A DNA stretch of 64,000 nucleotides from Nitrospirota bacterium (lineage in GTDB: Bacteria; Nitrospirota; Thermodesulfovibrionia; Thermodesulfovibrionales; UBA6898): contig JACRLQ010000057.1 of NCBI GenBank assembly GCA_016215155.1, positions 10,943 through 74,942 on the forward strand. The letters run 5' to 3'. How positions within the stretch are numbered: position 1 is the first letter of the stretch; every line of letters begins with the position of its first letter. The position numbers and the translations under genes were made by a program. This document shows, one piece after another, positions 1 through 64,000 of this stretch. The notes beneath the pieces are model-generated. The model was not told the DNA's origin. It was given only the letters and a program-made list of their open reading frames with translations, and ran no database searches.

Positions 1-265
1 CCAGACCGCCGGCGTCGTCAAAGAGATGGCCAAAGGGCTCGGAGTAAAGAATGTCTTTGTCGTCGCCAACAAGGTCCGAGGGAAGGAAGATCTCGATTTT
101 ATCAAAAGCGGAATCGGCGGCATGGACCTTGCCGGGCATATATCATTCAGTAATTCAGTCATGGAATCGGACATAAGGGGCGCGGCCCCGTTCGGCCACG
201 CGCCGCAGACCGTTGAAGAGATTAAACTCATAAAGACCGCGATTGAAAAAATCCTGAATGCATGA
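1..265 (+). CDS. P-loop ATPase, CooC/MinD-like, C-terminal fragment (5' end outside window)
   Basis: The reading frame of ORF 26..265 stays open to the window edge. The tail VFVVANKVRGKEDLDFI...HISFSNSVMESD resembles C-termini of CooC-type maturation ATPases. Family call is from memory only. Confidence 0.45.
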   Translation, partial: QTAGVVKEMAKGLGVKNVFVVANKVRGKEDLDFIKSGIGGMDLAGHISFSNSVMESDIRGAAPFGHAPQTVEEIKLIKTAIEKILNA

Positions 266-860
266 TAAGGCCTCCCTCAGGAGGGAACTTCTGGGAAAAA
301 GGGACGGCATTCCCCCCGCGCTGCGCAGTGAAAAAAGTCTTGCCATCAGGAAAAACCTTGAATCACTCGACGAGTTTAAACGTGCCGGAGTTATATTCAT
401 TTTTGCCTCATTCCGGTCTGAGGTCGATACGTTTACGATAATCAGTGACGCCTTGTCCTCGGGAAAGAGGGTCGTCCTCCCGAAGGTCTCCAAAGGCGAT
501 AAGACTCTGGAACTTTATGAAATCAGCGGGACCGACGAACTTGTGCCGGGGTATATGGGCATTCCCGAGCCATTTGGAATTATTACGGGACGAGATAAAA
601 CGGGGAGTATGTCAGATCGCCGCCGGACGATAAAACAGTTGGATATTGTTATCATACCCGGCGCCGGGTTTGATGCGGAAGGCAACAGGATAGGTTATGG
701 AGGGGGCTATTACGACAGGCTGCTGGGGGGGGGACAGGCTTCGGTCCCTATTGTCGCGCCTGCTTTTGAAGCGCAGATCGCCGGGTCAGTCCCGACGGAA
801 CCTCATGATATTAAAGTCAATATTATCGTGACCGAACAGCGGATCATCAGGTGCGGCTGA
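258..860 (+). CDS. 5-formyltetrahydrofolate cyclo-ligase
   Basis: 200-aa ORF. Its start overlaps the upstream stop (ATGCATGA). The motif IIPGAGFDAEGNRIGYGGGYYDRLL is typical of MTHFS-family enzymes. Confidence 0.85.
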   Translation: MHDKASLRRELLGKRDGIPPALRSEKSLAIRKNLESLDEFKRAGVIFIFASFRSEVDTFTIISDALSSGKRVVLPKVSKGDKTLELYEISGTDELVPGYMGIPEPFGIITGRDKTGSMSDRRRTIKQLDIVIIPGAGFDAEGNRIGYGGGYYDRLLGGGQASVPIVAPAFEAQIAGSVPTEPHDIKVNIIVTEQRIIRCG

Positions 861-865
861 ACCAA

Positions 866-2344
866 TCATTGCCTTGCGCCTCTTCTTTTTAGGTTTATAA
901 GGTTCATCTGTGCATCGGCATAGTCCTTATCGAGGAAGACGGCGGTCTCAAATTCCTTCATAGCGGCTGCCGGGTCACCCTTCTGAAGATATTCAGCCCC
1001 CAGATTATTGTGGGCTATCGGGCTGTCGGGAGATTTTATCACCGTATCAGACCATAAGGTATAGGCATTGCTCCACACGCGGACCCTCTCCGTCGTCATA
1101 AACGAAAAGACCACGACCGCCGCGCAGAAAAAGGAAACAAGCAGTCCTGCGGTCATCTTTTTCAGTATATTTTTTTCATAAATGATTTTCATTACAATCG
1201 CCGCGCAGAGCGCATATCCGGCAGAAGAAAGATAAAGATACCGCTCGGCAAAAACATAATAGCTGTATCCCAGGGCCGGAAGTGTCAGGCAAGGGACTAG
1301 GGGCAGGGCGATACAAAGGAGGCCGAAAAAAAGCGCGGGCTTTTTTTTAAAAGACCATAGGACCAGGGACAAATAAAGTCCGGACGCAATCAAGGCCGCA
1401 AGGACTACCCCTTCGGAAAAAGAAGAATAAGGGTGGAAAACATAGAGGGCCTTCAGATCTCCCGGCCATAGAAGCAGTTCCAGATATTTGGCAAACAGCG
1501 GGAACACATTTATAAATGCCTGCCACGGTCCAAGGGCCGTCCCGCCCTTTTGGGGCACAAATCCGCCCATTGCATAGGTCCTCATAACAAGATATACGAT
1601 TACAGCTACAAGGTACGGCACATACTTTTTAAAAACATACTTGAAAAAAGTCAGATTGTCGGGCTGATATGCCCCTGCCTGCTTTCTCAGGGATAATTCA
1701 AACAAAAAGAAAACAGGGAACCAAAAAAGAGCGGTCACCTTGAACAGTAAAGCGCTGAAATACGCAATGCCTGAAACAATAGGGGTCGCGTCCGCCCTTA
1801 GGTATAAATAAAGCGAGGTAAGACACAATAGTGTCATATTCAGCTCGTTGATCCCCGAGGCCCAGCTGACAGCCTCGGTATTGACCGGATGCACGGCAAA
1901 CAGCAACGCCGCGGCAGCCGGGAATATTGTCCCCTTATAGTTGAAGAATCTGTCGAACAAGGCCCCTCCGACCAAAAAGACCATAATAACGGTCAGGATG
2001 TGCAGCAGTATATTTGTAAGATGATATCCCCACGGTTTTATCTCAAACAGGCCATACTGGAGCATCCGTATAATTCCCCCGAAAGGCGCGAAGAGCGGGA
2101 TTACCTTATTTCCGGTCCAGTCCATCGAGCGGCCGAAAATAATATCAGGAAGATGGCTTATGTCCCTTATCTGCGGGTTCTGCAGTTCGAAAAAAGTGTC
2201 CCAGACAAAATCATGATAAAGAGTGTCGGAGTAAACGGCAAGCGCGGCCAGCGATATTATAAGACATAAGGCATACCTCCCAAAGGAGGCGCCTGTCAGG
2301 GAGTTAAGCTTTATAATCGGCTGCTCCGGAAGGAGGCTGCCCAT
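866..2344 (-). CDS. Polytopic membrane protein with C-terminal TPR repeat (GT-C/PMT_2-like guess)
   Basis: 492-aa ORF with many hydrophobic segments. The C-terminal part NNLGAEYLQKGDPAAAMKEFETAVFLDKDYADAQMNL looks like a TPR repeat. Confidence 0.55.
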   Translation of the reverse strand: MGSLLPEQPIIKLNSLTGASFGRYALCLIISLAALAVYSDTLYHDFVWDTFFELQNPQIRDISHLPDIIFGRSMDWTGNKVIPLFAPFGGIIRMLQYGLFEIKPWGYHLTNILLHILTVIMVFLVGGALFDRFFNYKGTIFPAAAALLFAVHPVNTEAVSWASGINELNMTLLCLTSLYLYLRADATPIVSGIAYFSALLFKVTALFWFPVFFLFELSLRKQAGAYQPDNLTFFKYVFKKYVPYLVAVIVYLVMRTYAMGGFVPQKGGTALGPWQAFINVFPLFAKYLELLLWPGDLKALYVFHPYSSFSEGVVLAALIASGLYLSLVLWSFKKKPALFFGLLCIALPLVPCLTLPALGYSYYVFAERYLYLSSAGYALCAAIVMKIIYEKNILKKMTAGLLVSFFCAAVVVFSFMTTERVRVWSNAYTLWSDTVIKSPDSPIAHNNLGAEYLQKGDPAAAMKEFETAVFLDKDYADAQMNLINLKRRGARQ

Positions 2345-4622
2345 CCAGAATATCGCGCAGCTTTCTGGAAAATGAATCAGGACGGAGAGGCTTCGACATG
2401 AAGTTAAAGGTTTCGTCTATGACACCTCTATGGGTCAGAATATCAGCTGAATAACCGCTTATGAAGAGGGCCTTAAGGTCAGGCCTGATCCGTTTGAGCG
2501 CGGCATATACCTCCTTGCCGTTTAGCCCCGGCATTATGAGATCGGAAATCACAAGGCTGATGCCGCCGGGGTCGCGGGAGAATATCCTGACAGCCTCTTC
2601 AGAGTTGCCGGCCTCAAGGACGGTATATCCGAACTCCCTAAGCATGGCCGTGGTCACTTTCCTTACAGCCTCATCGTCTTCTACAAGAAGGACGGTCTCA
2701 CTGCCCCTGATTATATCCGGAGCAGGTCCCTTGCTTTCAGGTTTCGGGGTTTCTTTTATCAACGGCAGATAAATCCTGAAGGTCGTCCCCTCGCCTGGCT
2801 CGCTGTATACATTGATAAAACCTTCATGCTGTTTGACCGTGCCATATACCATGGCCAGCCCCAGACCCGTGCCTTTGCCGACCTCTTTCGTCGTGAAGAA
2901 GGGCTCGAACATATTGTCCTTCGTCCTCGTATCCATACCTGAGCCTGTGTCGGCAAAAGAGACAACGGCATATCTGCCGGGTTCACCGTACCGGTACATC
3001 TGTATAAACTTATCGTCGATGACCGCCTCATCGGTCGTTATCGTAAGGCGGCCGCCTTTGGGCATAGCGTCGCGGGCATTGGTGACGAGGTTCATGAAGG
3101 CATGTTCGATCTGGCTCCTGTCGGCCCTGACGATCAGGTCGCCTTTGTAATTATTCAGGGTGATTTCGATATCCTCGCCTATGACACGGGCCAGGATCTT
3201 CTGCATGCCGGTAACGATATCCGGAATATTGACGGCAACAGGGTTTATCACCTGCTTTCTGCTGAAGGCAAGAAGACTGTGTGTTAGACTGGCTGCCCTC
3301 TCGGCGGAGGCCAGTATCTGGGCCACGTAGTCATGCATTGCCGACTCAGGAGGCGCCATATTGCCCAGCAGGCTCCCATAGCCTATGATGGCGGTAAGGA
3401 TGTTATTAAAATCATGGGCAATGCCGCCTGCAAGATGGCCGATGGCTTCCATCTTCTGGGCCTGACGCAGCTGCTCTTCGACTTTTCTGTGATCAGTCAC
3501 ATCGATGCCGATACTCGCAGCGCCGGCCAGCTTTCCCTGGTCGTCATAGAAAAAAGCATTGTCCCATACCAGAAGCCTTTCTTTGCCGTCACGGGTGACG
3601 ATCACGTTTTCGTAGTGGGCGGGCAGGGAAGCCTCCCGGATGGCCCTGTCATAGACTTCCTTTAATTCCGTCCTGCCGGTCTCAGGTATAAAAAGGTCGA
3701 ACCAGTTTCTGTTTAACACCTCCGCTTTTGTCCAGCCCGTGAGCAAAAGCAGAAAATTGTTGCAGAAAATAATATCGCCCTTGAGGTCCAGCATAACAGC
3801 GGCAAGCTGGATGGTCTCAAGCAGGTCCCTGAATCTCTTTTCCGAAAAGGCAAGCGCCTTTTCGGCTTCCCTTCTGTCGGTGATGTCCGCGATATTGCCT
3901 ATCAGGGCCAACAGCTTTCCGTCTTCCGACTCCAGCCGTCTTCCCGACAGAAATCCCCAAAAATCGCTTCCGTCGCGTCTGATATAATGGCGTTCGACTG
4001 AGACGCTGTCGATTTCACCTTTTATCAGCATATGCATACGGGTATCTCCAAGGGTCTTCTGGTCGGGGTGCACGTGGTCGGTATAATACGAACCGATAAG
4101 CTCATTCATGCTGCACCTGAGCATATCAGCCATTCTCTGATTGGCAAAGACGATATGTCCGGTCGGATCGACCTGTATTATCCCTGCCTGTGAGGTATCA
4201 AATACGACCCGGAGCTGTTCTTCCCTGGCCGCCATCTTCCTGCTTCTATTGAGCGCCTCGTCTTCGGCGCGCCGGAGGGCGGTGATGTCGGTCGCGATAT
4301 GCATGATCATTTCGAGTTTGCCCTGGTCATTAAAAAAAGGAGTGCAGGAAACCAGAAATATGCCGCCAAGGGCCTCGATCTCCATCTCGATGGCTTCAAA
4401 CCGGCCGGAACCTATCATCTTTTCCATCGGACAGGCATAGGGAGGGCCGGTCATTCCCTTCTGATGAAATATTTCGTAGCACGGTTTGCCTATTATTTCA
4501 TCCTGGGTGAGGCCTGTAAAACTAACGCTTGCTCTGTTTGCGGCCAGGATCCTGTGATTGGGGTCAAGAATCATGGCGGGATGACCGATCGCCTCGAACA
4601 GATTCTTCCATTCAATATTCAT
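2304..4622 (-). CDS. Hybrid sensor histidine kinase/response regulator with multiple PAS domains
   Basis: 772 aa with repeated PAS-like segments, an H-box (GGIAHDFNNILTAI) and a G-rich HATPase region (GTGLGLAMV). The C-terminal receiver domain shows VLLVEDDEAVR...ISDLIMPGLNG. Confidence 0.9.
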   Translation of the reverse strand: MNIEWKNLFEAIGHPAMILDPNHRILAANRASVSFTGLTQDEIIGKPCYEIFHQKGMTGPPYACPMEKMIGSGRFEAIEMEIEALGGIFLVSCTPFFNDQGKLEMIMHIATDITALRRAEDEALNRSRKMAAREEQLRVVFDTSQAGIIQVDPTGHIVFANQRMADMLRCSMNELIGSYYTDHVHPDQKTLGDTRMHMLIKGEIDSVSVERHYIRRDGSDFWGFLSGRRLESEDGKLLALIGNIADITDRREAEKALAFSEKRFRDLLETIQLAAVMLDLKGDIIFCNNFLLLLTGWTKAEVLNRNWFDLFIPETGRTELKEVYDRAIREASLPAHYENVIVTRDGKERLLVWDNAFFYDDQGKLAGAASIGIDVTDHRKVEEQLRQAQKMEAIGHLAGGIAHDFNNILTAIIGYGSLLGNMAPPESAMHDYVAQILASAERAASLTHSLLAFSRKQVINPVAVNIPDIVTGMQKILARVIGEDIEITLNNYKGDLIVRADRSQIEHAFMNLVTNARDAMPKGGRLTITTDEAVIDDKFIQMYRYGEPGRYAVVSFADTGSGMDTRTKDNMFEPFFTTKEVGKGTGLGLAMVYGTVKQHEGFINVYSEPGEGTTFRIYLPLIKETPKPESKGPAPDIIRGSETVLLVEDDEAVRKVTTAMLREFGYTVLEAGNSEEAVRIFSRDPGGISLVISDLIMPGLNGKEVYAALKRIRPDLKALFISGYSADILTHRGVIDETFNFMSKPLRPDSFSRKLRDILDGQPPSGAADYKA

Positions 4623-4720
4623 ATCCAGTACCCCCGCGTTGTCCTTTCCTGTGCTAAAGTGACCCGGCCGTGACGCTTTTATGGCATCAGCTTATTTAGT
4701 GTCTGCGTATAAAATCTCTT

Positions 4721-5353
4721 TTATTTCGTAAATATCTCATCGGGAAGTTCGTTTGAATCATCATGTTTCAGAGGGAAATGTTCCCTTAGTATCAGTCCCG
4801 CGTCGGTCATGGCCCGGCACAGGGCATCGCAGGCGCGGCCCTCTTTTATCCCCTGAGTGACTGTTGACGCAAAATTGTTCAGAACAGCCTGGTCGATCTT
4901 TTCATATATGCCCTTGTCGGCCAGCACACGGACTTTATGTTCCAGAAGTGATATATAAAACAGTACCCCCGTGTTGTCCCTCGTGCGGCACAGACCTTTT
5001 TGATAAAACGCGCTTAGCGCCCCGCGGACTACGGCGTCATTTTTTCTTCCTTCGCCGACAAACCTGGACTTCAGGTCAGGGACAGCCCTGATCAGCAGCC
5101 TGAAAGGGAAGAAAAAAATAAAGCTCAGGGGAACATAATACCAGATAACCCCGCCTGAAAGTATTTCCGTAAGAATGAGAGCGGCCAGGCTCCCCAAAAT
5201 AACGCCTCCGGATATTTCAGCGTCGGGATACTCGTCACTGCCGTCAACGACAACAACGACGACCTCGCCGGAGGTCGTGGACTCGATCTGCTTTGTGGTC
5301 TCGCCGATCCTTCTTTTCTCTTCGTCGGTAAAAAAAGACTCTGCTCTGTTCAT
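4721..5353 (-). CDS. TPM domain-containing protein
   Basis: 210 aa. It lies immediately downstream of the YgcG-like TPM gene and lemA, which is the conserved LemA-TPM-TPM arrangement. It has an N-terminal soluble domain, two TM segments and a C-terminal domain. Confidence 0.65.
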   Translation of the reverse strand: MNRAESFFTDEEKRRIGETTKQIESTTSGEVVVVVVDGSDEYPDAEISGGVILGSLAALILTEILSGGVIWYYVPLSFIFFFPFRLLIRAVPDLKSRFVGEGRKNDAVVRGALSAFYQKGLCRTRDNTGVLFYISLLEHKVRVLADKGIYEKIDQAVLNNFASTVTQGIKEGRACDALCRAMTDAGLILREHFPLKHDDSNELPDEIFTK

Positions 5354-6216
5354 TACCAGTCTCCCGAGGCGCCGCCGCCGCCGAAATCTCCACCACCGCC
5401 TCCGCCAAAGCCGCCGCCGGACCCCGCCCCCCCGCTAAAGCCTCCGCCGCTATAAAAGCCTCCTCCATGGTAGCCGCCGCCCCTCGATGAAAAAAGAAAG
5501 GGCAGGGCCAGACCCCCCAGCAGTCCGACGGCCATAAGGACGACGATTGCGATCAGTCCGAGCGGTATGAGGGTAAGATAGACAAGGGCCGGAAGCCCTA
5601 TGGCCCCTGCCGCCATGCCCAAGGGTTTCGATATGCTTCCAAGCACACCCAAACCTATAAGGGCGAAGATCAGAAACGTTAAAAACCTTGACGGGCTGCC
5701 GTACGACGGTCCGGAGCCGCTTCTTCGTTTTGCGTCTTCCGCCTTGAACTCGCCCCTGGTAGCGTCGATCAATGAAGCGACCGCGGCCTGGAACCCTCCG
5801 TCAAAGTCACCGCCCCTGAACTTCGGCTTTACCATAAGGTTTATTATCCTCCCGGCCGTTAGGTCCGTGAGCTTTCCCTCAAGGCCCCTTCCGACCTCTA
5901 TGCGCATCTTCTTATCGTTTTTCGAGACCGTGAAAATAATACCGTTGTCCTTTCCCTTTTGACCAATCTTCCAGGCCTCGGCGACCTTTATGCTGAACTC
6001 CTCGATGACTTCACCCTCGAGTGACGGCACGGTAAGTATTATTATCTGCGTCGAGTCCGTCTGTTCGAAGGCCCTAAGCGTAGATTCGATCCGGGCCCTG
6101 GCGGGAGGAGAGATCATATGCGCGTAGTCATTGACATATCCTGTCAGCTTAGGGACTTCAAGCGCATGGACGACACTTGAAGCGTCAGGCAAGAAGGCCG
6201 CAAATATGAATAACAT
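5353..6216 (-). CDS. TPM domain-containing protein (YgcG-like) with glycine-rich C-terminal tail
   Basis: The start is trimmed to ATG at 6216 (MLFIFAAF... signal/TM). The 62 codons upstream translate a GC-rich hairpin repeat. The TPM-like core reads VNDYAHMISPPARARIE...QIIILTV. The tail is GGGYHGGGFYSGGGFSGGAGSGGGFGGGGGGDFGGGG. Confidence 0.7.
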   Translation of the reverse strand: MLFIFAAFLPDASSVVHALEVPKLTGYVNDYAHMISPPARARIESTLRAFEQTDSTQIIILTVPSLEGEVIEEFSIKVAEAWKIGQKGKDNGIIFTVSKNDKKMRIEVGRGLEGKLTDLTAGRIINLMVKPKFRGGDFDGGFQAAVASLIDATRGEFKAEDAKRRSGSGPSYGSPSRFLTFLIFALIGLGVLGSISKPLGMAAGAIGLPALVYLTLIPLGLIAIVVLMAVGLLGGLALPFLFSSRGGGYHGGGFYSGGGFSGGAGSGGGFGGGGGGDFGGGGASGDW

Positions 6217-6231
6217 TACCCTGATAAATTC

Positions 6232-6388
6232 CCTCACCCTGGCCCTCTCCCTCCAGGGGAGAGGGGATAATTGGGCGGACTCTCCTGTTCCAGAGGCGCT
6301 GAAATATCGCAGGTTTCCCATACACGGACTTGAGAGGGCAAAACTTCTGCACCCTCCCCCTTGACGGGGGAGGGATGGGGAGAGGGTG
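6232..6388. repeat. Pair of GC-rich hairpins (REP-like) between lemA and the TPM gene
   Basis: Hairpin 1 is CCCTCTCCC(6243-6251)-tccag-GGGAGAGGG(6257-6265). Hairpin 2 is CCCTCCCCC(6352-6360)-ttgac-GGGGGAGGG(6366-6374). Related CCCTCACCC and GAGGGTG flanks surround them. Confidence 0.5.
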
Positions 6389-6403
6389 TCCATATTTATC
6401 AAC

Positions 6404-6994
6404 CTATTTGCTGAAGTTGACCTTGGGCGCCTTTTCGGAACCGGCTTCGGCCTTATATGGCTCTTTCAGCTTGAGGTGAAGCAAAAGGCTGTTTGTCAGA
6501 CTATTTGGAAAAGTACGTATAGATACATTGAACGTCTCGACCGACTTGTTATATCTGACCCGGGCGACGTTGATCCTGTTTTCAGTCCCTTCGAGCTGGG
6601 TCTGAAGGTCCCTGAAGTTCTGGTTTGCCTTGAGGTCAGGATATTTTTCGACAACAACCATAAGCCTTGAAAGCGCGCTGCTCAGCCCGCCCTGCGCCTG
6701 CTGGAACTGGTTCAGCGCCTGGGGGTTATCGAGCAGACCTTTGGTCATCTGTATCGACCCTACCTTGGCCCTTGCCTCGGTCACCGCGGTCAGTGTCTCC
6801 TGTTCGTGCTTTGCGTAACCTTTGACGACCTCCACGAGGTTAGGTATGAGATCGGCCCTTCTCTGGTAGGAAGACTCGACATCTCCCCAAGCCGCCTTGA
6901 CCGCTTCTTCGTTTGCCTGCATCTGGTTATATCCGCACCCCGAGATGCCGAACAGCGTCACGGACGCCACAATATAAAGTAATATTTTCTTCAC
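6404..6994 (-). CDS. lemA: LemA family protein
   Basis: 196 aa with a lipoprotein-like N-terminus (LFGISGC). The segment [40 protein letters not shown] is typical of LemA. Confidence 0.9.
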
Positions 6995-7057
6995 GATTCC
7001 TCCCGGTTTTTATTATACAGCCATACTCGATATTATCACGTAAAAAAACTTATAAGT

Positions 7058-7085
7058 AAAGGCACGGGGCACGTCCGTGCCTTTT
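7058..7085 (-). terminator. Putative intrinsic terminator after the crcB-DUF190 operon
   Basis: Stem GGCACGG(7061-7067) pairs with CCGTGCC(7075-7081). It is flanked by AAA on one side and TTTT on the other, about 40 nt downstream of the DUF190 stop. Confidence 0.45.
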
Positions 7086-7125
7086 AAGATGGCAGAGACC
7101 GGGCAGGGCAATCCATGAATTGCCC

Positions 7126-7446
7126 CTACTTGATGATCGTGGTGTCCGAGATTTCGATCAGTCCTTTTGTGACCACTTGCTCGATTTCAGGGAGTACCTT
7201 TGAGATCTTCTCCCCGCTGTCGACAATTTCAAGTTTTACCGGCATGGTGCTGGAGAGTTCGAGCATCTTGGATGTATGGAATATCCCGTCGCTGCCATAG
7301 CCGGCCACGCCCCGAAAGACGCTTGCGCCGGAGATGCCGTGCCTGTTAATAATGTCGAGCAGCACTTCGTACACAGGCTTGCCGCCATGCCTGTCCGTCT
7401 CATCGACATAGACCGTCAGTTTTTTCCCCGGACCCTTTTGGATCAT
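7126..7446 (-). CDS. DUF190 domain-containing protein (CrcB-associated, PII-like fold)
   Basis: 106 aa. The segment KLTVYVDETDRHGGKPVYEVLLDIINRHGISGASVFRGVAGYG is typical of DUF190. It is adjacent to crcB. Confidence 0.8.
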   Translation of the reverse strand: MIQKGPGKKLTVYVDETDRHGGKPVYEVLLDIINRHGISGASVFRGVAGYGSDGIFHTSKMLELSSTMPVKLEIVDSGEKISKVLPEIEQVVTKGLIEISDTTIIK

Positions 7447-7456
7447 GTCATTTCTC

Positions 7457-7831
7457 CTATATGCCTTTGGCTATCATACCACCCATTTTAAGGGCGGCAA
7501 ACCCGACGAACACACTGAGGACGACATTCAGGGCGGCGATCATCCACTCACCGTCTCTCAGAAGGTTGCCGGTTTCGAACTCGAAGGTAGAAAAGGTCGT
7601 ATAGGCGCCGAGGAACCCGACCGCGAAAAACAGGCGCCATTGAGGGTTTGCCATGAACCTTTCGGTCAGCAGCGGCATTACAAGACCTATCAGGAAGCTT
7701 CCGCTTATGTTGATGATGAAAGTCCCCATCGGGAAACTTCTTCCCCAATTCTGGCCTATCCAGGCCGAGGCGGCGTAGCGGGCGATGGCGCCGAGAAATC
7801 CGCCTGCGCCAATAACAATATAGTCGAGCAT
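7457..7831 (-). CDS. crcB: Fluoride efflux transporter CrcB
   Basis: The start is trimmed to ATG at 7831 (MLDYIVIGAGGFLGAIARY...), giving about 124 aa, the usual CrcB size. Four hydrophobic segments are present. Confidence 0.9.
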   Translation of the reverse strand: MLDYIVIGAGGFLGAIARYAASAWIGQNWGRSFPMGTFIINISGSFLIGLVMPLLTERFMANPQWRLFFAVGFLGAYTTFSTFEFETGNLLRDGEWMIAALNVVLSVFVGFAALKMGGMIAKGI

Positions 7832-7894
7832 ATAACAGGATATAGTATGAAAAGCGGTTAAATCAACCACGGAAGCTTAAGCTGGGAGGGCGGG

Positions 7895-9049
7895 TTAACC
7901 CTTTGGATCGGCTTCCTGTTCAGTTTCGGTGATCAATCTTTTTCCGCCGATGAAACGCTTCAGGTAATAGGGGGTCTCCAGGCTGTCTATAGTTACTCTT
8001 CTGCCTTTTGAGGAGGCATGTATGAAGAGGTTGTTGCCCAGATAAATACCCACGTGGGAAGGGAACGAGGCATATGTTCTGAAAAATACGAGGTCACCGA
8101 TAAGAAGTTCGTCCCTGTCGATCGTCTCGCCTTCCTTGAACTGCTCACGGGCAGTCCGGGGAAGATTGACGCCGAGAAGTCCATAGACTTTTTTAACATA
8201 CGCAGAGCAGTCGATCCCAAGGATGCTCGTCCCTCCGAATTTGTACGGAATATTGATCATTTTCTTGGCGAAGGTAATCAGTTTGTCATTTGTGCTCTTT
8301 TCGGCAAACTCCTCTGTTTCGGCCACCTTCTTGATCTCTTCTTCCACATTTCTGCCCATCACCTGCTGGATATGCTCAGCTGAGGACTCGTCGAGCCTGT
8401 CCTCCAGATAAAGCTTCTGCCCCGCGTGGAGGTCCTGGGATTCCAGTTCGTTTAAGACCATGAGGTCTTCGGCATCCATATCAAATTTCCGGGCGATCTT
8501 TTTCATCGTATCGCCCTTTTTCACTATGTATGTTTTTGGGCCGATATGTCTTACAAGGACCTTTTGTCCGGTTTTCAGCTTCCTGGACTTAAGGTTATTG
8601 AGGTCCTTAAGTTCGGAGAGACCGATCTCATATTTCTTCGATATGGACAACAGGGTATCGCCTTTTTTTACGGTGTGGTAAGGATTCTCCCTTGAGGCCT
8701 TTGTGACCTTTACCGTTGCGGCCTCGGGGGTCTTTTCCATGGTTTTAGCCGACGCAACTTTGGCCCCTCGCTTTTTACCCGCTGAGGCTGTTTTTTGTTT
8801 TTTTCCCGCCGCCTCTCCTTTTGCGGGCACCTTAATGACCGTGCCTATTTTCATGTTCTTTGGGACGATAGTGTTGGCCTTTAATATGGCATCGACTGAA
8901 ACACCGTGTTTTTTTGCGATGGATTTCGGGGTATCGCCTTTTTTTATTACATAGTCTGTTGCGGCATGGGCCGGATATGTGAGCGAGAGCGCTATAAAAA
9001 ATACCAGCGCAACCAGAGGACCCCGAGGAAAAAGACTAAACGCCATCAC
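7895..9049 (-). CDS. LysM-repeat NlpC/P60 (C40) peptidoglycan endopeptidase
   Basis: Signal peptide followed by three LysM repeats (e.g. YVIKKGDTPKSIAKKHGVSV, HTVKKGDTLLSISKKYEIGL, YIVKKGDTMKKIARKFDMDA). The C-terminal part has GIDCSAYVKKVYG...SHVGIYLG, a Cys/His catalytic pattern. Confidence 0.85.
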   Translation of the reverse strand: MMAFSLFPRGPLVALVFFIALSLTYPAHAATDYVIKKGDTPKSIAKKHGVSVDAILKANTIVPKNMKIGTVIKVPAKGEAAGKKQKTASAGKKRGAKVASAKTMEKTPEAATVKVTKASRENPYHTVKKGDTLLSISKKYEIGLSELKDLNNLKSRKLKTGQKVLVRHIGPKTYIVKKGDTMKKIARKFDMDAEDLMVLNELESQDLHAGQKLYLEDRLDESSAEHIQQVMGRNVEEEIKKVAETEEFAEKSTNDKLITFAKKMINIPYKFGGTSILGIDCSAYVKKVYGLLGVNLPRTAREQFKEGETIDRDELLIGDLVFFRTYASFPSHVGIYLGNNLFIHASSKGRRVTIDSLETPYYLKRFIGGKRLITETEQEADPKG

Positions 9050-9576
9050 GCGGCCTCATCCCGGTTCAGTTCTTTGAGTGTGGGAAGTTCCGAGAGGTCC
9101 TTGAGCCCGAAATACTGAAGAAATTCTTTTGTCGTGCCGTACAAAAGCGGCTTTCCCGGCACTTCCTTGCGGCCCATTATCTTGATCAGCCGCTTGTCAA
9201 GAAGACTCTTTACGACCCCGTCGGAATTTACCCCCCGTATCTGCTCAAGCTCGGCCTTGATAATAGGCTGATTATAGGCGATTATGGCGAGGGTCTCAAG
9301 CGCGGGCAGGGAAAGTCTGTTGGGGGTCCCCGATGCGAAAAGCTTCCGGACCCAAGCTGAGCATTCAGGGCTAGTGGTCATTTGATAGCCGTTTGCGACC
9401 TCGACGATCTGTATCCCCCTAGCGTCGTTCCTGTATTCGGAGATCAGCTCATCAAGTATCTGCCTGAGTTCCGTCTCCGGAAGTTCGGACACATTTTTGA
9501 TCGCATCCATCGTGATTGGATCACCCGAGACAAACAACAACGCCTCGACCAATGCTTTTTTGGCTTTAGTATCCAT
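9046..9576 (-). CDS. scpB: Segregation and condensation protein B
   Basis: LVEALLFVSGDPITMD...NGYQMTT...LSLPALETLAIIAYNQPIIKAELEQIRGV is typical of ScpB. The start is trimmed to ATG at 9576 (MDTKAKK). The ORF track begins at 9618. Confidence 0.85.
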   Translation of the reverse strand: MDTKAKKALVEALLFVSGDPITMDAIKNVSELPETELRQILDELISEYRNDARGIQIVEVANGYQMTTSPECSAWVRKLFASGTPNRLSLPALETLAIIAYNQPIIKAELEQIRGVNSDGVVKSLLDKRLIKIMGRKEVPGKPLLYGTTKEFLQYFGLKDLSELPTLKELNRDEAA

Positions 9577-9666
9577 ACGAAACGCAATAACTATAACAAA
9601 AAAGGCCGAAAATTTCAACCTCGGACCATGTTTGTTACGCCAATAAGGACGAATGAGACTTACCGG

Positions 9667-10791
9667 CTACAATCCCAGTGCTTCCATAAGTTTTACCATT
9701 ACCGTGTTCGAGACTATAAGGCCTTTCCTGGTGAGTTTTACGAAGCCGTTGTCTGTCTCGACGAAGCCCTGTTCCGAGAGGCCGGCGGCGGCCCTGGCGA
9801 TGTCGATGCCCAGGTCCCCGGCCTTTGCTATGCTTATCCCCATCAGGGTCCTCAACCCAAGGAATATATATTCTTCGACCGCTTCCTTATCTGTCACGAC
9901 GACTGATTTTTCTTCGGGGATTTTGTCTTTTGCAAGGTCGTCAACATAGCGTGCAAGGTCTGTAGTGTTATATGCCCTGCGCCTTCCGGTGAAGGAATGC
10001 GCGCCCGCGCCTGCCCCGATATACTCGCCCCTGTCCCAGTAATTGAGGTTATGGATGCTCTCACGTCCGGGAAGGGCAAAATTTGAAATTTCATAGTGTC
10101 TGTACCCCTTCGACCCCAGGTAATCCAGCGCAGCATAATACATTTCTATTATTAACCCCTCCTTCGGCATCATAAGCTCTCCCGCCTCGATTGAACCCAT
10201 AAGCGGGGTGTTTTTCTCAGGCGTGAGCTCATAGGTCGAGATATGTGAAGGAGAAAGTTTGACCGCCTCTGAAAGCGATTTTCTCCAGGAAGAGAGCGTC
10301 TGTCCCGGGATACCGTATATGAGATCGACCGATATGTTTCTGATCCCGGCGGCGGAGGCGGCTTCATATGCGCTGACCGCTTCGGCGGAGCAATGGACCC
10401 TTCCGAGCGTCTTGAGCTCGTTGTCGTTAAACGACTGCATGCCGATACTCAACCTGTTAATGCCAAGTTCGGCAAGCAGGATAGAGGTTTCGGCGGCGGA
10501 AGACCCGGGGTTTGCCTCCATGGTTATTTCCGGAGAGGCTGAGAAATCGTAATGTTCCTTCAGAGCGTCAAACAGGTTTGTCAAAGAGCCCCTGTCGAGA
10601 AGGCCCGGAGTGCCGCCTCCGATATAGACGGACTTGAGCGGCCCCGCAAGAGCTTTCTTAAGTCCCAGTTCGCGGCATAATGCCTCAGTATATCTTACAG
10701 CCCGCTCTTTGTCGAAGGGGACGGAAAAAAAATCGCAATAAATGCATTTGCGCGCGCAGAAAGGGACATGAATATAGAGGTAGTCCGCCAT
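9667..10791 (-). CDS. hemW: Radical SAM heme chaperone HemW (coproporphyrinogen-III-oxidase-like)
   Basis: N-terminal YIHVPFCARKCIYCDF (CxxxCxxC), 374 aa, HemN-like C-terminal domain. Confidence 0.85.
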   Translation of the reverse strand: MADYLYIHVPFCARKCIYCDFFSVPFDKERAVRYTEALCRELGLKKALAGPLKSVYIGGGTPGLLDRGSLTNLFDALKEHYDFSASPEITMEANPGSSAAETSILLAELGINRLSIGMQSFNDNELKTLGRVHCSAEAVSAYEAASAAGIRNISVDLIYGIPGQTLSSWRKSLSEAVKLSPSHISTYELTPEKNTPLMGSIEAGELMMPKEGLIIEMYYAALDYLGSKGYRHYEISNFALPGRESIHNLNYWDRGEYIGAGAGAHSFTGRRRAYNTTDLARYVDDLAKDKIPEEKSVVVTDKEAVEEYIFLGLRTLMGISIAKAGDLGIDIARAAAGLSEQGFVETDNGFVKLTRKGLIVSNTVMVKLMEALGL

Positions 10792-10844
10792 GGTTTATAT
10801 TACCTCAGACCGTTTGACAATATCCCGCGCGGCGCCTAATATAA

Positions 10845-11612
10845 TTGCCTATGGATATCAGTGAACTGGTAAAGATAATGTCTCAGCTTCGCGGGGAAAA
10901 AGGCTGCCCATGGGACCGGGAGCAGACCCCTGAGTCCCTCAAGCCCTTTATTATTGAAGAGGCCTACGAGGTCCTTGAGGCGATAGACGAAAAGGACCCT
11001 GACGCCATAAGGGAAGAACTTGGGGACCTGTTGTTCCAGATCGTTTTTCAGTGCCAGATCGCCTCTGAGCGCGGCGAATACGCCCTCCCGGATGTAGTGG
11101 AAGGCGTCGCCAAAAAGATGGTCCGCCGCCACCCGCATGTTTTTTGGACTTCTTCACTTAAAACATCTGATGAAGTCATCGCAAGCTGGGACGGCCACAA
11201 GCAGAGGGAGGGGAAACAGCGAGACTCTATCTTCGAAGGGGTGCCCCTGACTCTTCCGGGGCTTCTTCGGGCCAGAAAGCTCCAGTCCAGGGCCTCGAAG
11301 GTCGGGTTCGATTGGGAGAGGCCGGGGGACGTTTTAGAGAAGCTCGACGAAGAGGTCGAGGAGTTCAAAAAGGCCTTTTCCGAGGACAATGCCGATGGGA
11401 TCGAGGATGAACTGGGCGATATCCTGTTTACGCTCGTAAACTTATCCAGGTTCGTCGGCGTCAACCCTGAAGAGGCGTTAAGAAAGACGATCAGCAAGTT
11501 TATCTTAAGGTTCAGGAAGATCGAGGATGCCGCCAAACAGCAGGGCAGGGAGCTCAGGGATATGTCACTGGAGGAGATGGACGCGATCTGGGACGAGGCG
11601 AAGAAGAAATAG
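10845..11612 (+). CDS. mazG: Nucleoside triphosphate pyrophosphohydrolase MazG
   Basis: Two MazG repeats are present: EEAYEVLEAIDE...ELGDLLFQIVF and EEVEEFKKA...ELGDILFTLVNL. The conserved CPWDREQT is also present. Confidence 0.85.
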   Translation: MPMDISELVKIMSQLRGEKGCPWDREQTPESLKPFIIEEAYEVLEAIDEKDPDAIREELGDLLFQIVFQCQIASERGEYALPDVVEGVAKKMVRRHPHVFWTSSLKTSDEVIASWDGHKQREGKQRDSIFEGVPLTLPGLLRARKLQSRASKVGFDWERPGDVLEKLDEEVEEFKKAFSEDNADGIEDELGDILFTLVNLSRFVGVNPEEALRKTISKFILRFRKIEDAAKQQGRELRDMSLEEMDAIWDEAKKK

Positions 11613-11618
11613 TGAGGA

Positions 11619-12422
11619 CTACTTTACGATTATCCCCGCGTAGCCCACGACACTGTCATAATCCCCGCTTATGTCGCCCGAAGTGGCATATTTAACTAAA
11701 CGGGCGGACCCCGCGCCTAGCAGTTTTGACGCGTATAGCATCACAGTCGCGGGCAGGTAGCCGCACATCGAAATCCTCTCCGTCAAGACCGTCTCGTAAA
11801 GTCCGTGCGGATCAAGGTCGAGAATTCTGTCGATCGCAAGCGAGTCTTTTTTTCTGGCGACCGAATCAGGCAGGTAGTGGCTCATATCGGAACTGGCAAG
11901 TATCACTACGGGATAATCCGCGCCCCTTATTGCGGCTGCGACAGCATCCGCCAGGCCGGCGCATTCTTCGTATGAGGCCGACAGAAGCGCTATCGGGACG
12001 ATTTTTGCGTCCGCGGACAGGTATGAGATGAAGGGCAGCTGCACCTCCAGCGAGTGTTCGAAGATATGGGCCTTACTGTCTTTTGTTACTTTCTCATAGT
12101 TCGCCGCTATCTTCACGGCCAGTTTCCTGTCTATCTGTAAAGACCCTGTCGGGATCTCCCACTCCCCCTCGTCCATGATCGATATGGCCGGGCCGAGGCC
12201 CGTGTGGTTCGGACCCAGGAGTATAAAGGTCTTGGGGATTTTTATCGATGAAAATACCGCGCCCGCGACATGACCGGAATATATAAGCCCGGCGTGCGGA
12301 GACATTATCCCGATGGCCTCTTCCTTGAGGGGGGCCGAGACGATGTATTGCGCCACCTGGTCTTTAAGACGGGCGGCGCTGCCCTGATAAAACTGCCCTG
12401 CCACTGCCGGAGCCCTTTTCAT
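11619..12422 (-). CDS. amrB: AmmeMemoRadiSam system protein B (MEMO1 family)
   Basis: 267 aa. PAVAGQFY...SPHAGLIYSG...GPNH...SSDMSHY is the MEMO-like pattern. Confidence 0.8.
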   Translation of the reverse strand: MKRAPAVAGQFYQGSAARLKDQVAQYIVSAPLKEEAIGIMSPHAGLIYSGHVAGAVFSSIKIPKTFILLGPNHTGLGPAISIMDEGEWEIPTGSLQIDRKLAVKIAANYEKVTKDSKAHIFEHSLEVQLPFISYLSADAKIVPIALLSASYEECAGLADAVAAAIRGADYPVVILASSDMSHYLPDSVARKKDSLAIDRILDLDPHGLYETVLTERISMCGYLPATVMLYASKLLGAGSARLVKYATSGDISGDYDSVVGYAGIIVK

Positions 12423-12438
12423 ATTAAGCCCTCAGTCG

Positions 12439-13812
12439 TCAGAATGTGTCATCATCCATATCATGGAATTTGACATCCGAGTAGTTCATAAACCGGGTGC
12501 AGTGAGAAAGGAAAGTAAGAGGTATCTCCCCGGTCGGTCCGTTTCTCTGCTTGGCTATGATGATTTCCGCCTTGCCTTTGTTGTCCGGGCTGTTTTTATT
12601 ATATACCTCATCCCGATAGAGGAAGATGATGACGTCGGCGTCCTGTTCGATGGCCCCCGATTCCCTAAGGTCGGCGAGGGTGGGCTTCTTGTTGCCCGTC
12701 CTTGTCTCGACGCCCCTGTTAAGCTGACTGAGGGCTATGACAGGGATCTTCAGTTCCTTCGCGAGCCCCTTGAGGGACCTGGATATCTCGGAGATTTCCT
12801 GCTCACGCCTCTCGGAATTGCCCCGCCCCCTCATGAGTTGGAGGTAGTCAACAACGATAAGGCTCAGGCCGTGTTCAGCCTTCAGCCGCCTGGCCTTGGC
12901 CCTCATCTCGAGGATCGTCACTCCCGAGGAATCGTCGATGAAAATGGGCGACTCCGCGAGCTTGCTGGCCGCAGTGGTAAGACTGTGCCAGTCATCTTTT
13001 TTTATAAACCCTTTTCTTATTGAATTGGAGTCCACCATGGCTTCGGAGCAGAGCATCCTGAAGGCCAGCTGCTCCTTGGACATTTCCAGGCTGAAGACGG
13101 CAACGGGCTCTTTCATATTTACGCCTACATGCTGGGCTATGTTCAGGCTGAAGGCGGTTTTTCCCATGGAGGGCCTCCCGCCGATGATGATCAGGTCGCT
13201 TTTTTGGAAGCCGGTCGTCATTTCGTCGAGCTCTTTGAAGCCGGTCGGGACCCCTGTGACCGTCTCCTTCCTGTCATAGAGCTGTTCGATCATCTGGAAG
13301 CTGTCTTTGATGACCTGCTTCAGGGTGAAGAAAGAGACGTTTATCCTGTTGTCGGAGAGCTCAAAGATCTGCTTTTCAGCGTAGTCTATCAGCTCTTCAG
13401 CGTCGAACTCGCTTTCATAGACATTGCGGGCGATGTCGGTGGCGGTGTGAAGGAGCCCCCTGACCATCGCTTTTTCCCTCACTATCTTGGCATGGTACCT
13501 GATGTTGGCCGAGGTAGGCACCATCGACACAAGAGATGTCAGATACGCGACCCCTCCGATCAGTTCGAGCTCATTTTTTTTCTTAAGCTGGTCGGTGAGA
13601 GTGATGATGTCAATGGGCTCATTTTTATTGAAGAGGTCGATCATGGCCATAAAGATCCTGCGGTGAGAATCTTTATAGAAGTAATCTTCCTTGATGAGCT
13701 CGAGGCAGGCGGTCAGGGCCTCGTTGCTTATGAGCACCGCACCCAGGACAGACTGCTCTGCCTCGATGTTCTGGGGAGGCAGTTTGTCCAGGGTTGATGC
13801 GGTATCTTTCAT
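12439..13812 (-). CDS. dnaB: Replicative DNA helicase DnaB
   Basis: 457 aa. It shows PPQNIEAEQSVLGA, Walker A GGRPSMGKTAF and IVVDYLQLM. Confidence 0.95.
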   Translation of the reverse strand: MKDTASTLDKLPPQNIEAEQSVLGAVLISNEALTACLELIKEDYFYKDSHRRIFMAMIDLFNKNEPIDIITLTDQLKKKNELELIGGVAYLTSLVSMVPTSANIRYHAKIVREKAMVRGLLHTATDIARNVYESEFDAEELIDYAEKQIFELSDNRINVSFFTLKQVIKDSFQMIEQLYDRKETVTGVPTGFKELDEMTTGFQKSDLIIIGGRPSMGKTAFSLNIAQHVGVNMKEPVAVFSLEMSKEQLAFRMLCSEAMVDSNSIRKGFIKKDDWHSLTTAASKLAESPIFIDDSSGVTILEMRAKARRLKAEHGLSLIVVDYLQLMRGRGNSERREQEISEISRSLKGLAKELKIPVIALSQLNRGVETRTGNKKPTLADLRESGAIEQDADVIIFLYRDEVYNKNSPDNKGKAEIIIAKQRNGPTGEIPLTFLSHCTRFMNYSDVKFHDMDDDTF

Positions 13813-14252
13813 TCCGAGACTACGTTAATTTTTACCGTTGCGGACACGTCGTGATGAAGCTTGATCTCTGCGGTGTAAGTCCCAAGCCTCTTTATAGGCT
13901 CAGCTATTACGATCTTCTTTTTGTCGATATCGTAGCCCTCGGCCTTGAGGGCCTCGGCGATGTCCATATTTGTTACCGACCCGAACAGCTTCTCCTCTTC
14001 CCCCGCCTTCGCGCGGAGAGTGACCGTAAGGGCTGAGAGTTTATCGGCCTCGGCCTTGTTCGCGTCCTTTATCTTTGCGGCCTTCTCCTGGATCATCTTC
14101 TTGTTGTGCTCAAATTCCTTGATGTTTCCGGTATTGGCCTCGACGGCGAATTTTTTGGGAAGCAGGAAATTGCGGGCGTAGCCTTCAGCCACATTAACGA
14201 TATCACCTATCCTGCCGAGGTTCTTGACGTCTTCCTTCAAAAATACTTTCAT
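13809..14252 (-). CDS. rplI: 50S ribosomal protein L9
   Basis: MKVFLKEDVKNLGRIGDIVNVAEGYARNFLLPKKFA, 147 aa. The stop overlaps the dnaB start. Confidence 0.95.
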   Translation of the reverse strand: MKVFLKEDVKNLGRIGDIVNVAEGYARNFLLPKKFAVEANTGNIKEFEHNKKMIQEKAAKIKDANKAEADKLSALTVTLRAKAGEEEKLFGSVTNMDIAEALKAEGYDIDKKKIVIAEPIKRLGTYTAEIKLHHDVSATVKINVVSE

Positions 14253-14334
14253 ATATGGTCTCCTTGGTTTTGTTTTTCACAATTATAACATAATAGGGGA
14301 TATTTCCTGAATAATCAGGCGTTATTCACTAGAA

Positions 14335-14502
14335 CCTACCTCAAAATTGTCGATTCGAGAAAGGCCGTCACCCCCGTGAAGACGGGGGTCCACTTTATAT
14401 GGCTTCAAACATGGATTCCCGCTGCTTAAAGCATCTACTGTTGGCTGCGCGGGAATGACAAAAAGAAACCCCGTCGGTGAATGGTTCGATTTTGAGATAG
14501 GG
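14335..14502. repeat. MITE-like palindromic repeat, copy A
   Basis: Terminal inverted repeats CCTACCTCAAAAT (left) and ATTTTGAGATAGG (right). Hairpin 1 is GTCACCCCCGtgaagaCGGGGGTCC (14367-14393). Hairpin 2 is GGATTCCCGC..GCGGGAATGAC (14413-14459) and carries a 25-nt loop insert. It fills the gap between the rplI start and the M50 protease stop. Confidence 0.7.
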
Positions 14503-14503
14503 T

Positions 14504-15337
14504 TTACATAATCGTAATAGGAACAGGGGTGAAGGTCAGTATGAAGATAACCAGTGTCAGAAAGCCGGTAGTCTTTCTCCTTTGATCGAGCGGAACGTAT
14601 GACGCAAGGACCGGCGGGTGCTTGATGCCGAGTATGAGCAATAATACGGCCCAGACCAGCCAGCCCTCGAAGATCAATATCCCAAGCGCCACAAGTACGG
14701 CAATAAGCAATTTTGAAACAACATGATGCCTCTCCTCAAGGAGGGCGTAGGCGATATGACCGCCGTCGAGCTGCCCGATAGGAAGGAGGTTAAGCGAGGT
14801 CACAAAAAAACCTATCCATCCGGCAAAGGCCACAGGATGCAGGAAGATATCATGGTTTTCAGGGACCTTTCCAAGTATCGCTTTCGACAACCCGCTGAAA
14901 AGAAGCGAGTCCCCGAGAGTGATCATCTCCGCCCCCTTCGGGACAGGCATGATCTTCGAAAGAGACAGCCCGACAACTACCGCCGCGACCGATACGATGA
15001 AACCTGCGATGGGACCGGATGCGCCGATGTCCATCAGGGCATTTTTTGTAGTAATGGGCGATTTCATCTTTATGAACGCGCCCAGGGTGCCGAAAAGCGT
15101 GGGCGCCGGTATGAAATAGGGAAGGGTGGCGTCAACGTGATGCCGTCTCGAAAAAAGGTAATGAGAAAACTCGTGGCAAAGAAGAATAAGGAGCAGTGTC
15201 AACGAAAAAGGGAGCCCCCTGTAAATCTCGACCGGGTCTTTTAACAGGTCCGCTCCCTCATTAATGGCCCCGACCAGGAGCGTGGAAAATAAGGTCAGAA
15301 GGAAAAGCACGATATGGAGGTAAGGCGCCTTCTTCAC
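14504..15337 (-). CDS. Site-2 protease family (M50) membrane metalloprotease
   Basis: 277 aa, polytopic. It has an HEFSHY (HExxH) motif and a distal LNLLPIGQLDGGH motif. Confidence 0.8.
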   Translation of the reverse strand: MKKAPYLHIVLFLLTLFSTLLVGAINEGADLLKDPVEIYRGLPFSLTLLLILLCHEFSHYLFSRRHHVDATLPYFIPAPTLFGTLGAFIKMKSPITTKNALMDIGASGPIAGFIVSVAAVVVGLSLSKIMPVPKGAEMITLGDSLLFSGLSKAILGKVPENHDIFLHPVAFAGWIGFFVTSLNLLPIGQLDGGHIAYALLEERHHVVSKLLIAVLVALGILIFEGWLVWAVLLLILGIKHPPVLASYVPLDQRRKTTGFLTLVIFILTFTPVPITIM

Positions 15338-16614
15338 CTTATCACTTTGCCCTCAAGGTCATAGTCAAAGGCCTTTGTGATACATACGTCAGTGAACCCG
15401 CCGGCCGCGATGCGGTCATCTTTGATTATTACGACTCCGTCTATCTCGGGGGCCTGGGAATAGAGCCTGCCGATTGCAATGCCGTTTTCGGTCTCTTCCA
15501 CAAGCACCCTCAGGTTCTTCCCGACAAGGGCCTTGTTTTTTGAAAGGGAGATCCCGGCCTGTGCCTCCATAAGCCTGTTAAACCTCGCCTGTTTCGTCCT
15601 TGCGGGCAGGTGGCCCTTAAGACTTACGGCAGGCGTGCCTTCCTCCTTTGAGTATGTGAAGACGCCGAGACGGTCGAACCTGATCTTTTTTATGAAGGCG
15701 AGCATGTTTTCAAAATCCGTGTCAGACTCCTGGGGAAAGCCCGTTATCAGCGTCGAGCGGAGGGCGACATCCGGGATTATCTCCCTGGTCCTTTTTATAA
15801 GTCTTTCGAAATAGGTCCTGTTGCCGCCCCTTTGCATAAGCCCCAGAATCTTTTTTTCGGAGTGCTGAAGCGGCATGTCGATATAGTTACAGACCTTGTC
15901 GAGCGAACCGATAGTCTCTATGAGCCTGTCGTCGATCGAGGTGGGATAGAGATACAGGAGGCGTATCCAGAAATCACCTTCAATGGCCGTGAGCTCTTTT
16001 ATCAAACGTGAGAGGTCATACCCCTTTAAGTCCTTACCGTAGGAAGTTATGTCCTGCGCGATGACTATAAGTTCCTTAATCCCCGACCGGACCAGGGCAG
16101 AGGCCTCCGACAAAATCCGGTCAGGGCCGGAACTCCGGTAGCTCCCTCGTATTGCCGGGATCGCGCAGTAGGCGCATGTCCTGTCGCAGCCCTCCGCGAT
16201 TTTAAGATAGGCGTAAGGTTTGTCGGAAAAAAGTTCCGGCGTATCATGCCCCTTCTTTTTCGAAAGGACAGTGCTGCAGTATTCGATGATCTTCTCGTCT
16301 TCTCCGACCCCCCACAAGGCGTCGATTTCAGGTATCTCACTCCGTAATTCATCCCCATATCTCTTTGCGAGGCAGCCATATACCACAAGTTTCTTCGAGC
16401 CGTCCTTCGCCTTAAATCCGGCTATCCTCAGTATTTCGTTTATGGACTCTTTCTTCGCCGCCTCTATGAAGCCGCAGGTGTTCACCATGATAAGGTCGGC
16501 CGAATCGGGGTCCGACGTGTAACATATGTTTTTCTCGGCCATTTTTTTAAGCAGTTTTTCGGAGTCCACCTGATTTTTGGGACAGCCAAGACTAAGGAGA
16601 TATACCTTACTCAC
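15334..16614 (-). CDS. rimO: Ribosomal protein S12 methylthiotransferase RimO
   Basis: LSLGCPKNQVDSE N-terminal MTTase domain, radical SAM CDRTCAYCAIP and a C-terminal TRAM-like domain. Confidence 0.9.
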   Translation of the reverse strand: MSKVYLLSLGCPKNQVDSEKLLKKMAEKNICYTSDPDSADLIMVNTCGFIEAAKKESINEILRIAGFKAKDGSKKLVVYGCLAKRYGDELRSEIPEIDALWGVGEDEKIIEYCSTVLSKKKGHDTPELFSDKPYAYLKIAEGCDRTCAYCAIPAIRGSYRSSGPDRILSEASALVRSGIKELIVIAQDITSYGKDLKGYDLSRLIKELTAIEGDFWIRLLYLYPTSIDDRLIETIGSLDKVCNYIDMPLQHSEKKILGLMQRGGNRTYFERLIKRTREIIPDVALRSTLITGFPQESDTDFENMLAFIKKIRFDRLGVFTYSKEEGTPAVSLKGHLPARTKQARFNRLMEAQAGISLSKNKALVGKNLRVLVEETENGIAIGRLYSQAPEIDGVVIIKDDRIAAGGFTDVCITKAFDYDLEGKVIR

Positions 16615-17035
16615 GGGCCCTCTTTACGGCCTGGAAGATAAGAAAATAGGAGACAGTCGCCGACAGCAGTCCAAGGACCGTGTTGCCCACTAAAAAAGGC
16701 ATGAGAATATGACTGAATTCCGTCATGAGCGAGTTGATGGTCACATTCGACCAGTCTATGTCAGGCATGATGTGGTCGATCATAAGAAGTTTTGCCCCGA
16801 GCCAGGTGCCGAGCGTGTAGATAGGAATGATGGTCCAGGGATTTGTCACGAAAACCCCCGCGAGCGTCACAAGCCGATTCAGCTTCAGTGCCCATGCCAC
16901 GGCGATGCCAAGGATTGTGTGGAGACCAAGAAGCGGCGACATCCCTATGAATACGCCAAGAGAAAAGGCCGCGGCTATTTTCCCGGGAGACTCGCCGATC
17001 GATAAAATCTGTCTAAGTCTGTCCCTAAGATGCAA
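16607..17035 (-). CDS. DUF2062 domain-containing membrane protein
   Basis: 142 aa. SPGKIAAAFSLGVFIGMSPLLGLHT...NPWT is the DUF2062 pattern, called from memory. Confidence 0.55.
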   Translation of the reverse strand: MHLRDRLRQILSIGESPGKIAAAFSLGVFIGMSPLLGLHTILGIAVAWALKLNRLVTLAGVFVTNPWTIIPIYTLGTWLGAKLLMIDHIMPDIDWSNVTINSLMTEFSHILMPFLVGNTVLGLLSATVSYFLIFQAVKRARE

Positions 17036-18011
17036 AATGCTGATATCCTTTCCCGCGCATAATTCTTTCGGCGCCGTCTTTATCGATAATGTGAAAACCT
17101 GAACGGATTATTTCACCGACAGGCGTGGCCCCCGCAATTTTTTTTGAAGCGGAGGTAAAAAGCAGCTCATAGTCCTCACCGCCCGCCAGAGCAAGGTCCA
17201 CCGGGTCTTTCCCGAGGTATGCGGACGCCGTTATCAGTTCCTTCGACAGCGGCAATTTGTCCGTATATATCCTTGCGCCTGCGCCGCTTTGAAGACATAA
17301 CCTTGAAAGGTCCATCATCAGCCCGTCGCTTATGTCCATCATCGCCGTGGCGTGCCCTATGAACCTGTCAGGCTTGACTGCCACAGGCATCACATGACGC
17401 CTCATGATCCGAAGGGAATCCCTGAATATCGGCCTCATGCCGGAGACTTCCCTCTTTCTGTCCGGTATCGGGCGTTTCATCTTCTTCAGAAGTTCCAGCC
17501 CGCAGGCCGAGTCCCCCGGATGACCTGTCACGTATATGAAATCGCCGGGCCTCGCGCCGGACCTCAGTAATGGCTTACCCTCGGAATATCCCGTGACAGT
17601 GGCAGACAGATTCAAGGAACCGGAGGACGAAATGTCCCCGCCTACAAGCGTCACCCCGTATAAAACGGACGCCTTGCTAACCCCGTCGAAGAAATCCTCA
17701 AACTCATCCAGAGTGAAGTCTCCAGGAGCTGAAAAGGCGATCAGCATAAATTCGGGCTTTCCGCCCATGGCGTAGATGTCGCTTACGTTAACGGAGACGA
17801 GCTTGAAACCCAGCTGATACGGGGTGGTCCACCGCAGGTCAAAATGCACTCCTTCCGCCATCAGGTCAGACGTAAGAAGCATATGCCCGGCCGAGGGGGC
17901 CACCACTGCGGCATCGTCCCCGACACCTAAAATGAGGCCGGGGGATTTCCTGCCGAACCTGCTCCTGAGCCTCTTTAAGAGATAGTTCTCTCCCTTGTCG
18001 GCAAGTTTCAT
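17025..18011 (-). CDS. thiL: Thiamine-monophosphate kinase
   Basis: GDDAAVV...TSDLMAEGVHF...VSDIYAMGG...GGDIS is the AIR-synthase-like ThiL pattern. 328 aa. Confidence 0.85.
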   Translation of the reverse strand: MKLADKGENYLLKRLRSRFGRKSPGLILGVGDDAAVVAPSAGHMLLTSDLMAEGVHFDLRWTTPYQLGFKLVSVNVSDIYAMGGKPEFMLIAFSAPGDFTLDEFEDFFDGVSKASVLYGVTLVGGDISSSGSLNLSATVTGYSEGKPLLRSGARPGDFIYVTGHPGDSACGLELLKKMKRPIPDRKREVSGMRPIFRDSLRIMRRHVMPVAVKPDRFIGHATAMMDISDGLMMDLSRLCLQSGAGARIYTDKLPLSKELITASAYLGKDPVDLALAGGEDYELLFTSASKKIAGATPVGEIIRSGFHIIDKDGAERIMRGKGYQHFAS

Positions 18012-18042
18012 CTCGGACAGGAAGCTTACGCCATCCGGATGG

Positions 18043-20427
18043 CTATTTTTTCCTTGAAGACGGTTTCTGAGGGGTCTTCAAGGCGATCTTCAGGACCTGG
18101 TCCATATCGCTGGCGAACACGAACTCCATGTCCTGTTTTATGTATTTTGGAATGTCTTCCAGGTCTTTTTTGTTCCTGGCCGGTATTACGATCTTTTTTA
18201 TTCCCATCCTTTTGGCTGCCAGGGTCTTTTCCTTAAGTCCTCCGATCGGCAATACCCGGCCGCGCAGGGTCACTTCTCCGGTCATGGCAATATTCCGGCT
18301 TACAGGCTTGCCCGTCAGCACGGATGCAAGCGCCGTTGCGATAGTGATGCCGGCTGAAGGACCGTCTTTTGGGGTGGCGCCTGCCGGGACATGCACGTGG
18401 ATGTCCGTTTTTGAAAATACATCTTCCTTGATCCCGAGAGATTCGGCCCTGGATCTGATATAACTCAGGGCGGCCTGGGCGGACTCCTTCATGACATCCC
18501 CCAGCTGACCCGTCAGGGTGAGACTGCCCTTGCCCATCATGGTAGTGGCCTCGATATAGATGATGTCACCGCCGGCTTCAGTCCAGGCCAGGCCGGTGGC
18601 GACTCCTATTTCGTCATATCTCATCTCCTCTTCGCGCTGATATTTCGGGACCCCAAGAAAGCTCTTCAGGTTCCCGGCGACAATCTTGAACTTCTTCTGC
18701 TTGCCTTCCGCAAGCCTTTTTGCCACCTTCCTGCAGAGGTTGGCTATTTCACGTTCGAGGTTCCGCACCCCGGCCTCCCGCGTATACTGAGAGATAAGCA
18801 GCAGAAGCGCGGCGTCCGTAAGGTCAAGGATAGTTTCGGTAAGGCCATGCTCCTCCAGCTGCTTGGGGAGCAGATATTTTTTTGCAATGCCGAGCTTCTC
18901 CTCGGACGTGTACCCTGACAGGTAAATGAGCTCCATCCTGTCTCTTAAGGGGCCGGGTATGGGGTCGGCCAGGTTCCCCGTGGTTATGAACATTACGTTA
19001 GTCAGGTCGAACGGCACCGCCAGATAATGGTCCGCGAACGAGAAGTTCTGCTCAGGATCGAGCACTTCAAGCAGGGCAGAGGAGGGGTCTCCCCTGAAGT
19101 CAGTCCCTATTTTATCGATCTCGTCGAGCATGAACACGGGGTTATTGGTACCGGCCTGTTTAATTCCCTGAATTATCCTGCCTGGCAGAGCGCCTACATA
19201 CGTCCTTCTGTGCCCGCGAATCTCCGCCTCGTCGCGCACTCCTCCTAAAGACATCCGGACGAATTCCCTGCCGAGGGACCTTGCGATCGACCGTCCCAAT
19301 GAAGTCTTGCCTACCCCGGGAGGTCCAATGAAACAGAGTATGGGCCCCTTCATCTTTTCTTTGATCTTCCTTACACTCAGATATTCCAGGATCCGTTCCT
19401 TGACCTTTTCGAGATCGTAATGGTCGTCATTGAGCACCTTTTTGGCCTTCTTGATATCAAGGTTGTCTTTGGTGCTCTTGGACCATGGCAGTTCAACCAG
19501 CCAGTCGAGATACGTCCTTATCGTTGCGGACTCGGCGCTGTCAGGATGCATTTTTTCGAGACGTTTCAGCTGTTTTTCCGCCTCCTTAGCGACCTTCTCC
19601 GGCATTTTTGCATCTTCGATCTTTTTTCTGAACTCGCGGGCCTCTTCGGACCTTTCATCAATGTCGCCCAGCTCTTTTTGGATGGCCTTGAGCTGCTCAC
19701 GGAGGAAATATTCCCTCTGGGTCTTGTCTATCTCACCCCTTGCATCCGACTGTATCTTCTGCTGGACGATAAGGAGTTCGATTTCGTGGCTGAGGATCTC
19801 GCCGACGCGCTTGAGCCTCTGAACGGGATTCACCAGTTCGAGGATCTCCTGGGCCTGTTCGGCCTTGATCCCGATATTGGACGCGACCAGGTCGGCAAGT
19901 CTCCCCGGGTCTTCGAGGTTTTCTATCACGACCATAATGTCCGGCAGGACGGTTTTCCCGAAGGACACGGCCTTGTCCAACTGCTCCTTGAGGGTCCTGA
20001 TCAGGGCCTCATCCTCGATGCTGAGCTTGTCTATCTTCACATCTTCTATCTTTTCGATGGCAGCGGAGAAGAACGCCTCACCCTCAAGGAACTTCGTTAC
20101 CCGGGCCTTCGCAAGCCCCTGAACGAGTATTTTGACCCTGCCGTCGGGCAGTTTGAGCATCCTCATGATCATGCCGACGGTCCCGACCCTGTACAGGTCT
20201 TCAACTGCCGGGTTCTCAAGTCCGAGGTCTTTCTGGGTAAGCATGAGGATCATCCTGTCGCCGGCCAACGCGCTTTCAATTGCCTTGATCGAGATGTCTC
20301 TGCCTACAAACAGCGGAATTATCATGTAGGGGAAAACAACGATGTCCCTGACCGGCAGAATAGGGAGCTTGTCGGGTATCTTCACTTCTTTTTCATTTTT
20401 ATCTGAAGATTTATCCAGTTCGGCCAT
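18043..20427 (-). CDS. lon: ATP-dependent endopeptidase La (Lon)
   Basis: 794 aa with the LON N-domain ([13 protein letters not shown]), Walker [10 protein letters not shown] and the protease site [12 protein letters not shown]. Confidence 0.95.
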
Positions 20428-20458
20428 TTATTCTCCTTGTAAAGTTATATCTGCTTCT

Positions 20459-20487
20459 ATTTTAAATCAAAAACGGCGTCTTGACAA
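20459..20487 (-). promoter_or_regulatory. Putative sigma70-type promoter of lon
   Basis: On the minus strand: TTGTCA (20487-20482), a 17-nt spacer, then TAAAAT (20464-20459). This is about 30 nt upstream of the lon ATG and its AAGGAGAA RBS. Pattern match only. Confidence 0.4.
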
Positions 20488-20522
20488 ATCGGCCGGGAAA
20501 ATATACCCGGACCCCATTTAAC

Positions 20523-21401
20523 TCAGCCCCTGAAACGTTTTACAACTTCCAGCAGATAGGGCCTGAAAACCTTCGAAAGCTCGGGGTTTTTAAGCGCGAA
20601 ATCCACTGTGGCCTTCAGGTAGCCGAACTTGTCTCCGGCATCATATCTCTTGCCGCTATAAAGAAAACCATATACCTGTCTTGTCTTTAAGAGTGACCGG
20701 ATGGCGTCGGTCAGCTGGACCTCGCCGCCCCGGCCGGGCCGCGCCTTCTCAAGAATGTCGAATATGTCGGGTGTCAGGATATACCTGCCGATAATCGCCA
20801 TATCGGAGGGGGCATTTTTAGCGTCGGGTTTTTCGATCAGATTATTAATCCTGAATACCTTGTCGTGCTCCTTGACCCCGTCTATCACGCCGTACCTATG
20901 GATCTCGGACATCGACACTTTTTCGAGCGCGAGGATAGGACACTTCATTTCTTTATAAAGAGCAAGCATGTCCTTAAGGAGCGTCTCCTCCGGAGGAATG
21001 ATATCGTCGCTCAGAATGACGGCAAAGGGCTCGTCTTTTACAAAGGGCTTTGCCCTGAATATGGCATGGCCCAGACCAAGGGCATAGCCCTGTCTTATAT
21101 AGGCTATGTTGATCCTGTTGAGGCGGTTTATCTCGTTGATGAGCTGCTTTTTTCCGCTTTTTTTGAGTTGGGCTTCAAGCTCGTAGGAGTAATCAAAATG
21201 GTCCTCGATGCTGCGTTTATGTTTGCCGGTAATTATCACGATCTCATTGAGGTGACAGGAAAGGGCCTCTTCTACCCCGTATTGTATCATCGGTTTGTCG
21301 ACGATCGGCATCATTTCCTTTGGTGACGCCTTGGTCGCAGGCAAAAAACGTGTGCCCAGACCCGCGGCGGGAAAGATGGCCTTTTTTATTCCTTTGGTCA
21401 T
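20523..21401 (-). CDS. galU: UTP--glucose-1-phosphate uridylyltransferase
   Basis: AIFPAAGLGTRFLPATKASPKEMMPIVDKP, 292 aa. Confidence 0.9.
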   Translation of the reverse strand: MTKGIKKAIFPAAGLGTRFLPATKASPKEMMPIVDKPMIQYGVEEALSCHLNEIVIITGKHKRSIEDHFDYSYELEAQLKKSGKKQLINEINRLNRINIAYIRQGYALGLGHAIFRAKPFVKDEPFAVILSDDIIPPEETLLKDMLALYKEMKCPILALEKVSMSEIHRYGVIDGVKEHDKVFRINNLIEKPDAKNAPSDMAIIGRYILTPDIFDILEKARPGRGGEVQLTDAIRSLLKTRQVYGFLYSGKRYDAGDKFGYLKATVDFALKNPELSKVFRPYLLEVVKRFRG

Positions 21402-21472
21402 TTGCTCGCTCCTGCTCGCTCTAATAAATTTTTTAAATTATAGCATATATTGAGACACTGCAATTTCTCGTG

Positions 21473-22501
21473 TTATGGGTGGTCAAGTGAAGCGGCATCA
21501 GGAATGACACGCCTGTAGTCATCGTATGTCACCGAGGAGTTCCATTTATCGGAAATAATGCCTGTCAGGACCGAACCGAAAAAAAGAAGGACCACAAATA
21601 AGGCAAAGCCCAGAGGATGGAGTTTCTTTCGTTCAGACAGTGAAATATCCAATGCGCCTTTTGACGGGCATTGGCTCACGCAGGTCAGGCAGCCGGTGCA
21701 TTCCGGTGTGCGTACAATTGTCAGGTCTTCCACTGGTATCAGGGATGGACAGCTCCTGGTACACCGGTGACAGTGTATGCAGGCCTCATCGGCCCGTCTG
21801 ATTTTCAATGGGCTTACCATGCTCAGAAGTCCCAATAACCCGCCATAGGGACAGAGATAACGGCACCAGAAGTTACGGTAAATGACGGACAGGACAAAAA
21901 GTAACGCGAGGCTGTACATCGTCGTTTTTGTCATCATGGTAAAAAAATAGAGCATTTTCACATCGGCAACCCTGTAATAATCTCCCTCGATAAAGGAGAA
22001 TATCGCCGGGGGGTCCATTTTAATGACGATAATATAGACAAATAACGACAGCAGCAGGTATTTTATCGACCGGAGGGGATAATCGACCCATCGGTTCATT
22101 GCAAACCGTCTGCTGAAAATCCGCAGGCGGATTCTATAGAGCGCGTCGGACAATGCTCCGACGGGGCAGATCCAGCCGCAGAAGCCTTTTTTTAAGAGGA
22201 CGGCCATGAGAAGCGCCGCGATGAAGATGACAAGCCCGGCCGGGTGGATACGGTCGAACACGCCTGTTGCAACCCATAGTTTCAGGGACATCAGCGCCCC
22301 GATAGGAAGAAACCCTTCGATCGACGGAGGCCGGCTGCGTAACACCGCTTCAATGGCGCCGGCGGAATTTGCAGGTTCGTTCGCGACAAAATGCTCCACG
22401 AAAAGGTAAAACTTATAACCGGCGAAAACCAGAAACAAAAAAACATACAGCTGCACGGCGTATCTGATATACCTGACATACGACCTGTCAATTTTTTCCA
22501 T
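21473..22501 (-). CDS. 4Fe-4S binding membrane protein (NapH/YccM-like)
   Basis: Polytopic protein with CGWICPVGAL and CRYLCPYGGL motifs. Two ferredoxin CxxCxxCxxxCP clusters are present (CIHCHRCTRSCP, CTGCLTCVSQCP). Confidence 0.7.
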   Translation of the reverse strand: MEKIDRSYVRYIRYAVQLYVFLFLVFAGYKFYLFVEHFVANEPANSAGAIEAVLRSRPPSIEGFLPIGALMSLKLWVATGVFDRIHPAGLVIFIAALLMAVLLKKGFCGWICPVGALSDALYRIRLRIFSRRFAMNRWVDYPLRSIKYLLLSLFVYIIVIKMDPPAIFSFIEGDYYRVADVKMLYFFTMMTKTTMYSLALLFVLSVIYRNFWCRYLCPYGGLLGLLSMVSPLKIRRADEACIHCHRCTRSCPSLIPVEDLTIVRTPECTGCLTCVSQCPSKGALDISLSERKKLHPLGFALFVVLLFFGSVLTGIISDKWNSSVTYDDYRRVIPDAASLDHP

Positions 22502-22610
22502 ATCTTATTGTATTAAAAAATGCAGGGGCAAATATATGATGTATCTCAGGGTTTTAATAGGGGAGGGATCATGCAATTCATGATAAGTGGACCCCAATTT
22601 ATACTTTTCC

Positions 22611-22643
22611 GTCATGCCCGAGATCCTTAGTCGGGCATCCACT
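22611..22643. repeat. Solo hairpin related to the MITE-like family
   Basis: GTCATGCCCGAgatccttagTCGGGCATCCAC has the same GTCAT-stem-loop-stem-ATCC layout as hairpin 1 of the repeat family. Confidence 0.3.
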
Positions 22644-22657
22644 ATTACTATAGTCAG

Positions 22658-22851
22658 TTACCAGATTTTCCGTATGGCTTTCAGGCCTTTCAGGTAATCC
22701 TCATGCTCCAGATTTGCTTCGACTCCGTTTTCCTTGAATATGTCCATCATTTTCGAGATTGAAACTCCAGCTATCCTGGCTGCTTTTTCAATGGATGCTT
22801 CCGATAGTTTTCGCGCAGCTTTATCGGTCTTAACCTTTCAGAAAGTTTCAT
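22658..22851 (-). pseudogene. Frameshifted remnant of a UPF0175-type (HTH) antitoxin-like gene
   Basis: The minus-strand frame gives EASIEKAARIAGVSISKMMDIFKENGVEANLEHEDYLKGLKAIRKIW-stop. An upstream ATG (22851) reads MKLSERLRPIKLRENYRK in a different frame. The span is 194 nt, not a multiple of 3. The family call is from memory of UPF0175 C-terminal patterns. Confidence 0.4.
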
Positions 22852-22919
22852 CACCGGCACGCATCTCGGGGTCCGCTTTGGTCCAGAATAAACAGTGAAT
22901 TCGTTGTTTGATCTCCCAA

Positions 22920-23942
22920 TTATTCATTAAGGGCGCTAAATCCTATAGAAATAGCGTCAATCCTGTATTGATGTACAACAGTGCCGGCCACACCGGAATC
23001 GTCGAATATTGCGTAATTGACCCCCGGTCCCAATGCGCTCGCATAAATTACGCCATCAAACGCACAGTCTTTGATGAATTCGCAAATATACTGGCTTGGG
23101 AGATATTCAAGGTGGGCCACCTTGGGCAAAATTGGCATTGTTAGTTCTTCACCGAGGCGACATAGATAGTCCATGTACTTGAAAAGTAATTCAATTTGCA
23201 AGTCATCAAGTAAAAAAGGAGAAATGGATTTTCTCGGATTGCGCAGATCTGCGAGTTGTATTCTTTCATTAATTGCAAATTCAGCGACACACACCAATTC
23301 GCCCTTGTGCGGCCGAATTTCGGTTATAGCTGTGTCTGCATCTGAAGCAACATACAGGCATGGTATGCCCACCGGATTTGCGCGTCCATTCCCCGAAAAC
23401 CTTGCCGGGGGTTTTCCCATCTGGTCTAAAGAATAAGGATCGGGATGCTCGCATATCCTCGCCCGATAGACTTTTGCTGGAATATCTTCGGAGCGCGCGG
23501 TTAGGAAGCCAAATAGCTCCTTGAGTTCTTTGGTCGGCTGAAACTTCTTCGGAAAAAAGCGGTTATGATGTTTCAGCTCCTCCCGAAAATCGTCCCATTC
23601 CTGAATGGCAGAGAAATCGGTTTCCTTGACAGGCATGTATTTCTTTTTGATGAAATTGTCATCTTGAAAAATGTTACTCAATAACAGCTCTGCCTGATGT
23701 GGCTCTAACTTCTCAAATAGTGCCCAGTCTTTCCTCAATAATGCCTCTATTCCATGGGCAGCAGAATCAGTGCTCTCCTTATAGACCCCTAATGGTTTCT
23801 CTAGAAAATCGATTAAAACGGCAGGGTCAACGAGTTTTACGTCAACACCCCCACAATAATCACAGTGGCCTGATACTTTGGCCCGCTGTTCAATTTCTCC
23901 TGAAAGAAAGGCATCCCCAAAACAACTGCCACAACATTTCAC
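22920..23942 (-). CDS. RES domain protein with N-terminal zinc-ribbon domain (HEPN/RES-NTD1-like)
   Basis: GTG start 4 nt after the upstream stop, with GGAGAG as RBS. The N-terminus has CCGSC...CDYC. The RES triad candidates are R187 (GNGRANPVGIPCLYVA), E208 (AITEIRPH) and S302 (GVIYASALG). Confidence 0.8.
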   Translation of the reverse strand: MKCCGSCFGDAFLSGEIEQRAKVSGHCDYCGGVDVKLVDPAVLIDFLEKPLGVYKESTDSAAHGIEALLRKDWALFEKLEPHQAELLLSNIFQDDNFIKKKYMPVKETDFSAIQEWDDFREELKHHNRFFPKKFQPTKELKELFGFLTARSEDIPAKVYRARICEHPDPYSLDQMGKPPARFSGNGRANPVGIPCLYVASDADTAITEIRPHKGELVCVAEFAINERIQLADLRNPRKSISPFLLDDLQIELLFKYMDYLCRLGEELTMPILPKVAHLEYLPSQYICEFIKDCAFDGVIYASALGPGVNYAIFDDSGVAGTVVHQYRIDAISIGFSALNE

Positions 23943-23946
23943 AGCG

Positions 23947-24885
23947 TTACTCTCCGAGATAGTGCGCGATTAGTTCAATGTGATGCTGCATAGATAGTTT
24001 TTTAACGTATCCAAGTCCGGGATAGTGTTCTCTGCTATGAAAGCTTTCAAATTCCTCTACAGCCTCAGAGCGATATATCTTAGATTTTGGTCGGTTCACA
24101 TCTCTAACAAGCTTCCTTAGTGCTTCCAGAAATTTTCCTCCTGGGTCGGTCGGTGATTGTGTTCGATCAGAAATATAGTGTTTAACGAACATGTCGTTGT
24201 CTTCATCGGTATCGATGAATGTAAGATGTATCGCAACAGCATAGGCCGGCCCCCCGCTCTCCATAAATTCATCGCCTACAATCAGATAATCACCGAACCC
24301 ATTTACGCCTTCATCGGCATAGGTTATGTGTAAGTCTGAAAAATGCTCAATTTCAGGGTGCTCCCTATTTTTTCTATGAACAAAACCATCACGAATAAGC
24401 ACGCGCTGTTTGTCTTTGAAATGTCGCCGATATAATCGAGTCGAGAATTCCTCAATAAAAATATGCTCCTCGACCGTTTCAAACTTATTCAATGTGTCCG
24501 CCAGTTCTCGTCCATGTGGATATCCATAATGGATAATACTGATAGGTCGAACCTGGCTCCTGCAAAATCTCCTGACAGCATTTATATCTGAGTCTGTGTT
24601 CACAACATAACCTATCAAATAGTTGTCGTATTCAGGCAGCAAGTCTATCATTATTTCATTAGATAATGCAGACGCTCCATCACAAAGCTCGCCGCATTGA
24701 GGATTAACTATGAGCACAAAGCGGGCGTTATGCTCAATAAGAGCCTCTACTGCTCGGGTTAAGCCGGAAAGATTTTGTTTGACCGGCTCAATAATAGGAA
24801 CGATTTTAGCGCGAGACATGCGTTCCGCATTTTCACGTATAGTTATTAACTCATATTGCTTACCGCGAAAATAGGGATAGTACAT
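23947..24885 (-). CDS. sce7725-type / T4 Beta-protein-like family protein (unknown function)
   Basis: The start is set at ATG 24885, preceded by GGAGGTG. The ORF track uses TTG at 24900. The N-terminal MYYPYFRGKQYELITIRE matches my memory of the sce7725/Beta_protein signature (Y-P-Y-hydrophobic-RGK-x-x-E-L). Not searchable here. Confidence 0.55.
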   Translation of the reverse strand: MYYPYFRGKQYELITIRENAERMSRAKIVPIIEPVKQNLSGLTRAVEALIEHNARFVLIVNPQCGELCDGASALSNEIMIDLLPEYDNYLIGYVVNTDSDINAVRRFCRSQVRPISIIHYGYPHGRELADTLNKFETVEEHIFIEEFSTRLYRRHFKDKQRVLIRDGFVHRKNREHPEIEHFSDLHITYADEGVNGFGDYLIVGDEFMESGGPAYAVAIHLTFIDTDEDNDMFVKHYISDRTQSPTDPGGKFLEALRKLVRDVNRPKSKIYRSEAVEEFESFHSREHYPGLGYVKKLSMQHHIELIAHYLGE

Positions 24886-24909
24886 GCCACCTCCATTCAA
24901 CGATTCCCA

Positions 24910-25806
24910 TCATATTGCCAAACAGGTGCCAATTTCAGCATCAAGCAATTTTAAAAATTGGTTTTGCTGAGATGAACTAAGCTTGCAAGAGATCGCGGCG
25001 GCTTTAAGCGAATAGGGGACTGAATTAATAAATTCACGTAACGGTTTACTATTACCGCGCTTCTTAAGTACGGTTACCATAGCATCGTGAGCCACTGTCG
25101 GCGCAAGCGAGCAGAAGAGATCACGGCATGCCCGGTACATTCGAGTATTCGGCATGTTTGGCATCACCCCAAAGTGCATTTTGATGATCTGTTCGTATTC
25201 ATTTTTTCTGAGAGAATCAAAGATAACAGATGGTTGGACAGTCACTTTGAGCGATGCCGGTTTCTGCACAGTGCTTATAGTGTTGCGGTCAGTGAGTAAC
25301 ATCAAGCCAATATCAGGGCCAACGACCTCTCGTACTTTCACCAATTGAGAAGCTGCCGTTATTACATTGATATTATCGAATAGTTGTCTGTAAGCCGCTA
25401 TTTGCCGCTTCAATCTCTCAATGCTGTCGTAAGCCGATTTAATCTCGTAAACTGTACTGGTTCCGTTCAGAAGCACTACATCGGCCTTACAAATACCGGT
25501 ACGAAACTCAGTTAGCATAGAAGTTGTATTGAGTGAATGTTTCCCTATCAAAATTTTCTGGGCAATGACATTTTTATAGATGTATTCATTCCGATATGCC
25601 TGGAACAATACCTCATATATTTGATCAAAAAAATCTCGCAAAGGAATTGTGGGGGTGTATTCATAAAAAATGCCCGATTCTCGCAAAATGCTGGCTGCAA
25701 GAGGCGAACAACCCTGTATGGACAATTCTTTAATAACTGCAGAGGAGAAAAGGCGTGCAAGAAAGCCAGGCTCTATACTTTTGCTTGTCAAATTAATGTC
25801 CCTCAC
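24910..25806 (-). CDS. sce7726-type protein with PD-(D/E)xK nuclease-like motif
   Basis: GTG start. The segment TEFRTGICKADVVLLNGTSTVYEIKSAYD gives E100, D109 and E121-x-K123, a restriction-endonuclease-fold signature. The family name is from memory. Confidence 0.55.
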   Translation of the reverse strand: MRDINLTSKSIEPGFLARLFSSAVIKELSIQGCSPLAASILRESGIFYEYTPTIPLRDFFDQIYEVLFQAYRNEYIYKNVIAQKILIGKHSLNTTSMLTEFRTGICKADVVLLNGTSTVYEIKSAYDSIERLKRQIAAYRQLFDNINVITAASQLVKVREVVGPDIGLMLLTDRNTISTVQKPASLKVTVQPSVIFDSLRKNEYEQIIKMHFGVMPNMPNTRMYRACRDLFCSLAPTVAHDAMVTVLKKRGNSKPLREFINSVPYSLKAAAISCKLSSSQQNQFLKLLDAEIGTCLAI

Positions 25807-25915
25807 TATGACAAATCCGCTCCCGTAACATTATAGATTATGATACGGGATATAGAGATAAAGAGCAAGGAGAAAACTTTTCGCGGCTTGCCTATTATAT
25901 AGGGCAGTTTCTCCG

Positions 25916-26548
25916 TCATTTCCAGCCGCCGGGAAGGGGGTTGCTCCGGCGGTAGGCAAACAGGGTGAAATCATGATAAAGCCTGTCCTGCCTGAGGCTC
26001 ACAAAGGGCGTAAGTTCCTCGATCGTAAACCTGAGCATCTCTTCGGGCTGGACATAATTGAACTCGAAATCATGATGCGCGCAGTGCGAGGACAGGCCGT
26101 TATACGCAAGGCCTACCCTGCAATGTCCGAAGAGTTTTTTTAAAGAGAATTTTATCAGGTCTTCAATGCCCTCGATCCTCAGGTTGAATACGCCGCAGAG
26201 AAAGATATAATCGAATTCGTCGGCGAGGCTGTCCTTCGTGATATCAAAGACGTAAAAAGGGACTCCGGGATATTTCTTTCCGGCGAGGTCGATCAGGTTT
26301 TGGTTTATATCGACACCCGTGTAGGACACATTGATGCCGTTTTCTTTCAGAAAACCGTAAAAATCGCCCTTGCCGCAGCCGAAATCAAGGATGCGGGCGC
26401 CGTCGATAGAAGGCGCGATATCGAGCATGCACTTGAAGTGAATGATCTGGCCGGAGGGGGTCCATCTGAGCGCCTCAGGACTGTCGCCGTGCATCCGCAG
26501 CCTGTCGTTAAAATACGAGATCACATATTCTTTCGAAAGTTCATCCAT
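25916..26548 (-). CDS. Class I SAM-dependent methyltransferase
   Basis: 210 aa. Motif I is ILDFGCGKGDF. GC content resembles the core genome. Confidence 0.8.
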   Translation of the reverse strand: MDELSKEYVISYFNDRLRMHGDSPEALRWTPSGQIIHFKCMLDIAPSIDGARILDFGCGKGDFYGFLKENGINVSYTGVDINQNLIDLAGKKYPGVPFYVFDITKDSLADEFDYIFLCGVFNLRIEGIEDLIKFSLKKLFGHCRVGLAYNGLSSHCAHHDFEFNYVQPEEMLRFTIEELTPFVSLRQDRLYHDFTLFAYRRSNPLPGGWK

Positions 26549-26583
26549 CGGCTATAAACATCTTAACATAACCTTGATGAACC

Positions 26584-26700
26584 CGTAAAAGGTCGTCATT
26601 GCCGCGCAGGCGGGAATCCGGGTGCGCGGGAACTTTCTCAAAAGAATGGGTTCCCGACCACGGACTTCGGGAATGACGGCCTTTATAAGGACTTTTTACG
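26584..26700. repeat. MITE-like palindromic repeat, copy B
   Basis: Ends are CGTAAAAGGTC and GGACTTTTTACG (inverted). Hairpin 1 is GTCATTGCCGCGCAGGCGGGAATCC (26595-26619). Hairpin 2 is GGGTTCCCGaccacggactTCGGGAATGAC (26648-26677). It lies in the divergent region upstream of glyQ. Confidence 0.7.
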
Positions 26701-26790
26701 AATCCCGCAAGTTTGCTTCAAGGGGGAGCTTTGTTTGACAAACCATGCCGGTATCCATTAAGATTTTTTCCTGATGCATGGAGGAATGGG

Positions 26791-27666
26791 ATGTATTTTC
26801 AGGACATAATTTTAACTCTTCAGAACTTCTGGGCAAAAAAAGGCTGTCTGCTTCTCCAGCCCTATGACATTGAAGTCGGGGCGGGGACGTTCCACCCGGC
26901 AACTTTCTTCAGGGTGCTTGGGCCGGAGCCCTGGAAGACGGCGTATGTCGAGCCTTCGCGCAGGCCGACCGACGGCAGGTACGGAGAGAACCCAAACCGC
27001 CTGCAACAGTACTATCAGTATCAGGTAATTATTAAACCGTCTCCCGCTGACAGCCAGGAGCTGTATCTCGAAAGTCTCGCCGCCCTCGGCATAGACCCTC
27101 TCCAGCACGACATAAGGTTTGTGGAGGACGACTGGGAATCTCCGACTCTCGGGGCCTGGGGACTCGGATGGGAGGTCTGGCTTAACGGCATGGAGGTCAC
27201 ACAGTTCACCTATTTTCAGCAGGTCGGCGGAATAGACCTCAGGCCCGTTTCCCTTGAGATCACTTATGGCCTGGAGAGGATAGCGATGTACCTCCAGGGT
27301 GTGGACAATGTCTATAGTTTGAGGTGGAACAAGGACCTTTCTTACGGGGATGTGCACCATGCGAGCGAGGTCGAGGGTTCAAAATACAATTTCGATTTCT
27401 CGGACGCGGAGCAGCTGACAAGGCATTTTGAGGACTGCGAAAGTCAGTCGATCAGGTTAAACAGAGAGGGTCTTGTAATCCCTTCGTATGAGTTCTGTCT
27501 TAAGTGTTCTCATCTGTTTAACCTCCTTGACGCCAGAGGGGCCATTTCAGTGACTGAAAGGACAAAATATATCGGCAGGGTCAGGCATCTCGCAAAGCTC
27601 TGCGCCGAGGCTTATTATAAGCAGAGGGAAGAGATGGGTTTCCCCCTGGTGAGGGACGGCAAATGA
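26791..27666 (+). CDS. glyQ: Glycine--tRNA ligase subunit alpha
   Basis: The start is trimmed to ATG 26791, after [42 protein letters not shown] is the classic GlyQ N-terminus. Confidence 0.95.
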
Positions 27667-29744
27667 GTCAGGATAACACGGTTCAGAAGATGCCGCTGCT
27701 GCTTGAACTCGGCACCGAGGAGATACCCGCGAGGTTTCTTCCTCCGGCCATAAAGGACCTTGCCAGGATCGCCGCCGAGACGTTTGCCGAATTCAGGGTG
27801 CCCTGTGACGGGATAACGACCTATGCCACACCCAGAAGGCTGGCCCTTCTTATCCGGGAAGTCTCCGCTATGCAGCTTGACAATGTCCGGGAAGTCTTCG
27901 GGCCATCCAAAAAGGCCGCCTATGATCAGGACGGCAATCCCACGAAGGCCGCCGAAGGCTTTTCAGCGTCTCTAAACCTCCCGGTCTCTGACCTTGTTAT
28001 AAGACAGAAGGGCAAGGCGGAGTATGTGGCGGCTGTCGTTGAAGAAAAAGGTGTTGAGACGAAGACCGTACTTCCCGATATTCTTGGCAGGATTATCATG
28101 TCACTCCGGTTTCCCAAAAACATGAGGTGGGGCGACGGCGCCCTGACATTTGTGAGGCCGATACATTGGATCGTGGGAATTTACGGCTCCGATACAGTGC
28201 ATTTTACGATCGGCAATATAAAAAGCGGGGCCATAACAAGGGGGCACAGGTTCCTTTCGCCGGCATCGTTTCATATAAAAGACATTTTGTGTTACACGGG
28301 ACTTCTGGAGAATAACTTCGTAATAGTCGATCAGGACAAGAGAAAAAAGATCATCAGGGAGGGCATATCGTCGATAGCGACAGGTTCGAACGGCCACCCG
28401 GTCATGGACGAGGAACTCCTTGATATCGTAAATTTTCTGGTTGAATATCCCGTTCCCGTCCTCTGCGGCTTCAGCAGCGAATACCTTAAGCTCCCGAAGG
28501 AGCTGCTCGTTACCGTCATGAAGGACCATCAGAAATATTTCGCCATTGAGGACGACAACGGCGGTCTTATCAACAGTTTTGTGGTCGTGAGCAATACAAG
28601 GGCGGAAAACAGGGACAATGTGCGAAAAGGCGCGGAGCGGGTCATAAAGGCCCGTTTTGATGATGCCAAGTTTTACTTCCACGAAGACCGAAAAGTGAGG
28701 CTGGCAGACAGGGTTGACGAGCTCAGAAAGGTGATGTTCCACGACTCTCTCGGGAGCGTCCATGCCAAGACCGAAAGGATGGTCTCGATCGCCAAATATC
28801 TGGGAGACAATATCGATCCAACCGCTTCAGAGACGATACAAAGGGCGACACTCCTTTCGAAGACGGACCTGATAACCGGGGTGGTCAGGGAGTTTCCCGA
28901 ACTTCAGGGCATCATGGGCAAATATTATGCGACGCTCGACGGCGAAAGGCCTGAGACCGCCCGCGCACTGGAAGAGCAATATCTGCCGAAATCATTCGGA
29001 GGAAGTCTTCCCTCGACCGATATCGGGTCGGTCCTGAGCCTCTCCGACAAGATCGACAACATATCGGCTTTTTTTGCCATAGGCCAGATACCTACCGGTT
29101 CGGAAGACCCTTTTGCCTTAAGACGGCAGGCGATGGGGATAGTCTCCATTTTTCTTGAAAGAGGCTATGGGATGACCCTCAGGGAAATATTCGAAAAGGC
29201 CCTCGAAAACCTCTCAGGGATAAAAGTCAGAGAACGCACACTCGAAAATATCACCGGCTTTATGGAGCAGAGGGTCGAGTTCATATTGTCATCCATGGGA
29301 TACCAACAGGACCTGGTAAGGGCGATGCTTCCGCTTTCGATGTCCAATCCGCTCAGGACGGTCTCAGGCAGGATAGCGGCCCTTGATAAGTTCAGGGGCG
29401 AAGAAATATATCCGGATTTTCTGCTGGCGATAAAACGCGTCGGCAATATCATACAGAAAACTTCCCCGTCAGAGATCAGGGAAGACCTTTTCGGGCAGGA
29501 CGAAGAGAAAGCGCTTTTTTCAGCGTATCAGAAAATAAAGGAGCAGGTCACCGATTGCGTTGCCTCGGGAGATTACCCTGCCGCCCTTAAGACCCTTGCC
29601 GGATTGACCACCCCGGTCAATAACTTTTTCGACAAGGTGCTCGTTATGGATAAAAACGAAGAACTGAAAAACAACAGGCTTTCGCTTCTGTCCTCTATCT
29701 GGTCAACCGCGGTGCTGCTTGCCGATTTTTCCAGACTGATTTAG
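27663..29744 (+). CDS. glyS: Glycine--tRNA ligase subunit beta
   Basis: 693 aa with [14 protein letters not shown] at the N-terminus. The start overlaps the glyQ stop. Confidence 0.95.
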
Positions 29745-29754
29745 CGGACGCATG

Positions 29755-30759
29755 TTATTTTCTCCTGTTCATTGCCATATCTTCAAGCGTCTTCAGCTTT
29801 GAGCTCTCGCCGAGCCCGATCAGCGTGTCACCGGAAGCGATATTGGTCTTGAATGTCGGGTTGAACCTCATCTCCCCCGAGGTAGTTTTTATGGCGACAA
29901 TTATAATGCCCAGGTCCCGTCCGATGCCGCATTCATCCAGTGTCAGACCTACCAGACCTGACCCATCCTGAATGACGATCTCTTCCATCTGGAGGTCGAT
30001 GTTACCGCTCTTGGTGGCGAATTCTATGAAATCGACGACAGCCGGTTTCAAAAGGGTGTGGGCAATTCTCAGTCCTCCGATATGATAGGGGGAGACGACC
30101 CTGTCGGCCCCGGCGCGAAGAAGTTTCTGTTCCGAACCCTCATCCACGGCCCTTGCCACAATGGTCAGTCCGGGGTTCAATCCCCGGGCGCTGAGCACCA
30201 CATAAAGATTTTCAGCGTCGGTAGGCAGCACTGATATAAGACCTCTGGCCCTTTCGATCCCGATCCCCCTTAGGACCTCATCTTTTGTCGCGTCACCCGC
30301 AAAGATAAGAGGGGCCTCTTTGTCTTCGAAGTTATCAGGCGCCCTCTCGACGACGATAAAATCGATATTCTTTTGCTTTAGCTCCCGGCATATGATCTTT
30401 CCCATCCTGCCGTATCCGCATACGATATAATGGTCTTTCATGTTTTTGATCCTGTTTTCCAATCTCTTCCTCCCGAATATCTCCTGGAGTTCACCCTCCA
30501 GGATAATCTTTGCCCCGGTGCTTAACGCATAAAATACCGTCCCGACACCGCCTATAATAAGGAGAATCGTAAAAATTTGCCCCTTCAGGGAAAGTTCGTG
30601 GACCTCCCTGTATCCCACGGTGGTGAGAGTTATGATAGTCATATAAAATGAATCGAAGAAAGACCACCCCTCGATGAGCATATACCCGGCGGAGCCGAAC
30701 GAGATTATAAGGACTATCAGTCCGAGGGTAAGTACCAGCTTTTTCCTGAATTCTTCCAC
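29755..30759 (-). CDS. Potassium-channel family protein with RCK (TrkA-N/TrkA-C) domains; atypical filter TVGYR
   Basis: Two TM segments plus a pore helix (FYMTIITLTTVGYREV). A Rossmann-like IVCGYGRMG follows, then a TrkA-C-like C-terminus. Confidence 0.8.
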   Translation of the reverse strand: MEEFRKKLVLTLGLIVLIISFGSAGYMLIEGWSFFDSFYMTIITLTTVGYREVHELSLKGQIFTILLIIGGVGTVFYALSTGAKIILEGELQEIFGRKRLENRIKNMKDHYIVCGYGRMGKIICRELKQKNIDFIVVERAPDNFEDKEAPLIFAGDATKDEVLRGIGIERARGLISVLPTDAENLYVVLSARGLNPGLTIVARAVDEGSEQKLLRAGADRVVSPYHIGGLRIAHTLLKPAVVDFIEFATKSGNIDLQMEEIVIQDGSGLVGLTLDECGIGRDLGIIIVAIKTTSGEMRFNPTFKTNIASGDTLIGLGESSKLKTLEDMAMNRRK

Positions 30760-30775
30760 CGTCAGTAATCCTTTC

Positions 30776-31420
30776 CTATGACTTTTCCCTCATGCGGTGA
30801 CGGACATATTCAATTACGCCGGGCATGACCGATAAAATAATGATCACCATGATTACAAGCGTGAAGTTTTTCTTTACGAGAGGGATATTTCCGAATATGT
30901 ATCCGCCTATTATAAAGACCCCTATCCATAATAATCCGCCGGTTATGTTGAAAAGGATGAACCTTGAATAGTTCATGCTGCCGATGCCCGCCACAAAGGG
31001 CGCGAAGGTCCGGATGATCGGCATAAACCTGGCTATGATTATTGTCTTGCCTCCATATTTTTCATAGAAGGCATGTGTTTTGACAAGATGCTCCCTGTTT
31101 AAAAATCGTGACTTCTCCCCTGAAAAGACCCTGGGGCCCACAATATGACCCGCTGCGTAATTTACCGTGTCTCCCAGTATCGCGGCTATCGAAAGAAGAA
31201 CGCACAGCAGAGTGACATCGAGCACGCCAAGTCCGGCGAACGCGCCCGCGGCAAACAGGAGCGAGTCACCCGGAAGAAAGGGTGTCACCACCAGCCCCGT
31301 CTCGCAAAATATTATCAGAAAAAGTATCGCGTAGGTCCATAGTCCGTAATTCTGAATGATCACGCTCAGGTGTTTGTCAAGGTGCATAAAAATGTCTATA
31401 AAGGTCTTTATATATTCCAT
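30776..31420 (-). CDS. DedA family (VTT domain) membrane protein
   Basis: [22 protein letters not shown]...[16 protein letters not shown] is typical of DedA. Confidence 0.85.
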
Positions 31421-31447
31421 CGTCTCCCCAGGTTCAGTTATTTATTT

Positions 31448-32515
31448 TTATAACCATCTCTTGCGTCTGAAAAAAAAGAGCATCGCAAAACTGATGACTA
31501 TCATTACGATCCATAACGCCGGGTACGCCCAGGGCCATTCCAGTTCAGGCATATGCTTGAAGTTCATGCCATAAACACCGGCGAGGAACGTCAACGGCAT
31601 GAATATCGTGGCGATTATCGTAAGCACCTTCATCACGCTGTTCATCCTGTTACTGACGCTTGAAAGGTATATGTCAATCATGCCCGACACCATCTCCCTG
31701 AACGTCTCGACGGTGTCTATTACCTGAATCGAATGGTCATAGACGTCACGAAGATAGACCTTTGTGGGCGCTTTTATCAAAGGCGACTCGATCCGCTCGA
31801 GCTTGCTTATGACCTCCCTTAACGGCCATACGGCCTTCCTCAGAAAGATGAGCTCCCTTTTGAGGTCATGTATCGACTTGAGGGTCTGGGCCTCGGGGTC
31901 GGTGACCAGCCTCTCCTCAGTCACTTCGATGGTCTCACCCAGCTTTTCCAATATGCTGAAATAGCTGTCAACGATTGCGTCTATAAGTGAATAAACGAGA
32001 TAGTCGGGGCCCATCTTCCTGATCCTGCTTTTTTCGTTCCGGATGCGTTCGCGCGCCTGGCCCAGGACGTCGCCCTCGATGCCTTCCTGAAAAGATATCA
32101 CAAAATTCTCCCCAGCGATCAGACTTACCTGCTCCGTGACTATGGAGAGCCCGTCTTTGCCCGGGTAGAGCATCTTCAGGACAATGTAGAGATAATCGGT
32201 GTAATCATCGACCTTTGGCCGCTGGTCCGTATTGAGGACATCTTCAAGCACGAGAGGGTGAAATCCGTAGCATTCGCCGAATTTCCTCAGGATCTCAACC
32301 TGGTGCAGGCCATCGATGTTTATCCAGGTGACCGTCGGACTCTGCCTGAAGATGAAACATTCGTCCACCGACGTCATCTCCTTTTCCTGATAGCCGTGTT
32401 CGTCGTAATCGATGACCGTGATTTTAACGGCATCGCTCTTCGTTTGTCCGATATGAATAAGTGAACCGGGCGGAAGTCCTGATTTTTTCGATCTCTTAAT
32501 TGTAAGTCTTTTCAT
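31448..32515 (-). CDS. corA: Magnesium/cobalt transporter CorA
   Basis: The start is trimmed to ATG 32515 (MKRLTIKRSKK...), giving 355 aa. The C-terminus has the YGMNF motif and two TM segments. The 69 extra N-terminal codons in the ORF track have no CorA-like features. Confidence 0.9.
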   Translation of the reverse strand: MKRLTIKRSKKSGLPPGSLIHIGQTKSDAVKITVIDYDEHGYQEKEMTSVDECFIFRQSPTVTWINIDGLHQVEILRKFGECYGFHPLVLEDVLNTDQRPKVDDYTDYLYIVLKMLYPGKDGLSIVTEQVSLIAGENFVISFQEGIEGDVLGQARERIRNEKSRIRKMGPDYLVYSLIDAIVDSYFSILEKLGETIEVTEERLVTDPEAQTLKSIHDLKRELIFLRKAVWPLREVISKLERIESPLIKAPTKVYLRDVYDHSIQVIDTVETFREMVSGMIDIYLSSVSNRMNSVMKVLTIIATIFMPLTFLAGVYGMNFKHMPELEWPWAYPALWIVMIVISFAMLFFFRRKRWL

Positions 32516-32889
32516 TCGGTATATATTGTACCATCGAGTGAGCAGCGCTGTCAGACAGTATTTGTTGTTGTCAATAATAATGCTTTTGTCCGGCGCTGAC
32601 ACCTTACACGGTCCTGTCATTTTTACCGTTATTCGGAAAACAAGGATTGCTTGCGGATCATGACGGCGTAGGCAGCCGTGCCCTGACGGGTCTCGATAAA
32701 GCCCATTTCCCGGCAGTTTCATATCATCCCAATTCCATGGACCAGAGGGGGGACGGCTTTTTTCCCTATTTCCGTATTTTCGTCTCTGCTTTGGTTTTTA
32801 CCGTCATTATATAAATTTTCATAATATCTTTAATTTATTGGCGTATTTAAAGTAAAATAGACATATTTTCTTTTTGGAGAGGTGGATTT

Positions 32890-34131
32890 ATGGGTCACAT
32901 AAAAGGTCTTAAATGCAGGGAGTGCGGCAGGGAATACGCCATAGAGCCCATTTACGTATGCGAGTTCTGTTTCGGGCCGCTTGAGGTGGCCTATGATTAT
33001 AAAAGCATAGCCGGTGATATCAGCAGGAAGAAAATAGAAAAGCGCGACAAGAACCTCTGGCGGTACAGGGAACTGCTTCCGATCGACGGCGAGCCGCAGG
33101 TCGGCCTGGATTCAGGGTTCACACCGCTTATCAGGGCCGACAACCTAGCGCGTGTGCTGGGCGTCGATGAACTGTACCTCAAGGATGATACCGTGGTCCA
33201 TCCGACCCTTTCTTTCAAGGACCGGGTGGTGGCTATAGCCCTTACGAAGGCCAAAGAGTTCGGGTTCGACACAGTGGCCTGCGCCTCTACAGGGAACCTG
33301 GCCCACTCCGTTTCGGCGCATGGCGCGAAGGCGGGCTTTAAGAGGTTCATCTTTATCCCCTCGACCCTTGAGGCCAGTAAAATCGTGGCTTCTCTTGTAT
33401 ATGAGCCTAACCTTATAGCGGTCGACGGCAATTACGACGATGTCAACAGGCTCTGCAGCGAGATAGCCAATAAATATAAATGGGCCTTCGTGAATATAAA
33501 CATAAGGCCTTTTTACGCCGAGGGCTCCAAGACCCTGGGGTTTGAAGTCATCGAGCAGTTGGGGTGGAAGGCCCCGGACAACGTTGTCGTCCCCTGCGCC
33601 AGCGGTTCTCTTCTTACGAAGGTCTGGAAGAGCTTCAAGGAGTTCAGGGACGTGGGCATAATTAAAGACCTCAGTACGAAGGTTTTCGCGGCGCAGGCCA
33701 CCGGCTGCTCCCCCATAGCCGCGGCGATCAAGCAGGGAAGGGACGTCATAAGGCCTGTAAAGCCCGACACCATAGCCAAGTCTCTTGCCATAGGCAATCC
33801 GGCCGACGGCTTTTATGCCGCGCAGGTTGTGAGGGACACGGGAGGTTACGCGGAGGACGTCAGTGACCCCGAGATCATCGATGCCATAAAACTTCTTGCG
33901 AGGACCGAAGGTGTCTTTGCGGAGACGGCCGGGGGGGTCACTCTCGCCTCGACGATAAAACTCATACAGAGCGGCAGGATAAAACGTGATGAATCGACGG
34001 TGATATGCATTACCGGCAACGGCCTCAAGACGCAGGAGGCGTTACAGGGGCATACGAGTTCCCCTCACCACATCAAACCCAGTCTTGCTTCTTTTGAAGA
34101 AGTTCTCGAAAATATCAAAAAAGGCGAGTGA
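32890..34131 (+). CDS. thrC: Threonine synthase family PLP enzyme (ThrC; possibly MetM-like)
   Basis: 413 aa with an N-terminal zinc ribbon (CRECG...CEFC). The PLP lysine context is PTLSFKDR. GASTGNLA and later GNGLK motifs are present. Confidence 0.85.
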   Translation: MGHIKGLKCRECGREYAIEPIYVCEFCFGPLEVAYDYKSIAGDISRKKIEKRDKNLWRYRELLPIDGEPQVGLDSGFTPLIRADNLARVLGVDELYLKDDTVVHPTLSFKDRVVAIALTKAKEFGFDTVACASTGNLAHSVSAHGAKAGFKRFIFIPSTLEASKIVASLVYEPNLIAVDGNYDDVNRLCSEIANKYKWAFVNINIRPFYAEGSKTLGFEVIEQLGWKAPDNVVVPCASGSLLTKVWKSFKEFRDVGIIKDLSTKVFAAQATGCSPIAAAIKQGRDVIRPVKPDTIAKSLAIGNPADGFYAAQVVRDTGGYAEDVSDPEIIDAIKLLARTEGVFAETAGGVTLASTIKLIQSGRIKRDESTVICITGNGLKTQEALQGHTSSPHHIKPSLASFEEVLENIKKGE

Positions 34132-34166
34132 TCGGACAGATCCGCGGCCTGCAAGGAGGACAATAC

Positions 34167-34445
34167 ATGGCAGTCAAGGTAAGAATACCAACCCCGCTTC
34201 AGAGATTGACACAGGGCAGGGAGGAAGTAGAGGGGGTTCCCGGAACGGTTATGGAACTCATCACGTCTCTCGACAGCGCCTTCCCGGGGATTGCGGAGAG
34301 AATTTCAGAAAACGGAAAGGTCCGGAGGTTCGTGAATATCTATGTAAACGAAGAGGACATCAGGTTCCTCAATGCGGAGGAGACGGCCGTCAAGGATGGC
34401 GATGAGGTTTCGATCGTGCCGGCCATCGCGGGCGGCGGGCGCTAA
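34167..34445 (+). CDS. MoaD/ThiS/CysO-type sulfur-carrier (beta-grasp) protein
   Basis: The start is set at ATG 34167, after AAGGAGGA. The protein is 92 aa. RRFVNIYVNEEDIRF and the C-terminal VSIVPAIAGGGR resemble CysO/MoaD-type carriers (M. tuberculosis CysO as I recall it). Confidence 0.8.
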   Translation: MAVKVRIPTPLQRLTQGREEVEGVPGTVMELITSLDSAFPGIAERISENGKVRRFVNIYVNEEDIRFLNAEETAVKDGDEVSIVPAIAGGGR

Positions 34446-34447
34446 AG

Positions 34448-34684
34448 ATGAAAAAGCGGGTCAAGCTGACCTTTCCCCAGCAGCTTATAAAGGAACCTGT
34501 CATCTTTCTGATGGCGAAAGAGTTCAATGTCATGCCGAATATCAGAAGGGCCAGGGTGACGGAGACAGTCGGTGAGATGGTCCTCGAACTCGAAGGGGCC
34601 GGGGCGGACCTTGACAACGGCATAGAGTGGCTCAAGGTCAAAGGTATCGAGGTTGAACTTGTTGAAGGAGACATAATCGAGTAG
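34448..34684 (+). CDS. NIL domain-containing protein
   Basis: 78 aa. KLTFPQQLIKEPVIFLMAKEFNVMPNIRRARV...VLELEG...WLKVKGIEVELV matches the NIL-domain pattern (the C-terminal domain of MetN). Confidence 0.7.
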   Translation: MKKRVKLTFPQQLIKEPVIFLMAKEFNVMPNIRRARVTETVGEMVLELEGAGADLDNGIEWLKVKGIEVELVEGDIIE

Positions 34685-34690
34685 CCGCCT

Positions 34691-35721
34691 ATGAAATATA
34701 TAGTTTTAATCGGCGACGGCATGGCGGACCGGCCGCTTCAGGAACTCGGCGGCAAGACCCCTCTTCAGTACGCAAAAACGGATAATATGGACAGGCTTGC
34801 GTCTGAAGGGACGGTAGGTCTGGCGCATACCATCCCTGCCGGCATGCACCCGGGCTCTGACGTCGCCAACCTCTCGATACTCGGCTACGATCCGGCGCGG
34901 TATTACTCCGGCCGCGCCCCTTTGGAGGCCGCAAGCATAGGTATAAGTCTGAAGGATGCCGATGTCGCCTTCAGGTGTAATCTCGTCACCCTCAAGTATA
35001 ACAAGGAACGCACACGGGCGATCATGGAGGACTACAGCAGCGGGCATATCACGACGGACGAGGCATGCGGGCTCATCAAGGACATAGACGGCGCTCTGGG
35101 GTCTTCCGACCTGAAGTTTTATCCGGGGGTGAGTTACAGGCATCTCATGGTATGGAGCGATGGCCCATTGGACCTTGAATGCGTCCCGCCGCATGACATA
35201 ATAGGCAAGGACATCGTGGACTATCTGCCGGTCGGTCACGGAGAAGACCGCCTGAGAAGGCTGATGATCGATTCAGTGGACATTCTGGAGAGCCACCCGA
35301 TAAACAGGGAGAGGGTAAAAAACGGCAAGAGTCCAGCCAACAGCATATGGCTTTGGGGACAGGGAAAAAGACCGGGGATGCCCCTGTTCGAGACCAAATA
35401 CGGGGTGAAAGGGGCGCTGATTTCGGCCGTCGATCTCACCAGGTCAGGGCGATAGAGGACTTTGACCGGATCGTCGTCGGCGCCGTAATCGAGGGGGCGA
35501 AGAAATTCGGGGAATACAAAATACTGCTCATGCCGGACCATCCGACTCCCGTCGAGTTAAGGACGCATTCCGACGACCCCGTTCCCTTTGTGATATTCGA
35601 CAGCAGGTCGGTAAAGTGCAACAGCGGTTTCGTCTATGACGAATCGATCGGACAAAGGGAAGGGATAAAGATATTTAAAGACGGCCATAAGCTGATGGAC
35701 TATTTTATAAAAGGCGAATAA
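34691..35721 (+). pseudogene. Cofactor-independent phosphoglycerate mutase-like / proposed homoserine kinase, disrupted by an internal out-of-frame deletion
   Basis: The N-terminal ORF (34691..35455: MKYIVLIGDGMADRP...NSIWLWGQG...ISAVDLTR) and the C-terminal ORF (frame +2: VRAIEDFDRIVVG...LLMPDHPTPVELRTHSDDPVPFVIF) are two pieces of one ApgM-like protein. The span is 1031 nt, not a multiple of 3. About 58 aa, including the expected HVEAPDEAGH-type metal motif, appear to be missing at about 35445. Confidence 0.6.
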
Positions 35722-35733
35722 ACGGAGGAGATA

Positions 35734-36954
35734 GTGGCCCTGATAGTACAGAAATACGGCGGCACCTCGGTCGGAAGCGTCGAGCGGATCAAGGCGGTCG
35801 CTGAACGTGTAGTAAATACGGCGAGGGACGGGCACAGCGTGGTCGTTGTCGTTTCGGCGATGTCGGGCGAGACGGACAAGCTTATCGCCCTTGCCGGTCA
35901 GATAGCAGCGAGGCCCGCGGAGAGGGAGATGGATATGCTCCTTTCCTCGGGAGAGAGGGTCACAAGCGCCCTTACGGCCATGGCCGTGAACGCGCTGGGA
36001 CAAAAGGCCGTCTCCTTTACCGGCAGACAGGCCGGAATAATAACCGATAAGGTCCATACGAAGGCCCGGATAGAGAAGATAAACGGCGACAGGATAACGA
36101 AAGCGCTGAAGGATGGGTATGTCGTCGTAATTGCCGGATTTCAGGGCGTCACTGAAGGGGCCACCGATGTGACGACCCTCGGCAGGGGAGGCTCTGACCT
36201 GTCGGCCGTGGCCATTGCCGCTGCCGTCAAGGCCGATCTTTGCGAGATCTATACGGACGTCGACGGTGTATATACGACAGACCCCAACATCGTCCCCCAG
36301 GCCAGGAAACTCGCCAAGATCTCTTACGAGGAGATGCTCGAACTTGCCAGCCTCGGGGCGAAGGTGCTTCAGACAAGGTCCGTCGAATTCGCGATGAAAT
36401 ATAACGTTCCCGTTGTCGTAAGGTCGAGTTTTAACAATAATTCCGGCACACTGGTTGCGGAGGAGGACAAGGACATGGAAAATGTTGTGGTATCAGGGAT
36501 TGCATATGATAAAAACCAGACCAAGATTACGGTGGTGGACGTGCCGGACAAGCCTGGGATAGCCGCCAGGTTGTTTAACGCGATAGCCTCCGCGAATATC
36601 GTCATAGATATGATCGTTCAGAACATCAGCAGTGACGGCAAGTCCGCGGACATATCCTTTACAGTCCCCAGGACCGACGCAAAGACCGCAAAGGAAGTCG
36701 CTGAGACCGTGGCCGGTGAAATGGGCGCGGGCAGGGTGGACCTGAGGGATGACATAAGCAAGGTATCCGTCGTGGGTGTAGGCATGAGGACCCATTCCGG
36801 GGTCGCCGCCAGGATGTTTCAGGCGCTGGCCGAGCATAACATCAACATCTTCATGATAAGCACATCGGAGATCAAGGTGTCATGCATCATAGACCTCAAA
36901 TATACAGAGCTGTCCGTCAGGGTCCTGCACGATATTTTCGGATTGGCCCAATAG
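35734..36954 (+). CDS. lysC: Aspartate kinase
   Basis: GTG start. [17 protein letters not shown], 406 aa, with two C-terminal ACT-like regions. Confidence 0.9.
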
Positions 36955-36960
36955 CCTGCG

Positions 36961-38529
36961 ATGCGCTCAATCGAGATATACGACACCACACTGAGGGACG
37001 GCGCCCAGTCGGAGGACATATCCTTCTCACTTGAGGACAAGATCAGGATCACCGAAAGACTCGATGACCTGGGGGTCCATTATATTGAGGGCGGCTGGCC
37101 CGGGGCCAACCCAAAGGACATCGACTATTTCAAGAAGGCCTCGAAACTAAAACTCCGTAACTCCAGGCTTGTGGCCTTCGGCAGCACTCACAGGCCGAAA
37201 AAGAAGGCCGGCAAGGACGAGACGATGAAGGCGCTCCTTAATTCCGGGACTTCTTTCATAACAATATTCGGAAAGACGTGGGATTTTCACGTTACCGAGG
37301 CCCTGAGGGTCCCCCTGGAGGAGAACCTCGGCATTATTTACGATTCGGTCAGTTTTCTCAAAAAGCGCTGCGACAAGGTTTTTTTTGACGCCGAGCATTT
37401 TTTTGACGGATACATAAACAATCCCAAATACGCACTCAAATGTCTCGCCGCCGCGGCCGACGCCGGGGCGGACCGCCTCGTGCTCTGTGATACCAACGGA
37501 GGGACGCTGACGGGCAGTGTTTCCGAGATCGCAAAGACGGTCATGAAGAAGTTCAAAACGCCTGTGGGGGTCCATGCCCATAACGACGGGGACTGTGCCG
37601 TCGCCAATTCGATAGCCGCCGTCGAGGCCGGGGCAATGCAGGTGCAGGGCACCATAAACGGCCTCGGCGAAAGATGCGGCAACGCCAATCTGATTTCCAT
37701 AATTCCCAACCTCCAGTTGAAACTGGGCATGAAGTGCATCAGCGACGACCAGATGAAAAAACTGAGGGACGTCTCGCGTTTTGTAAACGAGATAGCGAAC
37801 ATAAGGCATTTCAAGCGCCAGCCCTTTACAGGCGACAGCGCCTTTGCCCATAAGGCCGGGATACACGTCAACGCAATCAGGAAGAGACCGGAGACTTATG
37901 AGCATATAAGACCCGCTCTCGTCGGGAATTCCCAGCGCGTGCTGGTTTCCGATCTCGCCGGCAGGGCCAATGTCTTAAGGAAGGCCGAGGAGTTCGGCAT
38001 TAAGATAGCTACCGATTCGGCCCAGGTCCAGGCCATAGTGACGAACCTCAAAGAGCTCGAAAACCAGGGTTTCCAGTTCGAGGGTGCGGAGGCCTCGTTC
38101 GAGCTGATGATGAAGAAGGAACTCGGGCTTCATAAGAGGTTCTTTGACCTGATAGGCTACAGGCTGATAATCGAAAAAAGAAAAGAGGGGGAATCTCCGC
38201 TGAGCGAAGCGACGATAATGCTCAAGGTGGGCGGTCATATAGAGCACACCGCCGCGACCGGCAGAGGCCCTGTAAACGCACTGGATAATGCCCTCAGAAA
38301 GGCGCTCGAAAAGTTCTACCCGCAGCTAAGGGAGGTGAGGCTGCTGGACTACAAGGTCCGCGTGCTCGCCGCCGGAAGCGGGACGACGGCGAGGGTCCGG
38401 GTCCTGGTCGAATCGGGCGACAAGGAAAACAGGTGGGGCACTGTCGGGGTTTCCGAAAACATAATGGAGGCCTCATACCAGGCGCTGGTCGACAGCATAG
38501 AGTATAAGCTTTTGAAAGAAGTGGTGTAG
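36961..38529 (+). CDS. cimA: (R)-citramalate synthase (CimA-type, LeuA paralog)
   Basis: IEIYDTTLRDGAQSEDISFSLEDKIRI...HYIEGGWPGANPKD is typical of the long CimA clade. 522 aa. A separate bona fide leuA lies at 60677. Confidence 0.8.
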   Translation: MRSIEIYDTTLRDGAQSEDISFSLEDKIRITERLDDLGVHYIEGGWPGANPKDIDYFKKASKLKLRNSRLVAFGSTHRPKKKAGKDETMKALLNSGTSFITIFGKTWDFHVTEALRVPLEENLGIIYDSVSFLKKRCDKVFFDAEHFFDGYINNPKYALKCLAAAADAGADRLVLCDTNGGTLTGSVSEIAKTVMKKFKTPVGVHAHNDGDCAVANSIAAVEAGAMQVQGTINGLGERCGNANLISIIPNLQLKLGMKCISDDQMKKLRDVSRFVNEIANIRHFKRQPFTGDSAFAHKAGIHVNAIRKRPETYEHIRPALVGNSQRVLVSDLAGRANVLRKAEEFGIKIATDSAQVQAIVTNLKELENQGFQFEGAEASFELMMKKELGLHKRFFDLIGYRLIIEKRKEGESPLSEATIMLKVGGHIEHTAATGRGPVNALDNALRKALEKFYPQLREVRLLDYKVRVLAAGSGTTARVRVLVESGDKENRWGTVGVSENIMEASYQALVDSIEYKLLKEVV

Positions 38530-38546
38530 CAAGGTTTAAGATCAAA

Positions 38547-38710
38547 CAGGCTGTTGAAAAACTCTTGTTTTTGTCAGTTAAAGCCGTCATACTCGTGCTT
38601 AAGGCACCTACTGTTGGCGAAGGCGGGTATCCAATCTCCTTAAAAACAATGGATTCCCGTCTGCACGGGAATGACTGTAAAATATCTGAAAACACTTTTT
38701 CAACAGCCTG
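38547..38710. repeat. MITE-like palindromic repeat, copy C (complete, with clear terminal inverted repeats)
   Basis: The TIRs are CAGGCTGTTGAAAAA (38547-38561) and TTTTTCAACAGCCTG (38696-38710). Hairpin 1 (38586-38632) carries the 25-nt loop insert. Hairpin 2 is GGATTCCCGtctgcaCGGGAATGAC (38651-38675). Confidence 0.75.
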
Positions 38711-38793
38711 CAAAGATGTGACTCTGAGTTGCCTCCCCGTCCGTTTTATTAACGGGCGTGCCCCTGTTCCCAGTCCTTTACCCGAAGCCAGGA

Positions 38794-39030
38794 TTAAAGT
38801 TCATCCCCTATAATAGGTTTGCGACTTGGGACTTTAGCTAATATTTTCTTGAAGTCCTCTTTTTTTGCTCTTTTTGCTCTCTGTTTCAAATAGTCTTCTG
38901 TCATTAAAGCGGAGATTTTTTCAGATACAGCGGAAGAAATAAACTGATTGATGGATACCCCTTCTTTTTTTGCAATGTCCCTGATATGCCGATGTATTGA
39001 TTCAGGCAGACGCAAACTTAAAGTGCTCAT
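38794..39030 (-). CDS. Ribbon-helix-helix antitoxin (annotated in databases as HicB-family/CopG-like)
   Basis: 78 aa. MSTLSLRLPESIHRHIRDIAKKEGVSINQFISSAVSEKISALMTEDYL is a recurrent RHH antitoxin pattern found next to PIN toxins. It overlaps the PIN stop by 4 nt. Confidence 0.7.
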   Translation of the reverse strand: MSTLSLRLPESIHRHIRDIAKKEGVSINQFISSAVSEKISALMTEDYLKQRAKRAKKEDFKKILAKVPSRKPIIGDEL

Positions 39031-39452
39031 ACTAATTCCTCCAATAGGTTTTTGGGAGTTATTGTTTTAACGTTAAATCTTTCCACACCTTTAAAGTCTT
39101 TTGTATTGTGAGTTGTGATAAGTCCTGCGCCGGAGGCGACGGCTAATTCCAGCAAATGGTCATCATTAGGGTCGGACAGATATGGACGCCACAAAAAATA
39201 TATCTTTTGATGTTCACTCTTCAAACATAAATAATCCAATATTTTTTCAACTTCATGGTCTGATAAACCTAATATCGCCTGATTTCTTTTCAAAATATCT
39301 TCGTACTCAAAAAGCAACGTCGTGGATAAAACTGCCTGAAGTTTTCCTTCATCTATTGCTTTCAATATCTTAAAAGAAGCGCCTTGTGAAGAATAAAGCC
39401 CTGCAAATAAAACGTTCGTATCAAGAATAATCCTTAATTTCTTTCTCGGCAT
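39027..39452 (-). CDS. PIN domain toxin (putative toxin-antitoxin system toxin component, PIN family)
   Basis: 141 aa. ILDTNVLFAG (first acidic residue), FEYEDIL and DPNDDHLLELA are the PIN acidic-residue patterns. Confidence 0.8.
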   Translation of the reverse strand: MPRKKLRIILDTNVLFAGLYSSQGASFKILKAIDEGKLQAVLSTTLLFEYEDILKRNQAILGLSDHEVEKILDYLCLKSEHQKIYFLWRPYLSDPNDDHLLELAVASGAGLITTHNTKDFKGVERFNVKTITPKNLLEELV

Positions 39453-39526
39453 ATAATAATACTATATTCGGTATCACTAAATTGTCAATATCTTATAATT
39501 ATTCTTGCAAAAAGCTGCACTAAATC

Positions 39527-39557
39527 AAAGGATTCAAAAGTCTGACCCCTCATTGCC
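39527..39557. repeat. Junction motif R1 (GGGTCAG core)
   Basis: The minus-strand reading is GGCAATGAGGGGTCAGACTTTTGAATCCTTT. It shares 16 nt with R2 and the GGGTCAGAC..AATCCTTT pattern with R4. Confidence 0.6.
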
Positions 39558-39620
39558 CATTGTCTTTGAAACAAAGAAACCTGGATTCTCCATTTTCCCT
39601 AGTTCTCTCCCTAAAAGCTG

Positions 39621-40934
39621 CTAGATAAACAGGAAGCTCTCCGGGTTTTTGTTGCAGAACTTGTCCATCAATACGACGCCCAGAGACGACGACATGAAGT
39701 TCTGCATATATTTCGAGTAGGAGTCGATCGCCATCAGATTTATCATGAAGTCCGACCCGAATATTATTTTGTCTTCGAGCCTCTTTTGGACCGGATCGGT
39801 CAATGATTCAAAAAGCTTTCCTAACTCCTCGTAATAGCCCGGCTTCACCCCGCGATAGGATATATCCACATAGACGTTGTCATATTTGCACGCGAGGTCA
39901 GCCGCGGCCCTTCGCCAGCTCTTCTCACTGAACAGTCCGGTCATGTCCTCGTTGTCGCGGTCGTCATGACCCAGGTGCGCGAGGTTTAAGCGGAGCTTGG
40001 GATACTCCTCCAAAACCTTTGCCCAGCGCGCCGGATCGGCATAGTCCTTGTAGGCCGGGTCGGTCAGAAACCCGCCGTTGCTGCAATGCGTGGTAACGGG
40101 GATATTTTTAGCGACGCAGTATGAGTAGAAATCCCTCAACTTTTTCCAGCCGGCATTAGGGATCATGTCCGTCTGCTCTTTGTTGTTCATCGGCCACGGG
40201 TTAAAGCCGGTTGGAGGATAGACCTTGATACCCAAAAACACGTCCGGGCCTAACGCATCCAGGTCGCCTTTGAACGTCCGCCAGTTATATGCGAGAATCC
40301 TCTCCCTGCGGACAGAGCATGACTCAGCGCCGGTGAAGTTAAGGAAATATTTGTCGAGCACCTGATTGAGCGTCTGACTGTCGTCGCCATTAGGGTCAAG
40401 GTTATATATCAACGGGTTTATGCCCATGAACGGATGGACCTCAAGCATCGGGACCTCCTTCTTGGATTCCTTTTCTCTGTAATAGTCGGCGATGCCAAGA
40501 CAGACGTCCCTGACCTGATCGGCCATCGGCTTCCAGCGGACGGAATACACCAGCTTGCTGTTTTTTTTCTCGTTGCCTCTAAGGGCAAAGTCCATCAAAA
40601 GCGGGGTGAGAAATACTTTTTCATATGTCTCCTCGCTGTTAGGTATGCAAATGCCTTTGCCCCATACCCTTTTCTGGAGGTCCTCCTCCATCTGGAGCAG
40701 ATAATCGCCAAGCGGGGTCTCCATTATAGCCAGCAGACTCAGTATCCTTTCGTCCTTCCTGGTCAGGCTCAACAGGAACTTCTGAGCCCCGGGAAAGCCC
40801 GTGAGCATCACCGCGACCCCAGCAGCAATCCTGGTCCAAGGACCAGCCTCGCCGAGGTAGCGGTTGATTACGGCTGAAAGGTTCGGATGTCTCAGGTTCA
40901 TTACGTGACAGTGAGCGTCGTAGAAATATGACAT
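39621..40934 (-). CDS. Amidohydrolase-superfamily metal-dependent hydrolase (Amidohydro_2-like), function unknown
   Basis: The start is set at ATG 40934, after AAGGAGGG. Candidate metal ligands are DAHCH (HxH) at the N-terminus, GIKVYP, TTHCS, LAHLGH and FGSDF. The protein is 437 aa with a long insertion after the HxH strand. Confidence 0.6.
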   Translation of the reverse strand: MSYFYDAHCHVMNLRHPNLSAVINRYLGEAGPWTRIAAGVAVMLTGFPGAQKFLLSLTRKDERILSLLAIMETPLGDYLLQMEEDLQKRVWGKGICIPNSEETYEKVFLTPLLMDFALRGNEKKNSKLVYSVRWKPMADQVRDVCLGIADYYREKESKKEVPMLEVHPFMGINPLIYNLDPNGDDSQTLNQVLDKYFLNFTGAESCSVRRERILAYNWRTFKGDLDALGPDVFLGIKVYPPTGFNPWPMNNKEQTDMIPNAGWKKLRDFYSYCVAKNIPVTTHCSNGGFLTDPAYKDYADPARWAKVLEEYPKLRLNLAHLGHDDRDNEDMTGLFSEKSWRRAAADLACKYDNVYVDISYRGVKPGYYEELGKLFESLTDPVQKRLEDKIIFGSDFMINLMAIDSYSKYMQNFMSSSLGVVLMDKFCNKNPESFLFI

Positions 40935-41069
40935 TTTGATTCCCTCCTTGCGTTTCATATTATGAATAAAAGACAGCCGCCGTTTCCCGAGCCATTATAT
41001 TCACGCGGCCTCACATAAATGGGCGCTGTCCTTTTTAACTATTTTTTTATACCCCATAATTCAAGATCA

Positions 41070-41090
41070 AAGACCTGACCCCTCATTGCC
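41070..41090. repeat. Junction motif R2 (GGGTCAG core)
   Basis: The minus-strand reading is GGCAATGAGGGGTCAGGTCTT. It lies exactly where the IS110-type transposase frame loses homology. Confidence 0.6.
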
Positions 41091-41480
41091 TTATACCCTC
41101 TGTACTTCTGGATCGCTGCCGGGTTCGCCAGATGCACTTCATATCCTTCAATTATAGGTCGATTCCACCGCCACTCCTGCGATCTTCTTCCTGTGCGGCG
41201 CAAGTGCCGTCAGTATCTGCTCCGGATCGTTGGCAAGCTTCTTCGCCAATATCTTTTTGCCCCCCTCATCAATCACTGCCACGTAACTGTTGCTTGAATG
41301 TAAATCGAAAGCCGCGTACAATTTCATCATGCACCTCCAAGGGTAAAGTTTGAGCTCTTTCCCTTAGCATATCAGGTGTCTTGCACTTGGTATGCTTCGG
41401 AGGCGCCTTTATATGATTATCAGGTCTTGTAAGTTGACGTAGGTCCCGCAAATGAAGAATGTTAATTTACAAGACCTGAC
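41091..41480 (-). mobile_element. IS110-family insertion sequence remnant (5' leader plus about 90 N-terminal codons, frameshifted and 3'-truncated)
   Basis: ORF 41148..41330 reads MMKLYAAFDLHSSNSYVAVIDEGGKKILAKKLANDPEQILTALAPHRKKIAGVAVESTYN, a typical IS110 DEDD N-terminus. After a TGA, the +1 frame continues EGYEVHLANPAAIQKYRGYK, with the expected WYWL... segment missing, and then breaks at R2. The normal size is over 300 aa. Confidence 0.65.
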
Positions 41481-41557
41481 CCTGTTGAGCTTCAGGGAGA
41501 ATAAGGTTGCATCAAGTTTCTTTAAGTCTTTTTCGGCGCGACGTTCAATAAGCAGAT
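41399..41557 (-). pseudogene. Truncated RelE/ParE-family toxin gene
   Basis: The ATG overlaps the Phd stop (ATAATG). MPFDLLIERRAEKDLKKLDATLFS is a RelE/ParE N-terminal pattern. Similarity ends at motif R3 (about codon 27). The remaining 25 codons read into the IS110 leader. Confidence 0.5.
41421..41483. repeat. 18-nt inverted repeat in the IS110 leader, including junction motif R3
   Basis: CAGGTCTTGTAAGTTGAC (41421-41438) pairs with GTTAATTTACAAGACCTG (41461-41478), 16 of 18 positions complementary. The two mismatches are G-T on the plus strand. R3 reads AGGGTCAGGTCTTGTAAATTAAC on the minus strand (41483-41461). Confidence 0.6.
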
Positions 41558-41766
41558 CAAACGGCATTATTGTTTTGCTCTGCTAAAAAATCCTCAAATT
41601 TTCTATAGGACGGAGTGCCAGTGCGTATCTTTGCCAGATCGTCGAGGTCCTCCTTGTCTTCAAGACGCTCAAGCATTTCTTTGTAGTCCTTGATGTCAAT
41701 AATAACGGCATTGGCCTTACCGTTTTTCATAATAAGCTGTGGTTTAGTTTTTACTATTCTTGACAT
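41557..41766 (-). CDS. Phd/YefM-family antitoxin
   Basis: 69 aa. PQLIMKNGKANAVIIDIKDYKEMLERLEDKEDLDDL is typical of the family. The RBS is GGAGGA. Confidence 0.75.
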   Translation of the reverse strand: MSRIVKTKPQLIMKNGKANAVIIDIKDYKEMLERLEDKEDLDDLAKIRTGTPSYRKFEDFLAEQNNNAV

Positions 41767-41802
41767 TTTTCCTCCATTAAATCAGGACTTGGTTGTAGTT
41801 TA

Positions 41803-41831
41803 ATTATAACGTGTTACCAAAGGATTGACAA
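41803..41831 (-). promoter_or_regulatory. Putative sigma70 promoter of the phd-relE remnant
   Basis: On the minus strand: TTGTCA (41831-41826), a 17-nt spacer, then TATAAT (41808-41803). This is about 35 nt upstream of the phd ATG. The -35 element lies inside motif R4. Confidence 0.45.
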
Positions 41832-41843
41832 TGTCTGACCCTT
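41819..41843. repeat. Junction motif R4 (GGGTCAG core)
   Basis: The minus-strand reading is AAGGGTCAGACATTGTCAATCCTTT. Confidence 0.55.
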
Positions 41844-42062
41844 GTCCGGCACAGTTTTTGGGGTAAGGTTAGTCCTAATCCTCTGTCACGTTTATGTTGT
41901 CTAAATTGGCAACGTCCCCTACTTCACGTCCCGGTGGCGAATGATGCTCTGCTAACAGGTAACGAGATTTCAAGTAGATCGGCGTGCTAGAAACGCTTAA
42001 ACTAGCGCCATTCTAGCCTGTCCCCTTATCATTGACCCCGGTCGGATTCCTCTTTTGGATGT

Positions 42063-44393
42063 CTACAGACCTGTATTTTGAAAAAGCCCCATTGAGGATA
42101 ACTTTTCCTTGACGATTTCACCGCACTCAATAACATATCTATTGTTCCTTATCATTGGACTTGCTGCAAGGTGACGTTTTTCAATTTCAGAAAAGATTCC
42201 AGCGAAGATTTTGATTTGGTCGGGTGCCAATTCTTGTTTCCATTTATTGAAAACCTTAAATATGCCTAGCGCCGCTCTAAACGGATAGTGTCTATCCTCT
42301 TTATGCATTTGGGGCAGAATTATTTTCTTTGCCTTATCTAAGAGAGCAAGAGAACTGTCTTTTGAATCATCCAATAACGCTTTAGCAAGAAGAAGCCGAG
42401 CATAATGATTGTCAATCTGATAGCAATCGTACCCCTTGATTGCCCTGGCAAGACTGTATGCATCCTCGAAATACTTTTCAGCCCTATCCAACTGTTCAAG
42501 AGTCAGCGACGCAATTCCATATTGCAACCAAAACTGTGGATCTTTATTGGTAAAGTGAAGGTTCTTAATGCCTTCATAGAATGTGATAGTAGTTTGTAGC
42601 CTCTGTTTCTCAGGCAGCATTAACGCGATATGTTTAAAGCGCATCAGATTCTTTAATATTTCCTTGTATTCGCGTTCAGTAGCTCTATCGTCTGCTTCCT
42701 TAGCCATTTGTATCAACGTTTCTACCAGAAATTTCGGCTGGAATAGTGTGTGCAGTAAATGAAGCCCTAGTACTGCTGAGCGCGCTTTCACCTGATTTGT
42801 AGAAAAATCAACTATCGATTTTAGACCTTGATATAGCTTTATATATGACCATCGTATATTTTTACCGCCAAGGAGCTCTTGAATATGAGAATATGATGGA
42901 TAATGGTTCATCACCTCCAGTACAAAAAGACAGATTAGAATTCTTTGAATCTCTTTCGGTTCTGACGCATCATAAATTATCTCGCGATATTTTTTTGTTA
43001 TGTGCCCGGATTTCAGCACATCTACCAGCAACGACGGCAACTCTTGCCCACATTTGGCCTCTATATAACTTATCTTCCTCTCAGTTGGCCATGAGAGGTG
43101 CTTCCCCCATAGGCCGTATTTATCAAGGAGTGACACTGCATCCCTTATTTCTTCATTTGTAAGTTTGGTACAATCTACTTCCACGCATGAACTTTTCAGC
43201 TTTTCATATATTTCAGGCGCGAAGATCTCATGCACATCCGTTCGTGCAGTCAGGAGTAGTATTACGTTATCCTTCTTCGCATCTATAACCCATTTAATCA
43301 AACGCATATGACGGTGATAAGATTCAATTATAAGAATGATCTTGTCGCCCGTCTTTAGGATCTCTTCCGTCTCTCCGATCTCTTCTCCACCCTCAGCACG
43401 AAGTGTATATACGCTCCATCCAGCGCCATAAGCCATGAGTCCAAAAGCATCGACTATAAACGATTTGCCACACCCTAAAACACCGTGAAGTATCACATGT
43501 TTCTTATTATTCAGGAGCATATTTTTTATCTTTGATAATGGCTGTCTTCGCACTACATAGTCATTCGCCGCAGGTGCATTAATTTGTGCAAGAATCGACT
43601 CATTAATAATTATAGGTTTATATGATTTAGAGACGTCCCTAACGAGGTGGGCAAAGGCTTCCACGCCGATCCGAAAAACCTCTCCAAAGTCGTTCAGCTC
43701 TAGTGCTTCTAGTTCTGTCTCAGCGCTAGGAGGTGCTATGATAAAAATAGCCTTGTCGATGACATTTTCTGCGAGCAAGACTCTTGCAATGTCTATGTCG
43801 TATAGAGAATAGCCCACAAAAACAATGACTGCTGAATTCCGCACATCATTTCTAAAATGAAATGCCCATCCTGATTCCTCGAAAGATTCGGCTGCGTAAC
43901 TAGCAGAGGTCAGCTTAAAACTTTTTGACAACTCATCTTTTGATAAGGTATCCACAGACCCGTTGATATGAACAACCAGATTTTGGAAAGACACTAAACC
44001 ATGGGGGTAGTCTTTTGCTGTTACACTTCGCGTAGATCTACCTATGGCTTTGCTTGCATATTCAAAGACTGTGTCGTAATTCGTGGTATAAACACGCTTC
44101 CACTTGAGATGTGCAAGTATCTTGTGCGATTCGGCAATATTTTTTACCGTGTAATTATCTTTAAGCAGCGAGACCAACTCATCTGGTGTTCTTTTCCGCA
44201 GAAATGCTGCAGACGCCCGATCAAGGTCAGCTTGACTACTGAGGCCGCTAGCAGTAATCAGCATTTTTGATAGCTGTACGCCGGAAGGAATAGACTTGTT
44301 AGATATGCTTAGTGCACCGTATGAAAACCCTGCGCCAGTAAAAAGTAGGCCTCTTCCATCTATCACGAGTTTTATTGCATCTTCTATCTTCAC
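42063..44393 (-). CDS. SIR2-like domain / P-loop NTPase / C-terminal TPR-like helical repeat protein (STAND-like; Avs5-like architecture)
   Basis: The likely start is GTG 44393, after GGAGG. The ORF track uses TTG 44405. The SIR2_2-type motifs are LLFTGAGFS, VYTTNYD and VVHINGS. Walker A is ILHGVLGCGKSF and Walker B-like is KIILIIES. The C-terminal 300 aa are helical, e.g. LEQLDRAEKYFEDAYSLA. Confidence 0.75.
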   Translation of the reverse strand: MKIEDAIKLVIDGRGLLFTGAGFSYGALSISNKSIPSGVQLSKMLITASGLSSQADLDRASAAFLRKRTPDELVSLLKDNYTVKNIAESHKILAHLKWKRVYTTNYDTVFEYASKAIGRSTRSVTAKDYPHGLVSFQNLVVHINGSVDTLSKDELSKSFKLTSASYAAESFEESGWAFHFRNDVRNSAVIVFVGYSLYDIDIARVLLAENVIDKAIFIIAPPSAETELEALELNDFGEVFRIGVEAFAHLVRDVSKSYKPIIINESILAQINAPAANDYVVRRQPLSKIKNMLLNNKKHVILHGVLGCGKSFIVDAFGLMAYGAGWSVYTLRAEGGEEIGETEEILKTGDKIILIIESYHRHMRLIKWVIDAKKDNVILLLTARTDVHEIFAPEIYEKLKSSCVEVDCTKLTNEEIRDAVSLLDKYGLWGKHLSWPTERKISYIEAKCGQELPSLLVDVLKSGHITKKYREIIYDASEPKEIQRILICLFVLEVMNHYPSYSHIQELLGGKNIRWSYIKLYQGLKSIVDFSTNQVKARSAVLGLHLLHTLFQPKFLVETLIQMAKEADDRATEREYKEILKNLMRFKHIALMLPEKQRLQTTITFYEGIKNLHFTNKDPQFWLQYGIASLTLEQLDRAEKYFEDAYSLARAIKGYDCYQIDNHYARLLLAKALLDDSKDSSLALLDKAKKIILPQMHKEDRHYPFRAALGIFKVFNKWKQELAPDQIKIFAGIFSEIEKRHLAASPMIRNNRYVIECGEIVKEKLSSMGLFQNTGL

Positions 44394-44470
44394 ATTAACC
44401 TCCAAAATTATGATCTATAAATACTAAGCCATGGCAGTAGACAAGTCGAGGTCTCAGTTAACGCGGCCCT

Positions 44471-44553
44471 CAGCCGACCCCGGCAACCAGCGAAAATAAA
44501 ACATAACAAGGCCCCACGGGGTCGGCTGGAAGCGCCTTGTTATGTTTTATTTT
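44471..44553 (-). promoter_or_regulatory. Interleaved perfect inverted repeats (two mutually exclusive hairpins) upstream of the SIR2-NTPase gene
   Basis: A is CAGCCGACCCCG (44471-44482) and A' is CGGGGTCGGCTG (44517-44528). B is AAAATAAAACATAACAAGGC (44493-44512) and B' is GCCTTGTTATGTTTTATTTT (44534-44553). The order is A-B-A'-B'. The function and strand assignment are inferred. Confidence 0.35.
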
Positions 44554-45358
44554 GGTGTAATTCCACCAAATTAGAAAGGGAGGATTAACGTGAAAATAAG
44601 AGTTTTTTTGGACGGGCAAATATACTTTGGGAAAGAACATAAAGCCACTGCAAAGGCAGTTATGACTTAGGTAATGCATGCAATATTGGAAACGGCCGTA
44701 TTCATCCATGCGCTGGAAAACGGAGAGGCACTTTTGCTGCACAAATCGCAATTTGAAAGGGCACATCTCATTGTTTCGGAAACATAACCAGGCATTAACC
44801 CATTCACGCGCGCGTGAACTCGATGACAGCGCATTTTGAGATAGACGCTTTATTAAAACAGAGCTATTAGGAAAAGTAATTAGAGCGCTAAAGGTAAGTG
44901 ACAACTGAATTCTGATATTTACCGCCCGGGTTTGCGATGCCACCCGACCTGATAATATTGGAATTTGCATGTGAGTTCGGAGATATTTATGTTTCGTCAT
45001 TATTGATTCCCGCTATTAAAGTACACTATTTTCAAGTTTTTGGGAAGAAGAAAGTTATGGAGGAAAGCAGGCCTGTCCCGTCACCCCGCTGTTATCGGCT
45101 TTAGCCCCGCCTTTACAAGGAGGGGTTGGGGAGGTATTGGTATAAATTGTCTGCGCAAAAAAAGCGCTTTTACCAGGCCGTCGTTCCCAGCGCTCTGTAT
45201 TGACATCAGTATAACCAACCAGTATTCTAACAGTATGAAAACATCGCAGCTTCTTGAGGCCATAAACAGGGCATGTACGGACATAGAAACTCCGGATGAC
45301 AAGATTCTCAGGCAAAAGGCATTACTGCATTATGAAAAGAAAGTTCTCATAGAAAAGT

Positions 45359-45475
45359 ATTGATCTCGATAAAGCATTTCTTTCTGAAAAAATGGGCACA
45401 CTACCGTCATCCAGAATGAAACAGATTCTTGAAGGAGTGGCGCTCCTGATGAATCCCAGAGATATTTCTTATTAA
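45359..45475 (+). pseudogene. C-terminal remnant of a PemK/MazF-family toxin gene
   Basis: The frame reads IDLDKAFLSEKMGTLPSSRMKQILEGVALLMNPRDISY-stop. This is the usual MazF/PemK C-terminal pattern (..id..rl.ek.G.ls...m..i...l). There is no N-terminal part and an in-frame stop lies just upstream. Confidence 0.4.
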
Positions 45476-45601
45476 TAATGGGAACTTATAACGTCCGTTT
45501 TAATCTATCACATACATTGTTTCTTATAAAAAAACGGGGTCTTATGCTGATAAGATAGACGGATTATGTATGGTGTGTTATAGTATGTCCATAAGGTGTA
45601 T

Positions 45602-45841
45602 ATGAATACAGCGCGACTGAACATTACTTTGCCGGAAGATGTTGCCAACATGCTGTCTGATGTGAAAAACAAGTCCTCCTATATTGCAGCCGCCATACGG
45701 GAAAAAAAACTGCTCGAAGAAAAAGCAAAAATGAAGAAGAACCTTGAGCTTGCCTATAAGCAGGCCGCATCCGAGGATTTGGAAACTTATGGGGATTGGG
45801 AAGACACGCTGAAGGACGGTCTGGAAGATGATGCGTGGTGA
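45602..45841 (+). CDS. RHH-type antitoxin (MazE-like partner of the downstream PemK/MazF toxin)
   Basis: MNTARLNITLPEDVANMLSDVKNKSSYIAAAIRE is an RHH N-terminus. It overlaps the toxin start by 14 nt. The start is chosen at ATG 45602; the ORF track uses GTG 45596. Confidence 0.7.
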   Translation: MNTARLNITLPEDVANMLSDVKNKSSYIAAAIREKKLLEEKAKMKKNLELAYKQAASEDLETYGDWEDTLKDGLEDDAW

Positions 45842-46163
45842 TATATATTTTGTGGATTTTGAACCCTCAGTGGGTGCCGAAATCAGGAAGAGAAGACCCG
45901 CGCTGATTATTTCGTGCGACGAGGCGAATAAGCATCTGCGGACTGTTATGGTAATTCCTTTTTCCTCGAAAACAGCAAATGTCTATCCATTTGAGGTTTT
46001 TGTGAGGAGTGTCGATACCGGACTCGAGGTTGATTCGAAATTGAAGATCCCACAGATGAGGGCGGTTGACAAGGGCCGCCTGAAAAAATATATCGGCGCT
46101 CTTGATAACGACATTATTGGGGAAGTTGAAAAGGCAATAAAACTGCACCTAGCCATGGACTAA
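45828..46163 (+). CDS. Type II toxin PemK/MazF family endoribonuclease
   Basis: MMRGDIYFVDFEPSVGAEIRKRRPALIIS...VIPFSS...PQMRAVDKGRLKKYIGAL, 111 aa. Confidence 0.9.
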   Translation: MMRGDIYFVDFEPSVGAEIRKRRPALIISCDEANKHLRTVMVIPFSSKTANVYPFEVFVRSVDTGLEVDSKLKIPQMRAVDKGRLKKYIGALDNDIIGEVEKAIKLHLAMD

Positions 46164-46238
46164 GGGATATTGGTATAGTTGAAAGTTCTAAGTCCCCAAA
46201 GATTATTGAAAAAATAAAGCGGACCAGGGAGGACCAGT

Positions 46239-46673
46239 ATGCTGACAGCGAAGATAAAATATACCGATGGGATGCAGTTTGTGGGGGAGGCCGGGTCCGG
46301 ACATGCCATTGTCATGGATACAGATGGGAAATTCGGAGGGGTAAATACTGGGCTCAGGCCGACCGAGCTTCTGCTGATCGCGGTTGGCGGTTGTTCGGGG
46401 ATGGATATCGTGTCGGTCTTAAAGAAAAAAAAACAGCAGCTTACCGGGCTTGAAATCATTGTCGGCGGGGAAAAGGCCGAGGAGTACCCGCAGAAGTTCA
46501 CTGATATCAATATCGAATTTATCGTAAAAGGAAGGGGACTTTCCGAGGAAGCGGTAAAGAAGGCGGTCGACCTTTCGATGGACAAATACTGCTCTGTAAA
46601 GGCGACGCTCGAAGGCTCCGCCAAATTCACATTCTCATATAAAATTGTTGAAGACCTCCCGGCTGTTTCTTAA
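46239..46673 (+). CDS. OsmC family protein
   Basis: GLRPTELLLIAVGGCSGMDIVSVL...YCSVKATL shows the two conserved Cys contexts of OsmC/Ohr. Confidence 0.85.
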   Translation: MLTAKIKYTDGMQFVGEAGSGHAIVMDTDGKFGGVNTGLRPTELLLIAVGGCSGMDIVSVLKKKKQQLTGLEIIVGGEKAEEYPQKFTDINIEFIVKGRGLSEEAVKKAVDLSMDKYCSVKATLEGSAKFTFSYKIVEDLPAVS

Positions 46674-47106
46674 AAACATCGCCACCCTCGGCTTTATCGG
46701 GTATCTTCCCTATGCCCCCGGAACCTGGGGCAGTCTCGCCGGGGTCCTTTTCGTAGCTGCGCTCAGGCCGGCGCTTCATACTGAGCTGATCATCATCGCG
46801 GCAGGGACAATCCTGGGGGTCATCGCCTCCGACGCTGCTGAAAAGGTGATCGGCGAGGCCGACAGCGGGCATATCATTATAGATGAGTTCGTGGGGATGG
46901 TCATATCGGTAACGTATCTTCCGCCTTCGGCGGGGTATCTCATTGCCGCCTTTTTATTGTTCAGGCTCTTTGATATAGTGAAGCCGTTTCCTATCGGGTA
47001 CGTCGAGTCCTCGCTTAAGGGTGGAACAGGTGTCATGGCCGACGACATTGTTGCCGGTATCTTTACGAACGGGGTATTACAGATATGGGTCGCATATTCA
47101 GGCTGA
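46645..47106 (+). CDS. pgpA: Phosphatidylglycerophosphatase A
   Basis: IATLGFIGYLPYAPGTWGS...IIDEFVGM...FRLFDIVKPFPI...GVMADDIVAG. Confidence 0.85.
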   Translation: MLKTSRLFLKNIATLGFIGYLPYAPGTWGSLAGVLFVAALRPALHTELIIIAAGTILGVIASDAAEKVIGEADSGHIIIDEFVGMVISVTYLPPSAGYLIAAFLLFRLFDIVKPFPIGYVESSLKGGTGVMADDIVAGIFTNGVLQIWVAYSG

Positions 47107-47573
47107 TCATAAAGGACATAGCGCAGATTCTCTCCGCAAAGGGCTCTAAACTGGCCGTTGCCGAGTCATGTACCGGAGGGCTCATAAGCCACAAAATAAC
47201 AAACGTCCCCGGGGCCTCGGAATTTTTTGTGTTGGGGGTTGTCTGTTATTCGGCGGATGCAAAAGAGAAGGTCCTGGGTATCAGCCATGCGTCATTAAAA
47301 AAGCACGGAACGATAAGTAAAGAGACCGCCGTTTCGATGGCGCGCGGGGTCCTGAAAATAAGCGGCGCGGATTTCGCTATCTCCACCACCGGCGTTGCGG
47401 GGCTCGACAGAGTCGAAGGCAGCGAGTCGGGGATCGTGCATATCGCCGTCGCCAGGAAAGATACCGTGGTCTCGAAGATGTTGAAATTCGAGGGCGGCAG
47501 GGAAGAAATCAAGAGGGCGGCCGCGCTTGAGGCCCTGAATTTCCTTGCCAGGATGCTCGACGAATGGACCTGA
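47085..47573 (+). CDS. CinA C-terminal domain protein / nicotinamide-nucleotide amidohydrolase PncC
   Basis: LAVAESCTGGLISHKITNVPGASEFF...ISTTGVAGLD. Confidence 0.85.
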   Translation: MGRIFRLIIKDIAQILSAKGSKLAVAESCTGGLISHKITNVPGASEFFVLGVVCYSADAKEKVLGISHASLKKHGTISKETAVSMARGVLKISGADFAISTTGVAGLDRVEGSESGIVHIAVARKDTVVSKMLKFEGGREEIKRAAALEALNFLARMLDEWT

Positions 47574-48139
47574 GATGTTTCATAGCTGTCGAGATTCCGG
47601 CGGAACTTAAAGCGGCTATCGGCGGACTGATAGAGGCCCTGAAGAGCTCAGGCGCGGACGTAAAATGGGCCAGGCCGGAAAATATACATATAACGCTGAA
47701 GTTCCTGGGGAATACGCCCGATACGAAATTAGAGGGGATAAACAACGCGCTTGCCAGAAAATTGTCACATTACAGGCCCTTTTATATTAAAATAACTCAC
47801 ACCGGATATTTCCCTTCAGGCAGGCATCCCAGGGTAATCTGGATAGGCCTTGAAGAATCTGAAACACTTGTCCGTATTTATGAAGCGGTGGAAGAAGGCA
47901 TGTCCGAACTGGGGTTTAAGCCCGAGGACAGAAAGTTTTCACCGCATCTTACCATAGGCAGGGTAAGGTCCCAGGTGAAGATGAAGGAGCTGTTGAATAA
48001 AATGAATGAGATGCGGTCATATTTAAGCGGCGGACTCGAGATCAGTGGTGTCGTTCTGATGAAAAGCGAGCTTAAACCCATGGGACCGGAATATGAAAGA
48101 CTGGCTGAAATAAATTTTCCGAGGAGGGAAGATGTCTAG
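47564..48139 (+). CDS. thpR: RNA 2',3'-cyclic phosphodiesterase (2H family, ThpR/LigT)
   Basis: Two HxT/S motifs are present: HITLKFLG and HLTIGR. Confidence 0.85.
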
Positions 48140-49142
48140 CAAGGAAGTCAATAAGGACAAGATCAAGGCGCTGGAGATGGCTATCTCGCAGATCGAGAAG
48201 AACTTCGGCAAGGGTTCGATTATGAGGCTCGGGGAGGGGGCGGTGCCTGAAGGGATCCAGGCCATATCTACCGGGTCTCTTACTCTCGACATAGCTACCG
48301 GTATTGGCGGGCTGCCGAGGGGCAGGGTCGTAGAGGTGTACGGGCCGGAGTCGTCCGGCAAGACTACGCTTGCCTTAAATACCGTTGCGCGGGCACAGGC
48401 CGAAGGCGGGACCGCCGCGTTCATAGATGCCGAACATGCCCTTGATATCTCATACGCAAAGAGGATAGGGGTCAATATCGACGACCTGCTTGTGTCCCAG
48501 CCCGACACCGGGGAACAGGCCCTTGAGGTGACTGAATCCCTGGTCCGCTCCGGCGCTTTGGACATAATCGTGATCGATTCCGTTGCGGCCCTGGTGCCGA
48601 AGGCGGAGATAGAGGGCGACATGGGGGACTCGCTGCCGGGTCTTCAGGCCAGGCTTATGAGCCAGGCGTTAAGAAAGCTTACGTCCGCGATTTCCAAATC
48701 CAATACGACGGTGCTTTTCATAAACCAGATCAGGATGAAGATAGGCGTGATGTTCGGAAGCCCCGAGACCACCACCGGCGGTAACGCGCTTAAGTTCTAT
48801 TCGTCGATGCGTCTGGACATACGAAAGATAGAGAACATCAAGGACAACCAGGAGATAATAGGCGGCCGGGTAAGGGTGAAGGTGGTAAAAAATAAAATGG
48901 CCCCCCCGTTCAAACAGGCCGAGTTCGATATATACTTCAATGAGGGGATCTCGAAAACCGGCGAGTTGGTGGACATCGGCGTCGAAAAGGGGATCATCGA
49001 AAAATCCGGCGCCTGGTACAGTTACGGCGGCGCCAGGATCGGCCAGGGCAGGGAAAATTCCAAGGAGTACCTGAAGGCCAATCCCGCGACCGCGCTGGAG
49101 ATCGAGGAAAAAATCCTCGAAGCCGTTAACCTGAAAAAATAG
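48132..49142 (+). CDS. recA: Recombinase RecA
   Basis: [22 protein letters not shown], Walker [35 protein letters not shown]. Confidence 0.97.
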
Positions 49143-49156
49143 ACCATGAGGAATTT

Positions 49157-50308
49157 ATGGACATCAATGAACTTCTGAAAACCGCTCATTCCCAGGGGGC
49201 CTCGGACCTTCATGTAAAGGTCGGGTCCCATCCTATTTTAAGGATAAACGGCGCGCTGTCACCGATGAAGACCGTAAACAGGTTCTCACAGGAGGACACC
49301 CTGAAGATGGCTTTTTCGGTCATGAGTCCGACGCAGCGGGAGGTATTCAAAAAGAAAAACGATATCGACCTCGCATATAGTGTGCCCGGACTTGGCAGGT
49401 TCCGCTGCAATATATTTATCCAGAGGGGGACGATAGGACTTGTATTCAGGGTCATACCCACCAGGATCCCGACGATTGAAGAGCTGTTTCTTCCCGAGAT
49501 AATACGAAAGATATCCCTGGAGCCCAGAGGGCTCATACTGGTCACGGGAACTACCGGAAGCGGAAAATCAACGACCCTCGCCTCGATGATCGATAACATC
49601 AACGCGAACAAAACCGAGCATATCATGACGATCGAAGACCCGATCGAGTACCTCCACAGGGACAAGAGCTCGATTGTCAACCAAAGAGAGATAGGAAACG
49701 ACACCGAGTCCTTCAGCAAGGCCCTGAGGGCGGCCCTGCGGCAGGACCCGGATGTGATCCTCGTCGGCGAGATGAGGGACTTCGAGACGATACAGACCGC
49801 GCTGACCGCGGCCGAGACCGGACACCTGGTCCTGAGCACCCTTCATACAAGCGACGCCACCGAGACTATAAGCAGGATCATCTCAGTGTTCCCGCCATAT
49901 CAGCACAAGCAGGTGAGGATGCAGATAGCCTCTGTCTTAAGGGCCATCATCTCCATGCGGCTCGTGCCCAGGGCCGACGGAAACGGAAGGGTTCCGGCCG
50001 TCGAGATCCTCATCGCCACGGCGACGATAAGAGACTGCATCCTCGACCCCGACAAGACGAAGGCTATAGTCGATTATATAGCCCAGGGCGCGCTTCACTA
50101 CGGCATGCAGACCTTTGACCAGTCACTGTTCAATCTTTATAAGGCCGGTTATATCACCTATGAGGAGGCGCTAAGGAGGGCGACAAACCCCGACGACTTC
50201 GCGCTGAGGGTAAAGGGCATACATTCCACGAGTGATATGGGGTTTGACGGTTCGTCCTCCGATCAGTATAAGAAGGACGAGATGAAAATTGACCGCTTTG
50301 GGACCTGA
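49157..50308 (+). CDS. pilT: Type IV pilus retraction ATPase PilT
   Basis: ASDLHVKVGSHP, Walker A GTTGSGKSTT, ILVGEMRD, and the GHLVLSTLHT His box. Confidence 0.9.
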   Translation: MDINELLKTAHSQGASDLHVKVGSHPILRINGALSPMKTVNRFSQEDTLKMAFSVMSPTQREVFKKKNDIDLAYSVPGLGRFRCNIFIQRGTIGLVFRVIPTRIPTIEELFLPEIIRKISLEPRGLILVTGTTGSGKSTTLASMIDNINANKTEHIMTIEDPIEYLHRDKSSIVNQREIGNDTESFSKALRAALRQDPDVILVGEMRDFETIQTALTAAETGHLVLSTLHTSDATETISRIISVFPPYQHKQVRMQIASVLRAIISMRLVPRADGNGRVPAVEILIATATIRDCILDPDKTKAIVDYIAQGALHYGMQTFDQSLFNLYKAGYITYEEALRRATNPDDFALRVKGIHSTSDMGFDGSSSDQYKKDEMKIDRFGT

Positions 50309-50759
50309 CGCAAAAAAATATTCCCTGAGACTTCTTTCGGTCAGAAGCAGAAGCGAGAAAGAAATGGGGGAGAAACTCGCGGCCAGAGGTTTCGCGCCGG
50401 AGGTAATTGCTTCCACTCTCGAATATCTTAAAAAGGCCGGATTCATAAATGATTGTCTGCTCGCCGAGACCCTCATAAGACGGGCCTTCGAAACGAAACT
50501 CTGCGGATACGGGGCCGCAAGGCTTATGATGTATAAACGCGGGCTCGGCAGGGACGTTGTCGAGTCTTCGCTCAAATATGACCAGGAAGCGGAACTTGAG
50601 ACACTTAAAAAGCTGCTTGAGAAAAAAATGAGGTCCAAGGAAAAATATCAGTCGGTCATCGACAGGAAGAAATTATGGAATTTTCTTTTGCGGAAGGGAT
50701 ACTCCTCCGCGACGATAGGAAAGGTATTGAAATACCCTGATAACACGGAGGAGGCATAA
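50289..50759 (+). CDS. recX: Recombination regulator RecX
   Basis: ALRLLSVRSRSEKEMGEKLAARGF...Y-repeat three-helix modules. 156 aa with a TTG start in the ORF track. Confidence 0.75.
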   Translation: MTALGPDAKKYSLRLLSVRSRSEKEMGEKLAARGFAPEVIASTLEYLKKAGFINDCLLAETLIRRAFETKLCGYGAARLMMYKRGLGRDVVESSLKYDQEAELETLKKLLEKKMRSKEKYQSVIDRKKLWNFLLRKGYSSATIGKVLKYPDNTEEA

Positions 50760-50802
50760 CGATGCGCGACAGATCATTTCTGACTATTAAGGGGCCCTCG
50801 GC

Positions 50803-53436
50803 ATGACGAGCGCGGAGATAAGAAAGACCTTTCTTGATTACTTCAGCTCGAAGGGGCATGAGGTCGTCCCAAGCTCTTCCCTTATTCCGGGGAACGACCC
50901 GACGCTTCTATTTACCAATGCCGGCATGGTGCAGTTCAAGTCAGTGTTCCTCGGGCAGGAGAAGCGCGCCAACAGCCGCGCCGTTTCGAGCCAGAAGTGC
51001 GTCAGGGCGGGCGGCAAGCATAACGACCTGGAGAACGTCGGCCATACAGCCAGGCATCATACTTTTTTTGAGATGCTCGGGAACTTTTCCTTCGGTGACT
51101 ATTTTAAGAGCGAGGCGATCGTCTTTGCATGGGAACTGCTGACGGAAGTTTACAGGCTGCCCAGGGAGAGACTTTGGGCGACTGTCTATGAGGAGGACGA
51201 CGAGGCGGCCGGTCTCTGGCAGAAGCTGACCGGAGTCCCCCAGGACCGAATTGTGAGACTCGGCGCAAAGGACAATTTCTGGCAGATGGGGGACACCGGG
51301 CCCTGCGGCCCATGCTCGGAAATCCTCATCGACCAGGGCGGCGATATCGGCTGCCGGAGACCGGAATGCGCGGTAGGTTGCGACTGCGACCGTTTCCTTG
51401 AGATCTGGAACCTCGTTTTTATGCAGTATAACAGGGACAGCTCCGGCGGCCTCAGCCCTCTTCCCAAGCCCAGCATAGATACCGGCATGGGGCTGGAACG
51501 GCTTTCATCGGTGCTTCAGGGAAAGTATAACAATTTCGATTCGGATATCTTCGGCCCGATAATAGATGCAATCTGCCGGCAGTCGGGTAAGGCCTACCAC
51601 TCGGACCGCAATACTGATATAGCGATACGCGTAATAGCCGACCACATACGTTCCATCACGTTTCTTCTTTCCGAGGGGTTGACGCCTTCAAACGAGGGCA
51701 GGGGATATGTGCTGAGGCGCATAATCCGCAGGGCGGCCCGTTATGCAAAGTCGCTGGATATATCTGACCCTGTTCTTTTCCGGCTCTGCCGGTCCGTATC
51801 AGAGGCGATGGCCGGGGCCTATCCCGAGCTTGAATCTGATCTGCCGAGGGTAGAAAAACTCCTCAGGATGGAAGAAGAGCGTTTCAACAGGACCCTGGAG
51901 CAGGGCCTTCATCTTTTAAATAATGTAATTGGACAGGTGAAATCGGCCGGGCACGACGCGGTCCCTGGCGAGGAACTCTTCAGGCTTTATGACACCTATG
52001 GTTTCCCTCTCGATATCGCCCGCGACGTCGCCCAGGAAAACGGTCTTACGATCGACGAGCACGGTTTCCATACGGAGATGGAGGCCCAAAAGACAAAGGC
52101 AAGGGCCTCGTGGTCGTCCGAGGACGCGGCTGTCGCGCCGGTATACAAGGAACTCATGGACAGGTATAAAGCCACTGAATTTGTAGGCTACGACTCCATG
52201 ACATCCGAGTCGTCGGTGCTTGCCATCGTCAGTAAGGGTTCTCTGGTAGACCAGCTTCGGGAGGGTGAAGAAGGGGAGGTCCTTCTGGACCGGTCGCCCT
52301 TTTATGCCGAATCAGGCGGACAGGCAGGGGACGCCGGCCTGTTCCTGGGTCCTGAGGTCAGGGCCGTGGTGACCGACACCAGAAGGCCTGTCGAGGGATA
52401 TCCCCTGCACAAGGTGACCGTAAGCAAAGGCCTGTTGAGCCTTGGAGTTAGTGTAACCGCCGGGGTCGATGTCGCGAAGAGGACCGCGACCATGCGGAAC
52501 CATACCGCGACGCATCTCATTCACGCGGCCCTCAGAAACTCCCTGGGGACCCATATTAAACAGGCAGGTTCCTTCGTCTCATACGAGCGGCTGCGCTTTG
52601 ATTTCACTCATTTCGACGCGCTGGACCATGACACGATCGAGGCGGTCGAAGACGAGGTCAATGACAGGATACTCAGGAATCTGGCCGTAACTACGACTGT
52701 CATGGAGACAAAAAAGGCGATTGAATCCGGCGTGACGGCCTTATTCGGCGAAAAATATGGCAGTGAGGTCAGAGTAGTCGAAGTCCCGGATACAAGCTCA
52801 GAACTCTGCGGCGGCACCCATGTCCATGCCACCGGGGACATCGGTCTATTCAAAATACTCTCTGAAGGCAGTGTGGCCTCGGGCATAAGGAGGATCGAGG
52901 CGGTCACGGGAAGGGCGGCCTTGCAATATTTCAGGGACGAAGAGAATGAACTCAGGCTGGTTTCTGAACTCCTCAAGACCACGGAGAACCCCTCCGAAAG
53001 GCTCAGGAAGATGATTTCTGAAATGAAGCACCTTGAAAAGGAACTCGAATCATATAAGGGAAAATCCGCGGCCGAGAAGTCGGAACAGCTGATTAAGATG
53101 ACCAGGGATATAAACGGCGTCAAAGTGATCTCCTGCCGGGTTGACGGTCTTGATGGAAAGGACTTAAGGACGATGGCCGACAACGTCAGGGAGGGCATGG
53201 GCTCCGGAGTCCTGCTGCTGGCGTCCGTAAAGGACGACCAGGCCTCAATGGTGGCGATGGTGACCAAAGACCTGGTCCAGAAATATAGCGCCGGCAGTCT
53301 GTTGAAGCAGGTCGCGGCGATGGCAGGCGGGAAGGGCGGGGGCAAGCCGGACCTTGCCCAGGGCGGCACAAAGGACCTCGATAAGATAGACAGCGCCCTT
53401 GAAGCTCTATACGATATAGTCAAACAGCTGAAATGA
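50803..53436 (+). CDS. alaS: Alanine--tRNA ligase
   Basis: 877 aa. FLDYFSSKGHEVVPSSSLIP.NDPTLLFTNAGMVQFK, HHTFFEMLGNFSFGDYFK, the editing domain HTATHLIHAALR and a C-terminal DHHA1-like domain. Confidence 0.97.
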   Translation: MTSAEIRKTFLDYFSSKGHEVVPSSSLIPGNDPTLLFTNAGMVQFKSVFLGQEKRANSRAVSSQKCVRAGGKHNDLENVGHTARHHTFFEMLGNFSFGDYFKSEAIVFAWELLTEVYRLPRERLWATVYEEDDEAAGLWQKLTGVPQDRIVRLGAKDNFWQMGDTGPCGPCSEILIDQGGDIGCRRPECAVGCDCDRFLEIWNLVFMQYNRDSSGGLSPLPKPSIDTGMGLERLSSVLQGKYNNFDSDIFGPIIDAICRQSGKAYHSDRNTDIAIRVIADHIRSITFLLSEGLTPSNEGRGYVLRRIIRRAARYAKSLDISDPVLFRLCRSVSEAMAGAYPELESDLPRVEKLLRMEEERFNRTLEQGLHLLNNVIGQVKSAGHDAVPGEELFRLYDTYGFPLDIARDVAQENGLTIDEHGFHTEMEAQKTKARASWSSEDAAVAPVYKELMDRYKATEFVGYDSMTSESSVLAIVSKGSLVDQLREGEEGEVLLDRSPFYAESGGQAGDAGLFLGPEVRAVVTDTRRPVEGYPLHKVTVSKGLLSLGVSVTAGVDVAKRTATMRNHTATHLIHAALRNSLGTHIKQAGSFVSYERLRFDFTHFDALDHDTIEAVEDEVNDRILRNLAVTTTVMETKKAIESGVTALFGEKYGSEVRVVEVPDTSSELCGGTHVHATGDIGLFKILSEGSVASGIRRIEAVTGRAALQYFRDEENELRLVSELLKTTENPSERLRKMISEMKHLEKELESYKGKSAAEKSEQLIKMTRDINGVKVISCRVDGLDGKDLRTMADNVREGMGSGVLLLASVKDDQASMVAMVTKDLVQKYSAGSLLKQVAAMAGGKGGGKPDLAQGGTKDLDKIDSALEALYDIVKQLK

Positions 53437-53489
53437 TTAATATGCTTCTGCTTACGGAGTAACGTCATCCATTCAGGCAGGGAGGCCAT

Positions 53490-53669
53490 ATGTACGCGGA
53501 CGTGGAAATAGTAGAGGGCGGGAAACTGATAAAGAAAGAAAAGATGAAACTGAAGCTGGTAAAAGAGTTCAAAAACGGCATTGTCATATATGAAAACGAG
53601 GGCGGGGAAGCTGTTATGTATTTAAAAAATGAGGGCAGATACACCCTGGTCTCCATAGATTTGGCCTAG
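53490..53669 (+). CDS. Small hypothetical protein (59 aa, below the ORF-track cutoff)
   Basis: The ATG at 53490 is preceded by CAGGGAGG. It encodes MYADVEIVEGGKLIKKEKMKLKLVKEFKNGIVIYENEGGEAVMYLKNEGRYTLVSIDLA. The composition looks protein-like, whereas the opposite-strand 63-aa ORF is low-complexity. Confidence 0.35.
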   Translation: MYADVEIVEGGKLIKKEKMKLKLVKEFKNGIVIYENEGGEAVMYLKNEGRYTLVSIDLA

Positions 53670-53781
53670 CAGGCTGTTGAAAAAGTGTTTTCAGATGTTT
53701 TAGCGTCATTCCCGCGCAGGCGGGAATCCAAGTGTTTGATTTTAATGAGAATGGATTCCCGACTACTACCTCGGGAATGAC
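53670..53781. repeat. MITE-like palindromic repeat, copy D (right end missing)
   Basis: The left TIR is CAGGCTGTTGAAAAAGTGTTTTCAG, identical in core to copy C. Hairpin 1 is GTCATTCCCGCGCAGGCGGGAATCC (53705-53729). Hairpin 2 is GGATTCCCGactactacctCGGGAATGAC (53753-53781). No right TIR follows. Confidence 0.7.
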
Positions 53782-53890
53782 AACTACTAGATTTTTTTTG
53801 TGACCTATCATATAAATGTATGTATGAGACACTACGTTAGTCTGGAGAGAATGTGACAAAGAAAATCCGCTGGTCGGGGACTGATATCAG

Positions 53891-54235
53891 CTATGAACCG
53901 CCGGAGCGTTTCGGTCTGTAGCCCATATTTGACAAAACAGTAATAACGGCGCCGCAGTGATCACCCTGTATTTCAATGGATGAGTCCCTGACTGTTCCGC
54001 CGGCGCCCAACCCGGCTTTCAATTTCTTCAGCAGTGTCTCCGTGTCCTTCACAGACAGATGGAGGCCGTCTATTATAGTCACTGATTTCCCGCCGCGCCT
54101 CTTCCGGTCGAGCCTGACAGTCACCTTCCGCTGATGCGCACCAAGCGCAGGCTTGAGGCTTTCTTTGGCCGGTCTTTCCTTCCGGGCAACAGCCTTTTCC
54201 GTGGAGTAGACCAATTTAGAGGCTTCTTCAGGCAT
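53891..54235 (-). CDS. yciH: Translation initiation factor SUI1/YciH family
   Basis: VTVRLDRKRRGGKSVTIIDGL...LKKLKAGLGAGGTV....IEIQGDH. Confidence 0.85.
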   Translation of the reverse strand: MPEEASKLVYSTEKAVARKERPAKESLKPALGAHQRKVTVRLDRKRRGGKSVTIIDGLHLSVKDTETLLKKLKAGLGAGGTVRDSSIEIQGDHCGAVITVLSNMGYRPKRSGGS

Positions 54236-54268
54236 GATCTGTCCCGGACGAATTTCGGAGCAGGTGGT

Positions 54269-54502
54269 CTATTCCCCGATCTGCCATTTATGTTTCAGAT
54301 ACAATGTCTCGACTTTCTTTCTGGCCCAGGGTGTTCTTCTTAGAAAGTGAAGGCTGGATTTTATATTCGGGTCGTAATTGAAACATCTGATGCGGACCAA
54401 CTTTCCCATTTTCTCCCAGCCATGAAGGTCCACAAGCCTGGTCAGAATCATTTCCAGGGTGACGCCATGGAGAGGATCAATAGATCTATTTTCGGTCATC
54501 AT
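54269..54502 (-). CDS. VF530/DUF2132 family DNA-binding protein
   Basis: DPLHGVTLEMILTRLVDLHGWEKMGKLVRIRCFNYDPNIKSSLHFLRRTPWARKKVETLYL. Confidence 0.75.
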   Translation of the reverse strand: MMTENRSIDPLHGVTLEMILTRLVDLHGWEKMGKLVRIRCFNYDPNIKSSLHFLRRTPWARKKVETLYLKHKWQIGE

Positions 54503-54617
54503 TAAACGCCATGCAGGGCATAGTAGTTCATTATACAGTAATCCATGGGTTCCCGGCTAACTTGTTGAAACCGCGCATATTGGAATATAATTCAAAAAAT
54601 GCCAAAAAGGAGTTCAG

Positions 54618-55139
54618 ATGCAGTTACTGCGGAAGATATTGAATGCCGGTAAAGCGCGGGCTGAAATGGATGCATCCATACAGGACGTCATCGACAACCT
54701 AAGGCTCATTTCGAAGGGGGAAAGGGACGTGGGAGAGTTTTACCGGCTCTGCGGGGAGGTCCTGACCGATGATAAGGAATTCTGGATTAAAATGGCTGCC
54801 AGCGAAAGGGCCCATGCCGAGATCGCGCTCAGGATGGCGGCCCTTGTAGAGACAGAACCATTTAAATACAGGCCCGGACGGGCCTTCAGTGCGGTGCTGA
54901 TCAGACTGTTCGGACTTCATCTGAGCAACCTCGTCGAGAGCATGCGCGCCGGAGAGATAAAGAAGGATGAGCTTTTGACCCTGGCGGCCGATATCGAGAA
55001 TTCAGTGGTTGAATTGAACTACGGAGAGATCGTTGAGACCGAAGTGCCGGAATTCCTCGCAATGGCGCGCCTGCTGGAGGAGGAGACCGGGGCGCACAGG
55101 CAGTCGATTGAAAAGATGATAAAAAATTCGCGGGACTGA
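54618..55139 (+). CDS. Hypothetical protein, possibly ferritin-like/rubrerythrin-like four-helix bundle
   Basis: 173 aa. GEFYRLCGEVL...FWIKMAASERAHAE resembles the E..H-containing helix pairs of COG1633-type proteins. This is a weak inference. Confidence 0.35.
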   Translation: MQLLRKILNAGKARAEMDASIQDVIDNLRLISKGERDVGEFYRLCGEVLTDDKEFWIKMAASERAHAEIALRMAALVETEPFKYRPGRAFSAVLIRLFGLHLSNLVESMRAGEIKKDELLTLAADIENSVVELNYGEIVETEVPEFLAMARLLEEETGAHRQSIEKMIKNSRD

Positions 55140-55179
55140 TTAGAATACTCAGCCTGGGTCCTAAAAGGAAGGTCAGGAA

Positions 55180-55413
55180 ATGGAAGGAAAAAACAGGAGC
55201 GATATAAGGCCGGGCATGGCGGTATCAATAGTCCTTAAAAAGGACCAGCGCTCAGGCACGTTAACGGAAGGAACAGTTCAAAATATACTTACCAGCAGTC
55301 CCTTTCATCCTCATGGTATTAAAGTAAGACTCTCAAACGGCGCGGTCGGACGGGTAAAGGTCATAAGGCAGGGCTTCTCCACCACACGGGTTGACGGTCA
55401 TCGGGATCCATGA
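55180..55413 (+). CDS. YwbE family protein
   Basis: RSDIRPGMAVSIVLKKDQRSGTLTEGTVQNILTSSPFHPHGIKVRLSNGAVGRV. Confidence 0.75.
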   Translation: MEGKNRSDIRPGMAVSIVLKKDQRSGTLTEGTVQNILTSSPFHPHGIKVRLSNGAVGRVKVIRQGFSTTRVDGHRDP

Positions 55414-55519
55414 TATAAGGTAAACAGGAGAAAGGGGCATACACCATGACGGATGTCGTTTTATTTGCTGAAGCCTGTTTACGCGGTTGGGAGATAGATA
55501 CTGGTCCGGCCGGCGCGGC

Positions 55520-55825
55520 CTACTTCTTTAGCGGCTTCCCTAAGCGCCTCTCCAGGGCCTTCACCTTTTCGTCGATCCGCTTCGGCATACCTTTTCTGTC
55601 GTCAATTTTGATGTCGGTCAGGACCCTGTCTCCCTTTTTCATTATCGCCAGGTGACATTTTTTTATGGTCTTCATCACGTCGTCCCACTCACCCTCGATG
55701 ACCGTTCCCATGGGGTTAATCTTATAAGGCAGTCCGCTTGCGTCGACGATCCTCAATACGTCCGCGACCTTATCGCCCACGCTGCTGCCCGTCCCAAGCG
55801 GCACGATGCTGAATTCCACCAACAT
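55520..55825 (-). CDS. MTH1187/YkoF-like thiamine-binding family protein (DUF77)
   Basis: The start is trimmed to ATG 55825. MLVEFSIVPLGTGSSVGDKVADVLRIVDASGLPYKINPMGTVIEGEWDDV. Confidence 0.8.
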   Translation of the reverse strand: MLVEFSIVPLGTGSSVGDKVADVLRIVDASGLPYKINPMGTVIEGEWDDVMKTIKKCHLAIMKKGDRVLTDIKIDDRKGMPKRIDEKVKALERRLGKPLKK

Positions 55826-55972
55826 AACTACCTCCTCAAAAAAATTAGTCAACTCTGCTTCTGTTTATTATATTTATAATTATAAATTAGTGATATAATG
55901 TACTCGAAAGAAAGAGGGATTTTATTGCTCTTAGGCAGCATCAGTCGCAGATAAAACAGAAAGGAGATTATC

Positions 55973-56281
55973 ATGTCGGTATTTGATGTATTCAGAAACG
56001 CAATGCTCGCCGGGCTGGGGATGCAGGAGAAGGTAAAGGAGTTCGTTGACGAGCTTGTAAAAAAGGGTGAATTGAGCGAATCACAGGGGGCGAAGCTTGT
56101 GAAGGAATGGTCGGAAAAGGCCGAGAAGAACACGGAGGACCTTTCAAAAAGCCTCAATGACGCGGTAGGCAGCGCCCTGGACAAGATCAGGCTTTCGACG
56201 AAAGAGGATATTGACAAGTTAAATGCAAAGATAGACGCTCTTGTAGAGAGGATGGAGAAAATTGAAGGGACCAGGCAATAG
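55973..56281 (+). CDS. Phasin-family (COG3937-like) coiled-coil protein
   Basis: 102 aa. FRNAMLAGLGMQEKVKEFVDELVKKGELSESQG...KEDIDKLNAKIDALVERM. Confidence 0.6.
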   Translation: MSVFDVFRNAMLAGLGMQEKVKEFVDELVKKGELSESQGAKLVKEWSEKAEKNTEDLSKSLNDAVGSALDKIRLSTKEDIDKLNAKIDALVERMEKIEGTRQ

Positions 56282-56298
56282 CGAGGGTCAATCCATAG

Positions 56299-58002
56299 AT
56301 GCCCTTTAGTCTTCTCAGTCTCAGAAGGACCTACAAGAACGTCAACAGGGTAAGGCAGATCGTCAACGTCCTTCTGAAGTACGGTTTCGGCAATATCATA
56401 GACCAGCTCCACCTGAACCGGTTCGTCCCGTTTAGAAAAAGGCTCAGGTCGTTCGGCCAATGGCCGCCGCTTAAGGGGCCGAACTCCGCCGAACGCCTGA
56501 GAATGGCCTTTGCGGAACTCGGCCCGAGTTTTATCAAGCTCGCCCAGATACTCTCCACCAGACCGGACCTTATTACCAGGCAGTTTGCGGACGAATTCAA
56601 AAAACTTCAGGACGATGTGCCTCCTTTTGCGTCCTCCGAGGTAGTCAGAATCATTGAACGGGAGACGGGGAAAAATATCGACGCCATATTCAGGGATTTT
56701 GTCTATGAACCGATCGCGGCGGCCTCGATAGCGCAGGTCCACCATGGAACATTGATCGACGGCAGCGATGTCATTATAAAAGTTCAGCGTCCGGACATCA
56801 GCGTGCAGATCGAGACGGACATCAGCATTTTGACCTCAGTCTCCCAGCTTATGGAGAAGTACATACCCGAGAGCGTCTTTTATAACCCTGTCGGCATTAT
56901 CGAGGAATTCGCCCGCACGGTCAGAAAAGAGCTCGATTTCACTGAGGAGGCTCGCAATTGCGTCAGGTTCGGGAGAAATTTCGAAAAGCACCCTGATGTG
57001 CATATTCCAAAGGTCTTCAACGAATATACGTCGGACAGGATCCTTGTCCTTGAGATGATCGAGGGCGTCAGGATTGACGATATTGAGGGCATTACAAAAC
57101 TCGGGCTTGACAGAAAGAGGCTCGCCAGGGTCGGGGTAGACGCCTATTTCAAGCAGGTGCTCGAAGACGGTTTCTTTCATGCCGACCCCCATGCAGGGAA
57201 CATATTCGCGATGCCCGACGGCAGGATCGGGTTTATGGACTTCGGGATCGTCGGGAGGGTGTCGCCCGAGATGCGGGAGACGATGGCGAATACCTTCCTT
57301 GCGTTGATTCACAAAGACTTTGACAGACTCATCGACCAGTATATCGAACTGGGGCTGGTCCCGGAGCATATAGATTTAGAGGGTTTCAGGCGGGAGTTTA
57401 AAACAGACCTCGCGGATTTCCTCGAGCCTCTTTACGGGCTGACACTCTCGGAATTGAACTTCGCGGAATATATGGACACGGTGACCCGGCTTGCGATCAA
57501 GCACAAACTCAAGATCCCCTCAGACCTTATTCTCGTGAATAAGGCCATGCTCATACTTGAGAACCTCGGCAGGGAGCTTGACCCCCAGTTTGACTTTATC
57601 GCCGCGGCTGAGCCATATGCTTCGAAGATAATCGGCGACAGGGTCAGACCCGGCAGGCTTTATGAACGGGCGCGGAAGAACGTCATGGAAGTGAGCGACT
57701 TCCTTCTGCTGTTCCCGAAGCAGATGAAACAGATAATCAGAAAGGTCCTGAAGGACGACCTCCATATCAAGATGACGCATATCGGTCTTGAAAAACTGAT
57801 CAGGGACATGGACCGCTCGAGCAACCGGATATCCTTCAGCATGATAATAAGCGCCATCCTGCTGAGTTCGGCCATAATGCACGCCATGAATGTAGGTCCC
57901 ACTTATCACGGGATGTCTCTGCTTGGTTTTATTTCTTTCGGGTTTGCCTTCATTATGGGGATCTGGCTGTTAATTTCGATCATCAGGTCCGGCAGGCTTT
58001 AG
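56299..58002 (+). CDS. ABC1/UbiB atypical kinase family protein
   Basis: ELGPSFIKLAQILSTRPDLI...AAASIAQVH...FFHADPHAGNIF...DFG, with two C-terminal TM segments. Confidence 0.85.
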   Translation: MPFSLLSLRRTYKNVNRVRQIVNVLLKYGFGNIIDQLHLNRFVPFRKRLRSFGQWPPLKGPNSAERLRMAFAELGPSFIKLAQILSTRPDLITRQFADEFKKLQDDVPPFASSEVVRIIERETGKNIDAIFRDFVYEPIAAASIAQVHHGTLIDGSDVIIKVQRPDISVQIETDISILTSVSQLMEKYIPESVFYNPVGIIEEFARTVRKELDFTEEARNCVRFGRNFEKHPDVHIPKVFNEYTSDRILVLEMIEGVRIDDIEGITKLGLDRKRLARVGVDAYFKQVLEDGFFHADPHAGNIFAMPDGRIGFMDFGIVGRVSPEMRETMANTFLALIHKDFDRLIDQYIELGLVPEHIDLEGFRREFKTDLADFLEPLYGLTLSELNFAEYMDTVTRLAIKHKLKIPSDLILVNKAMLILENLGRELDPQFDFIAAAEPYASKIIGDRVRPGRLYERARKNVMEVSDFLLLFPKQMKQIIRKVLKDDLHIKMTHIGLEKLIRDMDRSSNRISFSMIISAILLSSAIMHAMNVGPTYHGMSLLGFISFGFAFIMGIWLLISIIRSGRL

Positions 58003-58078
58003 CGGGCCTCCCCCGTTCGACGCGGATAATTCGAGTCCGGATGCCATCACCGAATTAGAAAAAAGCATGCGATTGTAA

Positions 58079-59137
<1,059 letters not shown>

Positions 59138-59142
59138 AATAA

Positions 59143-59272
59143 AGTGAAATGTGAAAAGTGAAGTGTAAAGAAAAAAGTGGAAACATGAGACGTTATGTAA
59201 GGGGCACGGCGCGACGTGCCCCCTCGGCGCCTTTCACTTTTCACTTTTCACTTTTTGCTTTTTGCTTTTTAC
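59143..59272. repeat. Palindromic heptamer-repeat element around a GC hairpin
   Basis: The left arm is GTGAAATGTGAAAAGTGAAGTG. The centre is GGGGCACG(59201-08)-gcgcga-CGTGCCCC(59215-22). The right arm is (TCACTTT)x3 followed by (TGCTTTT)x2-3. The arms are approximate reverse complements. Confidence 0.6.
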
Positions 59273-59278
59273 CGAACG

Positions 59279-59875
59279 ATGTATAAGTCAGCCCCTGAGG
59301 GTCATCCCTTTATCGCGGTTTCAGGCATAATAACGGCGGGGGTTTTTTTTGCCGGTCCCGTATACTCGGTCATACCCATGCTTTATTTTTTCAGGGACCC
59401 GGAGCGGTCGGTGCCTCCGGGCGATGTGATCATATCACCCGCGGACGGGCGGGTCATCGTGATAAGGGACACTACCGAGGACAGGTATCTACACGCAGAG
59501 GTCAAGCAGATAAGCATCTTCATGTCGCCCCTCGACGTGCATGTAAACAGGTCACCCTGTGACGGGCGGGTAATAATGGTCAGACACAACAAAGGCAGGT
59601 TCCTTGCCGCGTACAAAGACGAGGCCTCTTTGAGGAATGAAAACATCGAGATGGTGCTTGAGACACGGCATGGCAATATTCTCGTGCGGCAGGTGGCCGG
59701 ATTCGTGGCGCGCCGGGCGGTATGCCGGAAGGCGCCGGGCGATCTCCTCAAAGGGGGGGAGCGTTACGGAATCATAAAATTCAGTTCCCGCCTGGATGTT
59801 TATCTGCCCAAAGATGCTATGATTAAGGTAAAGACGGGTGATATCGTAAGGGCCGGTGAGACGATACTGGCCTGA
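59279..59875 (+). CDS. psd: Phosphatidylserine decarboxylase family protein (short form)
   Basis: The start is trimmed to ATG 59279 because the upstream codons translate the heptamer repeat. FMSPLDVHVNRSP...LVRQVAGFVARR...GIIKFSSRLDVYLP. Confidence 0.8.
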   Translation: MYKSAPEGHPFIAVSGIITAGVFFAGPVYSVIPMLYFFRDPERSVPPGDVIISPADGRVIVIRDTTEDRYLHAEVKQISIFMSPLDVHVNRSPCDGRVIMVRHNKGRFLAAYKDEASLRNENIEMVLETRHGNILVRQVAGFVARRAVCRKAPGDLLKGGERYGIIKFSSRLDVYLPKDAMIKVKTGDIVRAGETILA

Positions 59876-59892
59876 CCGGAGACTAAACGACA

Positions 59893-60690
59893 TTGAACGC
59901 GGAACATAAAGACCGACCACAGAAGCAGCCTAAAAAAGGCGTGTATCTTCTGCCCAATACCCTGACCCTGTGCGGAATGTTCTGCGGGTTCTTCGCGATC
60001 CTTTCGTCAATAAACGGCAATTATGTGTACGCGGCATGGGCCATAATCGCCGCCACTATTTTTGACGGTCTCGACGGCTGGATAGCCCGCCTCACCAACA
60101 CATCGACCAGGTTCGGGGTTGAACTGGATTCCTTGTCTGATCTTGTGGCCTTTGGCGTCGCGCCGGCGGTCATGATGTACAAATGGACGCTTATGCCGTT
60201 TGGCCGGCTGGGATGGGGGGCGTCTTTTTTATTCGTGGCCTGCGGCGCCCTCAGACTTGCCCGATTTAATGTCCAGACGGGCTCCCCTGGCTCCAAGGCC
60301 TTTAAGGGGATCCCGATTCCAGCGGCCGCGACGATCCTCTGTTCAGTCGTGATATTTTATTACGGGTATGACTTTCATACAGGCCCCCCGGCGAGACATA
60401 TCTTCTACCCTGTTTTTACCATCGTGCTGTCGCTCCTTATGGTAAGCACATTGAGGTTCCACGGCTTAAAGGAGATCGACTTCAGGGAAAAAAAACCTTT
60501 TTCGGTGCTTATAGTCTTTGTCCTTATACTTTTTGTTTTCCTTATACACCCGTCGAGCGCCGTATTTATTTTTGCAATGGTCTATCTTGTTTGGGGTATA
60601 ATTGAAAATGCCTTTTTGTTTATAGCGAAGATGAAAATGAAAAGACTTGAACATCACCAAACAGGAGCCGGGACCGATGAGAACAATTAA
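59893..60690 (+). CDS. pssA: CDP-diacylglycerol--serine O-phosphatidyltransferase
   Basis: The CDP-alcohol phosphatidyltransferase motif is DGLDGWIARLTNTSTRFGVELDSLSDLV. TTG start in the ORF track. Confidence 0.85.
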   Translation: MNAEHKDRPQKQPKKGVYLLPNTLTLCGMFCGFFAILSSINGNYVYAAWAIIAATIFDGLDGWIARLTNTSTRFGVELDSLSDLVAFGVAPAVMMYKWTLMPFGRLGWGASFLFVACGALRLARFNVQTGSPGSKAFKGIPIPAAATILCSVVIFYYGYDFHTGPPARHIFYPVFTIVLSLLMVSTLRFHGLKEIDFREKKPFSVLIVFVLILFVFLIHPSSAVFIFAMVYLVWGIIENAFLFIAKMKMKRLEHHQTGAGTDENN

Positions 60691-62197
60691 AATATTTGAT
60701 ACGACACTCAGAGATGGAGAACAGTCTCCCGGGGCGTCAATGAACGTGGATGAGAAGATACAGATCGCAAGACAGCTTGTGAAGATGGGAGTCGATATCA
60801 TAGAGGCGGGTTTTCCCGTTGCGTCTCCGGGGGATTTTGAGGCCGTAAAAAAGATCGCCGGAGAGGTGGGAGGCGCGACGATCGCCGGGCTCGCCAGGGC
60901 AAGGGAAGAAGACATTAAGCGCGCCTGGGAGGCCATCCGCGGGGCGCAAAAAAAACGGATACATACCTTTCATTCGACGTCCGACATTCACCTTAAGTAC
61001 CAGTTCAGGGTAAGCCGCGAGGAGGCCCTGAAACGTTCTGTCGAGATGGTCAAATATGCCCGCAGTCTTGTTGAGGACGTGGAGTTTTCTCCTATGGACG
61101 CCACAAGGACCGACGTCTCATATCTTATCGAGGTCGTCATGGCCGTCATAGCCGCGGGGGCTTCCACGGTCAATATTCCCGATACGGTCGGTTACACCGC
61201 TCCGGATGAATTCGGCAGACTTATCAGGGCGGTCAAGGATAAGATCGGCGACACGGCGGTCATCTCCGTCCACTGTCATAACGACCTGGGACTGGCTGTC
61301 GCGAATTCTCTTTCGGCGATCTTAAACGGCGCGGGACAGGTAGAATGCACCATCAACGGTATCGGCGAGCGGGCGGGCAATTGCTCGATGGAAGAGATAG
61401 TCATGAACCTGGTCACCAGGAAAGATTTCTACAAGGCAAAAACGAACATAAAGACGAAGCAGATTATCCGGACGAGCCGGCTGCTTACGAGAATAACCGG
61501 CATACAGGTCCAGCCGAACAAGGCCATCGTGGGCGCAAACGCGTTCGCGCACGAGTCCGGCATTCACCAGGACGGGCTGCTGAAAGAGAAACTCACTTAT
61601 GAGATAATGAAACCGGCGGACATAGGCCTTAAGGAGACTGAGCTGGTGCTCGGAAAACACTCCGGTCGGCATGCCTTCAAGACGCGGATAAAGGAACTGG
61701 GTTACGAGCTGGAGCCGGCCGGCCTGGAAACGGCTTTTGAAAAGTTCAAGCGTCTGGCTGATCAGAAGAAGGACATCTTCGATGAGGACATAGAGGCGCT
61801 GATCTCGGAGGGTGTCGGCAGGATCCCCGAGACCTACGGCATAGTGGACCTTTCTATTATCAGCGGAATCGGCATCAAACCGACAGCCGCGCTGAAACTC
61901 AACGTAAAAGGCAAAGTGGTTGACAGTGTCGGGCATGGAGACGGACCGGTGGATGCCGTGTATCGGGCCATTGTCGCGGTCACCAGGACCAAAAGCGTGC
62001 TGACCAAATTCGAGGTCAAGAGCATAACAGGCGGGACTGACGCTCTCGGCGAGGTGCTTGTCTCGCTCGAAGAGGGCGGAAGGAAGGCCAGGGGCCAGGG
62101 CGCCGACACCGACATCATTGTCGCCGCCGCCAGGGCCTATGTCAACGCGCTTAACAAACTCGCGGCAAAAAAGCTGCCACAGGAGATGGATAAATAA
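60677..62197 (+). CDS. leuA: 2-isopropylmalate synthase
   Basis: The start is trimmed to ATG 60677. IKIFDTTLRDGEQSPGASM...HCHNDLGLAVANSL, with a C-terminal LeuA dimerisation domain. Confidence 0.9.
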   Translation: MRTIKIFDTTLRDGEQSPGASMNVDEKIQIARQLVKMGVDIIEAGFPVASPGDFEAVKKIAGEVGGATIAGLARAREEDIKRAWEAIRGAQKKRIHTFHSTSDIHLKYQFRVSREEALKRSVEMVKYARSLVEDVEFSPMDATRTDVSYLIEVVMAVIAAGASTVNIPDTVGYTAPDEFGRLIRAVKDKIGDTAVISVHCHNDLGLAVANSLSAILNGAGQVECTINGIGERAGNCSMEEIVMNLVTRKDFYKAKTNIKTKQIIRTSRLLTRITGIQVQPNKAIVGANAFAHESGIHQDGLLKEKLTYEIMKPADIGLKETELVLGKHSGRHAFKTRIKELGYELEPAGLETAFEKFKRLADQKKDIFDEDIEALISEGVGRIPETYGIVDLSIISGIGIKPTAALKLNVKGKVVDSVGHGDGPVDAVYRAIVAVTRTKSVLTKFEVKSITGGTDALGEVLVSLEEGGRKARGQGADTDIIVAAARAYVNALNKLAAKKLPQEMDK

Positions 62198-62670
62198 TGC
62201 TAAAAGCCAGGGACATAATGACGACCGCGGTGATAACGGTCAGCCCGGACACTTCGGTTGAGGAACTTGGGAGGCTATTTCTTGAAAAAGGGATCAGCGG
62301 GGCGCCGGTCCTTGACTCCGACGACAGGCTCGTAGGCATCGTGACGGAAAACGATCTGATTCGCCAAAACAGAAGGTTTCATATCCCCACGCTGATAAGG
62401 CTGTTTGATGCCTTTATTCCACTTGAGGGTTCTTCCTCCATCGAAAAGGAGATCAGGCGCATGTCGGCCTCAAAGGTCTCTGAAATCTGCACGAAAGAGG
62501 TGATTACCGTCACTCCCGAAAGCAGTCTTCAGGACGTCGCGACACTGATGTCCGACAGGGGCGTCCACCTGATACCTGTGGTGAGTGAGGGGAGACTCTC
62601 CGGCATCATCGGTAAGATAGACCTGATCAAAGGTACACTGGGTGAGGCTCAAAAGCGGCAGCCCGGCTGA
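62197..62670 (+). CDS. CBS domain pair protein
   Basis: Two CBS repeats are present: ARDIMTTAVITVSPD...GISGAPVLD and VSEICTKEVITVTPE...GVHLIPVV. Confidence 0.8.
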   Translation: MLKARDIMTTAVITVSPDTSVEELGRLFLEKGISGAPVLDSDDRLVGIVTENDLIRQNRRFHIPTLIRLFDAFIPLEGSSSIEKEIRRMSASKVSEICTKEVITVTPESSLQDVATLMSDRGVHLIPVVSEGRLSGIIGKIDLIKGTLGEAQKRQPG

Positions 62671-63082
62671 CACTGAGGAGATCGGACAGAGGCTCGGCAG
62701 GACTTTAAAGGCAGGGGATGTGGTCTGCCTTTATGGAGACCTGGGAGCTGGTAAGACGACAATGGTCAAGGGCATCGCATCGTCGTTCGGCATTGATAAA
62801 CGGGATGTGACGAGCGCTAGCTATACGATAATCGCGGAATATCCCCTCGACCCCCCTTTTTATCATATTGATCTTTATCGCACCGAAAGCCCCGAGGACC
62901 TGGAACACACCGGTTTGTGGGATATCCTCGACGGCAGGTCAATCGCGGTGATAGAGTGGTCCGAAAGACTGAGCGCGTACAGCGCTTGCTGCAGTGTTAA
63001 AGTAATTTTAAGTGAAGCCGAAGAGGGCCAAAGAGAGGTCCTGTTGGAGGGCGTCGATGAAGAAGCTTGGAATAATCTGTAA
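62642..63082 (+). CDS. tsaE: tRNA t6A biosynthesis ATPase TsaE
   Basis: GDVVCLYGDLGAGKTTMVKG...YHIDLYR...IEW. GTG start. Confidence 0.85.
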   Translation: MRLKSGSPADTEEIGQRLGRTLKAGDVVCLYGDLGAGKTTMVKGIASSFGIDKRDVTSASYTIIAEYPLDPPFYHIDLYRTESPEDLEHTGLWDILDGRSIAVIEWSERLSAYSACCSVKVILSEAEEGQREVLLEGVDEEAWNNL

Positions 63083-63908
63083 GCCGGGGAGGCCCGAGAC
63101 GATCGAGATCCTGCGCGGCCTGCTTCCGTGGCTTTCTGAAAAGGGCTGCGAGGCGCTGGTAGATAAGGCCGCCGCCTATGGCTCAGGCATAACCGGCTAT
63201 GAAAGGGCCGAGATCGCGACGGCTGCCGACATGGTCCTTGTGCTAGGTGGCGACGGCACGATGCTTAGCGCAAGCAGGCTTGTGGCTGAAAGGGGGGTCC
63301 CCATATTAGGTGTAAATCTCGGGAGCATGGGGTTTATCACCGAGATCAACAGAGAGGAACTATATGCCGCGCTCGAAAACATGTTCTCCGGTGAATGCGA
63401 CCTGGAAGACAGGCTTATGCTCACCGCAAAGGTATACAGGGGCGGGGAGATCGCGGCTGAGTATTTTGTGCTCAATGACGTTGTGATAAATAAAAGCGCG
63501 CTGGCCCGGATCATCGACCTCGACGCCTTTATCCACGGCACATATGTTACGACGTTCAAGGCGGACGGGCTGATCATCGCGACCCCGACCGGTTCCACCG
63601 CCTACTCGCTCTCGGCCGGCGGACCCATAATCTACCCGACCCTTGACAGCATTGTGCTGACCCCTATATGCTCCCATACGCTTACGAACAGACCGATCGT
63701 ACTGCCCGGGGATTTTCAGGTGCGCCTGATACTCAAGACCCACAGCGAGGACGTGTTTCTGACGCTTGACGGACAGATCGGCCTTCCGCTTATGGTCAAT
63801 GATGTCATAGAGATAGAAAAATCCGCTTTTAAGACAAGGCTCTCGATGCCATGTGAAAGGGACTATTTCAAGGTCCTCCGTAACAAGCTTAAGTGGGGTG
63901 AGCGATAA
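63057..63908 (+). CDS. nadK: NAD(+) kinase
   Basis: The start is trimmed to ATG 63057 (MKKLGII). VLVLGGDGTML...NLGSMGFIT...ADGLIIATPTGSTAYSLSAGGPI. Confidence 0.9.
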   Translation: MKKLGIICKPGRPETIEILRGLLPWLSEKGCEALVDKAAAYGSGITGYERAEIATAADMVLVLGGDGTMLSASRLVAERGVPILGVNLGSMGFITEINREELYAALENMFSGECDLEDRLMLTAKVYRGGEIAAEYFVLNDVVINKSALARIIDLDAFIHGTYVTTFKADGLIIATPTGSTAYSLSAGGPIIYPTLDSIVLTPICSHTLTNRPIVLPGDFQVRLILKTHSEDVFLTLDGQIGLPLMVNDVIEIEKSAFKTRLSMPCERDYFKVLRNKLKWGER

Positions 63909-63910
63909 CC

Positions 63911-64000
63911 ATGTCTGACGAAAGTAGCGCTCCGGAACGTGAGATGGTCCGCGGCATCGTCGATGTCCTCAGGTATTACGGGGCGATGGGAATTGAACGG
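63911..64000 (+). CDS. Hypothetical protein, N-terminal fragment (continues past window end)
   Basis: ATG at 63911, immediately after the nadK stop. Only 30 codons are visible (MSDESSAPEREMVRGIVDVLRYYGAMGIER), which is too short to assign. Confidence 0.3.
   Translation, partial: MSDESSAPEREMVRGIVDVLRYYGAMGIER

Follow-up and report, generated by a model that had tools for sequence, protein, structure and literature searches.

A probable Avs5 (SIR2-STAND) antiphage receptor gene in a Nitrospirota genome, recorded with a 33-codon in-frame deletion in its connector

A gene that joins a SIR2 domain, a P-loop NTPase and a helical C-terminus within one reading frame raises the question of which antiphage family it represents, and why its product is shorter than most proteins of that build. 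We met such a gene in the window, a 64,000-nucleotide stretch of DNA from a Nitrospirota bacterium, where the initial annotation had described a stand-alone STAND-type sensor and hesitated between Avs5, a DSR-like group and a new clade. We assign it, with a probability of roughly 0.9, to Avs5 (AVAST type 5, SIR2-STAND) as a single-protein antiphage receptor nearest the EfAvs5 lineage that would work by an EfAvs5/PaAvs5-type mechanism. Among the three options, Avs5 is the one upheld by the match to 9JAP and by Foldseek, and EfAvs5 nests among the homologues in a neighbor-joining tree; DSR matches are confined to the SIR2 domain. What is new here is a private deletion allele; the gene is otherwise an ordinary member of a known family.

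The coordinates first proposed for the 776-aa gene are exact. The ORF list has 42063..44405 on the minus strand, 780 aa from a TTG codon. We prefer to begin translation at the GTG at 44393, a choice that agrees with the NCBI model MBI5102331.1, identical to the window protein, and with the N-terminal consensus of the family. A GGAGG stands before this GTG and, together with the start, forms the sole upstream block conserved across the loci of the closest homologues. Residue numbers below follow the 780-aa track, so that N109 and K314 are N105 and K310 in 776-aa numbering.

42063..44393, minus strand: probable avs5, an AVAST type 5 system of one gene, 776 aa and a stop codon (MBI5102331.1; matched to 9JAP by phmmer and Foldseek)
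44399..44403, minus strand: Shine-Dalgarno GGAGG, 5 nt upstream of the GTG at 44393, read off the sequence

The three-part architecture was borne out by Pfam for the SIR2 domain, by alignment with EfAvs5 and by an AlphaFold2 (AF2) model.

43623..44393, minus strand: SIR2 (SIR2_2) NADase effector domain, residues ~5-261; Pfam SIR2_2, 2e-10
44073-44087, minus strand: TTNYD within the SIR2 domain (N109/D111)
43959-43970, minus strand: HING within the SIR2 domain (H146/N148)
43506..43622, minus strand: remaining SIR2-NBD linker, second half of the FISNA-like region, residues ~262-300; aligns with EfAvs5 ~331-366
43173..43505, minus strand: nucleotide-binding domain (NBD) of the STAND NOD
43461-43484, minus strand: Walker A GVLGCGKS; K314 aligns with EfAvs5 K379
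43323-43340, minus strand: Walker B IILIIE; E361 aligns with EfAvs5 D426
43242-43244, minus strand: sensor arginine R388 of TAR; aligns with EfAvs5 R453
42741..43172, minus strand: NOD helical and winged-helix domains, residues ~412-555, approximate boundaries from AF2 secondary structure and the EfAvs5 NOD alignment
42066..42740, minus strand: C-terminal all-helical repeat (TPR-like) sensor domain, residues ~556-780; pLDDT >90

In the window protein only SIR2_2 clears its Pfam cut-off (41.4 bits against 24.5); nSTAND3 stays below threshold (20.9 bits against 27.2), as do the TPR families, with weak matches at residues 615-679, and a Cdc6_C winged-helix match at residues 382-432. Two homologues (P0078 and P0118) each reach the cut-offs for both nSTAND_NTPase5 and nSTAND3. 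The AF2 model has a pLDDT of 89.5 and is all-helical from about residue 556 to the end. The residues that had been picked out from the sequence, N109/D111 and H146 in a SIR2 domain with an LLFTGAGFS motif and K314 in Walker A, check out: all 45 sequences of a family alignment have N109, D111, H146, N148, G313, K314, Y363 and R388, and the segment read as a Walker B-like KIILIIES is indeed the counterpart of the EfAvs5 Walker B. The C-terminal domain contains an invariant motif, W626-L627-Q628-Y629. All seven NAD+-pocket residues of EfAvs5 (A41/T140/N141/Y142/N180/Y202/S233) are identical in the window protein (A25/T108/N109/Y110/N148/Y170/S200).

Placement in Avs5 is carried by full-length comparison. 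A phmmer search of PDB sequences with the window protein finds 9JAP_A at E=3.5e-74, in two stretches (query 12-256 and 281-686), and a profile of the 45 family sequences matches 9JAP at E=2.8e-200, with positions 5-777 of 806 against chain positions 45-830 of 869. Foldseek, one of the checks proposed at the outset, ranks the solved Avs5 filaments first, with 9jap_A as the best match of the AF2 model (1.3e-41) and 9nc9, "AVAST5 filament", next (~1e-17), followed by SAMD9, DSR2 and ThsA. The TM-scores against the filament structures are low (0.35-0.38), as would be expected if AF2 models the closed state, a consideration that is not itself proof. EfAvs5 is nested among the homologues of the window protein in a midpoint-rooted neighbor-joining tree built without Avs5 clades 1, 2 and 4 or an outgroup; a provisional label of "clade 3" would therefore reflect closeness to EfAvs5 alone. 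Avs5 proteins are about 800-850 aa long, and the EfAvs5-related family is populous: it comprises representatives of 744 clusters at 50% identity (E<=1e-30), almost all of them 800-830 aa among those listed. MBI5102331 and five homologues do not appear in the published Avs5 homologue table (Mol Cell 2026, Table S1), which includes PSI-BLAST hits of PaAvs5-1. The initial annotation had allowed that profile searches might put the protein firmly within a characterised family and so deprive it of novelty, and the evidence does place it there.

EfAvs5, from Escherichia fergusonii, is the closest point of reference. N141A, K379A, D426A or loss of the sensor domain each abolish its defence; its NADase is activated by filamentation, with T7 gp1.7 as the trigger; residues 300-366 were termed FISNA-like; and I303 and E307 lie at the filament interface, their double mutation doing away with defence, NADase activity and filaments alike (Wang et al., Nat Commun 2025, PMC11897194). 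PDB 9JAP is the cryo-EM structure of the EfAvs5 filament. Both are single-gene systems with the order SIR2, FISNA-like connector, NBD/HD/WHD and helical sensor, and the two can be aligned end to end (SIR2 37%, NOD 24%, C-terminus 29% identity), with the Walker A lysine, the Walker B acid and the TT/AR arginine kept. They differ in that the window protein comes from a MAG of another phylum, Nitrospirota, and from another subclade, and in that EfAvs5 has Asp-Asp in Walker B and TTR where the window protein has Glu and TAR; T7 gp1.7 is not to be expected as its trigger. Overall identity between the two is no more than 29%, and the function of the window protein is a predicted one.

More distant relatives show the same plan. 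PaAvs5 responds to jumbo-phage JADA and hydrolyses NAD+ (Muralidharan et al., Mol Cell 2026, PMC12931631), and PaAvs5-1, -2 and -3, EcAvs5 (PMC12931631; Gao et al. 2020) and 9NC9 share the succession of Sir2 (PF13289), nSTAND3-type NTPase and helical repeat at ~800-830 aa. PaAvs5-1 also has a single-acid Walker B (IIFIE-R, compared with IILIIE-S in the window protein). All of these belong to other clades. JADA should not be assumed to be the trigger here, and 9NC9, although the second-best structural match, has 13-14% identity in the Foldseek alignment and no phmmer match at E<=1. Human SAMD9/SAMD9L resemble the window protein in SIR2-like, P-loop NTPase and helical regions (Foldseek E~1e-11), a likeness reported earlier for PaAvs5, but sequence identity is ~12%, and the human proteins are far bigger, with extra domains and another effector chemistry.

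Because the window protein is homologous to both EfAvs5 and PaAvs5, we propose for it the mechanism described for those proteins. At rest it would be an autoinhibited, ATP-bound monomer, in which the C-terminal helical-repeat domain would sense a phage-encoded protein. Sensing would free the NOD and SIR2 domains to form dimers and helical filaments, assembly would turn on the SIR2 NADase, and the resulting NAD+ collapse would halt phage replication. The original reading of the gene as an Avs-type, NAD+-depleting sensor is thus upheld by the Avs5 homology and by the conserved catalytic and nucleotide-binding residues, with the activity itself predicted from EfAvs5 and PaAvs5.

The length of the protein has a simple explanation. 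A Logan contig (L001, SRR12113407) is 100% identical to the window over 858+2220 bp and contains an extra 99 bp between the two; the comparison takes in the whole 3,177-bp contig, of which 3,078 bp are identical apart from those 99 bp. The intact allele (P0121) encodes 809 aa with a complete FISNA-like connector, and the window copy has 776 aa because of a private, in-frame deletion of 33 aa. The remark in the initial annotation that the protein is short for its class therefore holds for the 776-aa product but not for the intact gene. The intact protein matches 9JAP in a single stretch (8-715, E=7e-80, 29% identity).

43610..43611, minus strand: junction at which 99 bp of the intact allele (33 codons, in frame) are absent; missing peptide DAPVILNYWEKTEPVKTTRLPTDQEIIAYMTEG

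By alignment, the lost segment corresponds to EfAvs5 ~299-330, including the counterparts of I303 and E307. The window allele thus lacks a complete FISNA-like SIR2-NBD connector, which bears on the function of this copy and not on its evolutionary membership. If the deletion is real, filament-dependent activation would probably be impaired, since the segment contains those filament-interface counterparts. A more far-reaching reading, which we hold to be less likely than not, is that the deletion is a real and recent allele that segregates with the intact gene in an environmental Nitrospirota population; it would then be a separation- or loss-of-function variant of an NLR-like receptor. Two rival explanations of the deletion have to be weighed, each of which we regard as unlikely. 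One is that the deletion arose in MAG assembly or binning and that the organism carries the intact 809-aa Avs5. The deleted allele is known from one NCBI MAG contig only, our contig search having found no contig on record that encodes the exact 776-aa product, and the intact allele lies on a contig, identical over the other 3,078 bp, that was assembled independently from a sequencing run; yet no microhomology or repeats were found at the junction, such as de Bruijn-graph mis-joins normally need, and the deletion is exactly codon-phased. The other is that the allele is real and its product still works as an Avs5, the segment being dispensable or its loss retuning activation (threshold or oligomer geometry, for example). 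In favour of this view, the reading frame is preserved, the gene is otherwise 100% identical and shows no decay, and the individual domains of the deleted product fold confidently in silico, with high pLDDT for every domain. It has to contend, however, with the strong conservation of the segment, which is kept (32-41 residues) in 44/44 other aligned family members, and which is also implied by an offset of ~33 extra residues between the two stretches in which nearly all of 150 listed representatives align. It must further accommodate the loss of an invariant glycine (G294) and a near-invariant aspartate (D284, both in intact numbering), and of the equivalents of the two EfAvs5 residues whose double mutation abolishes activity. 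The AF2 pTM falls from 0.85 for the intact allele to 0.66 for the deleted one, and pLDDT drops below 50 at residues 266-269, the deletion junction.

A different picture might be drawn from automated annotation. For the window protein and six homologues, PADLOC and NCBIfam matched ThsA, Dsr1 and Dsr2 only, in the SIR2 domain only, and the PADLOC v2 and NCBIfam copies used gave no Avs5 call for the window protein. We dropped the reading of this output as "not Avs5" after EfAvs5, run as a control in the same PADLOC copy, gave the same SIR2-only pattern; because EfAvs5 behaves alike, the absent call reflects what the library lacks and does not count against membership. The PADLOC search that had been recommended for this gene thus recognised its SIR2 domain and left Avs5 uncalled, as it does for EfAvs5 itself. 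Membership in another family of SIR2 defence proteins, whether DSR1/DSR2-like or Thoeris ThsA-like, is highly improbable, as is a new SIR2-STAND clade apart from Avs5: those three were the sole models matched, but the matches are limited to the SIR2 domain (e.g., residues 80-204 against a 1275-position Dsr1 model), the NCBIfam scores of 30.9 bits for Dsr1 and 18.7 bits for Dsr2 compare with cut-offs of 1400 for models of ~1200-1275 positions, the window protein has neither a SLOG domain nor a DSR-type C-terminus, and the full-length EfAvs5 match is stronger by tens of orders of magnitude, with EfAvs5 nested in the family. We accordingly rejected membership in DSR1/DSR2, whose equivalog models find no full-length match, and in ThsA, whose PADLOC match (residues 7-210) covers the SIR2 part and leaves a STAND NTPase and helical repeats as the remainder. 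The SIR2_2-type NADase domain of these proteins is homologous to that of the window protein, and NAD+ depletion is their output as it would be here, but a STAND NTPase is absent from them. DSR2 is tetrameric and senses through another kind of C-terminal domain, and gcADPR activates ThsA, which carries a SLOG domain.

As an Avs5 gene, the locus lies in a setting typical of mobile defence genes.

38530..46238, no strand assigned: low-GC insertion island of 7.7 kb between cimA and osmC, with avs5, toxin-antitoxin modules and an IS110 remnant

In four relatives (L006, L007, L064 and L069) the genes for AspK-CimA-OsmC-PgpA-CinA-ThpR-RecA are contiguous, and because osmC directly follows cimA in these related genomes we consider 38530-46238 an insertion. 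The AT-rich island with toxin-antitoxin modules and an IS remnant that had been described is there: GC falls to 0.39-0.44 at 41-46 kb, compared with 0.50-0.56 in the flanking DNA, and Pfam identifies HicB/PIN, Phd with a truncated 52-aa ORF, MazE/PemK and a 60-aa N-terminal fragment of IS110 among the neighbours, none of which gave a PADLOC match. No conserved partner gene was found across the loci of the window, L002 and L004, and the homologues stand as single genes near defence genes (AbiEi, TIR and KAP NTPase) or mobile-element genes (IS110, resolvase and integrase). Scans of the whole window for tRNAs and Rfam families had no matches, so that neither a tRNA integration site nor, in the leader, a known riboswitch is present. 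The unusual structured leader previously noted upstream does fold better than shuffled sequences (z=-4.4), but apart from the Shine-Dalgarno sequence and start it cannot be aligned with the DNA that precedes the gene in the closest homologues; it is not conserved there and therefore not a feature of the family.

Placing this gene in Avs5 extends an experimentally defined family to environmental bacteria of the Nitrospirota/Thermodesulfovibrionales type. In practical terms the gain is modest. Neither this branch nor EfAvs5 is recognised as Avs5 by the copies of PADLOC v2 and NCBIfam that were used, so such genes will be under-called by automated defence annotation. If the deletion is a true allele, it would have removed the first half of the connector and the NBD-side filament interface while leaving the sensor, the ATP site and the NADase intact, which might relieve a cost of autoimmunity or produce a non-filamenting, possibly dominant-negative form. 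It would then point to the connector as a switch element of Avs5, and the pair of 809-aa and 776-aa alleles, identical over a comparable 3.1 kb save for 99 bp, would offer a natural test of the need for the FISNA-like connector.

Called mechanically, the minus-strand open reading frame spans 42063..44405 and starts with TTG (780 aa). Its TTG overlaps a GGAGG at 44399-44403, and this GGAGG precedes a GTG at 44393 by 5 nt; we therefore place the gene at 42063..44393, exactly where the initial annotation had it. The 776-aa product is 100% identical to NCBI MBI5102331.1 ('SIR2 family protein', Nitrospirae/Nitrospirota MAG).

42063..44393, minus strand: avs5, 776 aa, GTG start with GGAGG, in agreement with MBI5102331.1
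43610-43611, minus strand: deletion junction in avs5 (extra bases = L001:859-957), 33 codons absent relative to contig L001
44471-44547, minus strand: structured leader of interleaved inverted repeats in the avs5 5′ region

The N-terminal domain scores 41.4 bits against SIR2_2 (Pfam threshold 24.5); nSTAND3 (20.9 against a threshold of 27.2) falls short of its cut-off, as do the matches to a Cdc6-type winged helix and to TPR families. N109, D111, H146, N148, G313, K314, Y363 and R388 (numbered on the 780-aa frame) are invariant in a 45-sequence family alignment, as is the C-terminal W626-L627-Q628-Y629. In the AF2 model (mean pLDDT 89.5) the N-terminal domain is of Rossmann type, a P-loop alpha/beta domain follows, and the C-terminal third consists entirely of helices, so the proposed order of SIR2_2-type domain with N109/D111/H146, central NTPase with K314 and helical C-terminus stands.

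A sequence search of all PDB chains returned one strong match, 9JAP_A, the Escherichia fergusonii protein EfAvs5 (E=3.5e-74, query 12-256 and 281-686). The family profile spans 9JAP from one end to the other (E=2.8e-200; positions 5-777 of 806 on chain 45-830 of 869), indicating that the C-terminal sensor is homologous too. Foldseek of the AF2 model against the PDB likewise ranks 9jap_A first (1.3e-41, 25% identity), followed by 9nc9 'AVAST5 filament' chains (~1e-17) and then human SAMD9, DSR2 and ThsA. The TM-scores are low (0.35-0.38), which would be consistent with a compact model being set against an open filament subunit; AlphaFold models of Avs5 have been described as 'closed' (PMC12931631). 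In a neighbor-joining tree of 45 homologues and EfAvs5, the latter is nested within the homologues as sister to a group that includes Vibrio and Desulfobacter proteins; a neighboring subclade unites the window protein with metagenomic sequences and one protein of Geomonas limicola. The family comprises 744 representatives of 50%-identity clusters at E<=1e-30, nearly all of 800-830 aa, with named members from Acinetobacter, Vibrio, Paraburkholderia, Achromobacter, Janthinobacterium and Sphingobacterium. Avs5 is defined as Sir2 (PF13289), an nSTAND3-type NTPase and helical repeats, and its four clades have only ~20% identity in common (PMC12931631).

The functional residues agree. All seven residues that hold NAD+ in EfAvs5 are identical in the window protein (A41, T140, N141, Y142, N180, Y202 and S233 correspond to A25, T108, N109, Y110, N148, Y170 and S200), and the Walker A lysine K379, Walker B acid D426 and gamma-phosphate-sensing arginine R453 correspond to K314, E361 and R388. 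The single-acid Walker B is shared with PaAvs5-1. Judged by sequence, the window protein is a member of Avs5 and is expected to be Avs5-like in working. The initial annotation had recognized the SIR2-STAND logic of Avs proteins and had left Avs5, a DSR-like group and a new clade side by side. A DSR-like or ThsA-like identity is rejected, since the PADLOC and NCBIfam similarity to ThsA and Dsr1/2 is confined to the SIR2 domain. A new SIR2-STAND clade is very unlikely on present evidence, given full-length homology to EfAvs5 and the nesting of EfAvs5 among the homologues, and novelty at the family level falls with it, as profile searches put the protein firmly within a characterized family. EfAvs5 itself, run as a control through PADLOC-DB v2.0.0 (NCBIfam was run with the window protein only), received no Avs5 call and only ThsA SIR2 matches; the EfAvs5 branch is invisible to this copy of the library, and its silence thus reflects a library gap rather than novelty.

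The protein had also been called short for its class, which a deletion explains. Its cluster mate P0121 (809 aa), the intact allele, comes from the 3,177-bp Logan contig L001 (run SRR12113407). This contig and window 41391..44468 differ only by 99 bp that are missing from the window between 43611 and 43610; the remaining 3,078 bp match at 100% identity. The deletion is codon-phased, and the missing 33 codons encode DAPVILNYWEKTEPVKTTRLPTDQEIIAYMTEG. The segment (32-41 residues) is present in 44 of 44 other aligned family members and holds one invariant Gly and one near-invariant Asp, and nearly all of the 150 representatives listed align in two stretches with an offset jump of ~33 at this site. 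When the intact allele is modelled with AF2, the segment forms a confident strand (270-272) and helix (284-293). Its alignment partner in EfAvs5 is ~299-330 (chain numbering minus 20), which makes up the N-terminal half of a region (300-366) that the EfAvs5 authors term FISNA-like (PMC11897194). EfAvs5 I303 and E307 correspond to L267 and E271 of the intact allele, both inside the deleted segment, and the I303A/E307A double mutant loses filaments, NADase activity and defense (PMC11897194). Modelled at the same alignment depth, the intact allele reaches a pTM of 0.85 and the deleted one 0.66, with pLDDT <50 at the junction. Because the segment is conserved, covers the counterparts of I303 and E307 and lowers pTM when absent, the window copy is probably impaired. 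A reading of the deletion as a real segregating loss- or separation-of-function allele is less likely than not. That the deletion arose in assembly is also rather unlikely: a search for microhomology or repeats at the junction found none, which speaks against such an artifact.

In the leader two perfect inverted repeats interleave, CAGCCGACCCCG/CGGGGTCGGCTG and AAACATAACAAGGC/GCCTTGTTATGTTT, the second followed by a T-run. The leader is unique within the window and folds better than shuffled controls (z=-4.4); it is not conserved upstream of the closest avs5 homologues, however, and is thus no part of Avs5 as a family. Its form resembles a terminator paired with an anti-terminator, or else a terminator that belonged to a gene, now decayed, further upstream.

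The gene lies in an AT-rich island with toxin-antitoxin modules and an IS remnant, as first described (GC is 0.39-0.44 at 41-46 kb and 0.50-0.56 in the flanking DNA).

38530-46238, unstranded: insertion island, absent from the closest related genomes (L006, L007, L064, L069)
Island neighbor of avs5: HicB-like/PIN_3 pair
39621-40958, minus strand: Amidohydro_2 protein, 445 aa
41148-41330, minus strand: IS110 transposase N-terminal fragment, 60 aa
41557-41766, minus strand: Phd/YefM antitoxin, then a 52-aa ORF
45596-46163: MazE/PemK pair, PemK/MazF toxin with an 81-aa ORF ahead in antitoxin position

The nearest genomes compared are Nitrospirota/Thermodesulfovibrionales MAGs whose CimA is 82-83% identical. 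They encode aspartate kinase, CimA, OsmC, PgpA, CinA, ThpR and RecA in one contiguous run, with cimA and osmC ~40-65 bp apart (L006, L007) or ~90-270 bp apart (L064, L069), which makes 38530-46238 a 7.7-kb insertion. In many other relatives the 10 kb downstream of cimA contain no osmC and no recA, and the site may therefore be a variable hotspot. Scans for tRNA genes and Rfam families found none in the whole 64-kb window. The Amidohydro_2 gene has a higher GC (~0.52) than its neighbors, and its product has no PADLOC match. Family searches gave no match for the 52-aa ORF and no significant match for the 81-aa ORF; by position and N-terminus the former is probably a truncated RelE/ParE-type toxin, and, with the IS110 fragment next in line, the phd module (41148-41567 region) seems to have been disrupted by IS activity. 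L001 shows the phd gene and the 52-aa ORF in the same arrangement. Upstream of the intact MazE/PemK pair, in an ORF-poor 1.2-kb stretch (44394-45595), a short plus-strand frame at ~45370-45490 encodes ...IDLDKAFLSEKMGTLPSSRMKQILEGVALLM, which bears a weak, sub-threshold resemblance (E=0.054) to the very C-terminal end of PemK/MazF toxins; a second MazF-like gene may have decayed here. The closest avs5 homologues are in other defense or mobile contexts, next to AbiEi_4, a DUF1883-TIR protein, a KAP NTPase and a DUF4062/HATPase_c_4 protein (L002:1549-10368) or, in Geomonas limicola, an IS110 fragment, a resolvase and an integrase (L004:5007-14421).

Resting EfAvs5 is an inactive monomer that binds ATP without hydrolysis; T7 gp1.7 triggers the monomers to join by SIR2-SIR2 and NBD-WHD contacts, which builds helical filaments and bundles whose SIR2 dimers are active NADases, and defense is abolished by N141A, K379A, D426A, sensor-domain loss or interface mutations (PMC11897194). 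PaAvs5 proteins of three clades sense the jumbo-phage protein JADA, and their NAD+ hydrolysis follows within minutes (PMC12931631). By homology, the C-terminal repeats of the window protein would sense a phage protein, one that the sequence does not indicate, and the protein would then oligomerize and deplete NAD+; the Avs-type sensing proposed earlier would be right in kind. What is new is a subclade of Avs5 in environmental Nitrospirota and Desulfuromonadota-type hosts and, it may be, a natural connector-deletion allele of avs5.
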